Source: Promethearchaeota archaeon (GTDB lineage Archaea > Asgardarchaeota > Lokiarchaeia > Sigyniarchaeales > SOKP01). From it: a stretch of DNA of 48,957 nucleotides. Numbering within the stretch: position 1 is the stretch's first letter; the number at the start of each line of letters is the position of its first letter. Position numbers and translations under genes: made by a program. Shown piece by piece: positions 1-48,957 of this stretch. Location: positions 1-48,957 of the forward strand of contig JAEOTA010000027.1 in NCBI GenBank assembly GCA_016840085.1. Reading direction: 5' to 3'. The notes under the pieces are model-generated. The model was not told where the DNA came from. It ran no database searches and was given only the letters and a program-made list of their open reading frames with translations.

Positions 1-99
1 AGGAAACTTATATTGAAAATTATACCTGAGAAAATAGAACTTCTTGACTATGATTTCATAAAAGATGGATATTCAAGACTCCAAGTTTTAGAGTTATAA
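1..99 (+). CDS. 3' end of pyridoxamine 5'-phosphate oxidase-like (split-barrel flavin/F420-binding) protein, partial; paralogue of 1182..1628
   Basis: Frame 1 reads RKLILKIIPEKIELLDYDFIKDGYSRLQVLEL*, closely matching the C-terminus RKLLLKIIPEIIELLDYDFVKKGFSRIQTLEL* of the next copy. Confidence 0.8.
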   Translation, partial: RKLILKIIPEKIELLDYDFIKDGYSRLQVLEL

Positions 100-138
100 A
101 ATTTAGTAATAATAATTTTATTTTTATTTAGTCTGATT

Positions 139-1083
139 CTAAACATTAATTATTACATTGAATGAATTATATTTCTTAAATCCTAATCGTTCATATATTC
201 TTTGAGCTGGAATTCCTTCTGTAACTGTAAGAATTGCTTTTTTATAACCTTTTTTATGGGTTACATTTAAAATTTTTGAAATTAGGGCGGTACCAATCCC
301 CTTACCTCGTAATAATCTATTAACTGCAAGATTTTGAATAATAACTTCGCCCTCTTCATCTCCTTTTTCTATTAGACATAATCCAATAATCTGTTCTTTT
401 TCGTCCTTAACAACATATGAACAATCCATTAACATGTACGTTGTTAAACTATTTTTCAAATATTCTAAATAAAGAGGAACAGAATTCACTTCTTCCCAAA
501 AAGCTGTATCGGGATGATTTTTAAATGCATTAACGCTGAGTTCCGCAATTTTAGGAAAGAAGCTTTCATTAAGGGGAACAAAGGAATATTTAGATAACAA
601 CTCATTGGTTCTATCAAAAGTATCTAAATTTAAAGTCAAATTTTGTCTTTTTAAAATGCTATAACCAAGTTTTTTTAGTGGGTCTGCCAGGTAGTCTTCT
701 GGGAAGGTAAATGCTGCGTTATTGAATTTAATTATCTCATGACTATTTTTTATCTTTTCAAAGGCTTTTTTCAACAAAAAATAAGCTACTTCTTTTCTAT
801 TTACGGTGTCTAATACAAAGATATGCCTAATTAAAGCAAATTCTTTGCTAAATTGTTTAATAATCACGAATCCTATAATATCATCCCTACTTCTGGCTTC
901 AAAGCAAGTATAATCATCACTTTCAGATTTAATAATATTCTCAATCTTTTCATACCAAAAATCAGCTTCATTTATATCTTCATGAATAGTCTCTACAAAA
1001 TACTTAATTATAGATTCTCTTAGATTGCTAAGAATTTTATTATAACTACTTTGTGAATATTTAAGTTCTACTACATGATACAA
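139..1083 (-). CDS. Tandem-domain GNAT family N-acetyltransferase
   Basis: C-terminal acetyl-CoA motif LAVNRLLRGKGIG and A..IYERLGF; degenerate N-terminal GNAT domain. Probable TTG start at 1083 after AAGGTG (ORF track start 1116). Confidence 0.85.
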   Translation of the reverse strand: MYHVVELKYSQSSYNKILSNLRESIIKYFVETIHEDINEADFWYEKIENIIKSESDDYTCFEARSRDDIIGFVIIKQFSKEFALIRHIFVLDTVNRKEVAYFLLKKAFEKIKNSHEIIKFNNAAFTFPEDYLADPLKKLGYSILKRQNLTLNLDTFDRTNELLSKYSFVPLNESFFPKIAELSVNAFKNHPDTAFWEEVNSVPLYLEYLKNSLTTYMLMDCSYVVKDEKEQIIGLCLIEKGDEEGEVIIQNLAVNRLLRGKGIGTALISKILNVTHKKGYKKAILTVTEGIPAQRIYERLGFKKYNSFNVIINV

Positions 1084-1181
1084 ATAGACACACCTTATAC
1101 AGAGTAATAAAATCAAAAAAAAAGATTTATTTATTAAAATTGAAGAAAGGATTATAAATGAAGTTTTAGGTGATAATCAAA

Positions 1182-1628
1182 GTGACAAATCAAAAAATGC
1201 CAGAAAATGAATTAAAAAGAGAAATCCGAGAATATTTAAATTCTCGGAAGGTTTTAGTTTTATGTACTTGCAGTAATAACATCCCACGCGCGACACCTAT
1301 GGATTTTTATACTGATCAAGACAGTTTTAATATTTATGTAGGCCCAGCTCCTGGAAGGAAGGTTAAAAATATTGAAGAAAATCCAAATGTTAGTATTGGA
1401 ATCTATACACCTATATCTGAGGGAAAAATACAAGGTATGCAAATCACAGCTTCTAGAAGAGATAGATTGATCTTTTTAAGAGAGGGAGATAAAGAATTCG
1501 AAAAAGCGCAAAAAATAGTTAGAGGAAAAAGAAAATTACTATTAAAAATAATTCCAGAAATAATTGAACTACTAGATTATGACTTTGTTAAAAAAGGATT
1601 TTCTAGAATTCAGACATTAGAACTCTAA
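1182..1628 (+). CDS. Pyridoxamine 5'-phosphate oxidase-like family protein
   Basis: LCTCSNNIPRATPM and RKVKNIEENPNVSI motifs typical of PNPOx-like split barrels; probable GTG start 8 nt after AGGTGA (ORF track start 1170). Confidence 0.8.
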   Translation: MTNQKMPENELKREIREYLNSRKVLVLCTCSNNIPRATPMDFYTDQDSFNIYVGPAPGRKVKNIEENPNVSIGIYTPISEGKIQGMQITASRRDRLIFLREGDKEFEKAQKIVRGKRKLLLKIIPEIIELLDYDFVKKGFSRIQTLEL

Positions 1629-2569
1629 AGTTTGCCGTCTGTTATAATATTAAATGAGGTATATTTTTTAAATCCGAAGCTATCATACATTTTTTGGGCA
1701 TAATTGCCTTCTGTAACCGTAAGAATAGCTTTTTTATAACCTTTTTCATAGGTTGCTTCTAATCCTTTTGAGAGTAGAGCTTTTCCTATCCCTTTTCCTT
1801 GATCTTGTTTATTAATAGCGATATTTTGAATCATAACTTCATCTTCTGCTTTTTCTATTAAACAGAATCCAAAAATTTGATCTCTTGCATTCTTTACCAT
1901 GAATGAACACTCTTTCAATAAATAAGAGGTCCAAATTGTTTCTAAATGTTCTAAATAAAAAGGAATGGTACTCACTTCATCCCAAAAAGTTCCATCAGGA
2001 TGATTTTTATAGACTTGAACACAAAGTTTTGCTACTTCTGGCAAATTTTCTTTATTAAAAACAACGAAGGAATTACCAGATGGTAACTTATACCCTTTAT
2101 CGAAATTTGCTAAATTAAGAGTCATATTATATCTTTTTAGAGTATTAAAACCTAATCTCTTCAATGGTTTTAACAAATAATCCTCTGGAAAGGTGAAGGC
2201 GGCATTATTAATTTCGTTTATCTTATATTTATATTTTAAACTTTCAAAAGCTTCTTTCAATAAAATATATGAAACCTCTTCCCTTTTGACAGTATCTATA
2301 ATGAAAAAATGTCTAATCAAAGCAAATTTTAGATTTATCAAGTTAATTGTTATGAAACCCCTAATCTCTTCATCACTACTGACTTGAAAACATATAAATT
2401 CATCACTTTCAGATTTAACAACTTTATTAATCCACTCAAACCAGAAATTAGCTTCTTTTATATCTTCTTGCAAAATTTCTACAAAATACTTTATTAATGA
2501 ATCATGAAGGTTATTAAGAATCGTTTTATAACTATTTACTGAATATTTAAGATCTTGCACTTCATACAA
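1625..2569 (-). CDS. Tandem-domain GNAT family N-acetyltransferase (paralogue of 139..1083)
   Basis: IAINKQDQGKGIG motif; shares NNAAFTFPEDYL and KGYKKAILTVTEG blocks with the first copy; probable TTG start at 2569. Confidence 0.85.
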   Translation of the reverse strand: MYEVQDLKYSVNSYKTILNNLHDSLIKYFVEILQEDIKEANFWFEWINKVVKSESDEFICFQVSSDEEIRGFITINLINLKFALIRHFFIIDTVKREEVSYILLKEAFESLKYKYKINEINNAAFTFPEDYLLKPLKRLGFNTLKRYNMTLNLANFDKGYKLPSGNSFVVFNKENLPEVAKLCVQVYKNHPDGTFWDEVSTIPFYLEHLETIWTSYLLKECSFMVKNARDQIFGFCLIEKAEDEVMIQNIAINKQDQGKGIGKALLSKGLEATYEKGYKKAILTVTEGNYAQKMYDSFGFKKYTSFNIITDGKL

Positions 2570-2630
2570 ATAAATACACCAAAAAGCAGTCAATTCTAAA
2601 AATTATTAAAAAAAAAGAAATTAAATCTAA

Positions 2631-2927
2631 TTATTTCATCATATCTAAAGCTTCTGATCCTTCAATCAAAGGTACCATTTTATATTTATAACCTTTGAAG
2701 GCAGCATACGCTGAAAAACGTTTGGCTATTCCCTTCATACCTTCATAAAGTTTTTCTTCAGGAAGTTCATAAATATTAATGGTTTTATATTCATAACCTG
2801 ATATTACCCATTGATGTACTCGTTTTACATAATCGGGATATTTTGGAGCTTTGCCTGAAAGGTAAAATTTTAAAAATTCCTCAAGTATATGTGGAGGATA
2901 TTTGACTTTAACCATTATATGTACCAT
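2631..2927 (-). CDS. Small hypothetical protein (98 aa, alternating alpha/beta pattern)
   Basis: Clean ATG ORF with normal composition; no motif recognised. Confidence 0.6.
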   Translation of the reverse strand: MVHIMVKVKYPPHILEEFLKFYLSGKAPKYPDYVKRVHQWVISGYEYKTINIYELPEEKLYEGMKGIAKRFSAYAAFKGYKYKMVPLIEGSEALDMMK

Positions 2928-3129
2928 TTGTAAGATTCACATCTTTCTTGGATTAAGATTTAAATTTTTAAGTAAGTAATATTTAACTATTAATTATTTA
3001 AGTTTTTACAATTTTAGAAAAATTAAAAAAATAGCATTTAATGATCTCTTAAAAGAAAATGTTTTAGGAGACAATTAATTCATTTATTTAATACAACTAA
3101 AAATTCTTGCAATAAATCTTCTGATAAAT

Positions 3130-3618
3130 ATGATCTCTACCGAAGAACAAGAGGAGCTTAAGAAAGCACAAACTGATAAAGAATTAAAACAGGTTTTTAA
3201 AAAAGTTGCTTCAAAAAATCCCGATTCTTACTTCCCCACTAAAGAATTAAGAGAATTAGGATATATAAGAAAGAATTGTGAATCATGTGGAACACTTTTT
3301 TGGACTACATTAAAAGATCGAAAAGTATGCGGAGATCCCACTTGTTCTGGAGGATTTCAAGTTGTAATAAATAATCCCTCTCAAATCAAACTATCATTTA
3401 TAGGAGTATGGGAAAAGATAGTTTAAATTTTGGAACCAAGAGGTTATGTTCCAATTAATAGATATCCATGCGTAGCGAGAGGGGATCCAACATCTGAATT
3501 TACAATTGCTTCAATATCAGCATTTCAACCTTATGTAATTACAGGAGAAGAAGAACCTCCGGCTAAAAAACTAGTAATTCCTCAATTTTATTTAAGATTA
3601 AACCTGTACTATTTTTAA
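3130..3618 (+). pseudogene. alaS: Truncated, diverged 5' copy of alanine--tRNA ligase
   Basis: Aligns to about residues 1-158 of 5214..8180; in-frame TAA at 3424-3426 (EKIV*ILEPRG vs EKIVEILEPRG); VARGDP vs VARWNP; homology ends at PQFYLRL vs PQFCLRF. Confidence 0.9.
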
Positions 3619-3681
3619 AGCATCTGTGTTTCTAATTAAAAATGGTTTTTTTTAAAAGCATCAAATCTTAAATTTATAATA

Positions 3682-4602
3682 ATGGGATTATTTAAAATAA
3701 AAAATATCATAAGTTTTATTTCCATGGGACCATCATTTTTGCAATCAATAGTAAGGAAGGTTCCATTCTATGTGAATTATGATTTAACTTGTCAATGTAA
3801 CTTAAAATGTAAGCATTGTTATTTTTTCTCATCAACAACGGAATTAAAAGATAAAAGAACAGAATTATCCAACGAAGAATGGATTAATCTTTTTAAATAC
3901 CATAGAAAATTAGGAACAAAAATAGCTATTTTAACTGGTGGAGAACCTACTTTAAGAATGGATGTTATAAAAGAAGCGATTAAAATTTTCCCCTCAGTTC
4001 AAGTTGTATCAAATGGAGTTATAAAATTACCTCAATTTAATGGATATAAACAACTAAAATACTGGGTGAGTATAGATGGAACTAAGGAAACTCATGATAA
4101 GATAAGAGGTGCAAAGGTTTTTGATAAAGTCATACAAAATATTCGGGAAAACAGTCCGGTTGTTACATCAACCATTATGACATTAAATTATAAGGAAATT
4201 GAAGATATTGTTAAGATTGCACATGATAATGGTGCTTCTGGATTTGTTTTTTTATTGTATACTGGTTATCCTAACGATCCACTTTTATTAAAAGGAAATA
4301 TCTTAATAAAGACAATTAAAGACATTTTAAAAGTAATGCGTGAATATGGAAATTTTATTTGTTATTCAAAAAAAATGTTAGAAGTATACCTGTCAAAAGA
4401 ATTTGTACCACTTTGCATATTTAAAACCGGTCAAGTAAAAAGTTTCTATCCTGATGGAACACAAAAATTTTGTGTCATGGGAAATTCACCACTATTATGT
4501 GCTAATTGCGGTTGTATAGTACCGATTGCTGCTTACGCCTTATTTAGGAAATTTGATGCTGATACAGTTGAAAAAACGAGAAAATTGTTTGATCTTGCAT
4601 AA
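3682..4602 (+). CDS. Radical SAM protein with C-terminal Cys-rich (SPASM/twitch-like) extension
   Basis: CNLKCKHC CxxxCxxC motif, LTGGEP, SIDG...HDKIRG; C-terminal C...CVMG...CANCGC. Confidence 0.9.
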   Translation: MGLFKIKNIISFISMGPSFLQSIVRKVPFYVNYDLTCQCNLKCKHCYFFSSTTELKDKRTELSNEEWINLFKYHRKLGTKIAILTGGEPTLRMDVIKEAIKIFPSVQVVSNGVIKLPQFNGYKQLKYWVSIDGTKETHDKIRGAKVFDKVIQNIRENSPVVTSTIMTLNYKEIEDIVKIAHDNGASGFVFLLYTGYPNDPLLLKGNILIKTIKDILKVMREYGNFICYSKKMLEVYLSKEFVPLCIFKTGQVKSFYPDGTQKFCVMGNSPLLCANCGCIVPIAAYALFRKFDADTVEKTRKLFDLA

Positions 4603-4776
4603 TAAATAAGCATGGATTTTTCTCTTGTAAATTACGGACTTTTTCTTCCCTTATAGAATGTTTCTTGATTAAAACGAAAATGAAAATATTTCTTAACCTC
4701 AAATTTTCTTAATTAAATTTAATAATAATTTATGAATCAAATTTCAGCTCTGAATGATTAAACTAAATTCGATTCT

Positions 4777-5080
4777 ATGGTTGATTCAAAAAGTTTTTTT
4801 GATAATCTAGCAAAAAAAGCTCTCTAGCGAAAGTTTTGTAATAAAAATTAAGTTTATAGATATATCTCTAAATGAAACTCATTTGAATAGATATAAATTA
4901 ACATCCGGACTTAATTTTTTAGAATGGAATGGATTAATAGCATGCGGTATATACCTAGCTTGTCGAATATTAAAAAAATCAATATCTCAAGTAGAAATAT
5001 CAGAATTTGTTGGAGTAGATGATCACTCTTTAAGTAAAAGATATTCGGAAATAGCTAAAAGCTTATCTATTGAAATATAA
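4777..5080 (+). pseudogene. Remnant of a transcription factor B (TFB) C-terminal cyclin repeat/HTH
   Basis: LTSG...GLIACGIYLACRI...SQVEISEFVGVDDHSLSKRYSEI resembles the TFB second repeat and BRE-binding HTH; upstream DSKSFFDNLAKK lies in another frame (shift at the A-run near 4812-4818). Confidence 0.6.
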
Positions 5081-5213
5081 AATTAATATTCATAAAGTTT
5101 AATTTTCTTTTCTCTTATTTCAATATTCAAATTATAATATTATAATCAAAATAATTTTAGGAAAAGAAACATTAGATTCTTCAATAATTATTAATCGTAA
5201 ACATCGAACTATA

Positions 5214-8180
5214 ATGCTTTCCGATCAACTTATTAATCAACTTAAAGATTGTAGGACAGATAAAGAATTAAAAGTAGCTTTTAAAAAGATCGCATCTGAA
5301 GATCCAGATAAATATTTTCCTACTCAAGAGCTAAAACAACTAGGATATCTAAGGAAACATTGTGAGCACTGTGGAACTTACTTTTGGACAGTTGATAAAG
5401 ACCGAAAAGTATGTGGAGATCCGGTTTGTTCTGGAGGTTTTCAAGTTGTCAATAATAATCCTTCTAAAGTAAAATTGTCCTTTATTGGAGTTTGGGAAAA
5501 AATCGTAGAGATTTTAGAACCTCGAGGTTACCTTCCCATAAAAAGATACCCATGCGTAGCTCGATGGAATCCAACTTCAGAATTTACAATTGCGTCTATT
5601 TCAGCATTTCAGCCTTATGTGATAACTGGAGAAGTAGAACCTCCTGCTAAAAAACTTATAATTCCCCAATTCTGTTTAAGATTTAATGATATTGAAAACG
5701 TAGGAATTACAGGTTCGCATAATACAGGTTTTGTAATGATAGGACAACATCAATTCGTGCCACCTGAAGAATGGAATCAGGGTGAACTTTTTATGGATAT
5801 ACATGATTTTATTCATAAAGGGGTTGGTTTAGCAAAAGAAGAAATAACTATTCATGAAGATTCTTGGGCAGGTGGGGGTTCTTTTGGATGTAGTCTTGAA
5901 TTTTTCAGCAGAGGTGTTGAGTTATTTAATCAAGTCTATACTATGTTTGAACAAACTCCAGAAGGACCAAAAGAATTAAAGCTTAAAGTATTGGATATGG
6001 GTCTTGGACAGGAACGTGTTGCATGGTTTTCTCAAGGAACACCGAATATTTATGAAGCCATTTTTCCTTATGTTTTATCGAAATTAAGAGAAATTGCACA
6101 AATAGAATTAGAATTAGAACTTTATAATAAATTTTCTCAATATTCAGCTTATTTAAATTTTGACGAAGTAGACGATATGGATGAGGCTTGGCAGCGAGTT
6201 GCGAAAGAACTGAAAATAAATGTAAAAGAACTTAGAACTAAAATAATCCCCATGACAGCTCTTTACTCAATTGCTGACCATGCTCGAAGTTTATTATTTG
6301 CGATTAATGATGGAAAATTACCTTCTAATGTTGGTGGGGGGTATAACCTGAGAGTTATTTTTAGACGAGCCTTTAGTTTTATTGACCAGTTTAAATGGGA
6401 TATAGATATAGCTGATGTATGTGCCTGGCATGCTAAAGAATTGAAAGGAATTTTCCCGGAGGTTTCAGACCATCTAGATGAAATTCGAGAAATATTGATG
6501 GTTGAAAGAGAGAAATTTTATACTACTCAGAAAAAAGCAGGAAAAATTTTAGATAAAATCTTGAAAAAGGGAAGTATCTCCACAGAGACTCTAATCGAAT
6601 TATATGATTCTAATGGTATAAGTCCTGATATGGTAAAAGCAGCAGCTAAAAAATATGGCGTAAAAATAGATATTCCAGACGATTTTTATAGGCTAGTTGT
6701 TGAAAGACATGAAAAAATTGAGCAAGTTTATGCTACTGAAAGAGAAATCGAATTGGATTTAGAGGGGATTCCTGAAACAAAATCTTTATATTATTATGAC
6801 TACACAGAAACTTCTAATGAAGCCAAAGTTTTGAAAATCATTGATAGTATGGTTGTAGTAGATAAATCTGTTGCATACCCTACTTCTGGTGGTCAACTGC
6901 ATGATATAGGAAAAATAAATGGTCAAGAGTTTAATGATGTTTTTAAACAAGGAAATCATATTATTCATATACTCGATAGTGAACCTAAATTCAAGGAAGG
7001 AGATATTGTAAAAATAGAAGTGGACAAAGAATGGAGGAAGCAACTATCCCAACATCATACTGCTACTCATATTGTAAATGCTGCTGCTCGAGATGTTTTG
7101 GGTAGTCATATTAACCAGGCTGGTGCAAAAAAAACACTTAAAAGCTCCCATCTTGATATTACACACTATGAACAAATTCCTAAGGATAAATTAATAGAAA
7201 TCGAAAAAAAAGCAAACGAAATAGTAGAGAAAGGTATTGATCTTAATCTTAGTTTCATCCTGCGTTCGGAGGCAGAAAAGAAATATGGTATGTCTATATA
7301 CCAAGGCGGTGCAGTACCTGGGAAATATTTAAGAATTGTTGAGGTCCCTGGAATTGATGTCGAGGCTTGCGGAGGTACACATTTAAATAATACTTTAGAA
7401 ATAGGATACATACACATAACTAAATCACAAAAGATACAAGATGGAATAGTCAGACTTACATTTGTAGCAGGAAAAGCTACAGATAAATTAAAAGAAAAGC
7501 ATAAAAAAATTCTTGAGGAATTAAAAGGTATTTTAAAAGTTGATCGTAAGCAGCTCGTAGAACGTGTGGAAGAATTATTTGAAAAGTGGAAAAATGTCAA
7601 TAAAACACTTAAATCCGGTAAAGTGAATGAGAATGATTTAAAATTGACTTCCTCTAAAACATTTGAGGGTGATGTCTTATCAGAAATTTCTCATTTTTTA
7701 AGTACAAAAAAGGATGACGTGCCAAGTAAAATTCAAAAACTGTATGATGAATGGATAGAAGGAAAAAAAAAGTTATTCAAAATCAAGGATTTGTTTAGCG
7801 ATGAAGCAATTGAAAAGCGGATAAAGAAAGCTCAGAAATATCGTAATGCTAAATTAATTTTCGAATCAACAGAGGGTTTAAACCAAAATGATATAAAAAA
7901 TTTGAGCCAAAACGTCCTTAAGAAAGATCCTAATACTATCATATTTATCTCAAATCAAACTGAAAAAGGTATAATGATTATGGGTATGTCAGGGAGCAAA
8001 TTGTCATTAGATTCAGATATTAATATTGGAGATATTGTATCAACAACTGTTAAACATTATGATGGAAGTGGTGGGGGTTCATCAGATTTTGGCCAAGGTT
8101 TCATAACTAAAAGAGGAGTGACTTCAGCATATGTTTTGAAACGTATAAAAGACATTTATTTTAAAGAACAAGATGAGTAA
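5214..8180 (+). CDS. alaS: Alanine--tRNA ligase (archaeal type)
   Basis: N-terminal CxxC Zn ribbon, IASISAFQP, CLRFND, DMGLGQER, IADHAR, editing motifs HHTATH and EACGGTH, C-terminal DHHA1-like GSGGG. Confidence 0.97.
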   Translation: MLSDQLINQLKDCRTDKELKVAFKKIASEDPDKYFPTQELKQLGYLRKHCEHCGTYFWTVDKDRKVCGDPVCSGGFQVVNNNPSKVKLSFIGVWEKIVEILEPRGYLPIKRYPCVARWNPTSEFTIASISAFQPYVITGEVEPPAKKLIIPQFCLRFNDIENVGITGSHNTGFVMIGQHQFVPPEEWNQGELFMDIHDFIHKGVGLAKEEITIHEDSWAGGGSFGCSLEFFSRGVELFNQVYTMFEQTPEGPKELKLKVLDMGLGQERVAWFSQGTPNIYEAIFPYVLSKLREIAQIELELELYNKFSQYSAYLNFDEVDDMDEAWQRVAKELKINVKELRTKIIPMTALYSIADHARSLLFAINDGKLPSNVGGGYNLRVIFRRAFSFIDQFKWDIDIADVCAWHAKELKGIFPEVSDHLDEIREILMVEREKFYTTQKKAGKILDKILKKGSISTETLIELYDSNGISPDMVKAAAKKYGVKIDIPDDFYRLVVERHEKIEQVYATEREIELDLEGIPETKSLYYYDYTETSNEAKVLKIIDSMVVVDKSVAYPTSGGQLHDIGKINGQEFNDVFKQGNHIIHILDSEPKFKEGDIVKIEVDKEWRKQLSQHHTATHIVNAAARDVLGSHINQAGAKKTLKSSHLDITHYEQIPKDKLIEIEKKANEIVEKGIDLNLSFILRSEAEKKYGMSIYQGGAVPGKYLRIVEVPGIDVEACGGTHLNNTLEIGYIHITKSQKIQDGIVRLTFVAGKATDKLKEKHKKILEELKGILKVDRKQLVERVEELFEKWKNVNKTLKSGKVNENDLKLTSSKTFEGDVLSEISHFLSTKKDDVPSKIQKLYDEWIEGKKKLFKIKDLFSDEAIEKRIKKAQKYRNAKLIFESTEGLNQNDIKNLSQNVLKKDPNTIIFISNQTEKGIMIMGMSGSKLSLDSDINIGDIVSTTVKHYDGSGGGSSDFGQGFITKRGVTSAYVLKRIKDIYFKEQDE

Positions 8181-8200
8181 TTAAAAAACCTTTTTGTTAA

Positions 8201-8320
8201 AGTATCAAAATTAATAAAGTAATAGATACTTCGAGAGGACCCTCAGGAGAAAATCTTGTTAAATTTGCTTCAATTATAAGTGAAAAAGGGGCTCTTACTC
8301 ATATGGATAACATATTTTAA
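8201..8320 (+). pseudogene. Short gene remnant resembling the aldehyde:ferredoxin oxidoreductase N-terminal domain
   Basis: Stop-bounded frame with no start codon before the motif encodes ...SRGPSGENLVKFASIISEKG..., like the AOR-family GPAGENLVKFA motif. Confidence 0.45.
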
Positions 8321-8531
8321 TTTATAGCTTTAAAATTTATTATCTCTAATATTTATAACAATTTATTTTATCTATATAGACTATATAGTCTTTATATAAT
8401 ATGGCGAGAGCATTTAAAGCTATATATTTCTTTATATTTATTAAAAATATTGAAAGAACCTATATATGTTTGATTGGTTTTTATTAACTTTATTGCGACA
8501 AAAGGAAGAATATTTAAAATTAAAGAGGGAA

Positions 8532-8642
8532 GTGTGTCAAAATCCCCTAGAAAAATCAATGGACAACATTATTGAAAGAATTAACCAAGATATTAATAAG
8601 ACAATTAAATTAAATCAACTTGAATATGTAAAAAAAAAGTAA
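8532..8642 (+). CDS. Possible small protein (36 aa)
   Basis: GTG start after purine-rich AGAGGGA; MCQNPLEKSMDNIIERINQDINKTIKLNQLEYVKKK*; directly upstream of the Zn-ribbon ORF. Confidence 0.3.
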   Translation: MCQNPLEKSMDNIIERINQDINKTIKLNQLEYVKKK

Positions 8643-8692
8643 ATAGTACCTATTTAAAAACTAAAAAAAAAATTTTGAGGTGAAAATGAAAT

Positions 8693-8839
8693 ATGAAACC
8701 AATATTTGAAAAATTTTGGTGTCCACAATGTGGACAAATTCGCTATGTTTACGTTGATGGTGTCTGTTCTAGCTGTAATACTGAAAATGAGCTAGAACAA
8801 ATAATACTTAAACGTAAGAATGCGATTCTAGCTTTCTAG
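8693..8839 (+). CDS. Small zinc-ribbon protein (48 aa), not in the ORF track
   Basis: MKPIFEKFWCPQCGQIRYVYVDGVCSSCNTENELEQIILKRKNAILAF*; two CxxC pairs, GAGGTGA 9 nt upstream, T-run downstream. Confidence 0.75.
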   Translation: MKPIFEKFWCPQCGQIRYVYVDGVCSSCNTENELEQIILKRKNAILAF

Positions 8840-8981
8840 CTACTTTTTTTTCGTTTTATTTAATTGAACTCTCTTTATTTAGTCTCTTTGTTTAAATTAT
8901 TTTATAAGTAATAGAAAATATTTATAAATATTAGAAATTCTCTCTTAAATTATGAACTTAATATAAGAAGGTGCGAAAAAA

Positions 8982-9803
8982 TTGGTTGAAATCATACAAA
9001 TATCAGATCTCCATTATGGCAGTGAATTTGTGCCTGAATATATGGAAAATGTTATCAGTTATATTGATGAAGTTCGTCCTGATGTAGTAGTTTGTACGGG
9101 AGATATTGTACATAAAGGAAGGGTTGTTCAATTTAGAAAAGTAATTGAATATATTAATCGAATAAAGGAAATTGCTAAATTTCTAGCAGTACCAGGCAAC
9201 CACGACGCAAAAAATTCGGGTCTAGTGTATTTTGAAAAAATTATTGGTCCACGAAGATCCAGAATGATAATCGAAAATAAAGATACAATTATAGTTGGAA
9301 TTTGTTCTGCGAGAGATGATATGGCTGAAGGAATGGTTGGAGATGAGCAGCTTGATTGGACTGGAAGATGCTTTAACAAAAACTTAGAAAATAGAATAAT
9401 GGCATTACACCACCATTTAATTCCTATTCCAATGTCAGGGCAAAAATTTACTACAGTTCGAGATGCTGGAGAAATATTGGAATTTGCGGAGATATTTGAA
9501 ATAGATCTAGTATTAATGGGGCATCGTCATGTTCCTCACGCTTATGTAATTTCTTGGAAGGATTCAACAAATACAACTTTTCTTTACTGTGGTACTTCAA
9601 CCTCAAACAAAGTTCGTGCTGATGATAAACCGAGTTTCAATCATATTTATCTTAATGAGGGCGATTTAGAAGTATATATGGTCAATTCAACTAATCTTGA
9701 GAAATCTTTATTATTGGAGCGTAAGGCATATCATACAGAATTTAGAAGACCTAGGAAAACTAGAATTGAACACCTGCTCGCATCAGCAGTATGGGATGAA
9801 TAA
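8982..9803 (+). CDS. Calcineurin-like metallophosphoesterase (CpdA/Icc-like)
   Basis: SDLH, TGD, PGNHD, LHHH and GHRH motifs. Confidence 0.92.
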   Translation: MVEIIQISDLHYGSEFVPEYMENVISYIDEVRPDVVVCTGDIVHKGRVVQFRKVIEYINRIKEIAKFLAVPGNHDAKNSGLVYFEKIIGPRRSRMIIENKDTIIVGICSARDDMAEGMVGDEQLDWTGRCFNKNLENRIMALHHHLIPIPMSGQKFTTVRDAGEILEFAEIFEIDLVLMGHRHVPHAYVISWKDSTNTTFLYCGTSTSNKVRADDKPSFNHIYLNEGDLEVYMVNSTNLEKSLLLERKAYHTEFRRPRKTRIEHLLASAVWDE

Positions 9804-9859
9804 AATAAAAAGTAATAAAGAATAGTATAATTCATCAAAATAAAGATGAAAAAATAATT

Positions 9860-10288
9860 ATGCCAAAACCAGTTACTCCTTTGCTAACAGTAGATGCAGT
9901 AATTTTATTTAATAATAAAAAAGATATAGTTCTAATTCGTCGAAAAAATCCACCTTTTCAAGGGCAACTAGCATTACCTGGTGGTTTTGTGGACGTAGGA
10001 GAAACAGTAGAATCTGCATGTGTTCGTGAAGCAAAAGAGGAGACAAATATTGATGTAAAGATCATTAAACTTATTGGTGTTTTTTCGGACCCTAAACGAG
10101 ATCCAAGAGGACATACTGTTTCTATTGCCTTATTATGTGAACCAGTATCTAAAAAAGAGAAGCCGAAAGCTTTAGATGATGCGGCATCATTAGAAATAGT
10201 ATCTTTATCAAAAATTTCATCAATGAAATTAGCTTTTGATCATATGGAAATAATTAAAAAGTCTGGGATTTTAGACGAAAAAATTTAG
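9860..10288 (+). CDS. NUDIX hydrolase (ADP-ribose pyrophosphatase-like)
   Basis: PGGFVDVGETVESACVREAKEET Nudix box; RDPRGH; LAFDH. Confidence 0.93.
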   Translation: MPKPVTPLLTVDAVILFNNKKDIVLIRRKNPPFQGQLALPGGFVDVGETVESACVREAKEETNIDVKIIKLIGVFSDPKRDPRGHTVSIALLCEPVSKKEKPKALDDAASLEIVSLSKISSMKLAFDHMEIIKKSGILDEKI

Positions 10289-10315
10289 TTTTTAACAAAA
10301 TTTAAAGCTAAATTT

Positions 10316-10723
10316 TCATTCTAATTCCTTTATTTCATAGAGATTTTGGTATCTATCCTTAATAAAAAGATAATACCCACTACTATCCTTTCTAGGAACT
10401 TTAATTATTGAAAATCCCATATAAGATGCTCTATCTACAAATATATCTCGATCTTTTATTAATATGCAAGTATGAGAGAACGTATCTTTTGCTTTACTTT
10501 CATCATCAGTAATAAATACTTCAAAACTTAGAGAATCTTTTTCATATCTTACAATTTTTTGGGTCTTATTCACACCAAAAAATTTATGCATCAGATCTGC
10601 AGAAACTTCAAATGATCTTATTTTTACCAAACCAAGTAATTCAATAAAGAATTTATCAGAATCGTCTTCTTTATTTGAAGCAATTGCAATGTGTTCAATT
10701 TCTTTTTCACTCATTATTCTCAT
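10316..10723 (-). CDS. VOC/glyoxalase family protein
   Basis: IEHIAI..., FFIELLGL, SHTCI and FIKDRYQNLYEI VOC pattern. Confidence 0.8.
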   Translation of the reverse strand: MRIMSEKEIEHIAIASNKEDDSDKFFIELLGLVKIRSFEVSADLMHKFFGVNKTQKIVRYEKDSLSFEVFITDDESKAKDTFSHTCILIKDRDIFVDRASYMGFSIIKVPRKDSSGYYLFIKDRYQNLYEIKELE

Positions 10724-10902
10724 CTCTCAAATAATCTTTTATATACGATTAACTAATATTTATTCATTTAAGTGTTTAGTTAATTATTAACAGCCAATTA
10801 TTTTGTATCGAGAATTTGTTTAAAATTTAAAAATTTTAAGATTTTTATATAAATATTAGGGAAAAAAAAAAATAAATATAATAAGGTTAAGGTATTTAGT
10901 GG

Positions 10903-11772
10903 ATGACTGAAGTTTCTGAAGAAGAATTCTTATATAAGCTTTTAGAAGTCGTACACAAACTTTCAAACATTGCAAAAACACAAGCTTATCGTTTAAATAA
11001 AAAATGGGATGAATATTTTAAACCATTAAATGAGAAACCTCATGTTGTTCGTGAAATTCCATTAGTTAAAGATAAATTCCTAAACGAAATTGATTATAGA
11101 ATTGAAGTATTAAAGAATGTTGAACAAGCCATAGTTGATGGTTTTCATTCTATAAAGTCAATATTAAAGACAATATATGGCCAATATTTTGATTCTGAAC
11201 TGTTTAGAAAAGATTTTTCCGGGGAGGATCAGATAATTTTAAAATATTTAGTAGCTAAAGAAATTTTAGGAAATTTAATACAATATAATAAAATGGATCA
11301 TGAATCTGTCCCTATAAAATACAATATAGTTGCAAGGAATTATACCTTACTAAAAATAAAAGGTCAATCAGACCAGGAAATTTTAGATAGTTTAAATAAA
11401 TTAAATATTAAGGATATAAACTTAACCAATTTAAATGAATTTATGGAAAAAGTTAAAGCAGATGGTATAATAGAAATTAAGAAAAAGGGAAAAAATAATT
11501 TTTACGAATTAAAGAAAGAATTAGAATTAACTAAAGAAGGAAAATTACAGTATAAAGCTCTATTAGCACCTTTAGTAGATTGGCCTACATTATTTTGGAG
11601 AAGTTTCTATAATATTAGAGAATTAAATGTTACTCCTGAAGAAACAATTCCCTACTATGATTTCCTAATTAAAATTCTAACCAAATCTGCTACTCAAGGA
11701 TTTTCGCCAACTCATTATGTTTTTAAAAATTTAGTAAAATATTATGAGAAAATTAAGGAAAAGTCTAAATAA
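10903..11772 (+). CDS. Hypothetical protein with probable central winged-helix segment
   Basis: QEILDSL...LNEFMEKVKADGIIEIKKKGKNNFYEL...LTKEG resembles a wHTH recognition helix and wing. Confidence 0.6.
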   Translation: MTEVSEEEFLYKLLEVVHKLSNIAKTQAYRLNKKWDEYFKPLNEKPHVVREIPLVKDKFLNEIDYRIEVLKNVEQAIVDGFHSIKSILKTIYGQYFDSELFRKDFSGEDQIILKYLVAKEILGNLIQYNKMDHESVPIKYNIVARNYTLLKIKGQSDQEILDSLNKLNIKDINLTNLNEFMEKVKADGIIEIKKKGKNNFYELKKELELTKEGKLQYKALLAPLVDWPTLFWRSFYNIRELNVTPEETIPYYDFLIKILTKSATQGFSPTHYVFKNLVKYYEKIKEKSK

Positions 11773-11802
11773 TTTCAATAACACTTTTTAACTTCTTATA
11801 GT

Positions 11803-12669
11803 TTAAAACTCTTTTGTCTTCTTTATTGGAATTTCAAACTCTTCCAAAAGCGGAATTAAATATTTTTTATCGTTAGAATTTGTTCCTTTCCAGTCGATAA
11901 TGAAATAATCAATTTTTTCAAGAGTATTTCTAATCATTTTCTTTATTAAATCTTTATTTAGTTGCTGTATATAATATTTAGGACAAATAAAAGACATTGC
12001 CACATTCTTAGTTCGAATTAATCTATTAAAATTAGGAGCATAATGTGTTCCTCCAAAACCTAACCCTATTATATCACTTTTTTTTTCTTTTAGTTCTAAG
12101 TATTTGATGATTGTATTAATAGTTACTTTGGCAAGTAGTTCGCCAGCTTCATTAATAATCCACTCTTCCTTCTTACTCCCTAATTCCATGAATATTAAGG
12201 GTTTTTCTAATCTCGTAGGACCATGATGTGTTACTTCAATATCTATTGAAAACTTTTCTAATTGTGGTGGAAATTCTTGTTTAATCAATGAAAAAAATCC
12301 TGCCTTGTGAAGTAAAGCACTAGTTTTTGATAAATCTTGAGATTCCCCTCCAAAATTTACCTCTTCTGTCCAATTTCCTGTTGTATGGACTAAAAATGCT
12401 GGTCGAGTAGTTTTTGAGGTATGGCGGCTAGCAAAAATAAGTAATTCAGGATTTAACTCAGATTTATCCAATTTTAAGTCATTTAGAAAGATTAAAGGAT
12501 CATTAGTAAGCCCAAGAATTACTTCATTTTCAGTAGACTCCATCTTTAATTTAAAAACGGGATTTTCATGCCACGTGAAATTTGTCTTTTCGAAATTGTA
12601 AACTTTAGAATCTAAAAATTTTTCTCTTATGTTCATTGAAGCTTTATCTTCGTTGGAAGTAATGATCAT
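11803..12669 (-). CDS. dtdA: D-aminoacyl-tRNA deacylase (archaeal DTD2/GEK1 type)
   Basis: DxASMNI, FASRHTS, VHTTGN, EVTHHGPT, FMELGS and GFGGTHYAP motifs. Confidence 0.95.
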   Translation of the reverse strand: MIITSNEDKASMNIREKFLDSKVYNFEKTNFTWHENPVFKLKMESTENEVILGLTNDPLIFLNDLKLDKSELNPELLIFASRHTSKTTRPAFLVHTTGNWTEEVNFGGESQDLSKTSALLHKAGFFSLIKQEFPPQLEKFSIDIEVTHHGPTRLEKPLIFMELGSKKEEWIINEAGELLAKVTINTIIKYLELKEKKSDIIGLGFGGTHYAPNFNRLIRTKNVAMSFICPKYYIQQLNKDLIKKMIRNTLEKIDYFIIDWKGTNSNDKKYLIPLLEEFEIPIKKTKEF

Positions 12670-12792
12670 GAACTCGATTAAATATCACCTATGAGCCATT
12701 CCTTTCTTTATAATTATCAAAATCAATAAAAATTTTATATTTTTTGTTAATTACTACAACTTTATTAAATCTTAAATCTATTTTCAATAATA

Positions 12793-13758
12793 ATGAGTGT
12801 TAATTTAATAATAGTTGTAATTCTTTCTCTAGCTTTTGGAATCTTATTTTTTATCGCAGATTATTTTGAAAATAAACTTATTCAAGTCCATGCTTCATTA
12901 ATAGCAGGAATATCAGTATCGTATTTCTTCCTAATAGTGCTTCCTGAAATTGCTGAAAGATTACCAGAGTTTCCTTTTCATTTAAAATTATTTGAATACC
13001 TCTTTGTACTTATCGGTTTTTCATTTATTCATGTATCTGAGAAGTTAATGGTACAAAAAGTTGAAGTAAACACTCAAAGAAAAATGAGAAAATTACTCAA
13101 AAAAGAAAAAATTTTAGAAAGTGTTGAGCATAATATGGAAAAAATTCTTACAAAAGAATTAAAACATGAAAATCTAGATGAAATTGCATTAAGAGAAATA
13201 GCTCAGAAACTTTCTGAATTAAATAAACAAGAAGAGACAATGAAATTAGAAATAAATAACTATAAAATTAAGATTCAAAATAAGATTAATAGAGAGTTAA
13301 CTAACTTCCGGTTTATTACAGATTATGTTTATCACTTTCTTGTAGGTATTATTTTAATAGGATTATTGACTATTAATGAATTAATAGGAGCAATTCTCTT
13401 TTTCATATACGCCTTGTTTAGAACTGTCGTAACTAAACGATCTGAAGCACATCTCATATTTACTGATTTAGAGATCTATGAAGATCAAAAGTTTGAAGTA
13501 AAACCTATTATTAAGTATATTTCATCTAGTTCAACTCTAACGGGTATTATAATTGGATTAATTATTAAATTATTTTTACCAGTTAATTTAGAACTCCTAT
13601 TTATTTTCTATTCCTTTATTTCTGGCGTAATTTTATACGTCATAGTACGAGAAGTCATTCCTGAAAAAGAAAAAGGAGATCCTATAAAGTTTTTGGTTGG
13701 TTTAGTTGGTTTCTCAATTATCATAATAATTATTAATATTTTTACAAATGTCTTGTAA
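12793..13758 (+). CDS. ZIP-like membrane protein with a long coiled-coil loop
   Basis: IAGISVSYFFLIVLPE and FISGVILYVIVREVIPE resemble ZIP TM2/TM7; charged helical insert of about 90 aa. Confidence 0.6.
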   Translation: MSVNLIIVVILSLAFGILFFIADYFENKLIQVHASLIAGISVSYFFLIVLPEIAERLPEFPFHLKLFEYLFVLIGFSFIHVSEKLMVQKVEVNTQRKMRKLLKKEKILESVEHNMEKILTKELKHENLDEIALREIAQKLSELNKQEETMKLEINNYKIKIQNKINRELTNFRFITDYVYHFLVGIILIGLLTINELIGAILFFIYALFRTVVTKRSEAHLIFTDLEIYEDQKFEVKPIIKYISSSSTLTGIIIGLIIKLFLPVNLELLFIFYSFISGVILYVIVREVIPEKEKGDPIKFLVGLVGFSIIIIIINIFTNVL

Positions 13759-13901
13759 ATTATGTAAATTTATATAGTATTTTTAAAATTTATAACTTAA
13801 AAGCCATAAATCAAATCCTCTTATTTTTGAATATATCCCTGCTTAAAAAGATTTAAATTCATTAAAACTAAGTTTAAATTAAAGTGAGGTTATGAAATAA
13901 A

Positions 13902-14468
13902 ATGGATATGAAGAAAAAAAGTTTTAATGAATTATTATCAATAGATAATGATGATAAAAAAATCATCGAAATGATTGAAAAAAATCCCGATATTACTCAT
14001 AGCGATATAGCTAAGGAGATCGAAAAATCTCAACCTGCTGTTGGTGCCCGAATCATAAAGTTAGAAAGAAAAAATTTACTTACAAAACAAGTGGGCTTTA
14101 ATATTAAAAAAGTTGATATTAAAGTTGCAATAGTTTATATTTCTACTAAAGATGTTGAGAATATTGTTAATAAAATTGAAAATTGTCCATTTATTAATCA
14201 TGCCTTTAAAATCTCTGGTGAATTTAATGTACTTTGTTTCATCGCAGCTTCTGATCTTCAAACAATCGAAAAACTAGTAGATTTATGTTTTAGGCGTGAT
14301 GAAAATGTTGTTAATGTCAAAACTAATATTTTAATAGAATCTATTCATGATTTTGTTGTCCCAATTGATTTTCAAATCGAAGATTTTGACGGGAGGTACT
14401 GTGGTCCTGAATGTAACATGCGGGACGAATTACCTAAGTTTAAATTCGGTCAGGAAATTGAGGAATAA
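13902..14468 (+). CDS. Lrp/AsnC family transcriptional regulator
   Basis: DNDDKKII..HTH (THSDIAKEIEKSQPAVGARIIKLE) plus RAM domain (FKISGEFN); C-terminal CGPEC. Confidence 0.9.
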   Translation: MDMKKKSFNELLSIDNDDKKIIEMIEKNPDITHSDIAKEIEKSQPAVGARIIKLERKNLLTKQVGFNIKKVDIKVAIVYISTKDVENIVNKIENCPFINHAFKISGEFNVLCFIAASDLQTIEKLVDLCFRRDENVVNVKTNILIESIHDFVVPIDFQIEDFDGRYCGPECNMRDELPKFKFGQEIEE

Positions 14469-14548
14469 GTAAATAAACTGGTTTTTCTTTCATTAAATTT
14501 TTTCTAAAGTAGAATTATAAAAACATATTGTAATATACAAAAAAAAGT

Positions 14549-15103
14549 CTAAGTATCAATCAATTTAACCAAACCCCTTTCTTTAGCTATTTTATACTTG
14601 CATTTTGGGCCACACCCTTCTTCAATGGTTGGGTCATGGTCTTCTGAATCAAAATCAATGGGTAGAATAAAATCTTTAGCTATATCAATAATTACTTCCA
14701 TTGATACTGAAGAGATCGAGGGATTATCTCTAAAATGATAATTGATTACATTATCTAATTTTTCGAGTTTAGAGCTTGCGAGTAGTATGCACACATTATG
14801 TGCCCCACTTAGACGAAATGCATTAAGCATAAAAGGACAAAAACGAGCCATATCAAGGATTTCTTCTGGATTCTTTGTTTGAATTTCTACAGTAGCTAAA
14901 AAAAGATCAACTTTCCTAAAATTGATACCTGGCTGGAATTGTAAAACGCCATTTTTTTCAAGTTTTTTAATTCTCATACCGACCGTTGGTTGTGATCTAT
15001 TTATCTTTGTAGCAATTTCAGTATGTGTAAGAGCTGGATTATCCTGAACAAGCGAGATAATTTGTCTATCAATATCATCAAGCTTTAATTTATCTGATAT
15101 CAT
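14549..15103 (-). CDS. Lrp/AsnC family transcriptional regulator
   Basis: LDDIDRQII..THTEIA..RSQPTVGMRIKKLE; FRLSG; C-terminal CGPKC. Confidence 0.92.
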   Translation of the reverse strand: MISDKLKLDDIDRQIISLVQDNPALTHTEIATKINRSQPTVGMRIKKLEKNGVLQFQPGINFRKVDLFLATVEIQTKNPEEILDMARFCPFMLNAFRLSGAHNVCILLASSKLEKLDNVINYHFRDNPSISSVSMEVIIDIAKDFILPIDFDSEDHDPTIEEGCGPKCKYKIAKERGLVKLIDT

Positions 15104-15187
15104 AATGATCCTAAAAAAATGTTTACTTTATATTAAGAAATAGTTTTTCAAATTTATCTATTTATAATTAATTAATCAATTTTATTA

Positions 15188-15856
15188 TTAAAACTCAGAT
15201 AATGGAATTCGTCCATTATAATAAATCATCCTACCATCAAAACTAATTTGGTTGGCAATAATTTTAACACCTTTTTTTCTTGCTTCACTTAATTTTTTTG
15301 AAAATTTTGGATCCGTTTTTGTATTCGGCGCAAAGCTTTCTGCCTTTCGGACAATTAAAAAAAGAATTATACCATTATGATTTATAATTTCCACCACATG
15401 ACGAGTTCCACGCTCAGTCGGAGCATCGGGAAATAATGCTATACCCTCCTTCACCAATGAGACACCTTTTACTTCCAATGGGACATCATCTAGCAGAAAA
15501 TCAATTCTACTATTGCCTATTTTTACTTCTCTCTTAATTTTTTTTACTTCTGAAAATTCTGGTAAATATTCAAATACTTTTTGAGCGATTCTCGAATGAA
15601 GCGCTGTGTCTATTAATATCCATTCTTCGTCTGCCTTAACCGCTTTAATATAATATTTCAACTTACCCTGTGAATATGTGAATAACACTTCAGCACCTTC
15701 AAAAAGCAATTCTTTTAACCTACCAGGATCATGAATATGAGCTGTTTCAATGCGGTCTTTATACTTGATTTCTCCTATAAACCTATTTGGTCTTGCTATA
15801 AATTCACCTTTCATTAAATTAGGGATCTCAAATAAAGGCCATTTTCTTACCGACAT
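15188..15856 (-). CDS. sfsA: DNA/RNA nuclease SfsA
   Basis: RPNRF, HIHDPGRLKELL, SRIDFLL, EVKGVSL, FPDAPTERG. Confidence 0.95.
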   Translation of the reverse strand: MSVRKWPLFEIPNLMKGEFIARPNRFIGEIKYKDRIETAHIHDPGRLKELLFEGAEVLFTYSQGKLKYYIKAVKADEEWILIDTALHSRIAQKVFEYLPEFSEVKKIKREVKIGNSRIDFLLDDVPLEVKGVSLVKEGIALFPDAPTERGTRHVVEIINHNGIILFLIVRKAESFAPNTKTDPKFSKKLSEARKKGVKIIANQISFDGRMIYYNGRIPLSEF

Positions 15857-15974
15857 TTAAAAATTTAATTTCTAAGGTTTTCTATTTAGATTAATTTATC
15901 CTGCTATATTAAAGGATTTTGTTATAATGTATAAACCAAATAGATAAAAACATATCCTTATTTGAGTAATTATA

Positions 15975-16214
15975 ATGAGTGAAGCAAAGAATCGAAGCAA
16001 TATTGAAAGCTATAAATTTCATCATATAGATATAAATAAATGTAGCAAATGTAAGGAATTTTCATGTGAAGATGTATGTTTTAGAGGTATTTATGAAGTT
16101 ATTAATAAAGATTCTACACCTAAATGTATAGTTGTCGAAGATCGTGAAGATCGCTGTGTAAAATGCCACATCTGCACAACTACGTGCAAAGCTAAAGCAA
16201 TAACTATAGATTAA
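15975..16214 (+). CDS. 2x[4Fe-4S] ferredoxin
   Basis: CSKCKEFSCEDVC and CVKCHICTTTC..AI. Confidence 0.85.
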   Translation: MSEAKNRSNIESYKFHHIDINKCSKCKEFSCEDVCFRGIYEVINKDSTPKCIVVEDREDRCVKCHICTTTCKAKAITID

Positions 16215-16271
16215 TATGGTTTAGATAGAACTCTAATTTTAAAAATAGATTTCTAATGAAATTTAAAAAAA

Positions 16272-16784
16272 TTAGAAGTTACATTGTTCACAACAATTAT
16301 TATTTAAAATAATTTGACCATTTTCAAGATTAAGGTTTATAGGCAACACGAAATCATTTGCAACATCAGCAATAACGTCTATGTGAACATTTAAAACATT
16401 TGGATTACTTCTGAAATGATTATTTATAATCTTATCAATATCTTTAAAGCTTAAACCAGCAATTATAACACTGATATTAATATCTCCACTTAACCTGAAA
16501 GCATTAAGCATGAAAGGACATTCTTTAACTATTTTAAAGGCTTCTTGGGGGTTTTTTGTTAGTATTTCGACTCGAGCAAAACAAAGATCTGCTACTTTAA
16601 TATTTATGCCTGCCTGAAATTTCAAAACTCCTAAATTTTCAAGTTTTTTTATCCTCATCCCTACAGTAGGCTGACTTCGATTCACATGTTCTGCAATTTC
16701 AGTATGCGTAAGATTTGGTTCTCTTTGGATTAAATCCATAATTTTACAATCGATATCATCAATTCCTATTTTTTTACTTAACAT
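16272..16784 (-). CDS. Lrp/AsnC family transcriptional regulator
   Basis: IDDIDCKIM..THTEIAEHVNRSQPTVGMRIKKLE; CPFMLNAFRLSG; C-terminal CCEQC. Confidence 0.92.
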   Translation of the reverse strand: MLSKKIGIDDIDCKIMDLIQREPNLTHTEIAEHVNRSQPTVGMRIKKLENLGVLKFQAGINIKVADLCFARVEILTKNPQEAFKIVKECPFMLNAFRLSGDINISVIIAGLSFKDIDKIINNHFRSNPNVLNVHIDVIADVANDFVLPINLNLENGQIILNNNCCEQCNF

Positions 16785-16819
16785 TTTCCTTTCTCAATTT
16801 TTAATATAAAGGGGCAAAA

Positions 16820-16859
16820 TAATATTTATATACTGCGGTATCGCGATATATAAATATTA
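16820..16859. promoter_or_regulatory. 13-bp inverted repeat (TATA-like boxes on both strands) around a GC-rich spacer in the divergent lrp/arsR intergenic region
   Basis: taatatttatata-ctgcggtatcgcga-tatataaatatta; contains the palindrome TATCGCGATA (16839-16848). Confidence 0.55.
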
Positions 16860-16982
16860 CGATAGTTTAATATTTAAATCTTTGTGATTTTTGTATTAAT
16901 AAGAAAAAATTAATAATCCATTAAAATAAGCTTTAAAAACTAATAAAAAGAAATATACTAATATAACAATTCTGGAAATTAA

Positions 16983-17318
16983 ATGAGTGAATTAAGAAAA
17001 TATACTATTGATTTTTTAAGAGTATTGGCTGATCCAACACGATTAGAAATTCTGGATCTTTTAAAGAATGGTGAAAAAAACGCATCAGAAATTCAGAAAA
17101 GTCTTAGTAGATCTCAATCAACAATTTCTAAGCACCTAAATTTGCTTACTGATAATAATCTTATTTATTTTAAGAAAAAAGATAATATAAAATATTATAA
17201 GATAAAAAATCTTGAAATTTTTAATCTAATTTCTGACATAAATTCAATTGTTGCGAAGATTAATAAAGAAAAGTTTAAAGATTTGAGAGATATCGATATT
17301 TACGATACATTATCTTAA
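16983..17318 (+). CDS. ArsR/SmtB family transcriptional regulator
   Basis: LADPTRLEILDLL...SQSTISKHLNLL..NLI..K.D..KYY. Confidence 0.92.
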   Translation: MSELRKYTIDFLRVLADPTRLEILDLLKNGEKNASEIQKSLSRSQSTISKHLNLLTDNNLIYFKKKDNIKYYKIKNLEIFNLISDINSIVAKINKEKFKDLRDIDIYDTLS

Positions 17319-17356
17319 CTTTTTAGTATATAAAATATATCTAAAAACTTTCAAAA

Positions 17357-17908
17357 ATGATGAAAACTAAAAATAACAATGAAGCTAATAAAGATACGAT
17401 GAAAATTGTATTAATTGGATTGGATAATAGTGGGAAAACTTCAATATTAAAGTGTTTGAAGGGTATTAAGAGGATATCTGCTTTTAATTTTCCAATGCCT
17501 ACGAAAGGTCTTGATGTACAAGATTTTGAAGCTTTAAATTCGAAATATACAATTTGGGATCTTGGCGGCCAAGAAATGTATATTGATGATTATTTAAAAG
17601 ATTTTGAGAAATATATCAAGAGAGCAAGTAAAATTATATACGTAATTGATATTCAAGATGTTAATCGTTATGAAATTGCGCTTGAATATATGAAAAACGT
17701 GATAAATTCAATTGATATTGAAACCTATATTGAATTTTCTATTTTTCTACATAAATTTGATCCAGACTTGGTATTTGATCAAAATTTAAATGAAAAAGTT
17801 ATTGATGATTTTGTTAAAAAAATAAAAGATATAACACCTCCAAAATTTATCAATTCGATTTATAAAACATCGATATTTGCAGTTTTTGAAAAATCAACAA
17901 TTAGCTAA
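17357..17908 (+). CDS. Small GTPase, Rag/Gtr-Arf-like (Asgard type)
   Basis: G1 GLDNSGKTS, G2 PTKG, G3 WDLGGQ, G4 HKFD, G5 TSIF. Confidence 0.93.
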   Translation: MMKTKNNNEANKDTMKIVLIGLDNSGKTSILKCLKGIKRISAFNFPMPTKGLDVQDFEALNSKYTIWDLGGQEMYIDDYLKDFEKYIKRASKIIYVIDIQDVNRYEIALEYMKNVINSIDIETYIEFSIFLHKFDPDLVFDQNLNEKVIDDFVKKIKDITPPKFINSIYKTSIFAVFEKSTIS

Positions 17909-17987
17909 CAAATTTTTTATAATTATTTTAAACTATTTTAATATCAATTAAAAATATTAGATTTTTATTGAACTAAATAATTTTAAA

Positions 17988-20888
17988 ATGTCGAACGAAA
18001 TTAAGCGAACTTTTTCACATAAAATAGCCCTAGAAATATTAGAATTTTCATTCTTTTTTCTGGGATTGTTTTTAACATATTTAACAAGTTTATATAACTA
18101 TATCTTATTTCATACTATTGCTGAGCTATTTAGCATAATAATAGCAGGAGGGGTGTTTTTTGTTGGTTGGAACTCGCGTAAATATATGAAGAGCTCTTTC
18201 TTTTTAATTCTTGGAACATCGTCACTTTTTATTGGCATTTTGGACTTAGTTCACACATTAGTATATCCGGGTATGCAGATTTTTGCAGATTCTGATACGA
18301 ATCTTGCAGCATCTCTTTGGATTGCTGCTCGATATCTTCAAGCAGGCTCACTTTTAATTGCTTCATTTTTAATTAATAAGAATTTAAAAACAGAATATCT
18401 AATTATTATCTATTTCAGTTTAACGACTATTTTAATAATTATTATCTTTAATAATTTATTTCCAGTTTGTTTTATTGATGGAGATGGTTTAACACAATTT
18501 AAAATTATAAGCGAATATATTATTGATTTCATATTATTGGCATCTCTTATGATAATAATTAAAAAAAGAGCTGAATTTGATAAAAAAGTCTTCTTTTTAA
18601 TTATAAGTTCAATTATAGCAACAATGATATCAGAATTAGCATTTACATTTTATCATGAAGCTTATGGGTTCCCTAATTTAATTGGGCATGTCTTTAAAAT
18701 AATATCGTTCTATTTTTTGTACAAAGGTATTATTCAAATTGGTATAGAAAAACCATTTGATCTTTTATTAAGAAAAGTAAAAAGAAGTGAATTAGAACTA
18801 AAAAATATTATTACCCATTCTAATGCGATTATTATGATGCTAGATGAAAATGGAAAGTTTACTTTAGTAAATAAAAAAGCTGCATCTCTATTGGGTGGAA
18901 ATCCTGAAAGTTTTATCGGAAAATCAATTAAACACGTTTTTCCCCAAGACTTAGGTGCGGAATACTTAAACAGTACTCTTGAATTAATTAAAACTGGAAT
19001 AAATCGTTCATATCAGCGAACATTTGATCTACCAACTGGTCAGAAGACATATTGGATAACTGAACAACCAATAAAAGATGTTGATGGGAAAAATCCATCT
19101 CTCCTAAGTGTTGCTACAGACATTTCTGAGAAAATAAAATCAGATAAATTAATCCAAGAAGCTGAAGAACGCTATCATACAATTTTTGAACAATCTCCTG
19201 ATGGTATACTAGTCACAGATCTTGAAACTTTAAGAACAGTCGAATTTAATGATGTAGCATGTAAATTATTAGATTATACCCATGAAGAATTTGAAAAATT
19301 ACAAGTAAATGATTATTATGTTATGGAAACCTCTTCTGAGACAAGACGCTATTTTGAAAAGGTATTAAGAGATGGAAGTGATGATTTTGAGTCGAAATTT
19401 CGTACTAAAAGCGGAGAAATTAAGGATATTTATATAAGAGCGAAATTGATATCTTTATCTGGAAAAAAATATTTTCAATTAATATTTCGAGATATAACAG
19501 AGCAAAAGAAAATTGAAGAATTAAAAACGAGATTAGCCTCTATTGTAGAATCATCCGAGGATGCAATTATAGGTAAAAAATTAGATGGAACAATTATCAG
19601 CTGGAATAAAGCTGCTGAGAAAATTTATTATTATTCTGCTGAAGAAATGTTGGGAAAATCAATCAAGCTTTTGTCACCTCCTAACTATGGTAGTGAGATC
19701 ATTGAAATATTAACAAGAATTAAAAGTGGAGAAAAACTTGAAGGTTTTGAAACTGAAAGAATAAGGAAAGATGGATCAAAAGTTCATGTCTCTCTTACAG
19801 TTTCAGCAATAAAAGATGCAAATAATAAAATTATTGGAGCATCCACAATCGCTCGAGATATTACCGAGAAAAAGAAAGCTGAAGAAGAAATTCGAAGAAT
19901 GTCAAAGTTCCCTTCTGAAAACCCTAATCCAGTGCTCAGAGTAAATAATGAAAAAGTAATCTACATCAATAAAATAGGAGAATCTTTATTTAATATCAGT
20001 AATGGAAGTCCAAATCCAAAAGTGCTAGAAGATTCAGTCGAAGATGCTTTTACTAATAAAAAGATCCAAGAACTTGAAATAAAATTAGATAATCGGTTTT
20101 ATACTCTTGTCTTGACTCCTGTAGAAAATGAGAATTATGTTAATATTTATGGTATGGATATAACAGAGCGTAAAAAAGCTGAAGAAAGATTATCACAACT
20201 AATTTCTACAGTTTCACATGAATTAAGAACTCCGATTACTGTTCTACTAATGTCAATAGAATATCTTACTAAACATAAAAAGTTTCTCGAAGAAGATTTA
20301 GAAGCGAAGTTAATGGACGGTATCTCAAGAAATATCCAGTTGCTAAATCAATTATCAGAGGATATTTTATTAATTTCAAGGATGGACGAGAATCGACTAG
20401 AATTTGAATGGAAAGATTATAAACCTAAAGAGATTATCAAAGAAATCTTATATCTTATGGAACCTATGGGTAAGGAAAAGAAGATAAGTTTTCAAGTTGA
20501 GGTAGATGAAAATATTCACTTAAGAGGAGATACAAGGAGAATAGATCAAGTTTTTCGAATTATTATCAATAATGCTATTAAATATTCAAGAGAAAACTCA
20601 AAAGTGGAAATTCGAGCTATAAATAATTATAAAGGGAAATATAATGTAAATGAAAATCCAGGAGTTCTCTTTGAATTTAAAGATTACGGGCGTGGAATCC
20701 CAGAGGACGAATTACCCAAAATTTTTGAACGATTTTTTCGTTCTAGTAATGTAAATGAAATTCCTGGAACTGGTCTAGGATTAGCGATCGCTAAAGATTT
20801 AATCGAGGCTCATAATGGGAGTATTTATATAGAAAGTGAATTAGAGAAAGGTACTACCTTTTATTTATATTTACCCAAAATTGAATAA
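17988..20888 (+). CDS. Membrane sensor histidine kinase: MASE3 + about four PAS + HisKA + HATPase_c
   Basis: NYILFHTIAELFSI MASE3-type multi-TM N-terminus; PAS repeats ending DISE/DITE; H-box SHELRTP, N-box NNAIKYS, DYGRGI, GTGLGL. Confidence 0.93.
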   Translation: MSNEIKRTFSHKIALEILEFSFFFLGLFLTYLTSLYNYILFHTIAELFSIIIAGGVFFVGWNSRKYMKSSFFLILGTSSLFIGILDLVHTLVYPGMQIFADSDTNLAASLWIAARYLQAGSLLIASFLINKNLKTEYLIIIYFSLTTILIIIIFNNLFPVCFIDGDGLTQFKIISEYIIDFILLASLMIIIKKRAEFDKKVFFLIISSIIATMISELAFTFYHEAYGFPNLIGHVFKIISFYFLYKGIIQIGIEKPFDLLLRKVKRSELELKNIITHSNAIIMMLDENGKFTLVNKKAASLLGGNPESFIGKSIKHVFPQDLGAEYLNSTLELIKTGINRSYQRTFDLPTGQKTYWITEQPIKDVDGKNPSLLSVATDISEKIKSDKLIQEAEERYHTIFEQSPDGILVTDLETLRTVEFNDVACKLLDYTHEEFEKLQVNDYYVMETSSETRRYFEKVLRDGSDDFESKFRTKSGEIKDIYIRAKLISLSGKKYFQLIFRDITEQKKIEELKTRLASIVESSEDAIIGKKLDGTIISWNKAAEKIYYYSAEEMLGKSIKLLSPPNYGSEIIEILTRIKSGEKLEGFETERIRKDGSKVHVSLTVSAIKDANNKIIGASTIARDITEKKKAEEEIRRMSKFPSENPNPVLRVNNEKVIYINKIGESLFNISNGSPNPKVLEDSVEDAFTNKKIQELEIKLDNRFYTLVLTPVENENYVNIYGMDITERKKAEERLSQLISTVSHELRTPITVLLMSIEYLTKHKKFLEEDLEAKLMDGISRNIQLLNQLSEDILLISRMDENRLEFEWKDYKPKEIIKEILYLMEPMGKEKKISFQVEVDENIHLRGDTRRIDQVFRIIINNAIKYSRENSKVEIRAINNYKGKYNVNENPGVLFEFKDYGRGIPEDELPKIFERFFRSSNVNEIPGTGLGLAIAKDLIEAHNGSIYIESELEKGTTFYLYLPKIE

Positions 20889-20918
20889 AATAAAATATTT
20901 TAAATATAAAATGGATCA

Positions 20919-20940
20919 ATAATATTGATATCAATATTAT
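20919..20940. promoter_or_regulatory. Perfect 22-bp palindrome upstream of the response regulator
   Basis: ataatattgatatcaatattat equals its own reverse complement; ends 13 nt before ATG 20954. Confidence 0.5.
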
Positions 20941-20953
20941 AGTGAAATGATTA

Positions 20954-21865
20954 ATGTCAGATGCAAAACCATTACTTATGGTTGTTGATGATAATGAAGA
21001 TATTTTGTTTAATTTAAAAATATTGCTTAAAGAAAAAGGTTATAATATAAAAACTGCTACTAACGGCAAAAAAGCGATTAAAATTCTTAACACTCTTAAT
21101 GCAATTCCTGATGTGATAATTAGTGATATTATGATGCCAGGAATGGATGGTTACGATTTTTTTTCAGCTGTTTCTAATAATCCCCAATGGAATCGAATTC
21201 CATTTTTATTTCTGACTGCAAAATCTACCCCCGAAGATATTCGATTAGGTAAAATGCTGGGGGTTGATGACTACATCACAAAACCCTTTAAGAAAGAAGA
21301 TTTAATTGCATCAATTTCAGGAAAAATTGCTCGAAATCAAAAATTAAATCTTATTGATAAGGAAATTAAACAATTATTATCCTCTTTACATATTAGAATG
21401 CAACCTTCTATTCCTGATAAAGATCAACCAAAATTGTATTTACTGTTAGTGTATTGGGATGACGTTATAGGTCCAGTCTTAAAGAGATGTTTTCCCTCCG
21501 ATAAAAATTTTCCTATTTCAATAAGTGAAATAGGCAAGCAGTTATTCCATGCAGCAACTTCAATTTATGGGCATGATAAAATCACAAGAGCTCAAGGCTT
21601 TTTATTGAATATCGAAAACATTAATAAAAAAGGGTATGTATTTTTTGATTCATATCCCGCTGAAAATGAAAGATATGGAGAAAAACAATACATGTTATCT
21701 GCAATCTCTTCAAATTTAACTTATTTTGATTCTCTTAAAATTAGGCAAGTATTGAAAGAGATCTCAGAAAAAATTAAAGATAAAAAAGATTGGGAAATAC
21801 AGGAATACTGGGAAAAATTATTAGATATATTATCCAAAGACTCATTTTTATTACATACTCAATAA
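20954..21865 (+). CDS. Response regulator: REC domain fused to a C-terminal longin/uDENN-like domain
   Basis: REC: VVDD, phosphoacceptor D58 (SDIMMPGMDG), T88, K110 (ITKPF). Output domain starts LYLLLVYWDDVIGPVL, resembling the uDENN/longin beta1-beta2 motif. Confidence 0.88.
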   Translation: MSDAKPLLMVVDDNEDILFNLKILLKEKGYNIKTATNGKKAIKILNTLNAIPDVIISDIMMPGMDGYDFFSAVSNNPQWNRIPFLFLTAKSTPEDIRLGKMLGVDDYITKPFKKEDLIASISGKIARNQKLNLIDKEIKQLLSSLHIRMQPSIPDKDQPKLYLLLVYWDDVIGPVLKRCFPSDKNFPISISEIGKQLFHAATSIYGHDKITRAQGFLLNIENINKKGYVFFDSYPAENERYGEKQYMLSAISSNLTYFDSLKIRQVLKEISEKIKDKKDWEIQEYWEKLLDILSKDSFLLHTQ

Positions 21866-22050
21866 GACTCTGTATCTTTTAACAAAACTATAGAATTTTA
21901 TAAATTAAAAATGAATCTGCTTTTTAGTCTAGTAAATAAGTAAGAAAAATTTATTTCGTTAATAATCTATAAAAAGAACTTTTAAATCAGATATTTTGGA
22001 TGATGTTATTAAGAAATCATACTATAAATTTTGCTTATAAGGTGAAAAAT

Positions 22051-22365
22051 ATGTCTGAAGTAAAAGAAGAAGAAAAGTTTGTAAGATCCCCCGAAGTATG
22101 TTCTTGGGCTGATGACGAAGAAAATGTTTATAAAATTGAAATTCAACTGCCTGGAGTAGAGAAAGATTCGATTAAACTAAAAATGCATGACGATAGTTTT
22201 TTCATTAAAGGAGAAACCGAAGATACTATCTATATTGGTTCCTACGGTGTTTGTTGCCCGATAAAACCAGAAGAAGCAAAAGCAGTTTATAAAAATGGGC
22301 TACTGAAGATAGAAGTACCATTTAAAGAGCCCGAGTTTCATAGTATAGAGATAAACGTTGAATAA
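22051..22365 (+). CDS. Hsp20/alpha-crystallin family protein
   Basis: IEIQLPGVEKDSI and AVYKNGLLKIEVP; ATG 5 nt after AAGGTGA (ORF track start 22000). Confidence 0.9.
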   Translation: MSEVKEEEKFVRSPEVCSWADDEENVYKIEIQLPGVEKDSIKLKMHDDSFFIKGETEDTIYIGSYGVCCPIKPEEAKAVYKNGLLKIEVPFKEPEFHSIEINVE

Positions 22366-22524
22366 ATTAATTTTTTTTCTATTTCTATTTTAATTTTAAG
22401 AAAAATATTTTAATTATTTAAACTCTATTTTAATTCAAACGCATTTTTGATAGAAATAACTACATTTTATTTTAAATAATGAATTAATTGATCATTTTAT
22501 TTATTAGTTAGGAGTGAAAAGACT

Positions 22525-23055
22525 TTGAATTTTATTCACGTTGAAACTGATGAATATTATCCATTTCTGATTGAAATATTCTCAGAATATCTTGAATGGG
22601 TTTTATCAATGTGTGAAAAGGAGTTTAATGTCAGATATAACGTAAAAGAATTGGTTAAAGAAGCTGTTGAGAGATCGATAGAAGAAATAGATAAATATTT
22701 TCCTCCAGAAGGACGTCTAATTCTATGCACAGATGAAACTCGAATTGTTGCTACAGCTTCCATGAGAAAGATAGGAGATAATATTGGAGAGATTAAAAGG
22801 ATGTATGTTCAATCTTTATATAGAGGGAAGGGTATTGCTAGAGAGTTACTTGAAAGATTGATTAAAGAAGCACAATATATTGGATATTCAAAACTTATGT
22901 TAGACAGTGGTCCTTTCATGAAAGAAGCTCAAGGTTTTTATCACTCAGTTGGATTCACAGAGATTGATCCATATGCTGAGAGTGAGGTTTTTCAAGAAGG
23001 AATCCCTGAAGAAATTAGCCAAAATTGGATATTTATGGAAATGCTTTTAAAATAA
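22525..23055 (+). CDS. GNAT family N-acetyltransferase
   Basis: GEIKRMYV..YRGKGIA; LDS...EAQGFYHSVGF. Confidence 0.92.
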   Translation: MNFIHVETDEYYPFLIEIFSEYLEWVLSMCEKEFNVRYNVKELVKEAVERSIEEIDKYFPPEGRLILCTDETRIVATASMRKIGDNIGEIKRMYVQSLYRGKGIARELLERLIKEAQYIGYSKLMLDSGPFMKEAQGFYHSVGFTEIDPYAESEVFQEGIPEEISQNWIFMEMLLK

Positions 23056-23087
23056 GAACAAGATATATTTAGAAAGATAAATTCATA

Positions 23088-24017
23088 TCAATATTCTATA
23101 TTCATTTCCTTGACATAATCAAAAGCTGAATATGCTGCTATAACTCCTTCAGAAACTCCTGTTATTGCTTGCTTAAAAGGGGCATCAGCAACATCTCCAG
23201 CTGCAAAAATACCAGGAATGCTTGTTTCTGATTTACGATTAATTATAATTTCACCTTTATCATTTGTTTCAACACCAATACGTTTTGCTAAATCAGAATT
23301 AGGATCTGACCCAATTTCGATGAATACTCCGTCTACTTCAAATTCTTGTCCATTGTCAAAAATAACAGAGTTCACTGTATTATCACCCTTGATTTCGACA
23401 ATATTAGTATTATTAATTATTTCTATTTTGTCATTTTCATAAACCCTTTGCTTATTTATTGGTTCTGCTCGTATTTCTTTACCACGATAAATTATATAAA
23501 CCTTTTGAGTGTTTTGAGCTAAAAATAATGCTTCTTTAGCAGCAGAATCACTCCCACCAATGACACAAACAACCTTATCTTTATAAAATGGACCATCACA
23601 GGTAGCACAATAAGACACACCTCTACCAGCAAACTCTTCTTCACCAGAAACACCCAATTTTCTCCTTTCGGAACCTGTTGCTATACAAATAGAATAAGCT
23701 TTAAAATTTTGAAAAAAGGAATGTAATTCAAAGTGATCATCAATTTTATCAATAGTCCGTATCTCATCTGAAATGTATGGGATATTAAGTGAGTCCATAT
23801 GATCCTTAAACATATCCATTAAACCTTGACCACTTATTGATGTAATCGCAGGATAGTTCTCAACAATATGAGTCGTGGCAATTAAACCTCCAAATGTTTT
23901 ACCAATAACTAACACATCCATAGCAAATCTGGCTGCATAAATTGCACAGCCGATTGCAGTAGGTCCCCCTCCTAAAACGATAAGGTCAAAAGTTTTTTCT
24001 AAATCAATACCTTCCAT
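23088..24017 (-). CDS. trxB: Thioredoxin reductase
   Basis: GGGP FAD motif, ATGS, GRGVSYCATCDG, GIFAAGD; ATG 1 nt after the upstream gene's TGA. Confidence 0.95.
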   Translation of the reverse strand: MEGIDLEKTFDLIVLGGGPTAIGCAIYAARFAMDVLVIGKTFGGLIATTHIVENYPAITSISGQGLMDMFKDHMDSLNIPYISDEIRTIDKIDDHFELHSFFQNFKAYSICIATGSERRKLGVSGEEEFAGRGVSYCATCDGPFYKDKVVCVIGGSDSAAKEALFLAQNTQKVYIIYRGKEIRAEPINKQRVYENDKIEIINNTNIVEIKGDNTVNSVIFDNGQEFEVDGVFIEIGSDPNSDLAKRIGVETNDKGEIIINRKSETSIPGIFAAGDVADAPFKQAITGVSEGVIAAYSAFDYVKEMNIEY

Positions 24018-24018
24018 A

Positions 24019-24702
24019 TCAATATTGAACACGATTACTTCCCCCAATCAAGGCTCTTAATATCTCATTTGGTCCAACCATTCCAACTAAGGTCTTTTGA
24101 TCGTTTATAATAGTATAGGGAACGCCTGCAGCATCATAGTATCGAGCAATATCGGGATTTGCTAGAATATCAATAATTACTGTTCTAACTTTTCCCCTAG
24201 ATGCAATAGCAAAATCATTTGCTATCATACAAACTGTAGGACAGTAAGGGCAGGTTTCGGTTATCATGACCTTTATTGTGGAAGGTGGGATCCTGTCTAA
24301 GTTTTGCTTTATCGTTGCTTCATAATAATTGGGCGCTCCAGCAAAAGCAAATATTGCTTGGATGAAGGGTTGAATCTCACCGCCTTGTGGAGCAGCTAAA
24401 TATCGTATAAATTCTCTTCCTTGGTCATCTATGAATAAGAGGGTAGGTACTCTCGTAATATCATACTTTTTAGCCAATTCGGGGTTATCTTCAATACACA
24501 ATTCTTCGATTGTCAGCATTCTGTTTGAATTCTCTTCATAGATTCTTAATAATGCCATAAATTGATTACAATCCATGCACTCTCTTATCTGGCTTCCATT
24601 TGGTTGTTTTTCTTTACACGTGATCACCTTTAACTTAACAGGTTTTTTTAATTTAGCCATTTCTTTTTTGATTATTTCCTTATATCTATTTTCTTGAGAC
24701 AC
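24019..24702 (-). CDS. Protein disulfide oxidoreductase (PDO / AhpF-NTD-like, two Trx folds)
   Basis: N-terminal CMDC, C-terminal CPYC, RVP and GVP cis-Pro motifs. Confidence 0.88.
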   Translation of the reverse strand: MSQENRYKEIIKKEMAKLKKPVKLKVITCKEKQPNGSQIRECMDCNQFMALLRIYEENSNRMLTIEELCIEDNPELAKKYDITRVPTLLFIDDQGREFIRYLAAPQGGEIQPFIQAIFAFAGAPNYYEATIKQNLDRIPPSTIKVMITETCPYCPTVCMIANDFAIASRGKVRTVIIDILANPDIARYYDAAGVPYTIINDQKTLVGMVGPNEILRALIGGSNRVQY

Positions 24703-24725
24703 AGTCTTACATCACCCCATAATAA

Positions 24726-25430
24726 TTATGCATACATTCCTCCAAAATCTCGTTTTCCTTTCGTAAGTTTATCCAGCAAATCCTGAGAGGTAAACATTCC
24801 ATATATATGATCTTTCTCATTTATAACCGTGTAAGGAACTCCCTGAACTTGGTATTTCATTCCAATGTCTGGGTTTAAATTAACATCTATTACTTCTGCT
24901 GAAATCTTTCCTTTAGAAACTATTGCAAATAACGTTAAGACTGGCACGGTCTGTGGGCAGTAAGGACACGTAGGAGTTATAAAGATTTTCATTTTCGCCT
25001 TTTCTATCTTTTTGAGATGAGTAATGATTTGATCCGCATAATAAGGTCTTACTCCCGAAAAATATTGTATACTATTAAGAAAGGGTACAAATTCAGATCC
25101 AGTTGGATGTGCCAAATATCGAATGATTTCTCGACCATTTTCATCAACAAATAGTATAGCTGGAATTTTAGCAACATTAAATTTTTTAGCTTCTTCTTCA
25201 TTTTCTTCAGTAGAAATTTCTTCAATTATTAATTTTCCTTTGGATAAATCTTCTAGAGTTTTTAGTAACTCATAAGTTCCTTCACAAGCCATACATTTTC
25301 TTAATTTTGTCCCATCTACTTGTGTTTTAAAATCAGTGAATAGTTTAAGTATAACTTTCTCTTTTAATTTGCTCATTTCTCTTTTTATATTATCCATTTC
25401 ATTTTGTGAAAATAGCATAAAATCACCCAT
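24726..25430 (-). CDS. Protein disulfide oxidoreductase (PDO / AhpF-NTD-like), paralogue
   Basis: CMAC and TPTCPYCP; KIP and VQGVP. Confidence 0.88.
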   Translation of the reverse strand: MGDFMLFSQNEMDNIKREMSKLKEKVILKLFTDFKTQVDGTKLRKCMACEGTYELLKTLEDLSKGKLIIEEISTEENEEEAKKFNVAKIPAILFVDENGREIIRYLAHPTGSEFVPFLNSIQYFSGVRPYYADQIITHLKKIEKAKMKIFITPTCPYCPQTVPVLTLFAIVSKGKISAEVIDVNLNPDIGMKYQVQGVPYTVINEKDHIYGMFTSQDLLDKLTKGKRDFGGMYA

Positions 25431-25613
25431 ATTTGAATCTAATATGAATATTTGCTTTCATACTTAAAAGAATTTTTCGTTTAAATTATAAAAAAAACTA
25501 GTTTTCACTTGTGATTGGATAAAATATTCTAATATTGTTTAATAATTTGCAAAAAATTAAATTAATATAATTAACCTTAATTTCAGATAAATGCTTGCCT
25601 GAATTTGGATAAT

Positions 25614-26588
25614 TTATAATAAAAGTTCAAATAAATCTTTTGCTTTTGGTTGAATTTTGCACAGTTTACTATATCTCCTCAGAATCCACCAACAACTAAC
25701 GCAGTAAGTAGTACAATAATCTCCTTTAAAATCCTGCATCCTTTTGCGAGCAATTTTATCGATAACATCAGTACGCCCCATCCATCCTGTTCCACCACCA
25801 CAACACCAATGCGGTACATCTAAAACAGTATAACCGGATTGTTCCAAAATATTATTTACAAATTTTTCAACATCTTTTCTACTGCGATTCATAAGTTGGC
25901 ATAAATGCTGTATACTTACTGATCCTGATTTTTTAGTTTCTGATGGTTTTAAATAATCCGATACATATTTAATTTCAATATCTTTATTCATTTCTGGCTT
26001 ATAATACGTTTTATATAAATAATAACATGCAGGACAAAGGCAAATTATTCTTTTATAATTATTAAAAATCTCAATATTTTCTTTTTTACATATTTCAAAC
26101 TCTTTTTTTAAGCCACCTGCTAATAAATGCCAACCACAACAAATTTCTGTGTCTAATGTTGTGAAGTTAATCTTTTGTTTTAGGAGATATTGAAGCGCAT
26201 GCTCAGTATATTTCGGGATTCTAATTGTTGATAGGCAGCCCATAAAGAAAAGAGTATCAGATTTTTCTGGTATTTCTTTAGGTTTATTGATTCGCATTTT
26301 ATTAGTGGGATATGGTGTCCGATATTTTTCAAAATATTCGATCATTTCATCCTTTTCACTAAAAGTATTACCATCTTCGATAAACTTTTGTTTTAGCAGA
26401 AATCTTTCAGTTTCAGTTTCACATTCTCCACAATGAACACAATTGTAGAGTTTTTTATAAAATTCTTGAGTAAATCTACTACTCTCTTTATTTGTAATTA
26501 ATTCCTTAACTTCTTTATCAGTAAGGAAATTATCTGGATCAACTTCATCAGTAGGATAATTTTTTCTTCCTTTTATTCTTTCTTTCAT
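25614..26588 (-). CDS. Fe-S oxidoreductase with CCG domains (HdrD/GlpC-like)
   Basis: CVHCGEC; FMGC, ICCG, CPAC, HWCCGGG, YCVSC. Confidence 0.85.
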   Translation of the reverse strand: MKERIKGRKNYPTDEVDPDNFLTDKEVKELITNKESSRFTQEFYKKLYNCVHCGECETETERFLLKQKFIEDGNTFSEKDEMIEYFEKYRTPYPTNKMRINKPKEIPEKSDTLFFMGCLSTIRIPKYTEHALQYLLKQKINFTTLDTEICCGWHLLAGGLKKEFEICKKENIEIFNNYKRIICLCPACYYLYKTYYKPEMNKDIEIKYVSDYLKPSETKKSGSVSIQHLCQLMNRSRKDVEKFVNNILEQSGYTVLDVPHWCCGGGTGWMGRTDVIDKIARKRMQDFKGDYCTTYCVSCWWILRRYSKLCKIQPKAKDLFELLL

Positions 26589-26694
26589 AGTTAGGTCAAT
26601 CAAATAGAATTGATTTTATTTAGTAAAAGCATCCTTTCAGGTTTATATGTTTTAACTTTTTAATACTTACAGATAAAGAAAAAAAAGAGATAAT

Positions 26695-26850
26695 TTAGTC
26701 CTTTTTAAGTTTGACATTTGTTCTTTGAACCCCAACTTCCTTATTGCTTGGCATAGGAGTTCCACAGTGGTCTCTTAGCCTTTCATTTTCCTTAAAGGCG
26801 TGATCAAGTTCTTCTTCTAATTCCTCATCAGTCAATTCTTTGTCTGACAT
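26695..26850 (-). CDS. Small hypothetical protein (51 aa), not in the ORF track
   Basis: MSDKELTDEELEEELDHAFKENERLRDHCGTPMPSNKEVGVQRTNVKLKKD*; GC-richer than its flanks, followed by a T-run on the coding strand. Confidence 0.6.
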   Translation of the reverse strand: MSDKELTDEELEEELDHAFKENERLRDHCGTPMPSNKEVGVQRTNVKLKKD

Positions 26851-26969
26851 ATTTAACAAAGAGGAACAGCATTATTTAAAAATTAAGATTATGAAATATA
26901 CAAAGTCGATTATACAATTATTTTTAATACAAAAAAACAAGAAATAAAATGTTATAATTTAAAAAATTA

Positions 26970-27338
26970 CTATTTTTTAGATTTCAAATATTCAATAACA
27001 GCATTCTCTTTTTCAATTGGACGCCTTTCAGGAACATTTATATAATCTATACCTTTATCATAGAAATTAAGACTCATATAAAGATTACAATAACAAGCCC
27101 CAAATTCTTTTATATCTTCAGGTGCATAATCACAAGGACATATAAGATCTCTGTCTAAATCTCTTTTCCCACTCGCAAGCCTACATGGGCATGATTGATA
27201 ACCATAATTGTTCTTGTTATTTACTAATCCATCAATTAATTCATTGAGGGTTTGTCCATCCTTATTTAAAATCCAATTATTTTTTTCAGCAACTTGCTTT
27301 ACATATTTATTCATACCTTCAATTGTTTCCATTTCCAT
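26970..27338 (-). CDS. Ferredoxin:thioredoxin reductase catalytic subunit
   Basis: CPC...CPC...CYC triad (SCPCRL, ICPCDY, ACYCNLY). Confidence 0.93.
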   Translation of the reverse strand: MEMETIEGMNKYVKQVAEKNNWILNKDGQTLNELIDGLVNNKNNYGYQSCPCRLASGKRDLDRDLICPCDYAPEDIKEFGACYCNLYMSLNFYDKGIDYINVPERRPIEKENAVIEYLKSKK

Positions 27339-27347
27339 TAAATCACC

Positions 27348-27677
27348 TTATTTTTTTAATAATTCTTTATATTTTTCTGGATTATATCCAATTACATGCC
27401 CTTTTTCACATACAAGAAAAGGATATGAAATTCTGGATTGATATTTTGATCTGAGGTACTCTATGATTTTTGCCTTGTCATTTGGATCAATTCTATCGAC
27501 ATCTATATATCTATATTTCATATTGTTATCCTTCAAGAAACTTTTGCACTTTTTACACCACATACAAGTAGACAATGTGAACACTAAGATATTTTCTTCA
27601 ATACTTTTTTCACCATCGACTTCTTTTACATGCCTTTCAATTAGTTCTTCAGCCGACATAATTATATTTTTTCCCAT
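27348..27677 (-). CDS. Glutaredoxin-like protein (probable FTR partner)
   Basis: LSTCMWCKKC, ISYP cis-Pro, VIGY; 9 nt upstream of FTR. Confidence 0.88.
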   Translation of the reverse strand: MGKNIIMSAEELIERHVKEVDGEKSIEENILVFTLSTCMWCKKCKSFLKDNNMKYRYIDVDRIDPNDKAKIIEYLRSKYQSRISYPFLVCEKGHVIGYNPEKYKELLKK

Positions 27678-27927
27678 TTAATATTGAAATTTTTATATTG
27701 TTTCTTATTTTAAATTACAATTTTAGTTTTTAAAAATGTAGTTATTCAAGAAAAGAACCGTAAAAAATAAGAATATATTGCTAATAATTTATTAAAAAGT
27801 CCTTAGATTAGAAATATAAATAAAGCAAATATTGTTTAGTTTATATTTTTATAAACTATTTTAAGCCTTTTTTTAAATTATAGAATATAGACAAATTATT
27901 TATATTTCTCTATAATATCTTTTAATT

Positions 27928-28224
27928 ATGGCTGAATCAAATATTCCTATTGTGATAACAAAAGAAGGATGTCATCGTTGCCATGAATTAAAAGAATGGC
28001 TAAGAGAGAATGATGTCCATTACATAGAAAGAGATATTGATGACGAGGAATTTGTCCACGAATTACTAGAAGATAATAATTTTCTAAAAACCTTTTGTGA
28101 TGCAGATGGATGTATTATAAATACTCCTGCGGTATTACATAAAGGAAAATATTGGTTTAAAGAACTCTGGGGGATAAATGGACTCAGAATCAAGGAAGCG
28201 AAGAAATTATTTGGTAAAAAATAA
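27928..28224 (+). CDS. Glutaredoxin-like protein
   Basis: TKEGCHRC, Y.E.DI, NTP; extra CDADGC. Confidence 0.8.
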   Translation: MAESNIPIVITKEGCHRCHELKEWLRENDVHYIERDIDDEEFVHELLEDNNFLKTFCDADGCIINTPAVLHKGKYWFKELWGINGLRIKEAKKLFGKK

Positions 28225-28292
28225 TTTTTATTCTAAAATATAATCATTTAATTTTTTTCCAAGTAAATTTTTTGTCTATAACATATAAATGT

Positions 28293-28871
28293 TTAAGCTT
28301 TATAGTAAGAATAATCACGTTTTGCTCTCAGGTATTTTTTTATTGAAGCAATTGTAAACGATACTAATGCGAAAGATGAAATAACTAAAAATATTGTTTC
28401 CATATTGGAAGGATGTTTATCATCTTTTGGAAAAAAATGAAATAATCCATGTGTCGTAAAATAATATTCATATCGATTGTAATTATTTTCCCATGATACA
28501 TTATATTTACCAGGTTTCATGACCCATGACCTTGCATCATATATCATTTTTTCATACATCAAATATCCAACAATTCTATAGTCAAAAGTGTAATTTTTAC
28601 CTGAATTTTGATGTGTGAATGTAATATTACCAACTACATCATCATATATAATAGTTGGAAAATAACCTATAACCAAGATTACATATCTATTTGGTAATAA
28701 ATAATTAGGCGGGACATTTATGACCATTTCGCCCGAAGCTGGTCCACCTCTTTGCCTCCAAACCAGTCTTGAACGCACTGAGAGAACAAATACTAACTGA
28801 GCGATTCCGATAGAAAGTAATAGAATTGAGATGAGTATACCTTTTCTGAATGCAATTTTTGGGGCAGACAT
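28293..28871 (-). CDS. Hypothetical membrane protein (N- and C-terminal TM helices, beta-rich middle domain)
   Basis: Hydrophobic stretches GILISILLLSIGIAQLVFVL and IFLVISSFALVSFTIASI. Confidence 0.7.
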   Translation of the reverse strand: MSAPKIAFRKGILISILLLSIGIAQLVFVLSVRSRLVWRQRGGPASGEMVINVPPNYLLPNRYVILVIGYFPTIIYDDVVGNITFTHQNSGKNYTFDYRIVGYLMYEKMIYDARSWVMKPGKYNVSWENNYNRYEYYFTTHGLFHFFPKDDKHPSNMETIFLVISSFALVSFTIASIKKYLRAKRDYSYYKA

Positions 28872-28978
28872 TTACTTTTCTTTTCTTTTTCAATTAGATT
28901 CTAATTTTCATTACAAAATAATTTGAGGTTTTTTAAATTTTCTAATTTAGTTACAAAATAACTCAATTTTGTGAAATA

Positions 28979-29578
28979 TTAATCTTTAAATTCTGCCATT
29001 CTTTTGATGACTTTTCTAATTGATTTTAAGCCCTCTTTATCAGATTCAATACCTTTCAACCCTAAATCTTTACTCCATAAGCTTGCACCCAAATTTGCTC
29101 CAAAAGCACCACCAGATACAATTATAACATGATTCTGTTGAAAGAAATCTAAAATACTTCTTATAGCGATTTCCTGTCCTCCATTTCTATCACCACCTAT
29201 AGCTAATGCTCCGCCAATTTTGTTTTTAAATACATTAGGATTTTTCGCGACCATAGCACGACATCGATCCATAACTGTCTTTAATTGACCTGATAAATTA
29301 CCTTGAAACACAGGAGTGCCTAAAAGGAGGAATTTGGCTTGCTCTAATATATTATAAAGAATTTCCATGTCATCTTTATTGACACACCCCCTTTGTTCTC
29401 GAACACAGTAATCGCAATGAAGACAAAAATTAATTTTTTTATTTCTAACACTCCAAAACTCTATATCAAATCCATATTTTTCAGCAGCATATTTTAACGC
29501 ATATTGAACCGCATATTCAGTTCCCTGATTTCTTGGACTTCCACATATTCCAAGCAATCGATTCATCTTTTCTACCAT
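28979..29578 (-). CDS. Iron-sulfur flavoprotein (Isf-like, flavodoxin family)
   Basis: GSPR, CLHCDYC...C..DDM compact Fe-S motif, GTPVF, GGDRNGGQE. Confidence 0.9.
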   Translation of the reverse strand: MVEKMNRLLGICGSPRNQGTEYAVQYALKYAAEKYGFDIEFWSVRNKKINFCLHCDYCVREQRGCVNKDDMEILYNILEQAKFLLLGTPVFQGNLSGQLKTVMDRCRAMVAKNPNVFKNKIGGALAIGGDRNGGQEIAIRSILDFFQQNHVIIVSGGAFGANLGASLWSKDLGLKGIESDKEGLKSIRKVIKRMAEFKD

Positions 29579-29664
29579 AATATTCTATTTAACTTGTTTT
29601 TATTAATAATTAATCATTATTCTATAAAATAAAGTTATAAAATCTTATTTACTAATATTTAAAA

Positions 29665-30318
29665 ATGGATTCAAGTAAGCCAAGTTTAGCACGTATAAAA
29701 ATCAAATTTCCGGATCAAATATGGATTTCAGAGATATTTACAAAATTCCACGATATCCGAATGGAGATCATCAACTTTTTACCTTATGACCTTGAAAAAT
29801 CAATTGGAAATGCTGTTATAGAAATTATGCACTACGATGTAGACTCTGTATTACAAGTAATTAAAAATCATTCCTCTGTTTTTGAATTTAGTGTGTTAGA
29901 AAGAGAAGTGAATAAGGTTAAATTTAATGTCAAGACAAAAGATCCCTACTTATTGTATGGAGTTATAAAATGTGGCGTTCTAGTAAATTTCCCTGTCAGT
30001 GTTAGAGAAGGATATGCATATTGGAGATTGGTATCAACAAGAGAAAGAATAGATGAGTTATTGACTCTTTTTGAAAATAAAAATATTAACTTTGAATTAC
30101 TAAGAATTGGTAATTCCCCTTATGGACTTGATGAAGATAAATTCAAATTAAGTCTAGAAGAATCAAAAGTTTTAGATAAAGCAATAAATCTTGGATTTTT
30201 TGAAGTGCCCAGAAGTATTTCACTTGAGGAATTAGCAAATAAATTAGGGAAGTCAAAATCAGCATTATCAGTAATGCTAAGAAAAATAATTAAAAAAAAG
30301 ATTGTTTTTGAATCTTAA
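29665..30318 (+). CDS. Transcriptional regulator with C-terminal Bat-type HTH (HTH_10)
   Basis: AINLGFFEVPRSISLEELANKLGKSKSALSVMLRK. Confidence 0.88.
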   Translation: MDSSKPSLARIKIKFPDQIWISEIFTKFHDIRMEIINFLPYDLEKSIGNAVIEIMHYDVDSVLQVIKNHSSVFEFSVLEREVNKVKFNVKTKDPYLLYGVIKCGVLVNFPVSVREGYAYWRLVSTRERIDELLTLFENKNINFELLRIGNSPYGLDEDKFKLSLEESKVLDKAINLGFFEVPRSISLEELANKLGKSKSALSVMLRKIIKKKIVFES

Positions 30319-30351
30319 ATTCTATAATTTCTAACTAGAATATTCAATCTA

Positions 30352-31146
30352 TTAATTACCTTTATATTTTCCCTGTCGTTTTTCAAAAAAGGCAGATATA
30401 CCCTCCTTTAGATCTTCTGTATTATAAGTTAAATTTACTTGATCCATATCCATGTGCATAATGGCTTGATCCAATGCAGCACTAATATGATTAATACTTT
30501 TCTTAATCATTTGAGCTGAAATTGGAGGCATTTCAGCATATTTTTTAGCTATTTCAAGAGCACGTTCTATTAATTTCTCTCGAGGAACAATCTCACTTAA
30601 GAAACCCCATTTTAATAGCGTTTGGGCATCATTATTTCGCCCCAAAATCACCATTTCCTTAGTATAAGTAGGACCAATTAAATGAACTATAATTGGAAGA
30701 ATAGTCCAACTTAAACTCATTCCTAATCTGGCCTCTGGGAAGCCTGCCATGCAATTTTCATCCCCTATACGAAAATCTAAAGCTCCAACAATACACGCGC
30801 CCCCACCAAATGCTCCACCATTTATAGCAGCAATTGTAATTTGATCCATCATATGGAGTTTCCGTACCATACGTGGACCTGATTGGCTAGCTCTTTGTCT
30901 TTCAAGAAAAGTTTTTGCTGTTGATCGTTCTGTTAAGTCTCTTCCACCACAAAAATGCTTTCCCGCACCAGTAAATATAACTACACGTGTGTCAACATCA
31001 TTGTGAAAATCTTCAGTAATACATTCAATTTCATTCATTAAAGCAGAAGTTAATGTATTAAGCTTTTCAGGGCGATTCAAAGTGACAATTGCTATATTAT
31101 CATCCCGTTTTTCTACAATAAGATTTTTATATTCCATAACTAACAA
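30352..31146 (-). CDS. Enoyl-CoA hydratase/isomerase family protein
   Basis: LNRPEKLN, FTGAGKHFCGGRDL, AAINGGAFGGG, FPEARLG, EGISAFFEKR. Confidence 0.93.
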   Translation of the reverse strand: MLVMEYKNLIVEKRDDNIAIVTLNRPEKLNTLTSALMNEIECITEDFHNDVDTRVVIFTGAGKHFCGGRDLTERSTAKTFLERQRASQSGPRMVRKLHMMDQITIAAINGGAFGGGACIVGALDFRIGDENCMAGFPEARLGMSLSWTILPIIVHLIGPTYTKEMVILGRNNDAQTLLKWGFLSEIVPREKLIERALEIAKKYAEMPPISAQMIKKSINHISAALDQAIMHMDMDQVNLTYNTEDLKEGISAFFEKRQGKYKGN

Positions 31147-31291
31147 CTTTGAAATTAATTTTTAAAAATCTATAAATGGAAAATCATTATTAACTTAAAA
31201 CCTATTTCTTAGAATTCTAAATATACAAATATTTCATGAATATTGGGTTTTAATGTAAGAAAATTTATGAAAAAATAGTATATTATAAATT

Positions 31292-32077
31292 TTATATCCA
31301 TTCTTCTTTTAAAATATCGCCTTGTAAACTTATGACAATATACTTTATAGGTACTTTACGGCTTGCTCTTTTTGTTGCTTCTTGTGTTAATGCTAATAAA
31401 CCTGAACAACAGGGAACTTCCATAGTAGCAACAGTTAAAGTATTAATCTTAGCATCGTCAATCAAAGATTTAATTTTTTCAATGTAAATATCTCGACCAT
31501 GGTCAAGTTTAGGACAAGCAATCGCGATAGATTTATGCTTTAAAAGGTCCCTATGAAAATCACCATAGGAGTATGCAACACAATCTGCAGAGAGCAATAC
31601 ATCTGCTCCTTGATAATAAGGTGCTATTGGGGATATTAAATGCATTTGAACAGGCCATTGTCGTAAGGCTGAAGATATCTTTCCAAGAGTATCAATTTCT
31701 CCTTTCACATCATCAAAGACCATTGTTTGAGCAGAAGGGCATCCACAAGGTAGTCTATCTTCAGTTAGAAGATGTTCTTCATGAGTTTCAATAATTATTT
31801 CATTTTGTTTTAATGATTCTAAATGATTCTCAACAGCCTCTTCATCAAATTCTAATGCTTCTCTTTCTATAATTTCAAGGGCTCCTTCAGGACATTCACC
31901 TATACAAGCACCCAGCCCATCGCAAAAAACGTCGTTTACTACTCTTGCTTTTCCATCAGTTATTTTTAAAGCTCCTTCAGCACACGCTACGACACAGTGT
32001 CCACATCCAGTGCAAAGATCCTCATCAATCTTTATTATTTTTCTTTTAACTTTATTTTGTAATTTTGCTTCAGTCAT
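31292..32077 (-). CDS. 4Fe-4S dicluster protein with Cys-rich C-terminal domain
   Basis: CTGCGHCVVAC, CDGLGACIGECP, GCP, LRQWPVQ, SADC, ACPKLD, MEVPCC; probable ATG at 32077 (ORF track start 32122). Confidence 0.88.
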   Translation of the reverse strand: MTEAKLQNKVKRKIIKIDEDLCTGCGHCVVACAEGALKITDGKARVVNDVFCDGLGACIGECPEGALEIIEREALEFDEEAVENHLESLKQNEIIIETHEEHLLTEDRLPCGCPSAQTMVFDDVKGEIDTLGKISSALRQWPVQMHLISPIAPYYQGADVLLSADCVAYSYGDFHRDLLKHKSIAIACPKLDHGRDIYIEKIKSLIDDAKINTLTVATMEVPCCSGLLALTQEATKRASRKVPIKYIVISLQGDILKEEWI

Positions 32078-32200
32078 ATTTGAATCAAATGGAGATAGCA
32101 ATATATTTTTGATTTCGAACATGTTCTCTTTAGCTTAATTTGTTAAAATTTAGGATTCATAATAAAAACTTTAAAATAAAATGAATAAACTATAATTTTT

Positions 32201-33547
32201 ATGAAAGTGGTTATAATTGGCAATAATGTTGCTGGAACATTTTCTGCTCAAAATATTAGAAATCTTAATGAAGATGTAGAAATTGAACTTTATACTCAAG
32301 AAAAATTCCCTTATTATACAAGAATAAATTTACCTGAGTTGATATCTGAAAAAATATCTATTGAGGATTTAATTGTCTTTAAAGATAATTGGTATAAATC
32401 TAAGAATTTAAAACTACACTTAAATAAAAAAGTAAATAAAATTAATCCACAAAACAAAACTATTTCCATTGAAGAAAAAGACGAACTCATATCTTATGAT
32501 AAGCTAATTCTTGCATTAGGAAGCACTCCAAATATTCCTCCTATTAAAAATGCTGTAGTAATGAAAAATGATAAAAAAGGTGTATTTACTCTACGAAGTA
32601 TTGATGATGCCTTAGAAATTAAAGATTATATTAAAAATCCTGATGTGAACAAAGCTATTATCATAGGTGGTGGATTATTAGGGCTAGAACTTGCCAATCA
32701 AATAAAAGATTGCAATTTAGAGACTACAGTTGTTGAATTTTTTCCTCAATTACTGCCTAGACAACTAGATATTGAATGCGGCATTATGTTAAAAGAAGAA
32801 ATTGAAAGTCGCGGAATTGAGGTTGTACTAAATGCAACTACAGAGGAAATCTTAGGAGACGGAAAAGTAATTGGAATTAAGTTAAAAGGAGGAGAGCAAT
32901 ATGATGCCGATATTGTATTAATCCAAGCGGGTATAAGACCTACTATTGATTTAGCTAAAAAGGCTAATATTGAAACAAATAGGGGAATAATTGTAAATGA
33001 ATTCTTAGAAACTAGTGAAATTGATATATTCGCTATTGGAGATTGCATAGAATACAAAAATCAAATTTATGGTATCATTCCAGCTTGTATGGAACAATCA
33101 AAAATAGTAGCCACTTCTGTATTTGGAACTAAAAATGTAGAGTATAAAGGAACTACACCTAAAAATACACTTAAGATAATGGGTTTAGATTTAACATCAA
33201 TAGGAGTAATAGAACCATCTAAAGAACCAAGCGGAGGTTGGGAAATTCTAAGAAAAGCAGATAAAAAAGACTGCTGTTACCAGAAACTTGTGGTGAAAGA
33301 TAATAAACTCAAAGGAGCAATTTTATTTGGAGAAACTAAAGCAATATCTTTTATCTATAATAAAATGGAACAAAATGTCTCTAAAGAAGAACTCAGGAAG
33401 TTATTAGAGTTATATGTTTATGAATGTGAAAATTGTGGTGCTAAATATGATGAGGTTACAATGGATGTATTATTTAAAGATTTACCTGATGACTGGAAAT
33501 GCAATTGTGGTGCTTTGAAAACTAAATTTAAAAAAATGAATGATTGA
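32201..33547 (+). CDS. NAD(P)H:rubredoxin oxidoreductase-like flavoprotein with C-terminal rubredoxin domain
   Basis: IIGNNVAG, YDKLILALGS, IGGGLLGLE, FAIGDC; C-terminal YECENCG...DLPDDWKCNCG. Confidence 0.88.
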   Translation: MKVVIIGNNVAGTFSAQNIRNLNEDVEIELYTQEKFPYYTRINLPELISEKISIEDLIVFKDNWYKSKNLKLHLNKKVNKINPQNKTISIEEKDELISYDKLILALGSTPNIPPIKNAVVMKNDKKGVFTLRSIDDALEIKDYIKNPDVNKAIIIGGGLLGLELANQIKDCNLETTVVEFFPQLLPRQLDIECGIMLKEEIESRGIEVVLNATTEEILGDGKVIGIKLKGGEQYDADIVLIQAGIRPTIDLAKKANIETNRGIIVNEFLETSEIDIFAIGDCIEYKNQIYGIIPACMEQSKIVATSVFGTKNVEYKGTTPKNTLKIMGLDLTSIGVIEPSKEPSGGWEILRKADKKDCCYQKLVVKDNKLKGAILFGETKAISFIYNKMEQNVSKEELRKLLELYVYECENCGAKYDEVTMDVLFKDLPDDWKCNCGALKTKFKKMND

Positions 33548-33589
33548 ATATGACTTTTAAACGTTTTAGAATAAAATAGAGATGATAAA

Positions 33590-33736
33590 ATGACAATACA
33601 TAGATGTAAAAGATGTAATTTTCTTTATATTGATGAAGAGCAGAAATTTCAGTTTGAAAAACTAGACGATTCTTGGAAATGTCCAAAATGTCGCTCTTCA
33701 AAAAAATTCTTCGTTAAAAAAGATGTATCAAAATAA
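33590..33736 (+). CDS. Rubredoxin-like protein (basic, atypical), not in the ORF track
   Basis: MTIHRCKRCNFLYIDEEQKFQFEKLDDSWKCPKCRSSKKFFVKKDVSK*. Confidence 0.8.
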   Translation: MTIHRCKRCNFLYIDEEQKFQFEKLDDSWKCPKCRSSKKFFVKKDVSK

Positions 33737-33823
33737 TTTTGAAAAAACCATTACATATAAAAATTGAGATGTCTAATTTTTATCTAATTTAATTTATTTA
33801 ATCATAAAAATTAGTGATTCCTT

Positions 33824-35233
33824 ATGGGAGAAGAAGAAATAGATATTAAACATTCAAATCTTAATATGGCTTCATATGGATTTGGTAAGTTTCTAACTGA
33901 ATTTATAGAGATGGCCTTTACTGCCTGGCTGTATTATTTCTATGTAAGAACTATCGGCGTTGAACCATTGATTATAGGATTAGCAGTAGTAATATATGCC
34001 ATATGGAATGCTGTGAATGACCCTTTAGTAGGTTATTTAACAAATAGACCCTTCAAATTCACAAGAAAATGGGGAAGAAGATTTCCATGGGTAATGATTG
34101 GTGGTGTTCTCTATATCTTTAGTTATTTGCTGGTTTTTTCTCCTACGGTTTTTCTTCCAAATGTAGATCCTCAATCAGGGGCTTAGATTTTTTTCATATG
34201 GTTTATAGCTTCTGCATGTATATTCGATACATTTAATTCAATATTTTTTGTTAATTTTTCAGCTCTTTTTCCTGATAAATTTCGTTCAGTAGATGAACGT
34301 AGAAAGGCGACAGGATTACAAACTCCCGTTGGAATAATTGGAATAGCTATAGGAGCTTTATTACCACCTCTAATAATAGATCGTGATATTGCTGCTACAT
34401 ATATACTAAATGGAGGCTTAGTAATTATAATTGGAATGATAGTCTTAATGCTTTCAATCCCCGGTTGTCGTGAGGATCAAACAACCATCGACCGATATCT
34501 CGATAAACATGACGCTAAAGAAAGAATATCCTTCTTTAAAACACTCAGCATGTCTCTAAAGCAAAAGTCTTTCTTGTTTTTCATAATTACGTATATGCTT
34601 TACAGATCACTTATTATATGCTTCCAAGCATCAATCCCCTTTTTCGTTGAATATATACTAGGAGAAGAGGAGGGTATTCAGACATTATTATCTGCTGCCT
34701 TTCTTGTTGGTGCACTAATTTCTTCACCACTATGGGCCTCTATCGCTCGAAAAACTAATAACAATAAAAAAATTATGCTGATTAATAGCATCTTGATGAC
34801 TGTATTCACAATCCCATTTATATTCCTTAATAGTGTTTGGGTTGCATTTATAGTACTTATTCTATGGGGATTTGGTCTCGGAGGTTTTTGGACAATGTTA
34901 GCACCAGTATTAGGAGATGTTATAGATGAGTCAGTGGTTAATACTCAAAAACGTCAAGAAGGTATTTTTAATGGATTTTTACAATTCTTTGGGCGATTAG
35001 CAATTTTAGTACAAGCAATTGTATTCGCAACAGTACAAACGATTACAGGATTTAGGGAAGGACAACCTTTATCTGATCAACCAGGATCAGCAATATGGGG
35101 GGTACATGTCCATTTTGCCTTAATTCCAGCAATATTTATGCTCTTAGCCACCATAATCTTTTGGAAATATTATGATTTAACTCCTGATAAAGTGACATTC
35201 CACCAAGACAAAATTCTTGAACTTAAATTATGA
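33824..35233 (+). pseudogene. GPH/MelB-type MFS transporter interrupted by one in-frame TAG
   Basis: NAVNDPLVG, GRRFPW, DVIDE...RQEGIF; ORFs 33824 and 34436 share a frame and the only stop between them is TAG at 34184-34186. Confidence 0.85.
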
Positions 35234-35404
35234 ATTAAAACCTAATATTAATTTTTTTTTTCTTAAAGCTTAAATCTAAAAATGGTGAATTCAATTAGAT
35301 CTATTTATAAAATATTAAATTAATATATTTAATATATTTTCAATTACAATCCATAAAATTAGATATCAAATTTCAGAATTAATAATACCAATATTAACAA
35401 GGTG

Positions 35405-35548
35405 ATGGATATTTCAAAATATGAATGTTCTGCATGTGGATATATTTACGATGAAGAAGCCGAAGGGACCAAATGGGAAGACCTCCCCGATGATTGGACT
35501 TGTCCTGTATGTGGCGTAGGGAAAGATATGTTTGAAAAAATTGATTAA
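35405..35548 (+). CDS. rub: Rubredoxin, not in the ORF track
   Basis: [12 protein letters not shown]...[20 protein letters not shown]. Confidence 0.95.
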
Positions 35549-35704
35549 CCAATAAACTTACTTTTTTTAATTTTTTTTTATTGCTTAATTTAGTAAAAAT
35601 TTTATAATCAATAGAATATAAGTTTTTAACTTGACCTTAATTAATTATAAAAAACTAAATAAACCTTAAATTATAGAGGTGAAATTAAAATTACTCACTT
35701 AGAA

Positions 35705-36904
35705 TTGATGAAAGATATCTATTATGTTGGGTATGTAGACTGGGAAGTTAGAAATTTTCATGGCTATTCGACTCATAAAGGTAGTAGCTACAATGCTTAT
35801 ATTGTGAAAAGTGGTGAAAACACGGTATTAATAGATACTGTGAAGCGACCTTATTTTGAACACTTCTTAAAAAATATTAAGGAAGTTTGTGATCCATCAG
35901 AAATCAATTATTTTATTACAAATCATGTGGAGATGGATCATTCAGGATCATTTCCCCTTATCATTAAACATTTACCAAATGCTGAATTAATTGCTTCAGA
36001 AAGGGGAGTTGATGTATTAAAAGCTCATTTTCATCAGGAAGTTGAAGAGGATCTTTTCAATAGGATTAGAGCGGTTAAAGAAGGGGATACATTAGATATT
36101 GGGAATGGCAAGAAATTCACATTTGTGCCAATTCCTATGATCCATTGGCCAGATTCAATGGTATCCTTTATGACAGATGAAATTGGTAAAAATGCATTAT
36201 TTTCTAATGATGCTTTTGGACAGCACTATGCCACTTCAAAACGTTGGGATGATGAAAATGATCTATGCGAAGTTATGCAAGAAGCAGAGAAGTATTATGC
36301 CAATATTTTACTTCATCTCTCTGGAATTATTGCAAAAGTATTACCCAAAGTCGGAGCTTTACCGATTGATGTAATTTGCACTTCACATGGAGTATGCTGG
36401 AGAACCCATATTGGGGAAATTGTTGAAGCATATACAAAATGGTGCAAAGGAGAAATTGAAGAGAATAGTGTTTTAATTGTGTATGATACTATGTGGGGCA
36501 GTACTGAAAAAATCGCTAAAGCCTTATCAGATCAGATAAGTCACAGAGGCATTCCAGTAAAAAGATTTAGGCTAACATATGCAGATTATTCTGATGTAAT
36601 AACAGAAGCTATGAAAGCAAGAGCAATTTTAATCGGAAGTCCTACACTAAATAATGGATTATTTCCGTCTGTAGCAGAATATATTTCATATCAAAAGGGT
36701 TTAAAACCTATGAATAAAGTTGGATTTGCATTTGGTTCTTATGGCTGGGGTGGTGGTGCTGTTAAAGAAATTGTTGAAGTGATGAAAGCTACTAAAATAG
36801 ATGTCATGGAAGAGACTATTGAGATTAAATTTGTGCCAAGACCAGAAGATTTAGACTTTAAAGAAATTATTAATAAATTAGTGGAAAAAATGGGTGGAAA
36901 TTAA
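35705..36904 (+). CDS. fprA: Flavodiiron protein (FprA, O2/NO reductase)
   Basis: SYNAY, NHVEMDHSG, HWPDSM, SNDAFGQH; flavodoxin motifs TMWGSTE and FGSYGWGG; true start may be ATT at 35690. Confidence 0.95.
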   Translation: MMKDIYYVGYVDWEVRNFHGYSTHKGSSYNAYIVKSGENTVLIDTVKRPYFEHFLKNIKEVCDPSEINYFITNHVEMDHSGSFPLIIKHLPNAELIASERGVDVLKAHFHQEVEEDLFNRIRAVKEGDTLDIGNGKKFTFVPIPMIHWPDSMVSFMTDEIGKNALFSNDAFGQHYATSKRWDDENDLCEVMQEAEKYYANILLHLSGIIAKVLPKVGALPIDVICTSHGVCWRTHIGEIVEAYTKWCKGEIEENSVLIVYDTMWGSTEKIAKALSDQISHRGIPVKRFRLTYADYSDVITEAMKARAILIGSPTLNNGLFPSVAEYISYQKGLKPMNKVGFAFGSYGWGGGAVKEIVEVMKATKIDVMEETIEIKFVPRPEDLDFKEIINKLVEKMGGN

Positions 36905-36906
36905 AA

Positions 36907-38088
36907 TTGATTGGATTTACTCTAACAGAAGACCAAAAAGCTCTACAAAAAAAAGCTCGAGAATTTGCTATAAGAGAAGTGTTACCTGTAGCCCGAAAGT
37001 ATGATGAGTCAGAAGAATTTCCTTTAGAGGTTATTAAAAAAGCTTGGGAAGAAGGATTGTTAAATTTAGGGATTCCTAAAAAATATGGAGGTCCAGGGTA
37101 TGGCTTATTAGATTCGTGTATTGTAGTTGAGGAAATTTCTTCTGCTTGTCCAGGAATAGCAACATCTGTTTTTGACAACAATCTAGGAGCTGAGCCAATA
37201 GTTATTGGTGGAAGTGAAGAACAGAAACAGAGAATATTAACTGAACTTGTTAATGAGTTTAAACTTATAGCATTTGCAACTTCTGAACCAAGTATGGGAT
37301 CTGATGTAGCTGGAATGAAATGTCTAGCTACAAAAGATGGAGATGAGTTTATTTTAAATGGTAATAAATTTTGGATTACAAATGGAGGGTACGCTGATTA
37401 TATAACTGTGTTTGCAACAGCTGATCCTGAGAAAAAACATAAGGGTATAGGTGCTTTTATAGTTGATACCAAAAGTGAAGGTGTGAAATTAGGAAAGCAT
37501 ATTCCCAAATTAGGGCAAAGATCATCAAATACTGTTTCCGTGGTCTTGAGGGATGTCAGAATCCCAAAAGAAAATATCTTAGCTAAACCAGGTAGAGGTT
37601 TTGTGGTAGCAATGCAAACATTTGCCCACACTCGTCCTGCGATTGGAGCTTTTGCAATGGGATGTGCACGCTCTGCAATGGAATATTCAATCGATTATGC
37701 GAAAAAGCGAGAAGTTTTCGGTAGACCAATTGAAAATTATCAAGCTATACAATTTAAAATCGCAGAAATGTATAAAGATATAGAAGCAGCCCGTCTTTTA
37801 ACATATAAGGCAGCATGGGAAGCAGATCAAGGCATAGATAATAATTTAAGTTCAGCTATTGCAAAAGCATTCGCTTCAGATGTAGCCATGAAGGTAACTA
37901 CCGAAGCTATACAAATATTTGGCGGGTATGGGTATCTTCGAACATATCCAGTTGAGAAACTTTTTAGAGATGCTAAATTATATCAAATCTATGAAGGTAC
38001 TAGCGAAGTTCAGAGGATAATAATCTCGAGATTTGTTATGAAAAGATATGAACATGCGATGCCTTATCTTGGAAAAAAGAGAACTTAA
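36907..38088 (+). CDS. Acyl-CoA dehydrogenase
   Basis: SEPSMGSD, LNGNKFWITNG, R..FGRPI..YQ, QIFGGYGY, IYEGTSE. Confidence 0.95.
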   Translation: MIGFTLTEDQKALQKKAREFAIREVLPVARKYDESEEFPLEVIKKAWEEGLLNLGIPKKYGGPGYGLLDSCIVVEEISSACPGIATSVFDNNLGAEPIVIGGSEEQKQRILTELVNEFKLIAFATSEPSMGSDVAGMKCLATKDGDEFILNGNKFWITNGGYADYITVFATADPEKKHKGIGAFIVDTKSEGVKLGKHIPKLGQRSSNTVSVVLRDVRIPKENILAKPGRGFVVAMQTFAHTRPAIGAFAMGCARSAMEYSIDYAKKREVFGRPIENYQAIQFKIAEMYKDIEAARLLTYKAAWEADQGIDNNLSSAIAKAFASDVAMKVTTEAIQIFGGYGYLRTYPVEKLFRDAKLYQIYEGTSEVQRIIISRFVMKRYEHAMPYLGKKRT

Positions 38089-38109
38089 AATTTTAACCTA
38101 ATATTAATT

Positions 38110-38601
38110 TTATTCTTTTTGCTGTATTAGTTTATTCTGTTTCTTTAATTTTTTTTTGTTAAGAAAATCATAATAAGTTTTATAATACTTACGTTGGCAT
38201 AAATTATCACAGAATATTTTAAAATTTTCATCCAACCACAGATTTCTTAGTTCGTAAATTTTCAAATAATTATGAAATTTACTAAATTTATATATATCTA
38301 TTGGAGATTCACAGAATAAACAGTGTCTTCTATCTAATTCTTGCTCAATTTTTATTAATTCATTAATTTTAAGATTTCTAAAGCATTCGCAACAGTGAAA
38401 TTCCAAGTAAGAATTTTGCCATAATTTTAAAATATACTCTGGAGTAAAATTAACATTATCACTCAAAAAATCATAAATATTTAATTCTTTCCCACAATTC
38501 CAACACTTTCTCTCCTTAAAGTTGTCCTCACTCTTAATTAAATCTCGTAATTTCTGAATTTTTTTCCAAAGATCTGCATTATTCAGTTTCCGAATTAACA
38601 T
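38110..38601 (-). CDS. Hypothetical protein with two tandem Zn-finger-like repeats
   Basis: CWNC...LW...CCEC and CLFC...LW...CDNLC. Confidence 0.7.
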   Translation of the reverse strand: MLIRKLNNADLWKKIQKLRDLIKSEDNFKERKCWNCGKELNIYDFLSDNVNFTPEYILKLWQNSYLEFHCCECFRNLKINELIKIEQELDRRHCLFCESPIDIYKFSKFHNYLKIYELRNLWLDENFKIFCDNLCQRKYYKTYYDFLNKKKLKKQNKLIQQKE

Positions 38602-38715
38602 AAATTTCCCAGAATATATTCTTACTTACTATAATACTTAAATAATACAATTATAGATTTTTATAGTAATCGTTTATTAAATTAAAGAAATCAATAAATC
38701 AGAAATTTTAATAAA

Positions 38716-39264
38716 TCAATGAAATTTCAAAATTTCTTCTGTTGCTTCTAAAAAATTATCACGTATAATAGTAGGTTTTATATTAAAAGCATCTAGTTCT
38801 TTTAAATGCCTATCCCCGTGTCCAGTAGTAAGATAAACTGTTCTACAACCAGCATTCAACCCAAATTCTATATCTGAAGGATGGTCACCTATAACCCATG
38901 ATTTTTTAATATCAATTTTAAACTCTTCAATAATCATATCGATAAATTTGGTTTTAGGTTTTCTACACTCACAGTTATCCTCTTTTAAGTGAGGACAGAA
39001 ATATGTTCTTTTGATTTTAATAGCTTTTTCATTCAATAAATTTATTAAATGATTATTGTATACATGAAAATCGCTAATAGTATAATATTCCCTTCCTATT
39101 CCAGATTGATTTGTTACTATAAATAATAGAAAATCATTTTGAAGCAACTTTAATCCCTCAATAACGCCTGGAAGTAGTTCTAAATCTTCAATTTTATAAG
39201 CATAATTTTTATCTTCAATTAAAGTGCCATCCCTATCCAAAATTAATGCTTTGTTTTTTTTCAT
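38716..39264 (-). CDS. gmhB: HAD-IIIA phosphatase, GmhB/histidinol-phosphatase-like
   Basis: LDRDGTL, TNQSGIGR, CPH...CECRKP, IGD...DI. Confidence 0.85.
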   Translation of the reverse strand: MKKNKALILDRDGTLIEDKNYAYKIEDLELLPGVIEGLKLLQNDFLLFIVTNQSGIGREYYTISDFHVYNNHLINLLNEKAIKIKRTYFCPHLKEDNCECRKPKTKFIDMIIEEFKIDIKKSWVIGDHPSDIEFGLNAGCRTVYLTTGHGDRHLKELDAFNIKPTIIRDNFLEATEEILKFH

Positions 39265-39310
39265 AATGTATTTTTACACCGTAATTGTATATCTGATAGA
39301 TTAAAATATT

Positions 39311-40666
39311 TCAAAAAAAGATGAACACAATAACCGCAAGATATACTATTCCCAAAATAATATGTAATAGGGCAAATAAACCTCCAATTTTTAATAGTTT
39401 TTTATAATTCAAACCATCGACGCAATATTTATTAGATAACTCAAGTGTCATCATGTCTGCTGCAGAACCTTGAGGTAGAAAATTGCCTCCTAAATTAATC
39501 CCTAAAATAAAGGCAATTAATAAGGGAATGGAAGAAAATCCCGTGCCTACTAAAATTTCTATTACTGGAATAAAAAGGATTGTAACAGGCAAATTATCAA
39601 GGAAGCCTGAAAGAATAGAAGTTATTAACAATATAAAAATACTTAATAAGAAAAGATTATTTGGTGTTATATTTACTATAAAATCATCAAGAATATCTAT
39701 TATTCCTACTTTTTCAAAACAAAATACCAATACAAACAAACTTATAAAAAAGAATACAAGTCTAAAATCTACTTTCTTCAGATAATAAGATATATCCGGT
39801 TTTTTCTTTCCTGATTCTCTTCTTCTGGGATTAATAAATACAAATAATAACATTCCAAATAGTCCTACAAATACAATGTTTGGAATAACAATTAATAAAG
39901 TGAAAAAAATAAGAAGAGCTCCCAAATTTCGATAAAAAACCTTATGCTCAATTGAATCCTCTAAGATGATAAACTCATGCTCTCTAATATGTCCTGATTC
40001 TAAGGGTTCACCAAATTCATCACAGTGGGGAATCCAAATTTCTTTAAGATGTTTTCTCAGAACGAAGTAATCTAAAAGAAATAGGGTTAATAAAGTGCCT
40101 ATAATAAAATATAACCCTAAATTAATGAAAAACCAAGAGCTTGTAAGTGTAAATTCATTAGCAATTATAATATTCTGTGCTGAGCCAAAAGGAGTTAGAG
40201 TAGCTGCAATATTAATACATATTGTCATCCCTAATAATATAGGAGTTGGATTAATTTTCATTTTTTCACTTGTGCTAATAATCATAGGGATAAATATCAT
40301 TGCAACAGAAAGATCTTCAATAAATGCTGCACTAAAGGTTGAAATTAAACATATTACCCAGAAAAATCCTCTTGTATTTGTACTAAATTTTTTTGTGATA
40401 CGTAATGCAATTTCTTGAAATATTTGTTGCTCTTCTAAAATTGCTACGATAGTAAATAAAGCGATTAAGAAAAAAATAACAGGCCATTCGATTGCAAGAA
40501 AAAAATCTTCAAGTTTTATAGGTTCTTCTGAGAGAAGAAATGTTGCAGTGGCTGCTACCAACATCGCAGCCATACTATATGTTAAAAAGTCAATTTCTTC
40601 ACGAAAAAGAGCTAGAATGACTACAATAAAACAACCAATAACAAAAATTTGTAGAAATAAAGACAT
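39311..40666 (-). CDS. ArsB/NhaD/SLC13 (IT superfamily) permease
   Basis: About 12 TM helices; SAAFIED, ATLTPFGSAQN, SGFLDNLP, NLGGNFLPQGS. Confidence 0.88.
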   Translation of the reverse strand: MSLFLQIFVIGCFIVVILALFREEIDFLTYSMAAMLVAATATFLLSEEPIKLEDFFLAIEWPVIFFLIALFTIVAILEEQQIFQEIALRITKKFSTNTRGFFWVICLISTFSAAFIEDLSVAMIFIPMIISTSEKMKINPTPILLGMTICINIAATLTPFGSAQNIIIANEFTLTSSWFFINLGLYFIIGTLLTLFLLDYFVLRKHLKEIWIPHCDEFGEPLESGHIREHEFIILEDSIEHKVFYRNLGALLIFFTLLIVIPNIVFVGLFGMLLFVFINPRRRESGKKKPDISYYLKKVDFRLVFFFISLFVLVFCFEKVGIIDILDDFIVNITPNNLFLLSIFILLITSILSGFLDNLPVTILFIPVIEILVGTGFSSIPLLIAFILGINLGGNFLPQGSAADMMTLELSNKYCVDGLNYKKLLKIGGLFALLHIILGIVYLAVIVFIFF

Positions 40667-40792
40667 TGCTATTTTTAGTTTTAATATTAGCTATATTAAC
40701 CTAATTCACTGCCATAATTAATCTTTAACGACATAATTTAATAATTTTAAAATAAAAATAAAAAATTAGTTTTATAATAAATTTTTACATTT

Positions 40793-41182
40793 TTACTCAG
40801 AAATCCATAGACCGTGTATGTTACAATATTCTCTTGCTATTAAACCCTCAGGCTTGGCAACTGTAAATGTGGCTTTAGGTTCATCTCCAGAGTTTAGAAA
40901 TCGCCTTTCATAACACCCATCTTTACACATAATTTCAATCCACATAATCCAATGTTCATTAGTCATAGGATGTGGAGTGCCCATGGAGATTCCAACATCA
41001 ACTGTGACCTTATTACCCTCAATCGTAATCTTAGGGACATGTTTTTCTTTTGTCCAATCTGTAGTTTGAGGATCCATTAATTTCATGGATTGTCCACAGC
41101 AAATTGTTTCGGGGGCAGCTGGATTAAGAATTTCAATTACTTTACCACATACTTCACATTTGTAGATTTCTTTTTTTTCCAT
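40793..41182 (-). CDS. dfx: Desulfoferrodoxin (2Fe superoxide reductase)
   Basis: YKCEVCG...CCG centre I; EKHVP, HPM..EH.I.WIE, CNIHG centre II. Confidence 0.95.
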   Translation of the reverse strand: MEKKEIYKCEVCGKVIEILNPAAPETICCGQSMKLMDPQTTDWTKEKHVPKITIEGNKVTVDVGISMGTPHPMTNEHWIMWIEIMCKDGCYERRFLNSGDEPKATFTVAKPEGLIAREYCNIHGLWISE

Positions 41183-41281
41183 TTTAGATAGCCTCTTTCA
41201 ACTCTAACATTATTTTGTGCTTTATCACATATACATTTCTATTTAATGCTTTTCATTTTAAATTAAAAGTTTTTTAAGGTT

Positions 41282-41872
41282 TTAGAAGTCTTCACATTTC
41301 TTTCTATAGTATGCTCTAGGATGATCACACGAGGGACATTTGAAATCTTTCGGTAATTCATCCATTTCTACCTCATATCCGCATTCCATACACACCCACA
41401 CAACCTTGGATCCACGTTTAAAGAAAGCATCATCACCTACCAACTTAAGAAGTTTGCCATAGCGTTCTGAATGGTGTTTTTCAGCTTTTATAATAGCTCG
41501 TACTCTTTTAACAATATCAGGATACCCTTCTTTTTCTGCAGTCTCAGCTATGTCAGGATAAAGTGTTTGCCATTCCATATTTTCACCATTAATTGCCGAT
41601 TTTAAATTCTCGATTGTAGTTCCATGGGTTGTCGGAAATTCTGCATCAGGGATCACTTTCATTTCATCAAAACTTTCCTCTTTTTTGAATCCTTGGAGCA
41701 TTTTATAAAACCAGCTTCCGTGTTCGCGTTCTTGATCTGCTGTTTCCTCAAATACTTTAGATATTAATACATATCCCTCTTTCTTGGCGATCTTTGAGAA
41801 GTATGTATACCTATTTCTTGCTTGCGACTCACCAACATATGCAGTAAATAATTTTTTAGCAGTTTCTTTCAT
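41282..41872 (-). CDS. rbr: Rubrerythrin
   Basis: GESQARNRY, EREH, EKHH, C-terminal CMECG...CPSC; ATG 7 nt after GGAGGT. Confidence 0.95.
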   Translation of the reverse strand: MKETAKKLFTAYVGESQARNRYTYFSKIAKKEGYVLISKVFEETADQEREHGSWFYKMLQGFKKEESFDEMKVIPDAEFPTTHGTTIENLKSAINGENMEWQTLYPDIAETAEKEGYPDIVKRVRAIIKAEKHHSERYGKLLKLVGDDAFFKRGSKVVWVCMECGYEVEMDELPKDFKCPSCDHPRAYYRKKCEDF

Positions 41873-42002
41873 AATTTTTACCTCCATAATTTAATTTGGA
41901 AATTTCGAATTAATAGAATGTACTTGGATTTAAAATTATTGTGCCTTGATTTTAACTTTTATACTTATTTTTTAAAAAAAAAATCAGTATAGTATAGGAT
42001 AA

Positions 42003-44393
42003 TTAATAGTTTTGATACTCAGCTTTTTCTCCTTCTACAGGATATCCTTTCTTGTGCCATAAAGCAATTCCCCCTGTTAAGTTCCTTATATCTTTAAATC
42101 CTACTTGTGCCAAAATTCGAGCAGCCATCATAGAACGTGAGCCAGAATGACAAATTGTAACGATTTCCTCATCCTTATATTTTTTTAGTGCGTCCGTACT
42201 TTTTAATAACTCGCCTAATGGAATTAATTTGGAATTTTCTATATGGCTACCTATACCATAATATTCTCCAGGGGTTCGAACATCTATTAAAAGTGCTGGC
42301 GCATTTCCACTATCAAGACGTTCATATAACTCATCAACGCTTATTTCTGAGACTGGAACTGCATCAGGGCCTCTTAATTCTTTTCTAGTTTTCTTTTTAA
42401 TTTTTACTGGAGCTGAAATATCTTCTAGTTCTATTTTTCCTTTTTCTAAAATAGCCACTAATTTACCTTCTTCTTTACCTAAGGATAATAATTGAATTGC
42501 TTCATTTAATTTGACATAAGCTTCAACACTTGATTTAAAACCGGGATCTGTTGCATAGATCTTTAATTTTTTATTTTCTGGTAATGTTTCTAGTCCTTTA
42601 ATTAACGCATTCAAAGGTCCTGGACAACTTAGTCCACATGCATCGACCTCAACAAATTCTTCACTTTCAATTGCTTTCTCTTTCACATATTCTTCAATTA
42701 TGTTTTCTGAAGTGCCACAAGCAGCAACTATCTCTTCAGTTGTGTTGTTTGCCATCTCATAAGATTTATAGCCCCCTGAAAGTTCAAAAACTTGATTGAA
42801 ACCTTTTTGTAGCAGAATTCTTGAAGCCAAATAGCTTCTATACCCAACTTCACAGTATACTAATATAGATTTATTATTGTCTATCTCATCAACTCTCTCT
42901 CGTAATTCCTCAATTGGTATATTTATGGAATTATTAATAGCTCGAGCAATATGTTCTTCTTTTGTTCTAACATCTAATATAACACTACCATTTGAATTGA
43001 AGTTATCTACATCATGCCAATGTGCTATTGGCATATCGTTTCTTAAATAATTAGCTGCAACAAAACCTGCTAAATTTATAGGGTCCTTAGCTGAGCTATA
43101 AGGCGGAGCATAAGTTAACTCCAATTCTTCTAAATCAAATACAGTCCCTCCCATTTTGATAATAGTAGATAAAACATCCACTCTCTTTTCACTACCCTCT
43201 CCTCCAACTATTTGAGCACCTAGAACTTTACCTGAAAGATTTTCAAATAATAATTTAATTGACATCGGAGTTGCTCCAGGGTAATATCCTGCATGGTTAT
43301 TGGGATGTAAATATACTTTTTCATATTTAATATCAGTTTCTTTTAATTGTTTTTCTGTTAGACCCACCACTGCAACAGTTATATCAAATATTTTAACTAC
43401 TGAGGCACCTAAAATGCCATTATACTCACTATCTCTGCCAGCAATATTATCCGCAGCAATTCTACCTTGTTTATTGGCCGGGCCAGCTAAAGCAATTGCT
43501 ATAGGTTTTTTAGTCTGAAAGTGTGAAACCTGTACAACATCTCCTACTGCATACATATTAGGGTCAGAGGTTTGCATATGACTATTAACTACAATGTGAC
43601 CTCTTGGTCCTAACTCCAAACCAGCATTTTTTGCCAATTTATTTTCAGGTCTTATGCCTATTGATAAAACTATTAAATCTGTTTCAATTAGCTGTCCACT
43701 TTTAGTTTTTACATATGGTTTTTCATCTTCTGTTCTCCCAAATGAATCCACTGGATCTTCCAAAACAAGACAGACTCCATTTAAGATTAATTCTTGATGA
43801 ATAAATTGTGCCATTTCTCTGTCAATAGGTGGCATGACTTGGTCAAGCATCTCCACAATCTTAACTCTAACACCCTGTTCTACTAGATTTTCTGCCATTT
43901 CTAATCCAACGAAACCTCCACCTACAATAACCGCTTTTTTTATATGATATTTTTCCACAAAATCTCTTATTTTAACAGCATCTGGAATTGTCCATAGAGT
44001 AAAATAGGGGACATATTCAAGACCAGGAAAATTAGGCACAATAGGAGTTGAACCAGTTGCTAAAATGAGATAATCATAATATAAAGAATGTTCTTTGGAA
44101 TTCATCCTATCTTTTATTGTTATTGATTTACTATTTTTATCGATTGAAATTACTTCATTATTGATCCTGACATCAATATTAAACCTTTCAAGGAATCTTT
44201 GGGGGGATACTAACTCTAAAGAAGTTCGCTCCTTAATTACATTCCCTACGTAATATGGCAAGCCACAATTTGCAAAAGATACATAAGGACCTCTCTCTAG
44301 CATAATTATTTCAAAATCTTCTTTCAATCGCCTTAACCTTGCAGCTGCAGAAGCTCCACCTGCAACTCCTCCTATAATGATTATTCTTGTCAT
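42003..44393 (-). CDS. CoA-disulfide/persulfide reductase fused to rhodanese-TusA-rhodanese
   Basis: GGVAGG, SFANCGLPY, YAPPYS; Rhd1 YCEVGYRS; TusA DACGLSCPGP; Rhd2 ICHSGSRS. Confidence 0.92.
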   Translation of the reverse strand: MTRIIIIGGVAGGASAAARLRRLKEDFEIIMLERGPYVSFANCGLPYYVGNVIKERTSLELVSPQRFLERFNIDVRINNEVISIDKNSKSITIKDRMNSKEHSLYYDYLILATGSTPIVPNFPGLEYVPYFTLWTIPDAVKIRDFVEKYHIKKAVIVGGGFVGLEMAENLVEQGVRVKIVEMLDQVMPPIDREMAQFIHQELILNGVCLVLEDPVDSFGRTEDEKPYVKTKSGQLIETDLIVLSIGIRPENKLAKNAGLELGPRGHIVVNSHMQTSDPNMYAVGDVVQVSHFQTKKPIAIALAGPANKQGRIAADNIAGRDSEYNGILGASVVKIFDITVAVVGLTEKQLKETDIKYEKVYLHPNNHAGYYPGATPMSIKLLFENLSGKVLGAQIVGGEGSEKRVDVLSTIIKMGGTVFDLEELELTYAPPYSSAKDPINLAGFVAANYLRNDMPIAHWHDVDNFNSNGSVILDVRTKEEHIARAINNSINIPIEELRERVDEIDNNKSILVYCEVGYRSYLASRILLQKGFNQVFELSGGYKSYEMANNTTEEIVAACGTSENIIEEYVKEKAIESEEFVEVDACGLSCPGPLNALIKGLETLPENKKLKIYATDPGFKSSVEAYVKLNEAIQLLSLGKEEGKLVAILEKGKIELEDISAPVKIKKKTRKELRGPDAVPVSEISVDELYERLDSGNAPALLIDVRTPGEYYGIGSHIENSKLIPLGELLKSTDALKKYKDEEIVTICHSGSRSMMAARILAQVGFKDIRNLTGGIALWHKKGYPVEGEKAEYQNY

Positions 44394-44525
44394 AGTTAAC
44401 CTAAAATTGTGTTTAAACCTTTTAATTATCTTAACTTTTTCTTAATAATTCGAAAAATATAAATCTGGTTATTATAAGTTAGAAAATTTACTAAATAATT
44501 CAATCTTATAATAAATGATCTACAA

Positions 44526-45659
44526 ATGAATGAAAATAAAATATTAGAAGAAATAGAATCATGTATAGATTGTAAGATATGCTTGGATGTATGTGATACT
44601 TACATTGTTACAAATGATCTATTGAAGTCTCCTAACGGAAGATTAAAAATAGCTAAAAAATTGTTTAATAATCATGAGATCTCGCAAGAAGAGCTCATTA
44701 GCCTTTATACTTGCACTTTATGTGCATTATGTGATTTGGTTTGTCAACAATCTATAAAAATATCAGAGATTATTCATTCATCAAAAATTAAATTAGTAAA
44801 GGAAAAAAAGGCTCCATTAGACATACATAATAAAATTATTAATGGAATCATTGAAAAAGATAATTCTGTTAATGGAAATCCAGAAGAAAGGTTAAGTTGG
44901 TTACCTGAAAATTATGAAAAAATAGAGATTTTTGAAAAGAAAGAATCAGATACGTTATTATTTTTTGGATGTATGTCTTCATTTCGAGTTAAAGAAAGCG
45001 CTACTATTCCTTATGAAATTCTAAAACTTGCGGATTATGATTTTAAAATTTTAGAAAACGAACCTTGTTGTGGAGAATATGTCTATTCAGCGGGAAACAT
45101 TGAGCTTGCTAACAAAATCTTTGAAGAAAATATAGAGATCTTCAAAAAAAATGGAGTAAAAAATTTAATAGTTACTTGCGGTGGTTGTTTATATGCCTTT
45201 GATCAAGTTTATAGGAAATTTTTCAAGGATTATGACTTAAACGTGAGGCATATTATTGATGTTATTTATGATTTAGAAAAGAATGGGAAAGTCAAATTAA
45301 AATCTCTAAATAAAACGATTACTTATCATGATCCTTGCCGATTAGGGAGAAAATATGAAAACGGACCTCTTTTCTCCGAACCACGAGAGCTTTTAAAGAA
45401 ATGCGGTTTAGATATAAAAGAACTATCAGAGAATCCTGAAGATTGTCCTTGTTGCGGAGCAGGATCTGGAATTAGAGGAGTTGATAGTAGTATTTGTATT
45501 AATATCGGTAAAAACTTATTCAATAAATTAGAAACTAAAGAATTTATATCCTCATGTCCTTTATGTGTTTTTAATTTTAGATATATCAATTATAAGAATC
45601 AAATGGATATAGAAAGTAAATATATAACGGACTACATTTTAGAATCTATGAAAAAATAG
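44526..45659 (+). CDS. Fe-S oxidoreductase with 2x[4Fe-4S] and two CCG domains (HdrD/GlpC-like)
   Basis: CIDCKICLDVC, CTLCALCDLVC, FFGC, PCCG, CGGC, HDPC, CCGAG, SCPLC. Confidence 0.88.
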   Translation: MNENKILEEIESCIDCKICLDVCDTYIVTNDLLKSPNGRLKIAKKLFNNHEISQEELISLYTCTLCALCDLVCQQSIKISEIIHSSKIKLVKEKKAPLDIHNKIINGIIEKDNSVNGNPEERLSWLPENYEKIEIFEKKESDTLLFFGCMSSFRVKESATIPYEILKLADYDFKILENEPCCGEYVYSAGNIELANKIFEENIEIFKKNGVKNLIVTCGGCLYAFDQVYRKFFKDYDLNVRHIIDVIYDLEKNGKVKLKSLNKTITYHDPCRLGRKYENGPLFSEPRELLKKCGLDIKELSENPEDCPCCGAGSGIRGVDSSICINIGKNLFNKLETKEFISSCPLCVFNFRYINYKNQMDIESKYITDYILESMKK

Positions 45660-45699
45660 ATAAAAAAAGTATAAAATAAATTTTTTAAAATTTAATTCT

Positions 45700-46500
45700 T
45701 TAATTTTCATCAAGTATTATTACAGCATCTACGAAAAGTTCATATTTTTCATCTTCATCGAAGTCGTGTATAATTACTTTCTCTACATCATCAGTACCTT
45801 GAATTTCTAAGAGTTCAGACTCGCGTAAAATCTTAACATCTGACATTTTAAGTTTTTTCTTTAATTCTTCAGAACCAGGAGTGTTTTTAGCAGATGTTAT
45901 TACAATGACTCTTCCTGTGTGATTTGTCAGCTCTAAAGCCAATTCTAAAGATTTATCCCCAGAATCTAATATTAACACTCTTTTATTATCAAATTCTGAG
46001 ATATTATCAACCTTCTTATAAACACCTTTACCAAGGAACTCATCAATACCTAAAATTACATTAATTTCTGTTGCTGCACATGCTTTATGTTCTACTTCAA
46101 CATAGGAGTCTTCTTTACCTCGATAATTATCAATAGCTGCTTTTAATGCATCAGCAGCTAAATTAGAACAATGCATCTTTATCGGAGGCAAACCTTCTAA
46201 TTCATCAGCTACGTCATTACGGGTAATTTTATAGGCCTCATCAACTTTCATTCCTTTAGCCATTGTTGTAACCATTGATGATGTTGCAACAGCTGAACCA
46301 CAACCAAAAGTTCTAAATTTTATATCTTCAATTTTTTCTTCACCGGCTTCATCCTTATCTACTTTAATGAAGATCTCCATTAGATCTCCACAAACAGGAT
46401 TTCCAACTTTTCCATAACCATCTGGATTCTCTATGACTCCTACATTTCTTGGATTACGGAAATGATCTAATACTTTTTCGGTATATTGGGTTGATTTCAT
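45700..46500 (-). CDS. iscU: Fe-S scaffold IscU/NifU-N fused to a degenerate thioredoxin-reductase NAD(P)H-domain-like module
   Basis: DHFRNPRNVG, GNPVCGD, TFGCGSA, LPPIKMHCS; the C-terminal ~120 aa align with the middle domain of TrxB at 23088..24017. Confidence 0.9.
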   Translation of the reverse strand: MKSTQYTEKVLDHFRNPRNVGVIENPDGYGKVGNPVCGDLMEIFIKVDKDEAGEEKIEDIKFRTFGCGSAVATSSMVTTMAKGMKVDEAYKITRNDVADELEGLPPIKMHCSNLAADALKAAIDNYRGKEDSYVEVEHKACAATEINVILGIDEFLGKGVYKKVDNISEFDNKRVLILDSGDKSLELALELTNHTGRVIVITSAKNTPGSEELKKKLKMSDVKILRESELLEIQGTDDVEKVIIHDFDEDEKYELFVDAVIILDEN

Positions 46501-46504
46501 TTTA

Positions 46505-47695
46505 TTAATTCACCTCATTATATTTTTTTATTAAATCAGGAGGAGTTAGAGGAGATAATAATCTTAGTCTCTTAACAATATTCGGTAATTTCTCTAATAA
46601 TTCATTAATATCCTCTTCTTTTGTATAACGGCCTAATGTAATTGCCAACGATCCATGAGCTTCCATATGCAATAAACCCATAGCTATCAAAGTATGAGAA
46701 GGTTCTAATGTCTTCGATGAACATGCTGAACCGGTAGCAGCAGCTATGCCTTCATCTTTCAGACTAAGAATTAATGATTCACCCTCAATAAAATCGAATC
46801 TAAAATGAACATTATGAGGAAGTCTTTTTTCTGGATGACCATTTAAATATGAATTTGGAATAGTTTCTAATATCCCTTTTATTAACTTATCTCTTAAAAT
46901 CTGTAGTCTACTAGCTTCATCGTTAATTTCTCTCTTCATAATTTCAGCAGCTTTTCCAAAACCTACGATCCCTGGTACATTTTCAGAACCAGATCTCATT
47001 CCTCTTTCTTGACCTCCGCCAATGATAATTGGATTTATTCTAACACCTTTCTTCAAGTATAAAGCGCCAATTCCTCTTGGACCATAAATATCGTTTGAAG
47101 ATAATGTCAACATATCAACTGGAATTTCTTGAACATCTATAGGTATAACACTTTCGCTAGCAACAGCATCAGTGTGAAAGAGAATTTTGTGTTTAACAGC
47201 AATTTCGCTTATTTCCTTTATTGGTTGAATAGAACCAACTTCATTACTTGCAGTAGCAATCGATATTAAAATTGTTTTATCAGTAATTAGTCGTTCGAGC
47301 TTATCGAGCCTTATAATTCCATATTGATTTACTGGAACTCTACTAACATTAAAGCCTTGTCGTTCTAAATACTTAGCAATATTTAAAATTGAAATATGCT
47401 CTATCTCGGAAATTATTATATGATCACCCTTTTTCCTATATCTCATTGCAGTGCCTATTAATGCTAAATTATTCGATTCAGTTGCTCCTGATGTGAAGAT
47501 TATAGAATCTGGATCTGGGGCATTAATAAATTCTGCAATTTTGCGCCGATATTTCATTAAAGCATCAGTAGCATCATCGCCATCACAGTGGAGAGATGCC
47601 GGGTTGGCAAATTTCTGATTTAAATAAATTGTCATTTCTGAAATAGCTCTCACATCAACAGGTTTTGCTGCCTGATAATCCAAATAAACACTCAT
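46505..47695 (-). CDS. iscS: Cysteine desulfurase (class I, IscS/NifS-like)
   Basis: YLDYQA, FTSGATESNN, EH, HTDAV, GGGQERG.RSGSEN, GSACSS; the PLP-lysine position reads SSNDIYGP rather than S.HK.YGP. Confidence 0.88.
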   Translation of the reverse strand: MSVYLDYQAAKPVDVRAISEMTIYLNQKFANPASLHCDGDDATDALMKYRRKIAEFINAPDPDSIIFTSGATESNNLALIGTAMRYRKKGDHIIISEIEHISILNIAKYLERQGFNVSRVPVNQYGIIRLDKLERLITDKTILISIATASNEVGSIQPIKEISEIAVKHKILFHTDAVASESVIPIDVQEIPVDMLTLSSNDIYGPRGIGALYLKKGVRINPIIIGGGQERGMRSGSENVPGIVGFGKAAEIMKREINDEASRLQILRDKLIKGILETIPNSYLNGHPEKRLPHNVHFRFDFIEGESLILSLKDEGIAAATGSACSSKTLEPSHTLIAMGLLHMEAHGSLAITLGRYTKEEDINELLEKLPNIVKRLRLLSPLTPPDLIKKYNEVN

Positions 47696-47750
47696 TCATT
47701 TAATCCTCCTTTATAATTAAAATTTTATTAGTCATAATTAAAATTAATAT

Positions 47751-48122
47751 CTAAAACCATTGTGTAGCGTCAACATCTAAAACTAAATCATTTAAAGTCG
47801 CTGCTCCTACAATTTTAACCCCTGGAATGAGATCCACTTTTTCCAATCCCAACATTCGCTTTGAAGCTTCACATACTAAAATTTCAACACCCATATCTAA
47901 AGCTTTATCAATCATCTCTTTCACGCTAGGAAAATTTCCTAGTTTTATTTTCTCAGCTTCACCAGGTTTTAAAATTCTTAAACCTGTTCCCAGATAATAA
48001 ACAATTGCTTTAATATCCATTGCTTTTGCAGTTTGAGCTAAAACAAGTGGACTATATTGTTTTTCTGGAGCATCAGTTGTTTGTACATATAAAATTTGTT
48101 TTTGTTCTGACAATTTTATCAT
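47751..48122 (-). CDS. DsrE/DsrF-like family protein
   Basis: YYLGTG...GVEILVCEAS...VKIVGAATL. Confidence 0.85.
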   Translation of the reverse strand: MIKLSEQKQILYVQTTDAPEKQYSPLVLAQTAKAMDIKAIVYYLGTGLRILKPGEAEKIKLGNFPSVKEMIDKALDMGVEILVCEASKRMLGLEKVDLIPGVKIVGAATLNDLVLDVDATQWF

Positions 48123-48128
48123 TCCTCC

Positions 48129-48383
48129 TTATTTAATTTTTTTAAAATAAAAAATTAATTCGTCTCTATCCTTTTGAAATTCAACTAATTGTGTATCAGT
48201 TCTTTTTGCCCAACGTTTTAAGTCTTCTTCAGCTGCGGGATCATCAGCGACTACCTTAAAACATTGCCCTATTTCAAGAGTTTCACTCAAATTTCTAACT
48301 TCAAATAAAGGCTCCGGACAAAAAAGCCCTCTAGTATCTAATTCCTCGTCATATTCAATTTTATTACTTTCTTTATCAGTCAA
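48129..48383 (-). CDS. tusA: Sulfur carrier TusA family protein
   Basis: LDTRGLFCPEP, ADDPAAEEDL..WA. Confidence 0.92.
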   Translation of the reverse strand: MTDKESNKIEYDEELDTRGLFCPEPLFEVRNLSETLEIGQCFKVVADDPAAEEDLKRWAKRTDTQLVEFQKDRDELIFYFKKIK

Positions 48384-48646
48384 AAGTACAACCTCCTTTT
48401 ATTTTTCCTTACAATTTCATTAATAGTATATTTTAGCATTTAATTTGATTACATTAGGTTCTGAATTATAAACGACCAGTAAGAAGTATAAATATTCTTA
48501 TTATAATTTAATCATATTCAAGAACAAACATAAAAAAGCTATAAATAAAAAGAAAAGAGATTTATAATTTATAAATCTCTTATAAAATCGAGCTTTAAAT
48601 AGTAATAAAATGCTTAAAAAATAAGTAGAAGCAAATTTTTTTCTTA

Positions 48647-48957
48647 TTATTTCATTCCAGCTAATTGCTTAATATGCTTAACTCCTTCCACAGCATCATC
48701 TGCAAAATCGTCTGCCCCTAATTTCTTTGCTAGTTCCATATTTAAAGGAGCTCCTCCCACAATTAATTTAACTTTATCTCTTAAACCAGCAGCTTGCAAA
48801 GCTTCATGAACTACTTTAATGTGTTCCACAGTCATCGTAAGAAGTGTGCTTAAAGCAATTATTTGTGCTCCGGATTCTCTTACTTTCTCCACAATTGTAT
48901 TCTCATCGACATCCATACCTAAATCATAAAGTTCAAATCCAGAGCTTAGTAATAAAG
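48647..48957 (-). CDS. Corrinoid (B12-binding) protein, methyltransferase-cognate type; 5' end beyond the window
   Basis: Frame open to the window end: LLLSSGFELYDLGMDV...ALSTLLT...LRDKVKLIVGGAP...GAD. Confidence 0.88.
   Translation of the reverse strand, partial: LLLSSGFELYDLGMDVDENTIVEKVRESGAQIIALSTLLTMTVEHIKVVHEALQAAGLRDKVKLIVGGAPLNMELAKKLGADDFADDAVEGVKHIKQLAGMK

Follow-up and report, generated by a model that had tools for sequence, protein, structure and literature searches.

A four-gene cassette in a Lokiarchaeia (Promethearchaeota) genome probably encodes a two-component pair with a GAP output: a response regulator whose longin domain would act, gated by phosphorylation, as a GAP for the co-encoded Rag-like GTPase. 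Asgard genomes encode dozens of small GTPases and longins and, to our knowledge, none of these has so far been matched to its regulator. Genome layout seldom permits such matching (PMC10933270). The cassette names a kinase, a longin and a Rag-like GTPase (966, 303 and 183 aa) amenable to purification and assay, and it offers a small system for testing the origin of the folliculin/C9orf72-type GTPase off-switch. If the GAP activity is real, it would be a prokaryotic case of longin arginine-finger catalysis acting on a Rag-like GTPase and would add a GAP to the known response-regulator outputs. It would also support a picture in which Asgard eukaryote-type GTPase switches were run by prokaryotic two-component sensors before TOR.

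The window, meaning the whole 48,957-nucleotide stretch of DNA analysed, comes from a 4.7 Mb genome that is 98.8% complete. Open reading frame coordinates confirmed the four co-oriented genes described in the first-pass annotation, all on the + strand with gaps of 38, 79 and 65 nt. Pfam matches and residue positions likewise upheld its assignments of an ArsR protein, a GTPase with G1-G5, a MASE3/PAS kinase with an H-box and a regulator with D58, T88 and K110. The features, in window coordinates, are:

16272..16784, - strand: Lrp/AsnC-type regulator, divergent from the cassette (Pfam HTH_AsnC 1e-10, AsnC_trans_reg 5e-5)
16839..16864, no strand: CG-containing repeat/palindrome in the divergent promoter region, made up of TATCGCGATA and one more CGATA, conserved among close loci
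16983..17318, + strand: ArsR/SmtB-type winged-helix regulator, 111 aa (Pfam HTH_5 E 3e-12, and NCBIfam)
17357..17908, + strand: stand-alone Rag-like small GTPase, 183 aa (Pfam Arf 4e-21, Gtr1_RagA 9e-17)
17988..20888, + strand: membrane sensor histidine kinase, MASE3-PAS(3)-HisKA-HATPase_c, 966 aa (Pfam MASE3 2e-82)
20954..21865, + strand: REC-longin response regulator, 303 aa (Pfam Response_reg 1.5e-26, residues 9-121)
20954..21340, + strand: receiver domain, PhoB/OmpR-like (top NCBIfam matches PhoB, MtrA, VanR and YycF)
21419..21865, + strand: longin output domain, FLCN/C9orf72/SMCR8/NPRL2 type, not followed by a DENN domain (AF2 model, Foldseek, VIA)
21455..21475, + strand: W168-D169-x3-G173-P174 hairpin motif, aligned residue for residue to C9orf72 W33-D34 and G38-P39
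21671..21673, + strand: Arg240, a candidate arginine finger; its loop, b4-b5, joins model strands E80-90 and E98-107

The kinase and the receiver form a classical two-component pair, a HisKA/HATPase kinase adjoining a receiver with intact D, T and K residues. The kinase has its phospho-accepting histidine at H744 (codon 20217-20219) and intact N, G1, F and G2 boxes; its H-box carries E-x-x-T, which we take to suggest kinase/phosphatase bifunctionality. It is the sole MASE3 protein of the host genome, and its orthologues range from 617 to 977 aa. The receiver contains D12, D13, D58, T88, Y107 and K110, with the phospho-acceptor Asp58 encoded at 21125-21127. Conservation was near complete at D58 (90/91), R97 (90/91), K100 (89/91), D105 (91/91), D116 (86/91), K/R124 (91/91) and R/K127 (90/91), and the a4-b5-a5 face is charged and conserved. 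Pfam detected neither a kinase-borne receiver nor an HPt domain in the four cassette proteins; hybrid kinases were found only at other loci (L102, L105 and L125), where a hybrid kinase-REC-longin adjoins a Rag-like GTPase. The term phosphorelay, used in the first-pass annotation, therefore had to give way to a simple two-component pair, there being no HPt or hybrid step in the cassette.

The output domain was not recognized by family models: Pfam gave nothing above noise for regulator residues 122-303, and NCBIfam likewise failed to recognize it. A search of the ESM Atlas features with this domain gave only sub-0.9 leads, one of which had NPR2 in 19% of its members. The AF2 model of the regulator (pLDDT 82) has the longin element order bb-a-bbb-aa, and Foldseek and VIA gave FLCN, Lst4, C9orf72, NPRL2 and SMCR8 as the best structural matches (Z 10-11.7). 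The VIA scores were 11.7 for the FLCN complex (6nzd_H, rmsd 2.6 A, 133 aligned), 11.5 for Lst4 and 10.9 for C9orf72-SMCR8, so the longin-like output proposed earlier from sequence was borne out by topology and by matches to longin GAP subunits. A profile of the family had C9orf72 as its only PDB sequence match (E 0.0016); making the profile more diverse brought in no FLCN, SMCR8 or NPRL2 sequence and weakened the C9orf72 match to E 0.03. The GP hairpin and a C9orf72-type WD are both present, with W conserved in 91/91, G in 91/91 and P in 89/91. Arg240 is conserved in 85/91 homologues. In eukaryotic longin GAPs the arginine sits on the b4-b5 loop; the profiles reached C9orf72 only and so left Arg240 without a direct match to SMCR8 R147 or FLCN R164. 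GAP activity depends on C9orf72 W33/D34 and on SMCR8 R147 (PMC8213707). No DENN or NPRL2 domain follows, the regulator ending with the longin at residue 303. As we read it, the regulator would work like the longin GAP proteins yet is not an orthologue by architecture.

The GTPase is Rag-like rather than Arf, and the first-pass label of Rag/Arf-like held in its first half only. Gtr1_RagA scored above the Pfam cut-off, and the best PDB sequence matches were LokiRagO (8yl2, E 7e-25) and 8zla/9m28 (E 4e-23), with Arf/ArfR matches (E ~1e-12, Z ~16.5) ranking below the Rag matches. The modelled GTPase of an orthologous locus (L016) gave Z 19.9 to 8yl2, 19.3 to Gtr1 and ~19 to RagA, aligning to RagA only up to residue ~175. 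The N-terminus is polar and variable and lacks the amphipathic helix of Arf proteins. All motifs are intact (G1 21-28, G2 Thr49, G3 with Gln72, G4 132-135 and G5 171-174), and the catalytic Gln72 (codon 17570-17572) is invariant. The chain stops 13 residues past the G5 Thr (12-15 in orthologues) without the roadblock domain by which Rag proteins dimerize, and the last helix is shortened or swapped for an extended tail; the protein may need a further partner for folding or nucleotide binding. Its nearest solved relatives in the G domain, LokiRagO (8yl2) and LokiRagM (8zla/9m28), differ in running well past that domain (342 and 385 aa; roadblock-like in 9m28). The residue preceding the G2 Thr is Pro, so the GTPase has no intrinsic Arg there and would need an arginine supplied in trans.

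The first-pass annotation had left the output as GAP or GEF. The motifs narrow this to a probable GAP, because the longin has the GP, WD and Arg motifs and the GTPase has Gln72 but no intrinsic Arg before G2. A phosphorylation-gated GEF of the DENN, Mon1-Ccz1 or TRAPP type that turns the GTPase on is improbable. Its appeal is that DENND1 (Z 9.2), Mon1-Ccz1 (Z 9.0) and TRAPP/sedlin (Z 9.7) are among the structural neighbours, some eukaryotic longin/DENN proteins are GEFs, longin/roadblock platforms are mostly GEFs (PMC10933270) and Liu et al. proposed a GEF function for another Asgard DENN operon (bioRxiv 10.1101/2020.10.19.343400). However, the GP motif is reported missing from DENND, TRAPP and adaptin longins (PMC12290439), the regulator has no DENN catalytic domain, and both the conserved Arg and the model in the GTP state are what a GAP would show.

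Prediction of a longin dimer bound to the GTPase gave a score of 0.73, versus 0.23 for the best of three controls, in a GAP-like geometry with at least 86% contact agreement between runs and a partner pLDDT of 81. The pass mark was reached by 58/80 solved and 2/110 mismatched pairs, rates that apply here only roughly as our own alignments and ligands were used. In the model the longin contributes hairpin 168-175, helix 1 (195-203) and Arg240, and the GTPase contributes P-loop D23/N24, switch I (45-52) and Q72-Y75. The hairpin is the main contact to the P-loop and Gln72, and Arg240 touches Asn24 of the P-loop with an expected error of 1.9 A. The regulator-GTPase pairing foreseen in the first-pass annotation thus passes its controls in prediction, and supports binding only, not GAP activity; the pass may reflect memory of the solved FLCN-RagC and C9orf72-SMCR8-ARF1 complexes, and close cousins of a true partner also pass, so the score may not discriminate among the 10 related (~90 in total) GTPase-like ORFs of the host genome.

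The predicted interface on switch I/II is one that effectors use too, and signal flow could run the other way, with the GTPase as the input: its GTP-bound form would bind the longin as effector and tune the receiver or kinase. Precedent comes from the conservons (AGPS; CvnA kinase, CvnB roadblock, CvnC and CvnD GTPase), actinobacterial operons that were already known to link a histidine kinase with a small GTPase and in which the kinase-GTPase interactions depend on the activities of both. We consider reverse flow unlikely, since the regulator has no other output domain, Arg240, WD and GP are conserved along the nucleotide-facing edge, and the occurrence of longins on PAS-only or kinase-only N-termini (L076, L087 and P0259) fits an output module.

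The GAP reading gains from the linkage of the genes, which the first-pass annotation had set as a test. The cassette order was kept in 34/34 close loci having enough flank (33 with the full four-gene order and one with three genes to the contig end), and none breaks it. In 29/53 distant or paralogous loci the REC-longin has a Rag-like GTPase no more than three genes away, adjacent in 16; the background is 1.4% of genes, and the figure for the other kinase/HATPase genes of the host genome is 0/13, although kin loci are not independent. Rearranged forms include ArsR-GTPase-regulator without an intervening kinase (L097, L101, L118 and L131), GTPase-regulator (L093 and L107) and the reversed regulator-GTPase order (L126-L130). 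Three GTPase-longin fusions all carry WD, GP and Arg: P0182, P0196 and P0301, the last a degenerate REC-GTPase-longin fusion of Heimdallarchaeota LC_3. Paralogous cassettes each retain their own GTPase clade (distance correlation 0.72). Such an arrangement exceeds what chance would give. Synteny among close loci is extensive in any case and takes in Hsp20 and thioredoxin genes, as would be expected if the genes were merely a co-regulated block under ArsR/Lrp with the longin binding, for example, membranes or roadblock proteins. This explanation is very improbable, given that the GTPase-REC-longin linkage outlasts these flanks, which genus g12 and more distant loci have lost, and given the several independent gene orders and the three fusions. 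With all three computable refutation tests favorable, the first-pass interpretation is supported.

A more serious though still unlikely alternative is that the longin is a GAP for other Rag- or Arf-like GTPases, or works only as a heterodimer with another longin, the adjacent GTPase being one client or a co-regulated neighbour. The host genome has 10 related GTPases (~90 GTPase-like ORFs in total), eukaryotic longin GAPs are heterodimers (PMC12290439 and PMC8213707), and some loci carry two REC-longins in tandem, one of which lacks the Arg (L093, L095, L118 and L119, and the LC_3 pair in L138). Moreover, some REC-longins have no GTPase nearby: 20/53 distant loci lack a small GTPase within three genes, some being cut by contig ends. 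Countering this, a single member of the longin family was found in the 98.8%-complete host genome, GTPase and longin remain together through rearrangement and duplication, and the GTPase-less Heimdallarchaeum copies (L112 and L113) have also lost the Arg. In closed f3 genomes of the same order (G135, G138 and G143) the query found no REC-longin, giving weak or long TPR-longin-sized matches only.

The GAP reading suggests the following mechanism. Because the motifs are intact and the adjacency is fixed, we infer that the MASE3-PAS kinase autophosphorylates on His744 and passes the phosphate to Asp58 of the neighbouring regulator. The phosphorylation state of the PhoB-like receiver would govern assembly of a longin dimer, and we lean slightly toward phosphorylation promoting rather than preventing it. 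The dimer is predicted to cup switch I/II of the GTPase, one longin copy giving the GP hairpin and the Arg240 finger and the second helping to hold the GTPase, whereupon GTP hydrolysis via Gln72 would turn the GTPase off. A homodimer could replace the eukaryotic heterodimer because each chain combines the C9orf72-type WD with a putative SMCR8/FLCN-type Arg. A fuller and more speculative scheme, which we hold to be possible though doubtful, is that His-Asp phosphorylation dimerizes a single-chain longin GAP uniting catalytic features that C9orf72 and SMCR8 (or FNIP and FLCN) divide between them, and thereby switches a roadblock-less Rag-like GTPase with the co-encoded ArsR protein as effector. 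The Arg-less tandem pairs would then be independent Asgard steps from a homodimer to a catalytic/non-catalytic heterodimer.

Eukaryotic longin GAPs (FLCN-FNIP on RagC/D, GATOR1 NPRL2-NPRL3 on RagA/B and C9orf72-SMCR8 on ARF) have in common with the cassette the longin fold, GP hairpin, C9orf72-type WD, a loop Arg that in the model faces the nucleotide, a presumed Rag-like client and, by prediction here, binding of switch I/II across two longins. The regulator differs in having an N-terminal receiver in place of a C-terminal DENN or NPRL2 domain, in carrying WD and Arg on one chain (hence probably a homodimer), in its proposed control by His-Asp phosphorylation and in the location of its gene beside that of the presumed client. 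The first-pass statement that no characterised example exists stands for the fixed GTPase partner of a longin/two-component fusion, none being found in the literature searched, and fails for the components, since such fusions, Asgard GAP-motif longins and kinase-GTPase conservons were previously published. Liu et al. (bioRxiv 10.1101/2020.10.19.343400, Fig. 5c) reported NPRL2-like longin fusions with two-component domains in Asgard archaea, a class to which the REC-longin regulator very likely belongs. The accessible text of that preprint ties the NPRL2-like domain to amino-acid starvation by analogy and names neither a GTPase partner nor a cassette, nor catalytic residues or a mechanism. Asgard longins with GP and an Arg finger have been proposed as GAPs (PMC12290439, Traffic 2025); those longins are of the FLCN/SMCR8 type, noted mainly in Heimdallarchaeia, and the paper raises the question of ArfR or Rag GTPases as their partners without mention of 'receiver' or 'two-component', whereas the cassette supplies a named partner and an input. 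Conservons and Myxococcus RomR-RomX/MglA/MglB resemble the cassette in wiring a prokaryotic kinase or receiver to a small GTPase and a longin/roadblock-fold regulator. Conservons have an MglA-type GTPase, a separate roadblock protein and no response regulator; the cassette has a response regulator and lacks an MglB roadblock gene, a CvnC gene and an MglA-type GTPase. The RomR output is unrelated to longin, unlike the cassette receiver, which is fused directly to a GAP-type longin; RomRX was recently described, in the accessible part of the report, as an effector rather than a GEF (PMC13408092).

What the GTPase controls is a matter for a tentative best guess, the ArsR protein encoded just upstream, in which case the final output would be transcriptional. 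The ArsR gene is immediately 5' of the GTPase gene in 33 close and 11 distant loci, and the protein, which has a conserved C-terminal helical tail, is a candidate downstream effector or autoregulator. This tail might complete the short last helix of the GTPase, but a tethered L016 ArsR-GTPase model (one stop read through with table 6, purely as an artificial linker device) had pLDDT 86 and pTM 0.56 and gave no confident docking. At E 0.001 a search for longer proteins containing the ArsR C-terminal half found nothing, a weak piece of evidence. The Hsp20/thioredoxin neighbourhood was set aside as a target pathway because its conservation is confined to genus g1.

Upstream of the cassette a sigma-70 promoter scan, a model unsuited to archaea, performed at chance level (44 vs 42). 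Upstream conservation of the palindrome region is seen at close loci of genera g1 and g12 and not at distant loci; the palindrome is complete mainly in g1. The Lrp gene travels with the cassette, being found at every close locus that reaches that far. The form CGATA-N5-7-ATATTACG occurs once in the 4.7 Mb genome, and the repeat at 16839-16864 is a candidate operator, either for the Lrp protein or for ArsR.

The cassette comprises four co-oriented open reading frames, and their positions confirm the gaps of 38, 79 and 65 nt reported previously:

16983-17318, + strand, ArsR regulator
17357-17908, + strand, small GTPase (183 aa)
17988-20888, + strand, histidine kinase (966 aa)
20954-21865, + strand, response regulator (303 aa), an N-terminal receiver followed by the output domain

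Pfam searches agreed with the first-pass annotation, assigning an ArsR HTH to the first protein, an Arf/Gtr1_RagA G domain to the second, a MASE3-PAS3-HisKA-HATPase make-up to the kinase and a receiver to the regulator, in which no Pfam domain was recognized after residue 121. The sequences contain D12, D13, D58, T88, Y107 and K110 of the receiver, His744 and all kinase boxes, and G1-G5 of the GTPase. The host is an Asgard archaeon, with relatives classed as Promethearchaeota (Lokiarchaeota), and its genome is 98.8% complete with 7.6% contamination. The observation is real and conserved, and the earlier reading is right in outline.

The proposal that the regulator output is longin-like was borne out by structure. 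Residues 146-303 were predicted to fold as bb-a-bbb-aa (pLDDT 82), and Foldseek ranked chains of GATOR1, Lst4 and FLCN-FNIP2 at the top (E 3e-4 to 2e-3). An independent structure search gave a Loki longin and the FLCN complex (Z 11.7), Lst4 (11.5), C9orf72-SMCR8 (10.9 and 10.1) and GATOR1 (10.1), with VAMP7, sedlin, DENND1 and Mon1-Ccz1 just below them (Z 9.0-9.8). When a 71-sequence profile was compared with PDB sequences, C9orf72 was the sole match (E 0.0016), W168-D169 aligning on W33-D34 and G173-P174 on G38-P39; no direct alignment of Arg240, located in the b4-b5 loop, to SMCR8 or FLCN was obtained. W168 and G173 are invariant among 91 full-length homologues, P174 is present in 89 and Arg240 in 85. 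The GP pair is found in GAP-type longins and is absent from those of DENND, TRAPP and adaptins (PMC12290439), and a GEF role for the longin seems very unlikely. GAP activity requires both C9orf72 W33/D34 and SMCR8 R147 (PMC8213707), residue sets that are split over two proteins there, whereas the regulator has the WD pair and, in Arg240, a candidate for the arginine in one chain.

The partner had been called a Rag/Arf-like GTPase, and it is the Rag-like G domain that stood. Its closest solved relatives by sequence are LokiRagO and LokiRagM, and an orthologue model lies closest to LokiRagO, Gtr1 and RagA (Z about 19-20), with Arf lower (about 16.5). The orthologues end 12-15 residues past G5, and the model lacks the final helix, its alignment reaching only RagA residue ~175; as there is no roadblock domain, the protein is not a full Rag. 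All 52 orthologues and paralogues compared have Gln72. Since a proline precedes the G2 threonine, unlike MglA with its intrinsic switch I arginine, the GTPase should depend on an arginine supplied in trans.

The pairing of regulator and GTPase passed complex prediction with two longin copies, GTPase, GTP and Mg, scoring 0.73 versus 0.23 for the best control; 58 of 80 solved and 2 of 110 mismatched pairs reached the passing mark, counts that apply only roughly here. The runs showed at least 86% contact agreement, with a partner pLDDT of 81. The 168-175 hairpin is predicted to contact GTPase D23, N24, P48, K50 and Q72-Y75, and Arg240 the P-loop residue N24, in an interface that includes helix 1 of both longins and resembles the ARF1 pocket of C9orf72-SMCR8 (PMC8213707). 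Similar complexes have already been solved, so the pass may reflect structures memorized by the prediction model, and it does not establish specificity for the co-encoded GTPase.

The receiver is closest to those of PhoB, MtrA, VanR and YycF. Phosphorylation of this family leads to dimerization via the a4-b5-a5 face, a face strongly conserved in the regulator homologues. The simplest overall model, which we consider probable, is that the kinase would phosphorylate Asp58, the receivers would dimerize, and the longin domains would thereby form a dimer acting as a GAP on the Rag-like GTPase; we are less sure of the direction of gating. In 44 loci a GTPase of this type is directly preceded by an ArsR gene, and ArsR is the best candidate effector, although neither a tethered model nor a search for longer proteins sharing the ArsR C-terminal half revealed a physical link to the GTPase. 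Information flowing in reverse, from GTPase to the two-component pair, is decidedly unlikely.

The GTPase-kinase-REC/longin linkage proposed at first pass held in all close loci long enough to show it. The full ArsR-GTPase-kinase-regulator order occurs in 33 of 41 loci from GTDB genomes, one has the last three genes up to the contig end, seven are too short to show the full order, and none breaks it. The kinases span 617-977 aa. For REC-longin loci that are distant or paralogous (53 in all, kin not being independent), a Rag-like GTPase lies within three genes in 29 and directly adjacent in 16; against this, the host-genome background stands at 1.4% of genes, and none of the 13 other kinase/HATPase genes has such a neighbor. 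Arrangements include ArsR-GTPase-regulator with the kinase missing or relocated, regulator-GTPase, GTPases flanking a hybrid kinase-REC-longin, and a 462-aa Rag-like protein adjoining the regulator. In two-cassette genomes each cassette has its own GTPase clade (distance correlation 0.72), identity between paralogues being 41-43% for the longin and 27-31% for the GTPase, against about 64-72% between orthologues; deep branches of the two trees disagree. Co-regulation of the genes as the sole explanation is highly improbable.

If a related longin-TPR type is counted, 123 of 134 genomes in the host's family encode a member of the longin family, as do all 22 in a family further away (which includes one genome named Heimdallarchaeota) and 167 of 400 across the phylum. 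Variant loci are:

L112:5625-6530 and L113:5537-6442, REC-longins of Ca. Heimdallarchaeum endolithica and aukensis, Arg240 to Leu and D169 to His; the kinase gene is convergent, and no GTPase gene lies close by
L102:6674-10845, L105:4900-8914 and L125:2163-6621, hybrid kinase-REC-longins whose flanking genes are a Rab-like GTPase fusion and a longer Rag-like GTPase (about 310 aa), within an operon conserved in genus g13
L076:6319-8001 and L087:8592-9596, PAS-longins lacking a receiver (one-component versions), L087 without the Arg loop
L094:3818-5899, L121:7725-9656, L122, L123, L124 and L132-L134, longin-TPR relatives (about 620-720 aa), longin N-terminal, TPR repeats where checked, the same Arg motif in most; in L123 an Arf-like GTPase fusion lies between two such genes
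L093:5160-7090, L095:7973-9856, L119:6988-8927 and L118:4473-9957, two REC-longin genes each, one Arg-bearing and one Arg-less
L138:4728-8212 (GCA_001940645.1, Heimdallarchaeota LC_3), tandem REC-GTPase-X-longin fusions of 567 and 573 aa

In a library-wide search with the longin profile (345 clusters at E 0.001), the same longin turned up fused to GTPases: to a degenerate Ras-type one in P0182, to an Arf-like one in P0196 and, in P0301 of Heimdallarchaeota LC_3, in one chain behind a degenerate receiver, an Arf-like GTPase and a spacer domain, in that order; WD, GP and Arg are kept in all three. The tandem paralogue of P0301 has a good receiver and lacks these residues. Of the two L138 proteins, the first combines WD/GP/Arg with a degenerate receiver, the second a good receiver with a longin that is degenerate, and the pair is possibly a catalytic/regulatory heterodimer. 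The Arg-bearing/Arg-less pairs recall FLCN/FNIP and NPRL2/NPRL3. The Arg is present in both members of the tandem pairs of L099 and L120. That the cassette longin GAP serves another client or several, or acts as a heterodimer, is unlikely, though the likeliest alternative to the GAP model with the co-encoded GTPase.

In Asgard archaea, many proteins join an NPRL2-like longin to two-component domains, according to a preprint that proposes two-component-centered growth control (Liu et al., bioRxiv 10.1101/2020.10.19.343400). GP-plus-Arg longins have likewise been reported in these archaea, with the question posed of which GTPases are their clients (PMC12290439). In bacteria, conservons and RomR/MglA couple small GTPases to kinases or receivers, in architectures different from that of the cassette. 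Among the open-access papers searched we found no paper naming the cassette and no characterized receiver-longin GAP. The fusion type and motif are thus already published; the fixed GTPase partner, the fusion evidence and the passing complex model are added here.

A divergent Lrp gene travels with the cassette in the close loci, and Hsp20/thioredoxin neighbors are absent outside genus g1. Only in that genus is the cassette flanked by a redox cluster (22000-28224; assignments partly by eye) of Hsp20, GNAT, thioredoxin reductase, two thioredoxin-fold proteins, an Fe-S protein, a ferredoxin-thioredoxin-reductase-like protein and glutaredoxin. Three Lrp/AsnC-like paralogues with Cys-rich C-termini lie within 3 kb at 13902-16784, amid them an SfsA-like gene (by eye), and are conserved in the genus. 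The otherwise very AT-rich divergent promoter contains a conserved CG-rich repeat/palindrome (16839-16864), the extended form of which occurs once in the genome.

Follow-up and report, generated by a model that had tools for sequence, protein, structure and literature searches.

A receiver-longin response regulator encoded close to a Rag-like GTPase in an Asgard archaeon, a candidate phosphorylation-controlled longin GAP

The open reading frame at positions 20954..21865 of the window (the whole stretch of 48,957 nucleotides analysed here, contig JAEOTA010000027.1 of Promethearchaeota archaeon, Sigyniarchaeales) encodes a CheY-type receiver that is joined by a long linker helix to a C-terminal domain of 135 residues; this output domain is a predicted longin and not a DNA-binding module. 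The protein, referred to below as REC-longin, most likely acts on a small GTPase encoded in its neighbourhood as a longin GAP under phosphorylation control, or at least regulates it. In the full form of this reading, to which we give a probability of roughly 0.55, it is a response regulator with a longin output of the FLCN/NPRL2/SMCR8/C9orf72 type that is switched by a histidine kinase and docks the co-encoded GTPase, residue R240 speeding GTP hydrolysis. The features of the gene are as follows.

20954..21865, + strand: REC-longin response regulator, whole ORF, 303 aa plus stop (ORF list)
20978..21316, + strand: CheY-like receiver domain, residues 9-121 (Pfam PF00072, E 1.5e-26; D12, D13, D58 and K110 invariant)
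21293..21388, + strand: long helix, residues 114-145, the last receiver helix running on into the linker (full-length AF2 model)
21434..21838, + strand: predicted longin domain, residues 161-295 (AF2 domain model, VIA-align, Foldseek)
21455..21475, + strand: WDxxxGP motif, W168-D169-D-V-I-G173-P174, in the strand 1-strand 2 hairpin (conservation and C9orf72 spacing)
21671..21673, + strand: R240 codon AGA, candidate arginine finger in the strand 4-strand 5 loop (conserved loop Arg)

The coordinates and residues given in a previous sequence-only reading of this DNA are exact: residue 161 lies at 21434, the stretch LYLLLVYWDDVIGPVLKRCFP is present, and R240 is encoded by AGA at 21671-21673 within ENERYG. 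Homologues of the protein numbered 225, and every one with a named source came from Asgard archaea. Public annotation of the family covers the receiver only ('response regulator', 'PleD family two-component system response regulator', 'CheY-like chemotaxis protein'), and the output domain is therefore unnamed in genome records. The receiver matches PF00072 with 93 bits against a cut-off of 30.2. Judged from its residues, it is a CheY-like receiver with the acidic pocket, the phospho-acceptor Asp, the Thr and the Lys: in 36 orthologues D12, D13, D58 and K110 never vary, and T88 is nearly invariant, with a conservation of at least 90%. G123, K124 and R127 of the linker helix are also invariant in these orthologues. 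Heptad periodicity in this helix is weak, the best register placing hydrophobic residues at 7 of 11 core positions, and for this reason a coiled-coil reading is not pressed. The full-length AlphaFold2 (AF2) model reached a pTM of 0.51 and does not fix the orientation of receiver and longin.

Because receiver domains swamped the full-length profile and model, the C-terminal domain was folded and searched alone. [quoted passage not shown] It contains strands at residues 161-169 and 173-180, a helix at 190-205, strands at 214-220, 225-235 and 243-252, and helices at 257-275 and 282-301. This order, strand-strand-helix-strand-strand-strand-helix-helix around a five-stranded sheet, is that of a longin; the sequence-only reading had guessed the same succession of elements, and structure prediction returned the longin fold and not another one. 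A roadblock/LC7 fold of the MglB type (helix-strand-strand-helix-strand-strand-strand, without two C-terminal helices) was rejected on topology, as two strands open the model and two helices close it.

Structural comparison with VIA-align yielded 62 chains with Z of at least 8, and those listed were almost all longins. The longins of FLCN, Lst4, C9orf72, SMCR8, NPRL, TRAPP, VAMP7, Sec22, Ykt6 and Mon1-Ccz1 were found at Z 8-12 with 100-140 residues aligned. The highest scores were obtained for Lst4 (12.2), FLCN (12.1, 11.4 and 11.1), the Lokiarchaeota protein 8yqg (11.5), C9orf72 (11.3) and SMCR8 (10.3), together with NPRL chains (9.9-10.6). Generic longins scored about 8-9.5, the TRAPP-core chain 7b6d_E 10.5, and GEF-type longins (DENND1, Mon1-Ccz1, TRAPP) 9-10.5. 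Roadblock chains reached about 7-8 and spanned only model residues 9-130. The top Foldseek matches were GATOR1 and FLCN entries, and below an E-value of 1e-3 only GATOR1 chains remained. The ESM Atlas supplies an independent lead: some neighbours there belong to clusters that carry the Pfam families NPR2, C9orf72-like, DENND11 and Folliculin. These comparisons support the assignment of the modelled output domain to the longins, with FLCN, Lst4/FNIP, C9orf72, SMCR8 and NPRL2/3 as the nearest solved structures.

At the level of sequence the domain is remote from all of these, with 7-16% identity to every solved longin. Pfam NPR2 (PF06218), Folliculin (PF11704) and C9orf72-like (PF15019) gave no match to the protein at E-values up to 1, and whole-genome searches with PF06218 and PF11704 did not match its gene. 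With the NPR2 model, neither the same genome, searched to E 1, nor 151 Asgard genomes, searched to E 1e-5, yielded a match. This outcome says little because the controls were silent too, and it provides no bridge by way of Asgard NPR2 members. Pfam and NCBIfam searches with the C-terminal domain turned up no meaningful family, the only matches being TANGO2 and DUF6014 at an E of roughly 0.06-0.1, and the domain profile run against all PDB sequences retrieved no solved longin, the sole match being a chance one at E 0.57. Since these family models do not match, kinship to the longin-GAP proteins rests on fold and motifs. The earlier proposal of a longin GAP related to GATOR1/FLCN/SMCR8 is partly supported: it holds as regards fold, nearest structures, GP motif, C9orf72-like WD, loop Arg and linkage to small GTPases. 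No family Pfam profile matches, and GAP activity and a receiver-driven homodimer in place of the eukaryotic heterodimer stay at the level of proposals.

Regarding the motifs, W168, D170, G173, P174 and R240 are invariant in the 36 orthologues, which share 59-76% identity. Across the approximately 109 cluster representatives W168 is kept in 105, G173 in 103 and P174 in 101 (93-96%), while D169 is kept in 81 and replaced by Asn in 13. Conservation across the 109 representatives argues that the WDxxxGP motif is not a product of chance. Its spacing (W168-D169-x3-G173-P174) is identical to that of C9orf72 (W33-D34/G38-P39), with W-D closing strand 1 and GP following five residues on, so that the C9orf72-like YWDxxxGP motif pointed out earlier is borne out. 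The VIA alignment to C9orf72 (7o2w_A) pairs model position 7 with chain position 21, an offset of 14 that places W168 on W33 and G173-P174 on G38-P39; in the alignment to SMCR8 (6v4u_B) model position 10 corresponds to residue 54, and G173-P174 fall on G68-P69. The GP is positioned where the strand 1-strand 2 loop ends, as in GAP-type longins, which are marked by this motif in the literature, and the WD matches the C9orf72 type. The background of the sequence-only reading agrees with the literature, which gives C9orf72 W33-D34 and G38-P39, SMCR8 G68-P69 and R147, FLCN R164, and NPRL2 as the Arg-bearing GATOR1 subunit, and in which C9orf72 W33/D34 and SMCR8 R147 are reported as required for GAP activity.

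R240 is located about 80 residues into the domain, and the AF2 domain model places it in the strand 4-strand 5 loop, where it had been predicted to fall. In human NPRL2 and FLCN, R78 and R164 are found in the strand 4-strand 5 loop as well. Judged by loop topology, R240 is a candidate equivalent of these two residues and of SMCR8 R147. An Arg is present in this loop in all 36 orthologues and in 90 of the 109 representatives, mostly as R-G-G or R-G, and absent from the other 19; its proposed conservation is thereby upheld. The Arg is also retained where relatives of the domain are fused to Ras-, Arf- or Rag-type GTPases. Such fusions comprise a Ras-like one (P0135), Arf-like ones (P0149 and a 1123-aa ORF on contig C77) and a longin-Rag fusion (an ORF on contig C24) with a weak Pfam Folliculin match (E 0.0087). 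A further relative (P0260) matches Folliculin weakly at E 0.0032, and these weak matches fall over the Arg region. Other relatives of the domain are joined to kinase-receiver, PAS-HATPase and RsbRD_N modules.

The genes upstream of REC-longin form a cassette with it.

16983..17318, + strand: ArsR-family winged-helix regulator, first cassette gene (Pfam HTH_5, E 3.2e-12)
17357..17908, + strand: Rag-like small GTPase, G domain only, 183 aa, candidate substrate or partner (Pfam Arf 3.8e-21, Gtr1_RagA 9e-17)
17988..20888, + strand: membrane sensor histidine kinase with MASE3, three PAS, HisKA and HATPase_c (Pfam MASE3 2.2e-82, PAS_9 3.9e-40, HisKA 5.8e-11, HATPase_c 3.6e-26)

The closest solved chains of the GTPase are the Lokiarchaeota RagA-like 8yl2 (6.7e-25) and 8zla/9m28 (3.8e-23), followed by Arf/Arl. 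Its motifs are GLDNSGKT, DLGGQ, HKFD and TSI, and the catalytic Gln kept in DLGGQ is what would be expected of a GTPase that takes an arginine finger in trans. The C-terminal roadblock domain is absent: the ORFs of this GTPase measure 183-191 aa, against 300-500 aa for roadblock-bearing Rag-like paralogues in related genomes. Ten of 20 related loci from two genera keep the complete ArsR / GTPase / kinase / REC-longin cassette, with the kinase gene between those of the GTPase and REC-longin, these genomes being non-independent samples. An ArsR gene precedes that of the GTPase in 11 of the 20 loci and in two of four in a further locus set. In several rearranged or paralogous loci a GTPase gene directly adjoins the REC-longin gene. 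In 10 of 13 genomes of the same family, each with 50-70 GTPase candidates, the genome-wide best match to the GTPase lies less than 4 kb from the REC-longin gene. A contig scan on generic receiver peptides returned 80 loci, all with bacterial response regulators, and was set aside.

The MASE3-PAS histidine kinase is likely the cognate kinase of REC-longin, and control would run from this kinase through the longin to the GTPase. The kinase would phosphorylate D58 of the receiver, and phosphorylation would alter the oligomeric state or orientation of the longins, in the simplest case because a homodimer held by receiver and linker helix forms or shifts its register. The longin pair would then dock the Rag-like GTPase, the WD/GP hairpin gripping it while R240 enters the nucleotide pocket and accelerates GTP hydrolysis. 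A homodimer is suggested because the genome holds a single REC-longin gene, besides one distant Arf-fused paralogue. The related locus L104 has two REC-longin genes, one of which is without the Arg and has GA replacing GP.

Several observations count against this reading: no family sequence profile matches, R240 is equated with the known fingers by loop topology, the heptads of the linker helix are weak, the full-length model leaves the receiver-longin orientation loose, the Z margin over non-GAP longins is small (7b6d_E, 10.5), the loop Arg is missing from some representatives as noted above, 4 of the 20 loci have no GTPase within about 8 kb, and the majority of longin platforms are GEFs or scaffolds. 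The longin output may instead bind the GTPase and not act as a GAP, with R240 in a structural or interface role. It could serve as a platform for nucleotide exchange, read out the GTP state as an effector and signal back to the phosphorelay, or supply in trans a platform on which a Rag-like G domain, its roadblock tail lost, dimerises. This alternative is somewhat unlikely, but it has arguments of its own: longin and roadblock dimers are chiefly GEFs or scaffolds in the literature, the GTPase is missing the roadblock domain that the longer Rag-like paralogues carry, and GEF-type longins come close in Z to the GAP-type ones. However, the combination of GP motif and conserved loop Arg has been reported as a signature of GAP-type and not GEF-type longins, and the Arg is invariant in orthologues and survives in the GTPase fusions.

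A partner other than the GTPase (a membrane, a SNARE-like or coat-like protein, or the ArsR regulator), with gene order reflecting only co-regulation or shared ancestry, is improbable. It would account for the loci at which no GTPase is nearby; Asgard genomes are so rich in GTPases that some proximity is to be expected, and in strain MK-D1 GTPase genes generally lie outside longin operons (Tran et al.). Yet the neighbour is a specific orthologue and not any GTPase in 10 of 13 genomes, the pairing persists through rearrangements and paralogue duplications, and GTPases of three types are covalently fused to the domain in relatives. That the motif arose by chance on a generic alpha/beta domain of no true longin-GAP kinship is highly improbable: the low identity to solved longins and the silence of Pfam would fit, but the confident model with exact longin topology, the many longin chains at high Z, the motifs conserved over 109 clusters, the ESM Atlas leads and the weak Folliculin matches in relatives all argue otherwise. 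The reading as a phospho-switched longin GAP of the neighbouring GTPase is accordingly preferred.

Novelty is limited, as far as the portions of the sources considered here extend, since Asgard fusions of longins with two-component domains (Liu et al.) and Asgard longins that combine the GP motif with an arginine finger (Traffic 2025) have already been reported; the conserved GTPase cassette may be new. NPRL2-like longins fused to two-component domains in Asgard archaea were described by Liu et al. (bioRxiv 10.1101/2020.10.19.343400; Nature 2021), and REC-longin likewise joins an Asgard NPRL2-type longin to such a domain, here a receiver; those portions of that text describe no WDxxxGP motif, loop Arg or cassette with a Rag-like, G-domain-only GTPase. 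The Traffic article (PMC12290439) presents Asgard 'FLCN/SMCR8-type' longins as possible GAPs for Asgard ArfR or Rag GTPases; like the present domain, these have GP immediately ahead of strand 2 and, beside it, an Arg that is conserved. Receiver or response-regulator fusions are not mentioned there and no gene-neighbourhood pairing is given, whereas REC-longin also carries the C9orf72-type WD in the same chain.

With the eukaryotic longin GAPs GATOR1 (NPRL2-NPRL3), FLCN-FNIP and C9orf72-SMCR8 the modelled domain shares the longin fold, on which they give the best structural scores, the GP motif, the strand 4-strand 5 loop Arg, the C9orf72-like WD and a Rag- or Arf-like GTPase as likely client. 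In contrast, REC-longin has no DENN or NPRL2-specific C-terminal domain (the 303-aa chain stops a few residues past the last longin helix). Partners resembling DEPDC5, WDR41 or Ragulator are absent, and sequence profiles detect no similarity. A single REC-longin chain bears both WD and Arg, which in eukaryotes are divided between two subunits, and control of REC-longin would be by a prokaryotic phosphorelay. The Myxococcus MglA-MglB system with RomR likewise combines a prokaryotic small GTPase, a dimeric regulator of the roadblock/longin superfamily and a receiver-domain protein in one circuit. MglB, however, has the roadblock fold (Z 7.7-7.9 to the domain) and supplies no arginine finger, whereas REC-longin is a predicted longin with a loop Arg; the RomR receiver sits on a separate protein, whereas receiver and longin form one polypeptide here. 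The Lokiarchaeota Roadblock-Longin protein 8yqg likewise supplies an Asgard longin, whose solved structure is a dimer; 134 residues could be aligned at an rmsd of 3.4. It combines roadblock and longin, however, has no receiver and shares 8% identity with the REC-longin domain.

Eukaryotes signal nutrient status to TORC1 via Rag GTPases and two longin GAPs, GATOR1 and FLCN, whose origin is an open question. Pairing Asgard GTPases with the proteins that regulate them has been difficult, since most of them lie outside operons (Tran et al.). The cassette offers a defined candidate pair, the 183-aa Rag-like GTPase and the 303-aa REC-longin, plus a likely kinase; apart from the kinase its parts are small and soluble and can be expressed and assayed. 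Tentatively, REC-longin may represent the state of the eukaryotic longin GAPs before duplication: a homodimeric GAP in which each chain bears the WD/GP hairpin and an arginine finger, phospho-switched and paired in an operon with a minimal Rag-like GTPase. If so, a two-component system would drive a Rag-type switch directly, and an Arg-less second copy at loci such as L104 would be a first step towards the eukaryotic heterodimers. Should R240-dependent GAP activity prove true, a bacterial-style phosphorelay would be able to drive a eukaryote-style GTPase switch.

The response regulator REC-longin, a receiver with a C-terminal longin domain, is encoded by the last gene of a four-gene cassette, which is followed by a small heat-shock protein gene.

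Cassette genes and the following gene (coordinates in the window)
16983..17318, co-oriented with REC-longin: ArsR-type regulator, first cassette gene
17357..17908, co-oriented: small GTPase of 183 aa, second cassette gene
17988..20888, co-oriented: histidine kinase with MASE3, three PAS, HisKA and HATPase_c domains, third cassette gene
20954..21865, + strand: REC-longin ORF, 303 aa, fourth of the four co-oriented genes
22000..22365, next after REC-longin: small heat-shock protein gene

The codon of residue 161 starts at 21434 and that of R240, the candidate arginine finger, is AGA at 21671-21673; the coordinates and peptide strings of the sequence-only reading were exact. Pfam recognizes the receiver domain alone (residues 9-121; PF00072, E 1.5e-26), and no meaningful Pfam or NCBIfam match was obtained for residues 150-303. 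The best PDB match of the receiver domain was 12aw chain A (E 4.6e-27), which has 279 residues and is described as a 'hybrid two-component system protein'; the receiver part alone aligned. Elsewhere in the window, 14549..16784 holds two Lrp/AsnC-like regulator ORFs on the - strand (14549..15103 and 16272..16784), which resemble each other in their helix-turn-helix regions and have Cys-rich tails. Between them lie an SfsA-like ORF and, at 15975..16214, a small ferredoxin of the 2x[4Fe-4S] type. The region 23088..25430 holds, on the - strand, a thioredoxin-reductase-like gene (23088..24047) and then a pair of protein-disulfide-oxidoreductase-like paralogues (24019..24702 and 24726..25430), each about 230 aa long and with two C-P-Y-C-P motifs.

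The full-length model of REC-longin is of moderate quality (pLDDT 74.7, pTM 0.51); the final receiver helix extends to residue 145, and the relative position of receiver and longin domain is not fixed. Folded alone on a 109-sequence alignment, the longin domain reached pLDDT 91.5 and pTM 0.86, with the order strand-strand-helix-strand-strand-strand-helix-helix typical of longins and with R240 in the loop joining strands 4 and 5. Foldseek against the PDB gave three matches with E <1e-3, all to chains of 363-370 residues from GATOR1 entries; 9o5d_D, a match named by entry only, is probably NPRL2, which its residue range fits. Next in rank were FLCN (8dhb_J), the Lokiarchaeota longin dimer 8yqg, yeast Npr2-complex chains, the Lst4 longin, DENND1 and C9orf72-SMCR8. 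VIA-align, applied both in a search independent of Foldseek and in re-ranking Foldseek's matches, gave Z-scores of 11.6-12.2 for Lst4, 11.1-12.1 for FLCN, 11.5 for 8yqg, 11.3 for C9orf72, 10.3 for SMCR8 and 9.9-10.6 for NPRL chains; other longins scored about 8-9.5 (one TRAPP-core chain 10.5) and roadblock proteins 7-8. Because of this order of elements and these matches, the predicted domain has a longin fold beyond reasonable doubt, as had been proposed from the sequence. The model's preference for GAP-type over other longins is consistent and modest in Z. As a separate lead, the ESM Atlas returned Asgard clusters, one with Pfam NPR2 in 19% of its members, and eukaryotic clusters annotated C9orf72-like/NPR2, DENND11 and LST7/Folliculin.

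A GP motif just before strand 2, beside the arginine finger, occurs in FLCN, NPRL2, SMCR8 and C9orf72 and is absent from non-GAP longins; it is G38-P39 in C9orf72, which also has W33-D34, and G68-P69 in SMCR8 (Traffic 2025, PMC12290439). The W-D and G-P of REC-longin (W168-D169 and G173-P174) have the five-residue spacing of C9orf72 and likewise lie at the strand 1-strand 2 hairpin, so that the C9orf72-like motif read from the sequence holds. The VIA-align alignment to C9orf72 begins with model residue 7 on chain residue 21 and therefore places W168 on W33 and G173-P174 on G38-P39; that to SMCR8 chain 6v4u_B begins 10 = 54 and therefore places G173 on G68. ARF1 GAP activity requires C9orf72 W33/D34 and SMCR8 R147, and FLCN R164 has been seen at the RagC nucleotide. 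The alignments to FLCN and NPRL2 begin 11 = 2 and 10 = 6, respectively. On the human sequences, these offsets put G173-P174 on what we take to be FLCN G15-P16 and NPRL2 G20-P21. The loop between strands 4 and 5 presumably also holds NPRL2 R78 and FLCN R164, with R164 in an A-R-G context that we take to be like the R-G-G of the REC-longin family, and it is this predicted loop topology that makes R240 a candidate equivalent of the known arginine fingers.

A word-indexed search limited to residues 150-303 yielded 225 homologous proteins, nearly all of about 300 aa. All those with a named source are from Asgard MAGs (Promethearchaeota/Lokiarchaeota, Hodarchaeota, Thorarchaeota, Odinarchaeota), and their annotations name the receiver part alone (for example 'response regulator', 'PleD family two-component system response regulator', 'CheY-like chemotaxis protein'). 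Receiver residues D12, D13, D58 and K110 and longin residues W168, D170, G173, P174 and R240 are invariant in 36 orthologues (59-76% identity). HMMER, run exhaustively over 1.84 billion cluster representatives with only the longin domain as query, matched 151 clusters, of which 109 were aligned. W168 is kept in 105/109, D169 in 81 (Asn in 13), G173 in 103 and P174 in 101, and an Arg in the strand 4-strand 5 loop, mostly as R-G-G or R-G, occurs in 90; the other 19 are mainly the most divergent members. The domain is present in 50 of 201 sampled Asgard genomes, concentrated in the window's own family (34/40) and one other (10/10). Three REC-longins of 406-425 aa (P0163, P0200, P0260) carry about 130 additional C-terminal residues of unassigned nature, and P0260 has a weak Pfam Folliculin match (E 0.0032) covering the strand 4-strand 5 region. 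In further fusions among the cluster representatives, a longin domain of this type follows an RsbRD_N sensor domain in P0123 and DUF1638 in P0143.

The nearest solved relatives of the window GTPase are the Lokiarchaeota RagA-like GTPases 8yl2 (E 6.7e-25) and 8zla/9m28 (3.8e-23), followed by Arf and Arl. Its motifs are GLDNSGKT, DLGGQ (catalytic Gln present), an HKFD of Rag-like kind, and TSI; the protein ends shortly past the last G motif. Arginine-finger GAPs usually act on GTPases whose Gln is intact and which lack a built-in Arg. Partner GTPases form a distinct group of 183-191 aa with the G domain only; other Rag-like paralogues have 300-500 aa. In 20 loci of about 18 kb each from other Asgard genomes, the whole cassette is present in ten (from two genera) and ArsR, GTPase and REC-longin without the kinase in one; a GTPase lies directly downstream of REC-longin in two and some kb distant in three, and none was found within about 8 kb in four. 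At further paralogous loci a GTPase adjoins the REC-longin gene in 4/4. Reciprocally, with 50-70 GTPase candidates per genome, the best genome-wide match of the window GTPase lies <4 kb from a REC-longin gene in ten of 13 same-family genomes, which are related rather than independent samples. The pairing persists through rearrangement and duplication; of the genes beside the cassette, those for ferredoxin and Hsp20 are conserved there within the genus only. At one locus (L104; G186:C300:2500-10860) ArsR and GTPase genes are followed by two REC-longin paralogues (ORFs 2157-2885 and 6739-7455), the first without the loop Arg and with G-A replacing G-P, the second, 4 kb on, with both Arg and G-P. 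This single case resembles the eukaryotic catalytic/non-catalytic pairs and may be one like NPRL2/NPRL3.

Fusions occur as well. Among the cluster representatives, the longin domain follows a Ras-like GTPase in P0135 and an Arf-like GTPase in P0149. The window's own genome encodes a PAS/GAF protein of 1123 aa (contig C77, about 3497-6865; L082:553-3393 and beyond) in which an Arf-like GTPase (147-307) is directly followed by a distant paralogue of the longin domain (317-431) retaining W-D...G and I-R-G-G; it also has two PAS domains and matches GAF weakly (E 0.015). Several related genomes have ORFs of 1126-1148 aa with the longin match of this ORF. A 489-aa protein of the same genome (contig C24, 161101-162570; L103:1210-2679) combines an N-terminal longin domain with a Rag-like GTPase (Gtr1_RagA, 1.2e-24) and shows the motifs G-P and A-R-G, in a region that Pfam Folliculin matches weakly. 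Its gene is clustered with Rag-like GTPase genes, at least three within 12 kb; neighbours include C24:150448-150930 and 155914-156399.

We consider REC-longin to be probably a GAP for the neighbouring GTPase (probability roughly 0.55). The histidine kinase would sense a membrane or PAS-borne signal and phosphorylate its presumed partner, the receiver, at D58; receiver and linker helix would then bring together, or re-register, two longin domains of a putative homodimer, the pair would cup the Rag-like GTPase, and R240 would complete its active site in a catalytic role. Control would be expected to run from phosphorelay to GTPase. REC-longin might instead bind the GTPase as a GEF, an effector or an in-trans platform for a Rag-like G domain that lacks a roadblock tail, a tentative reading that we rate clearly below the GAP function. 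Gene order, reciprocity and fusions are three lines which, at the level of genes and sequences, connect the longin domain to small GTPases, and a longin output with no GTPase connection appears improbable.

Liu et al. (bioRxiv 10.1101/2020.10.19.343400) reported fusions of NPRL2-like longins to two-component domains in Asgard archaea and proposed that Asgard growth control still has two-component systems with 'eukaryotic' regulators at its centre. The Traffic 2025 paper (PMC12290439) reported Asgard longins with the GP motif and an arginine finger and asks whether ArfR or Rag GTPases are their clients. Because of these two, both this type of protein and its motif logic are already in print. 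Receivers go unmentioned in the latter paper, and no description of the cassette was found in the literature on Asgard longins with a response regulator, receiver domain or histidine kinase. What may be new is that a kinase and a specific minimal Rag-like GTPase are conserved cassette partners of REC-longin, that the C9orf72-type WD and the candidate finger Arg share a single chain, and that GTPase fusions lend support. REC-longin falls outside the sequence profiles of the eukaryotic longin-GAP families and lacks their C-terminal domains. Judged by predicted fold and motif, which bear out the relation to eukaryotic longin GAPs put forward in the sequence-only reading, it is a GAP-type longin and not an NPRL2 or FLCN orthologue. 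The system is a tractable one for testing the origin of Rag-GAP signalling.
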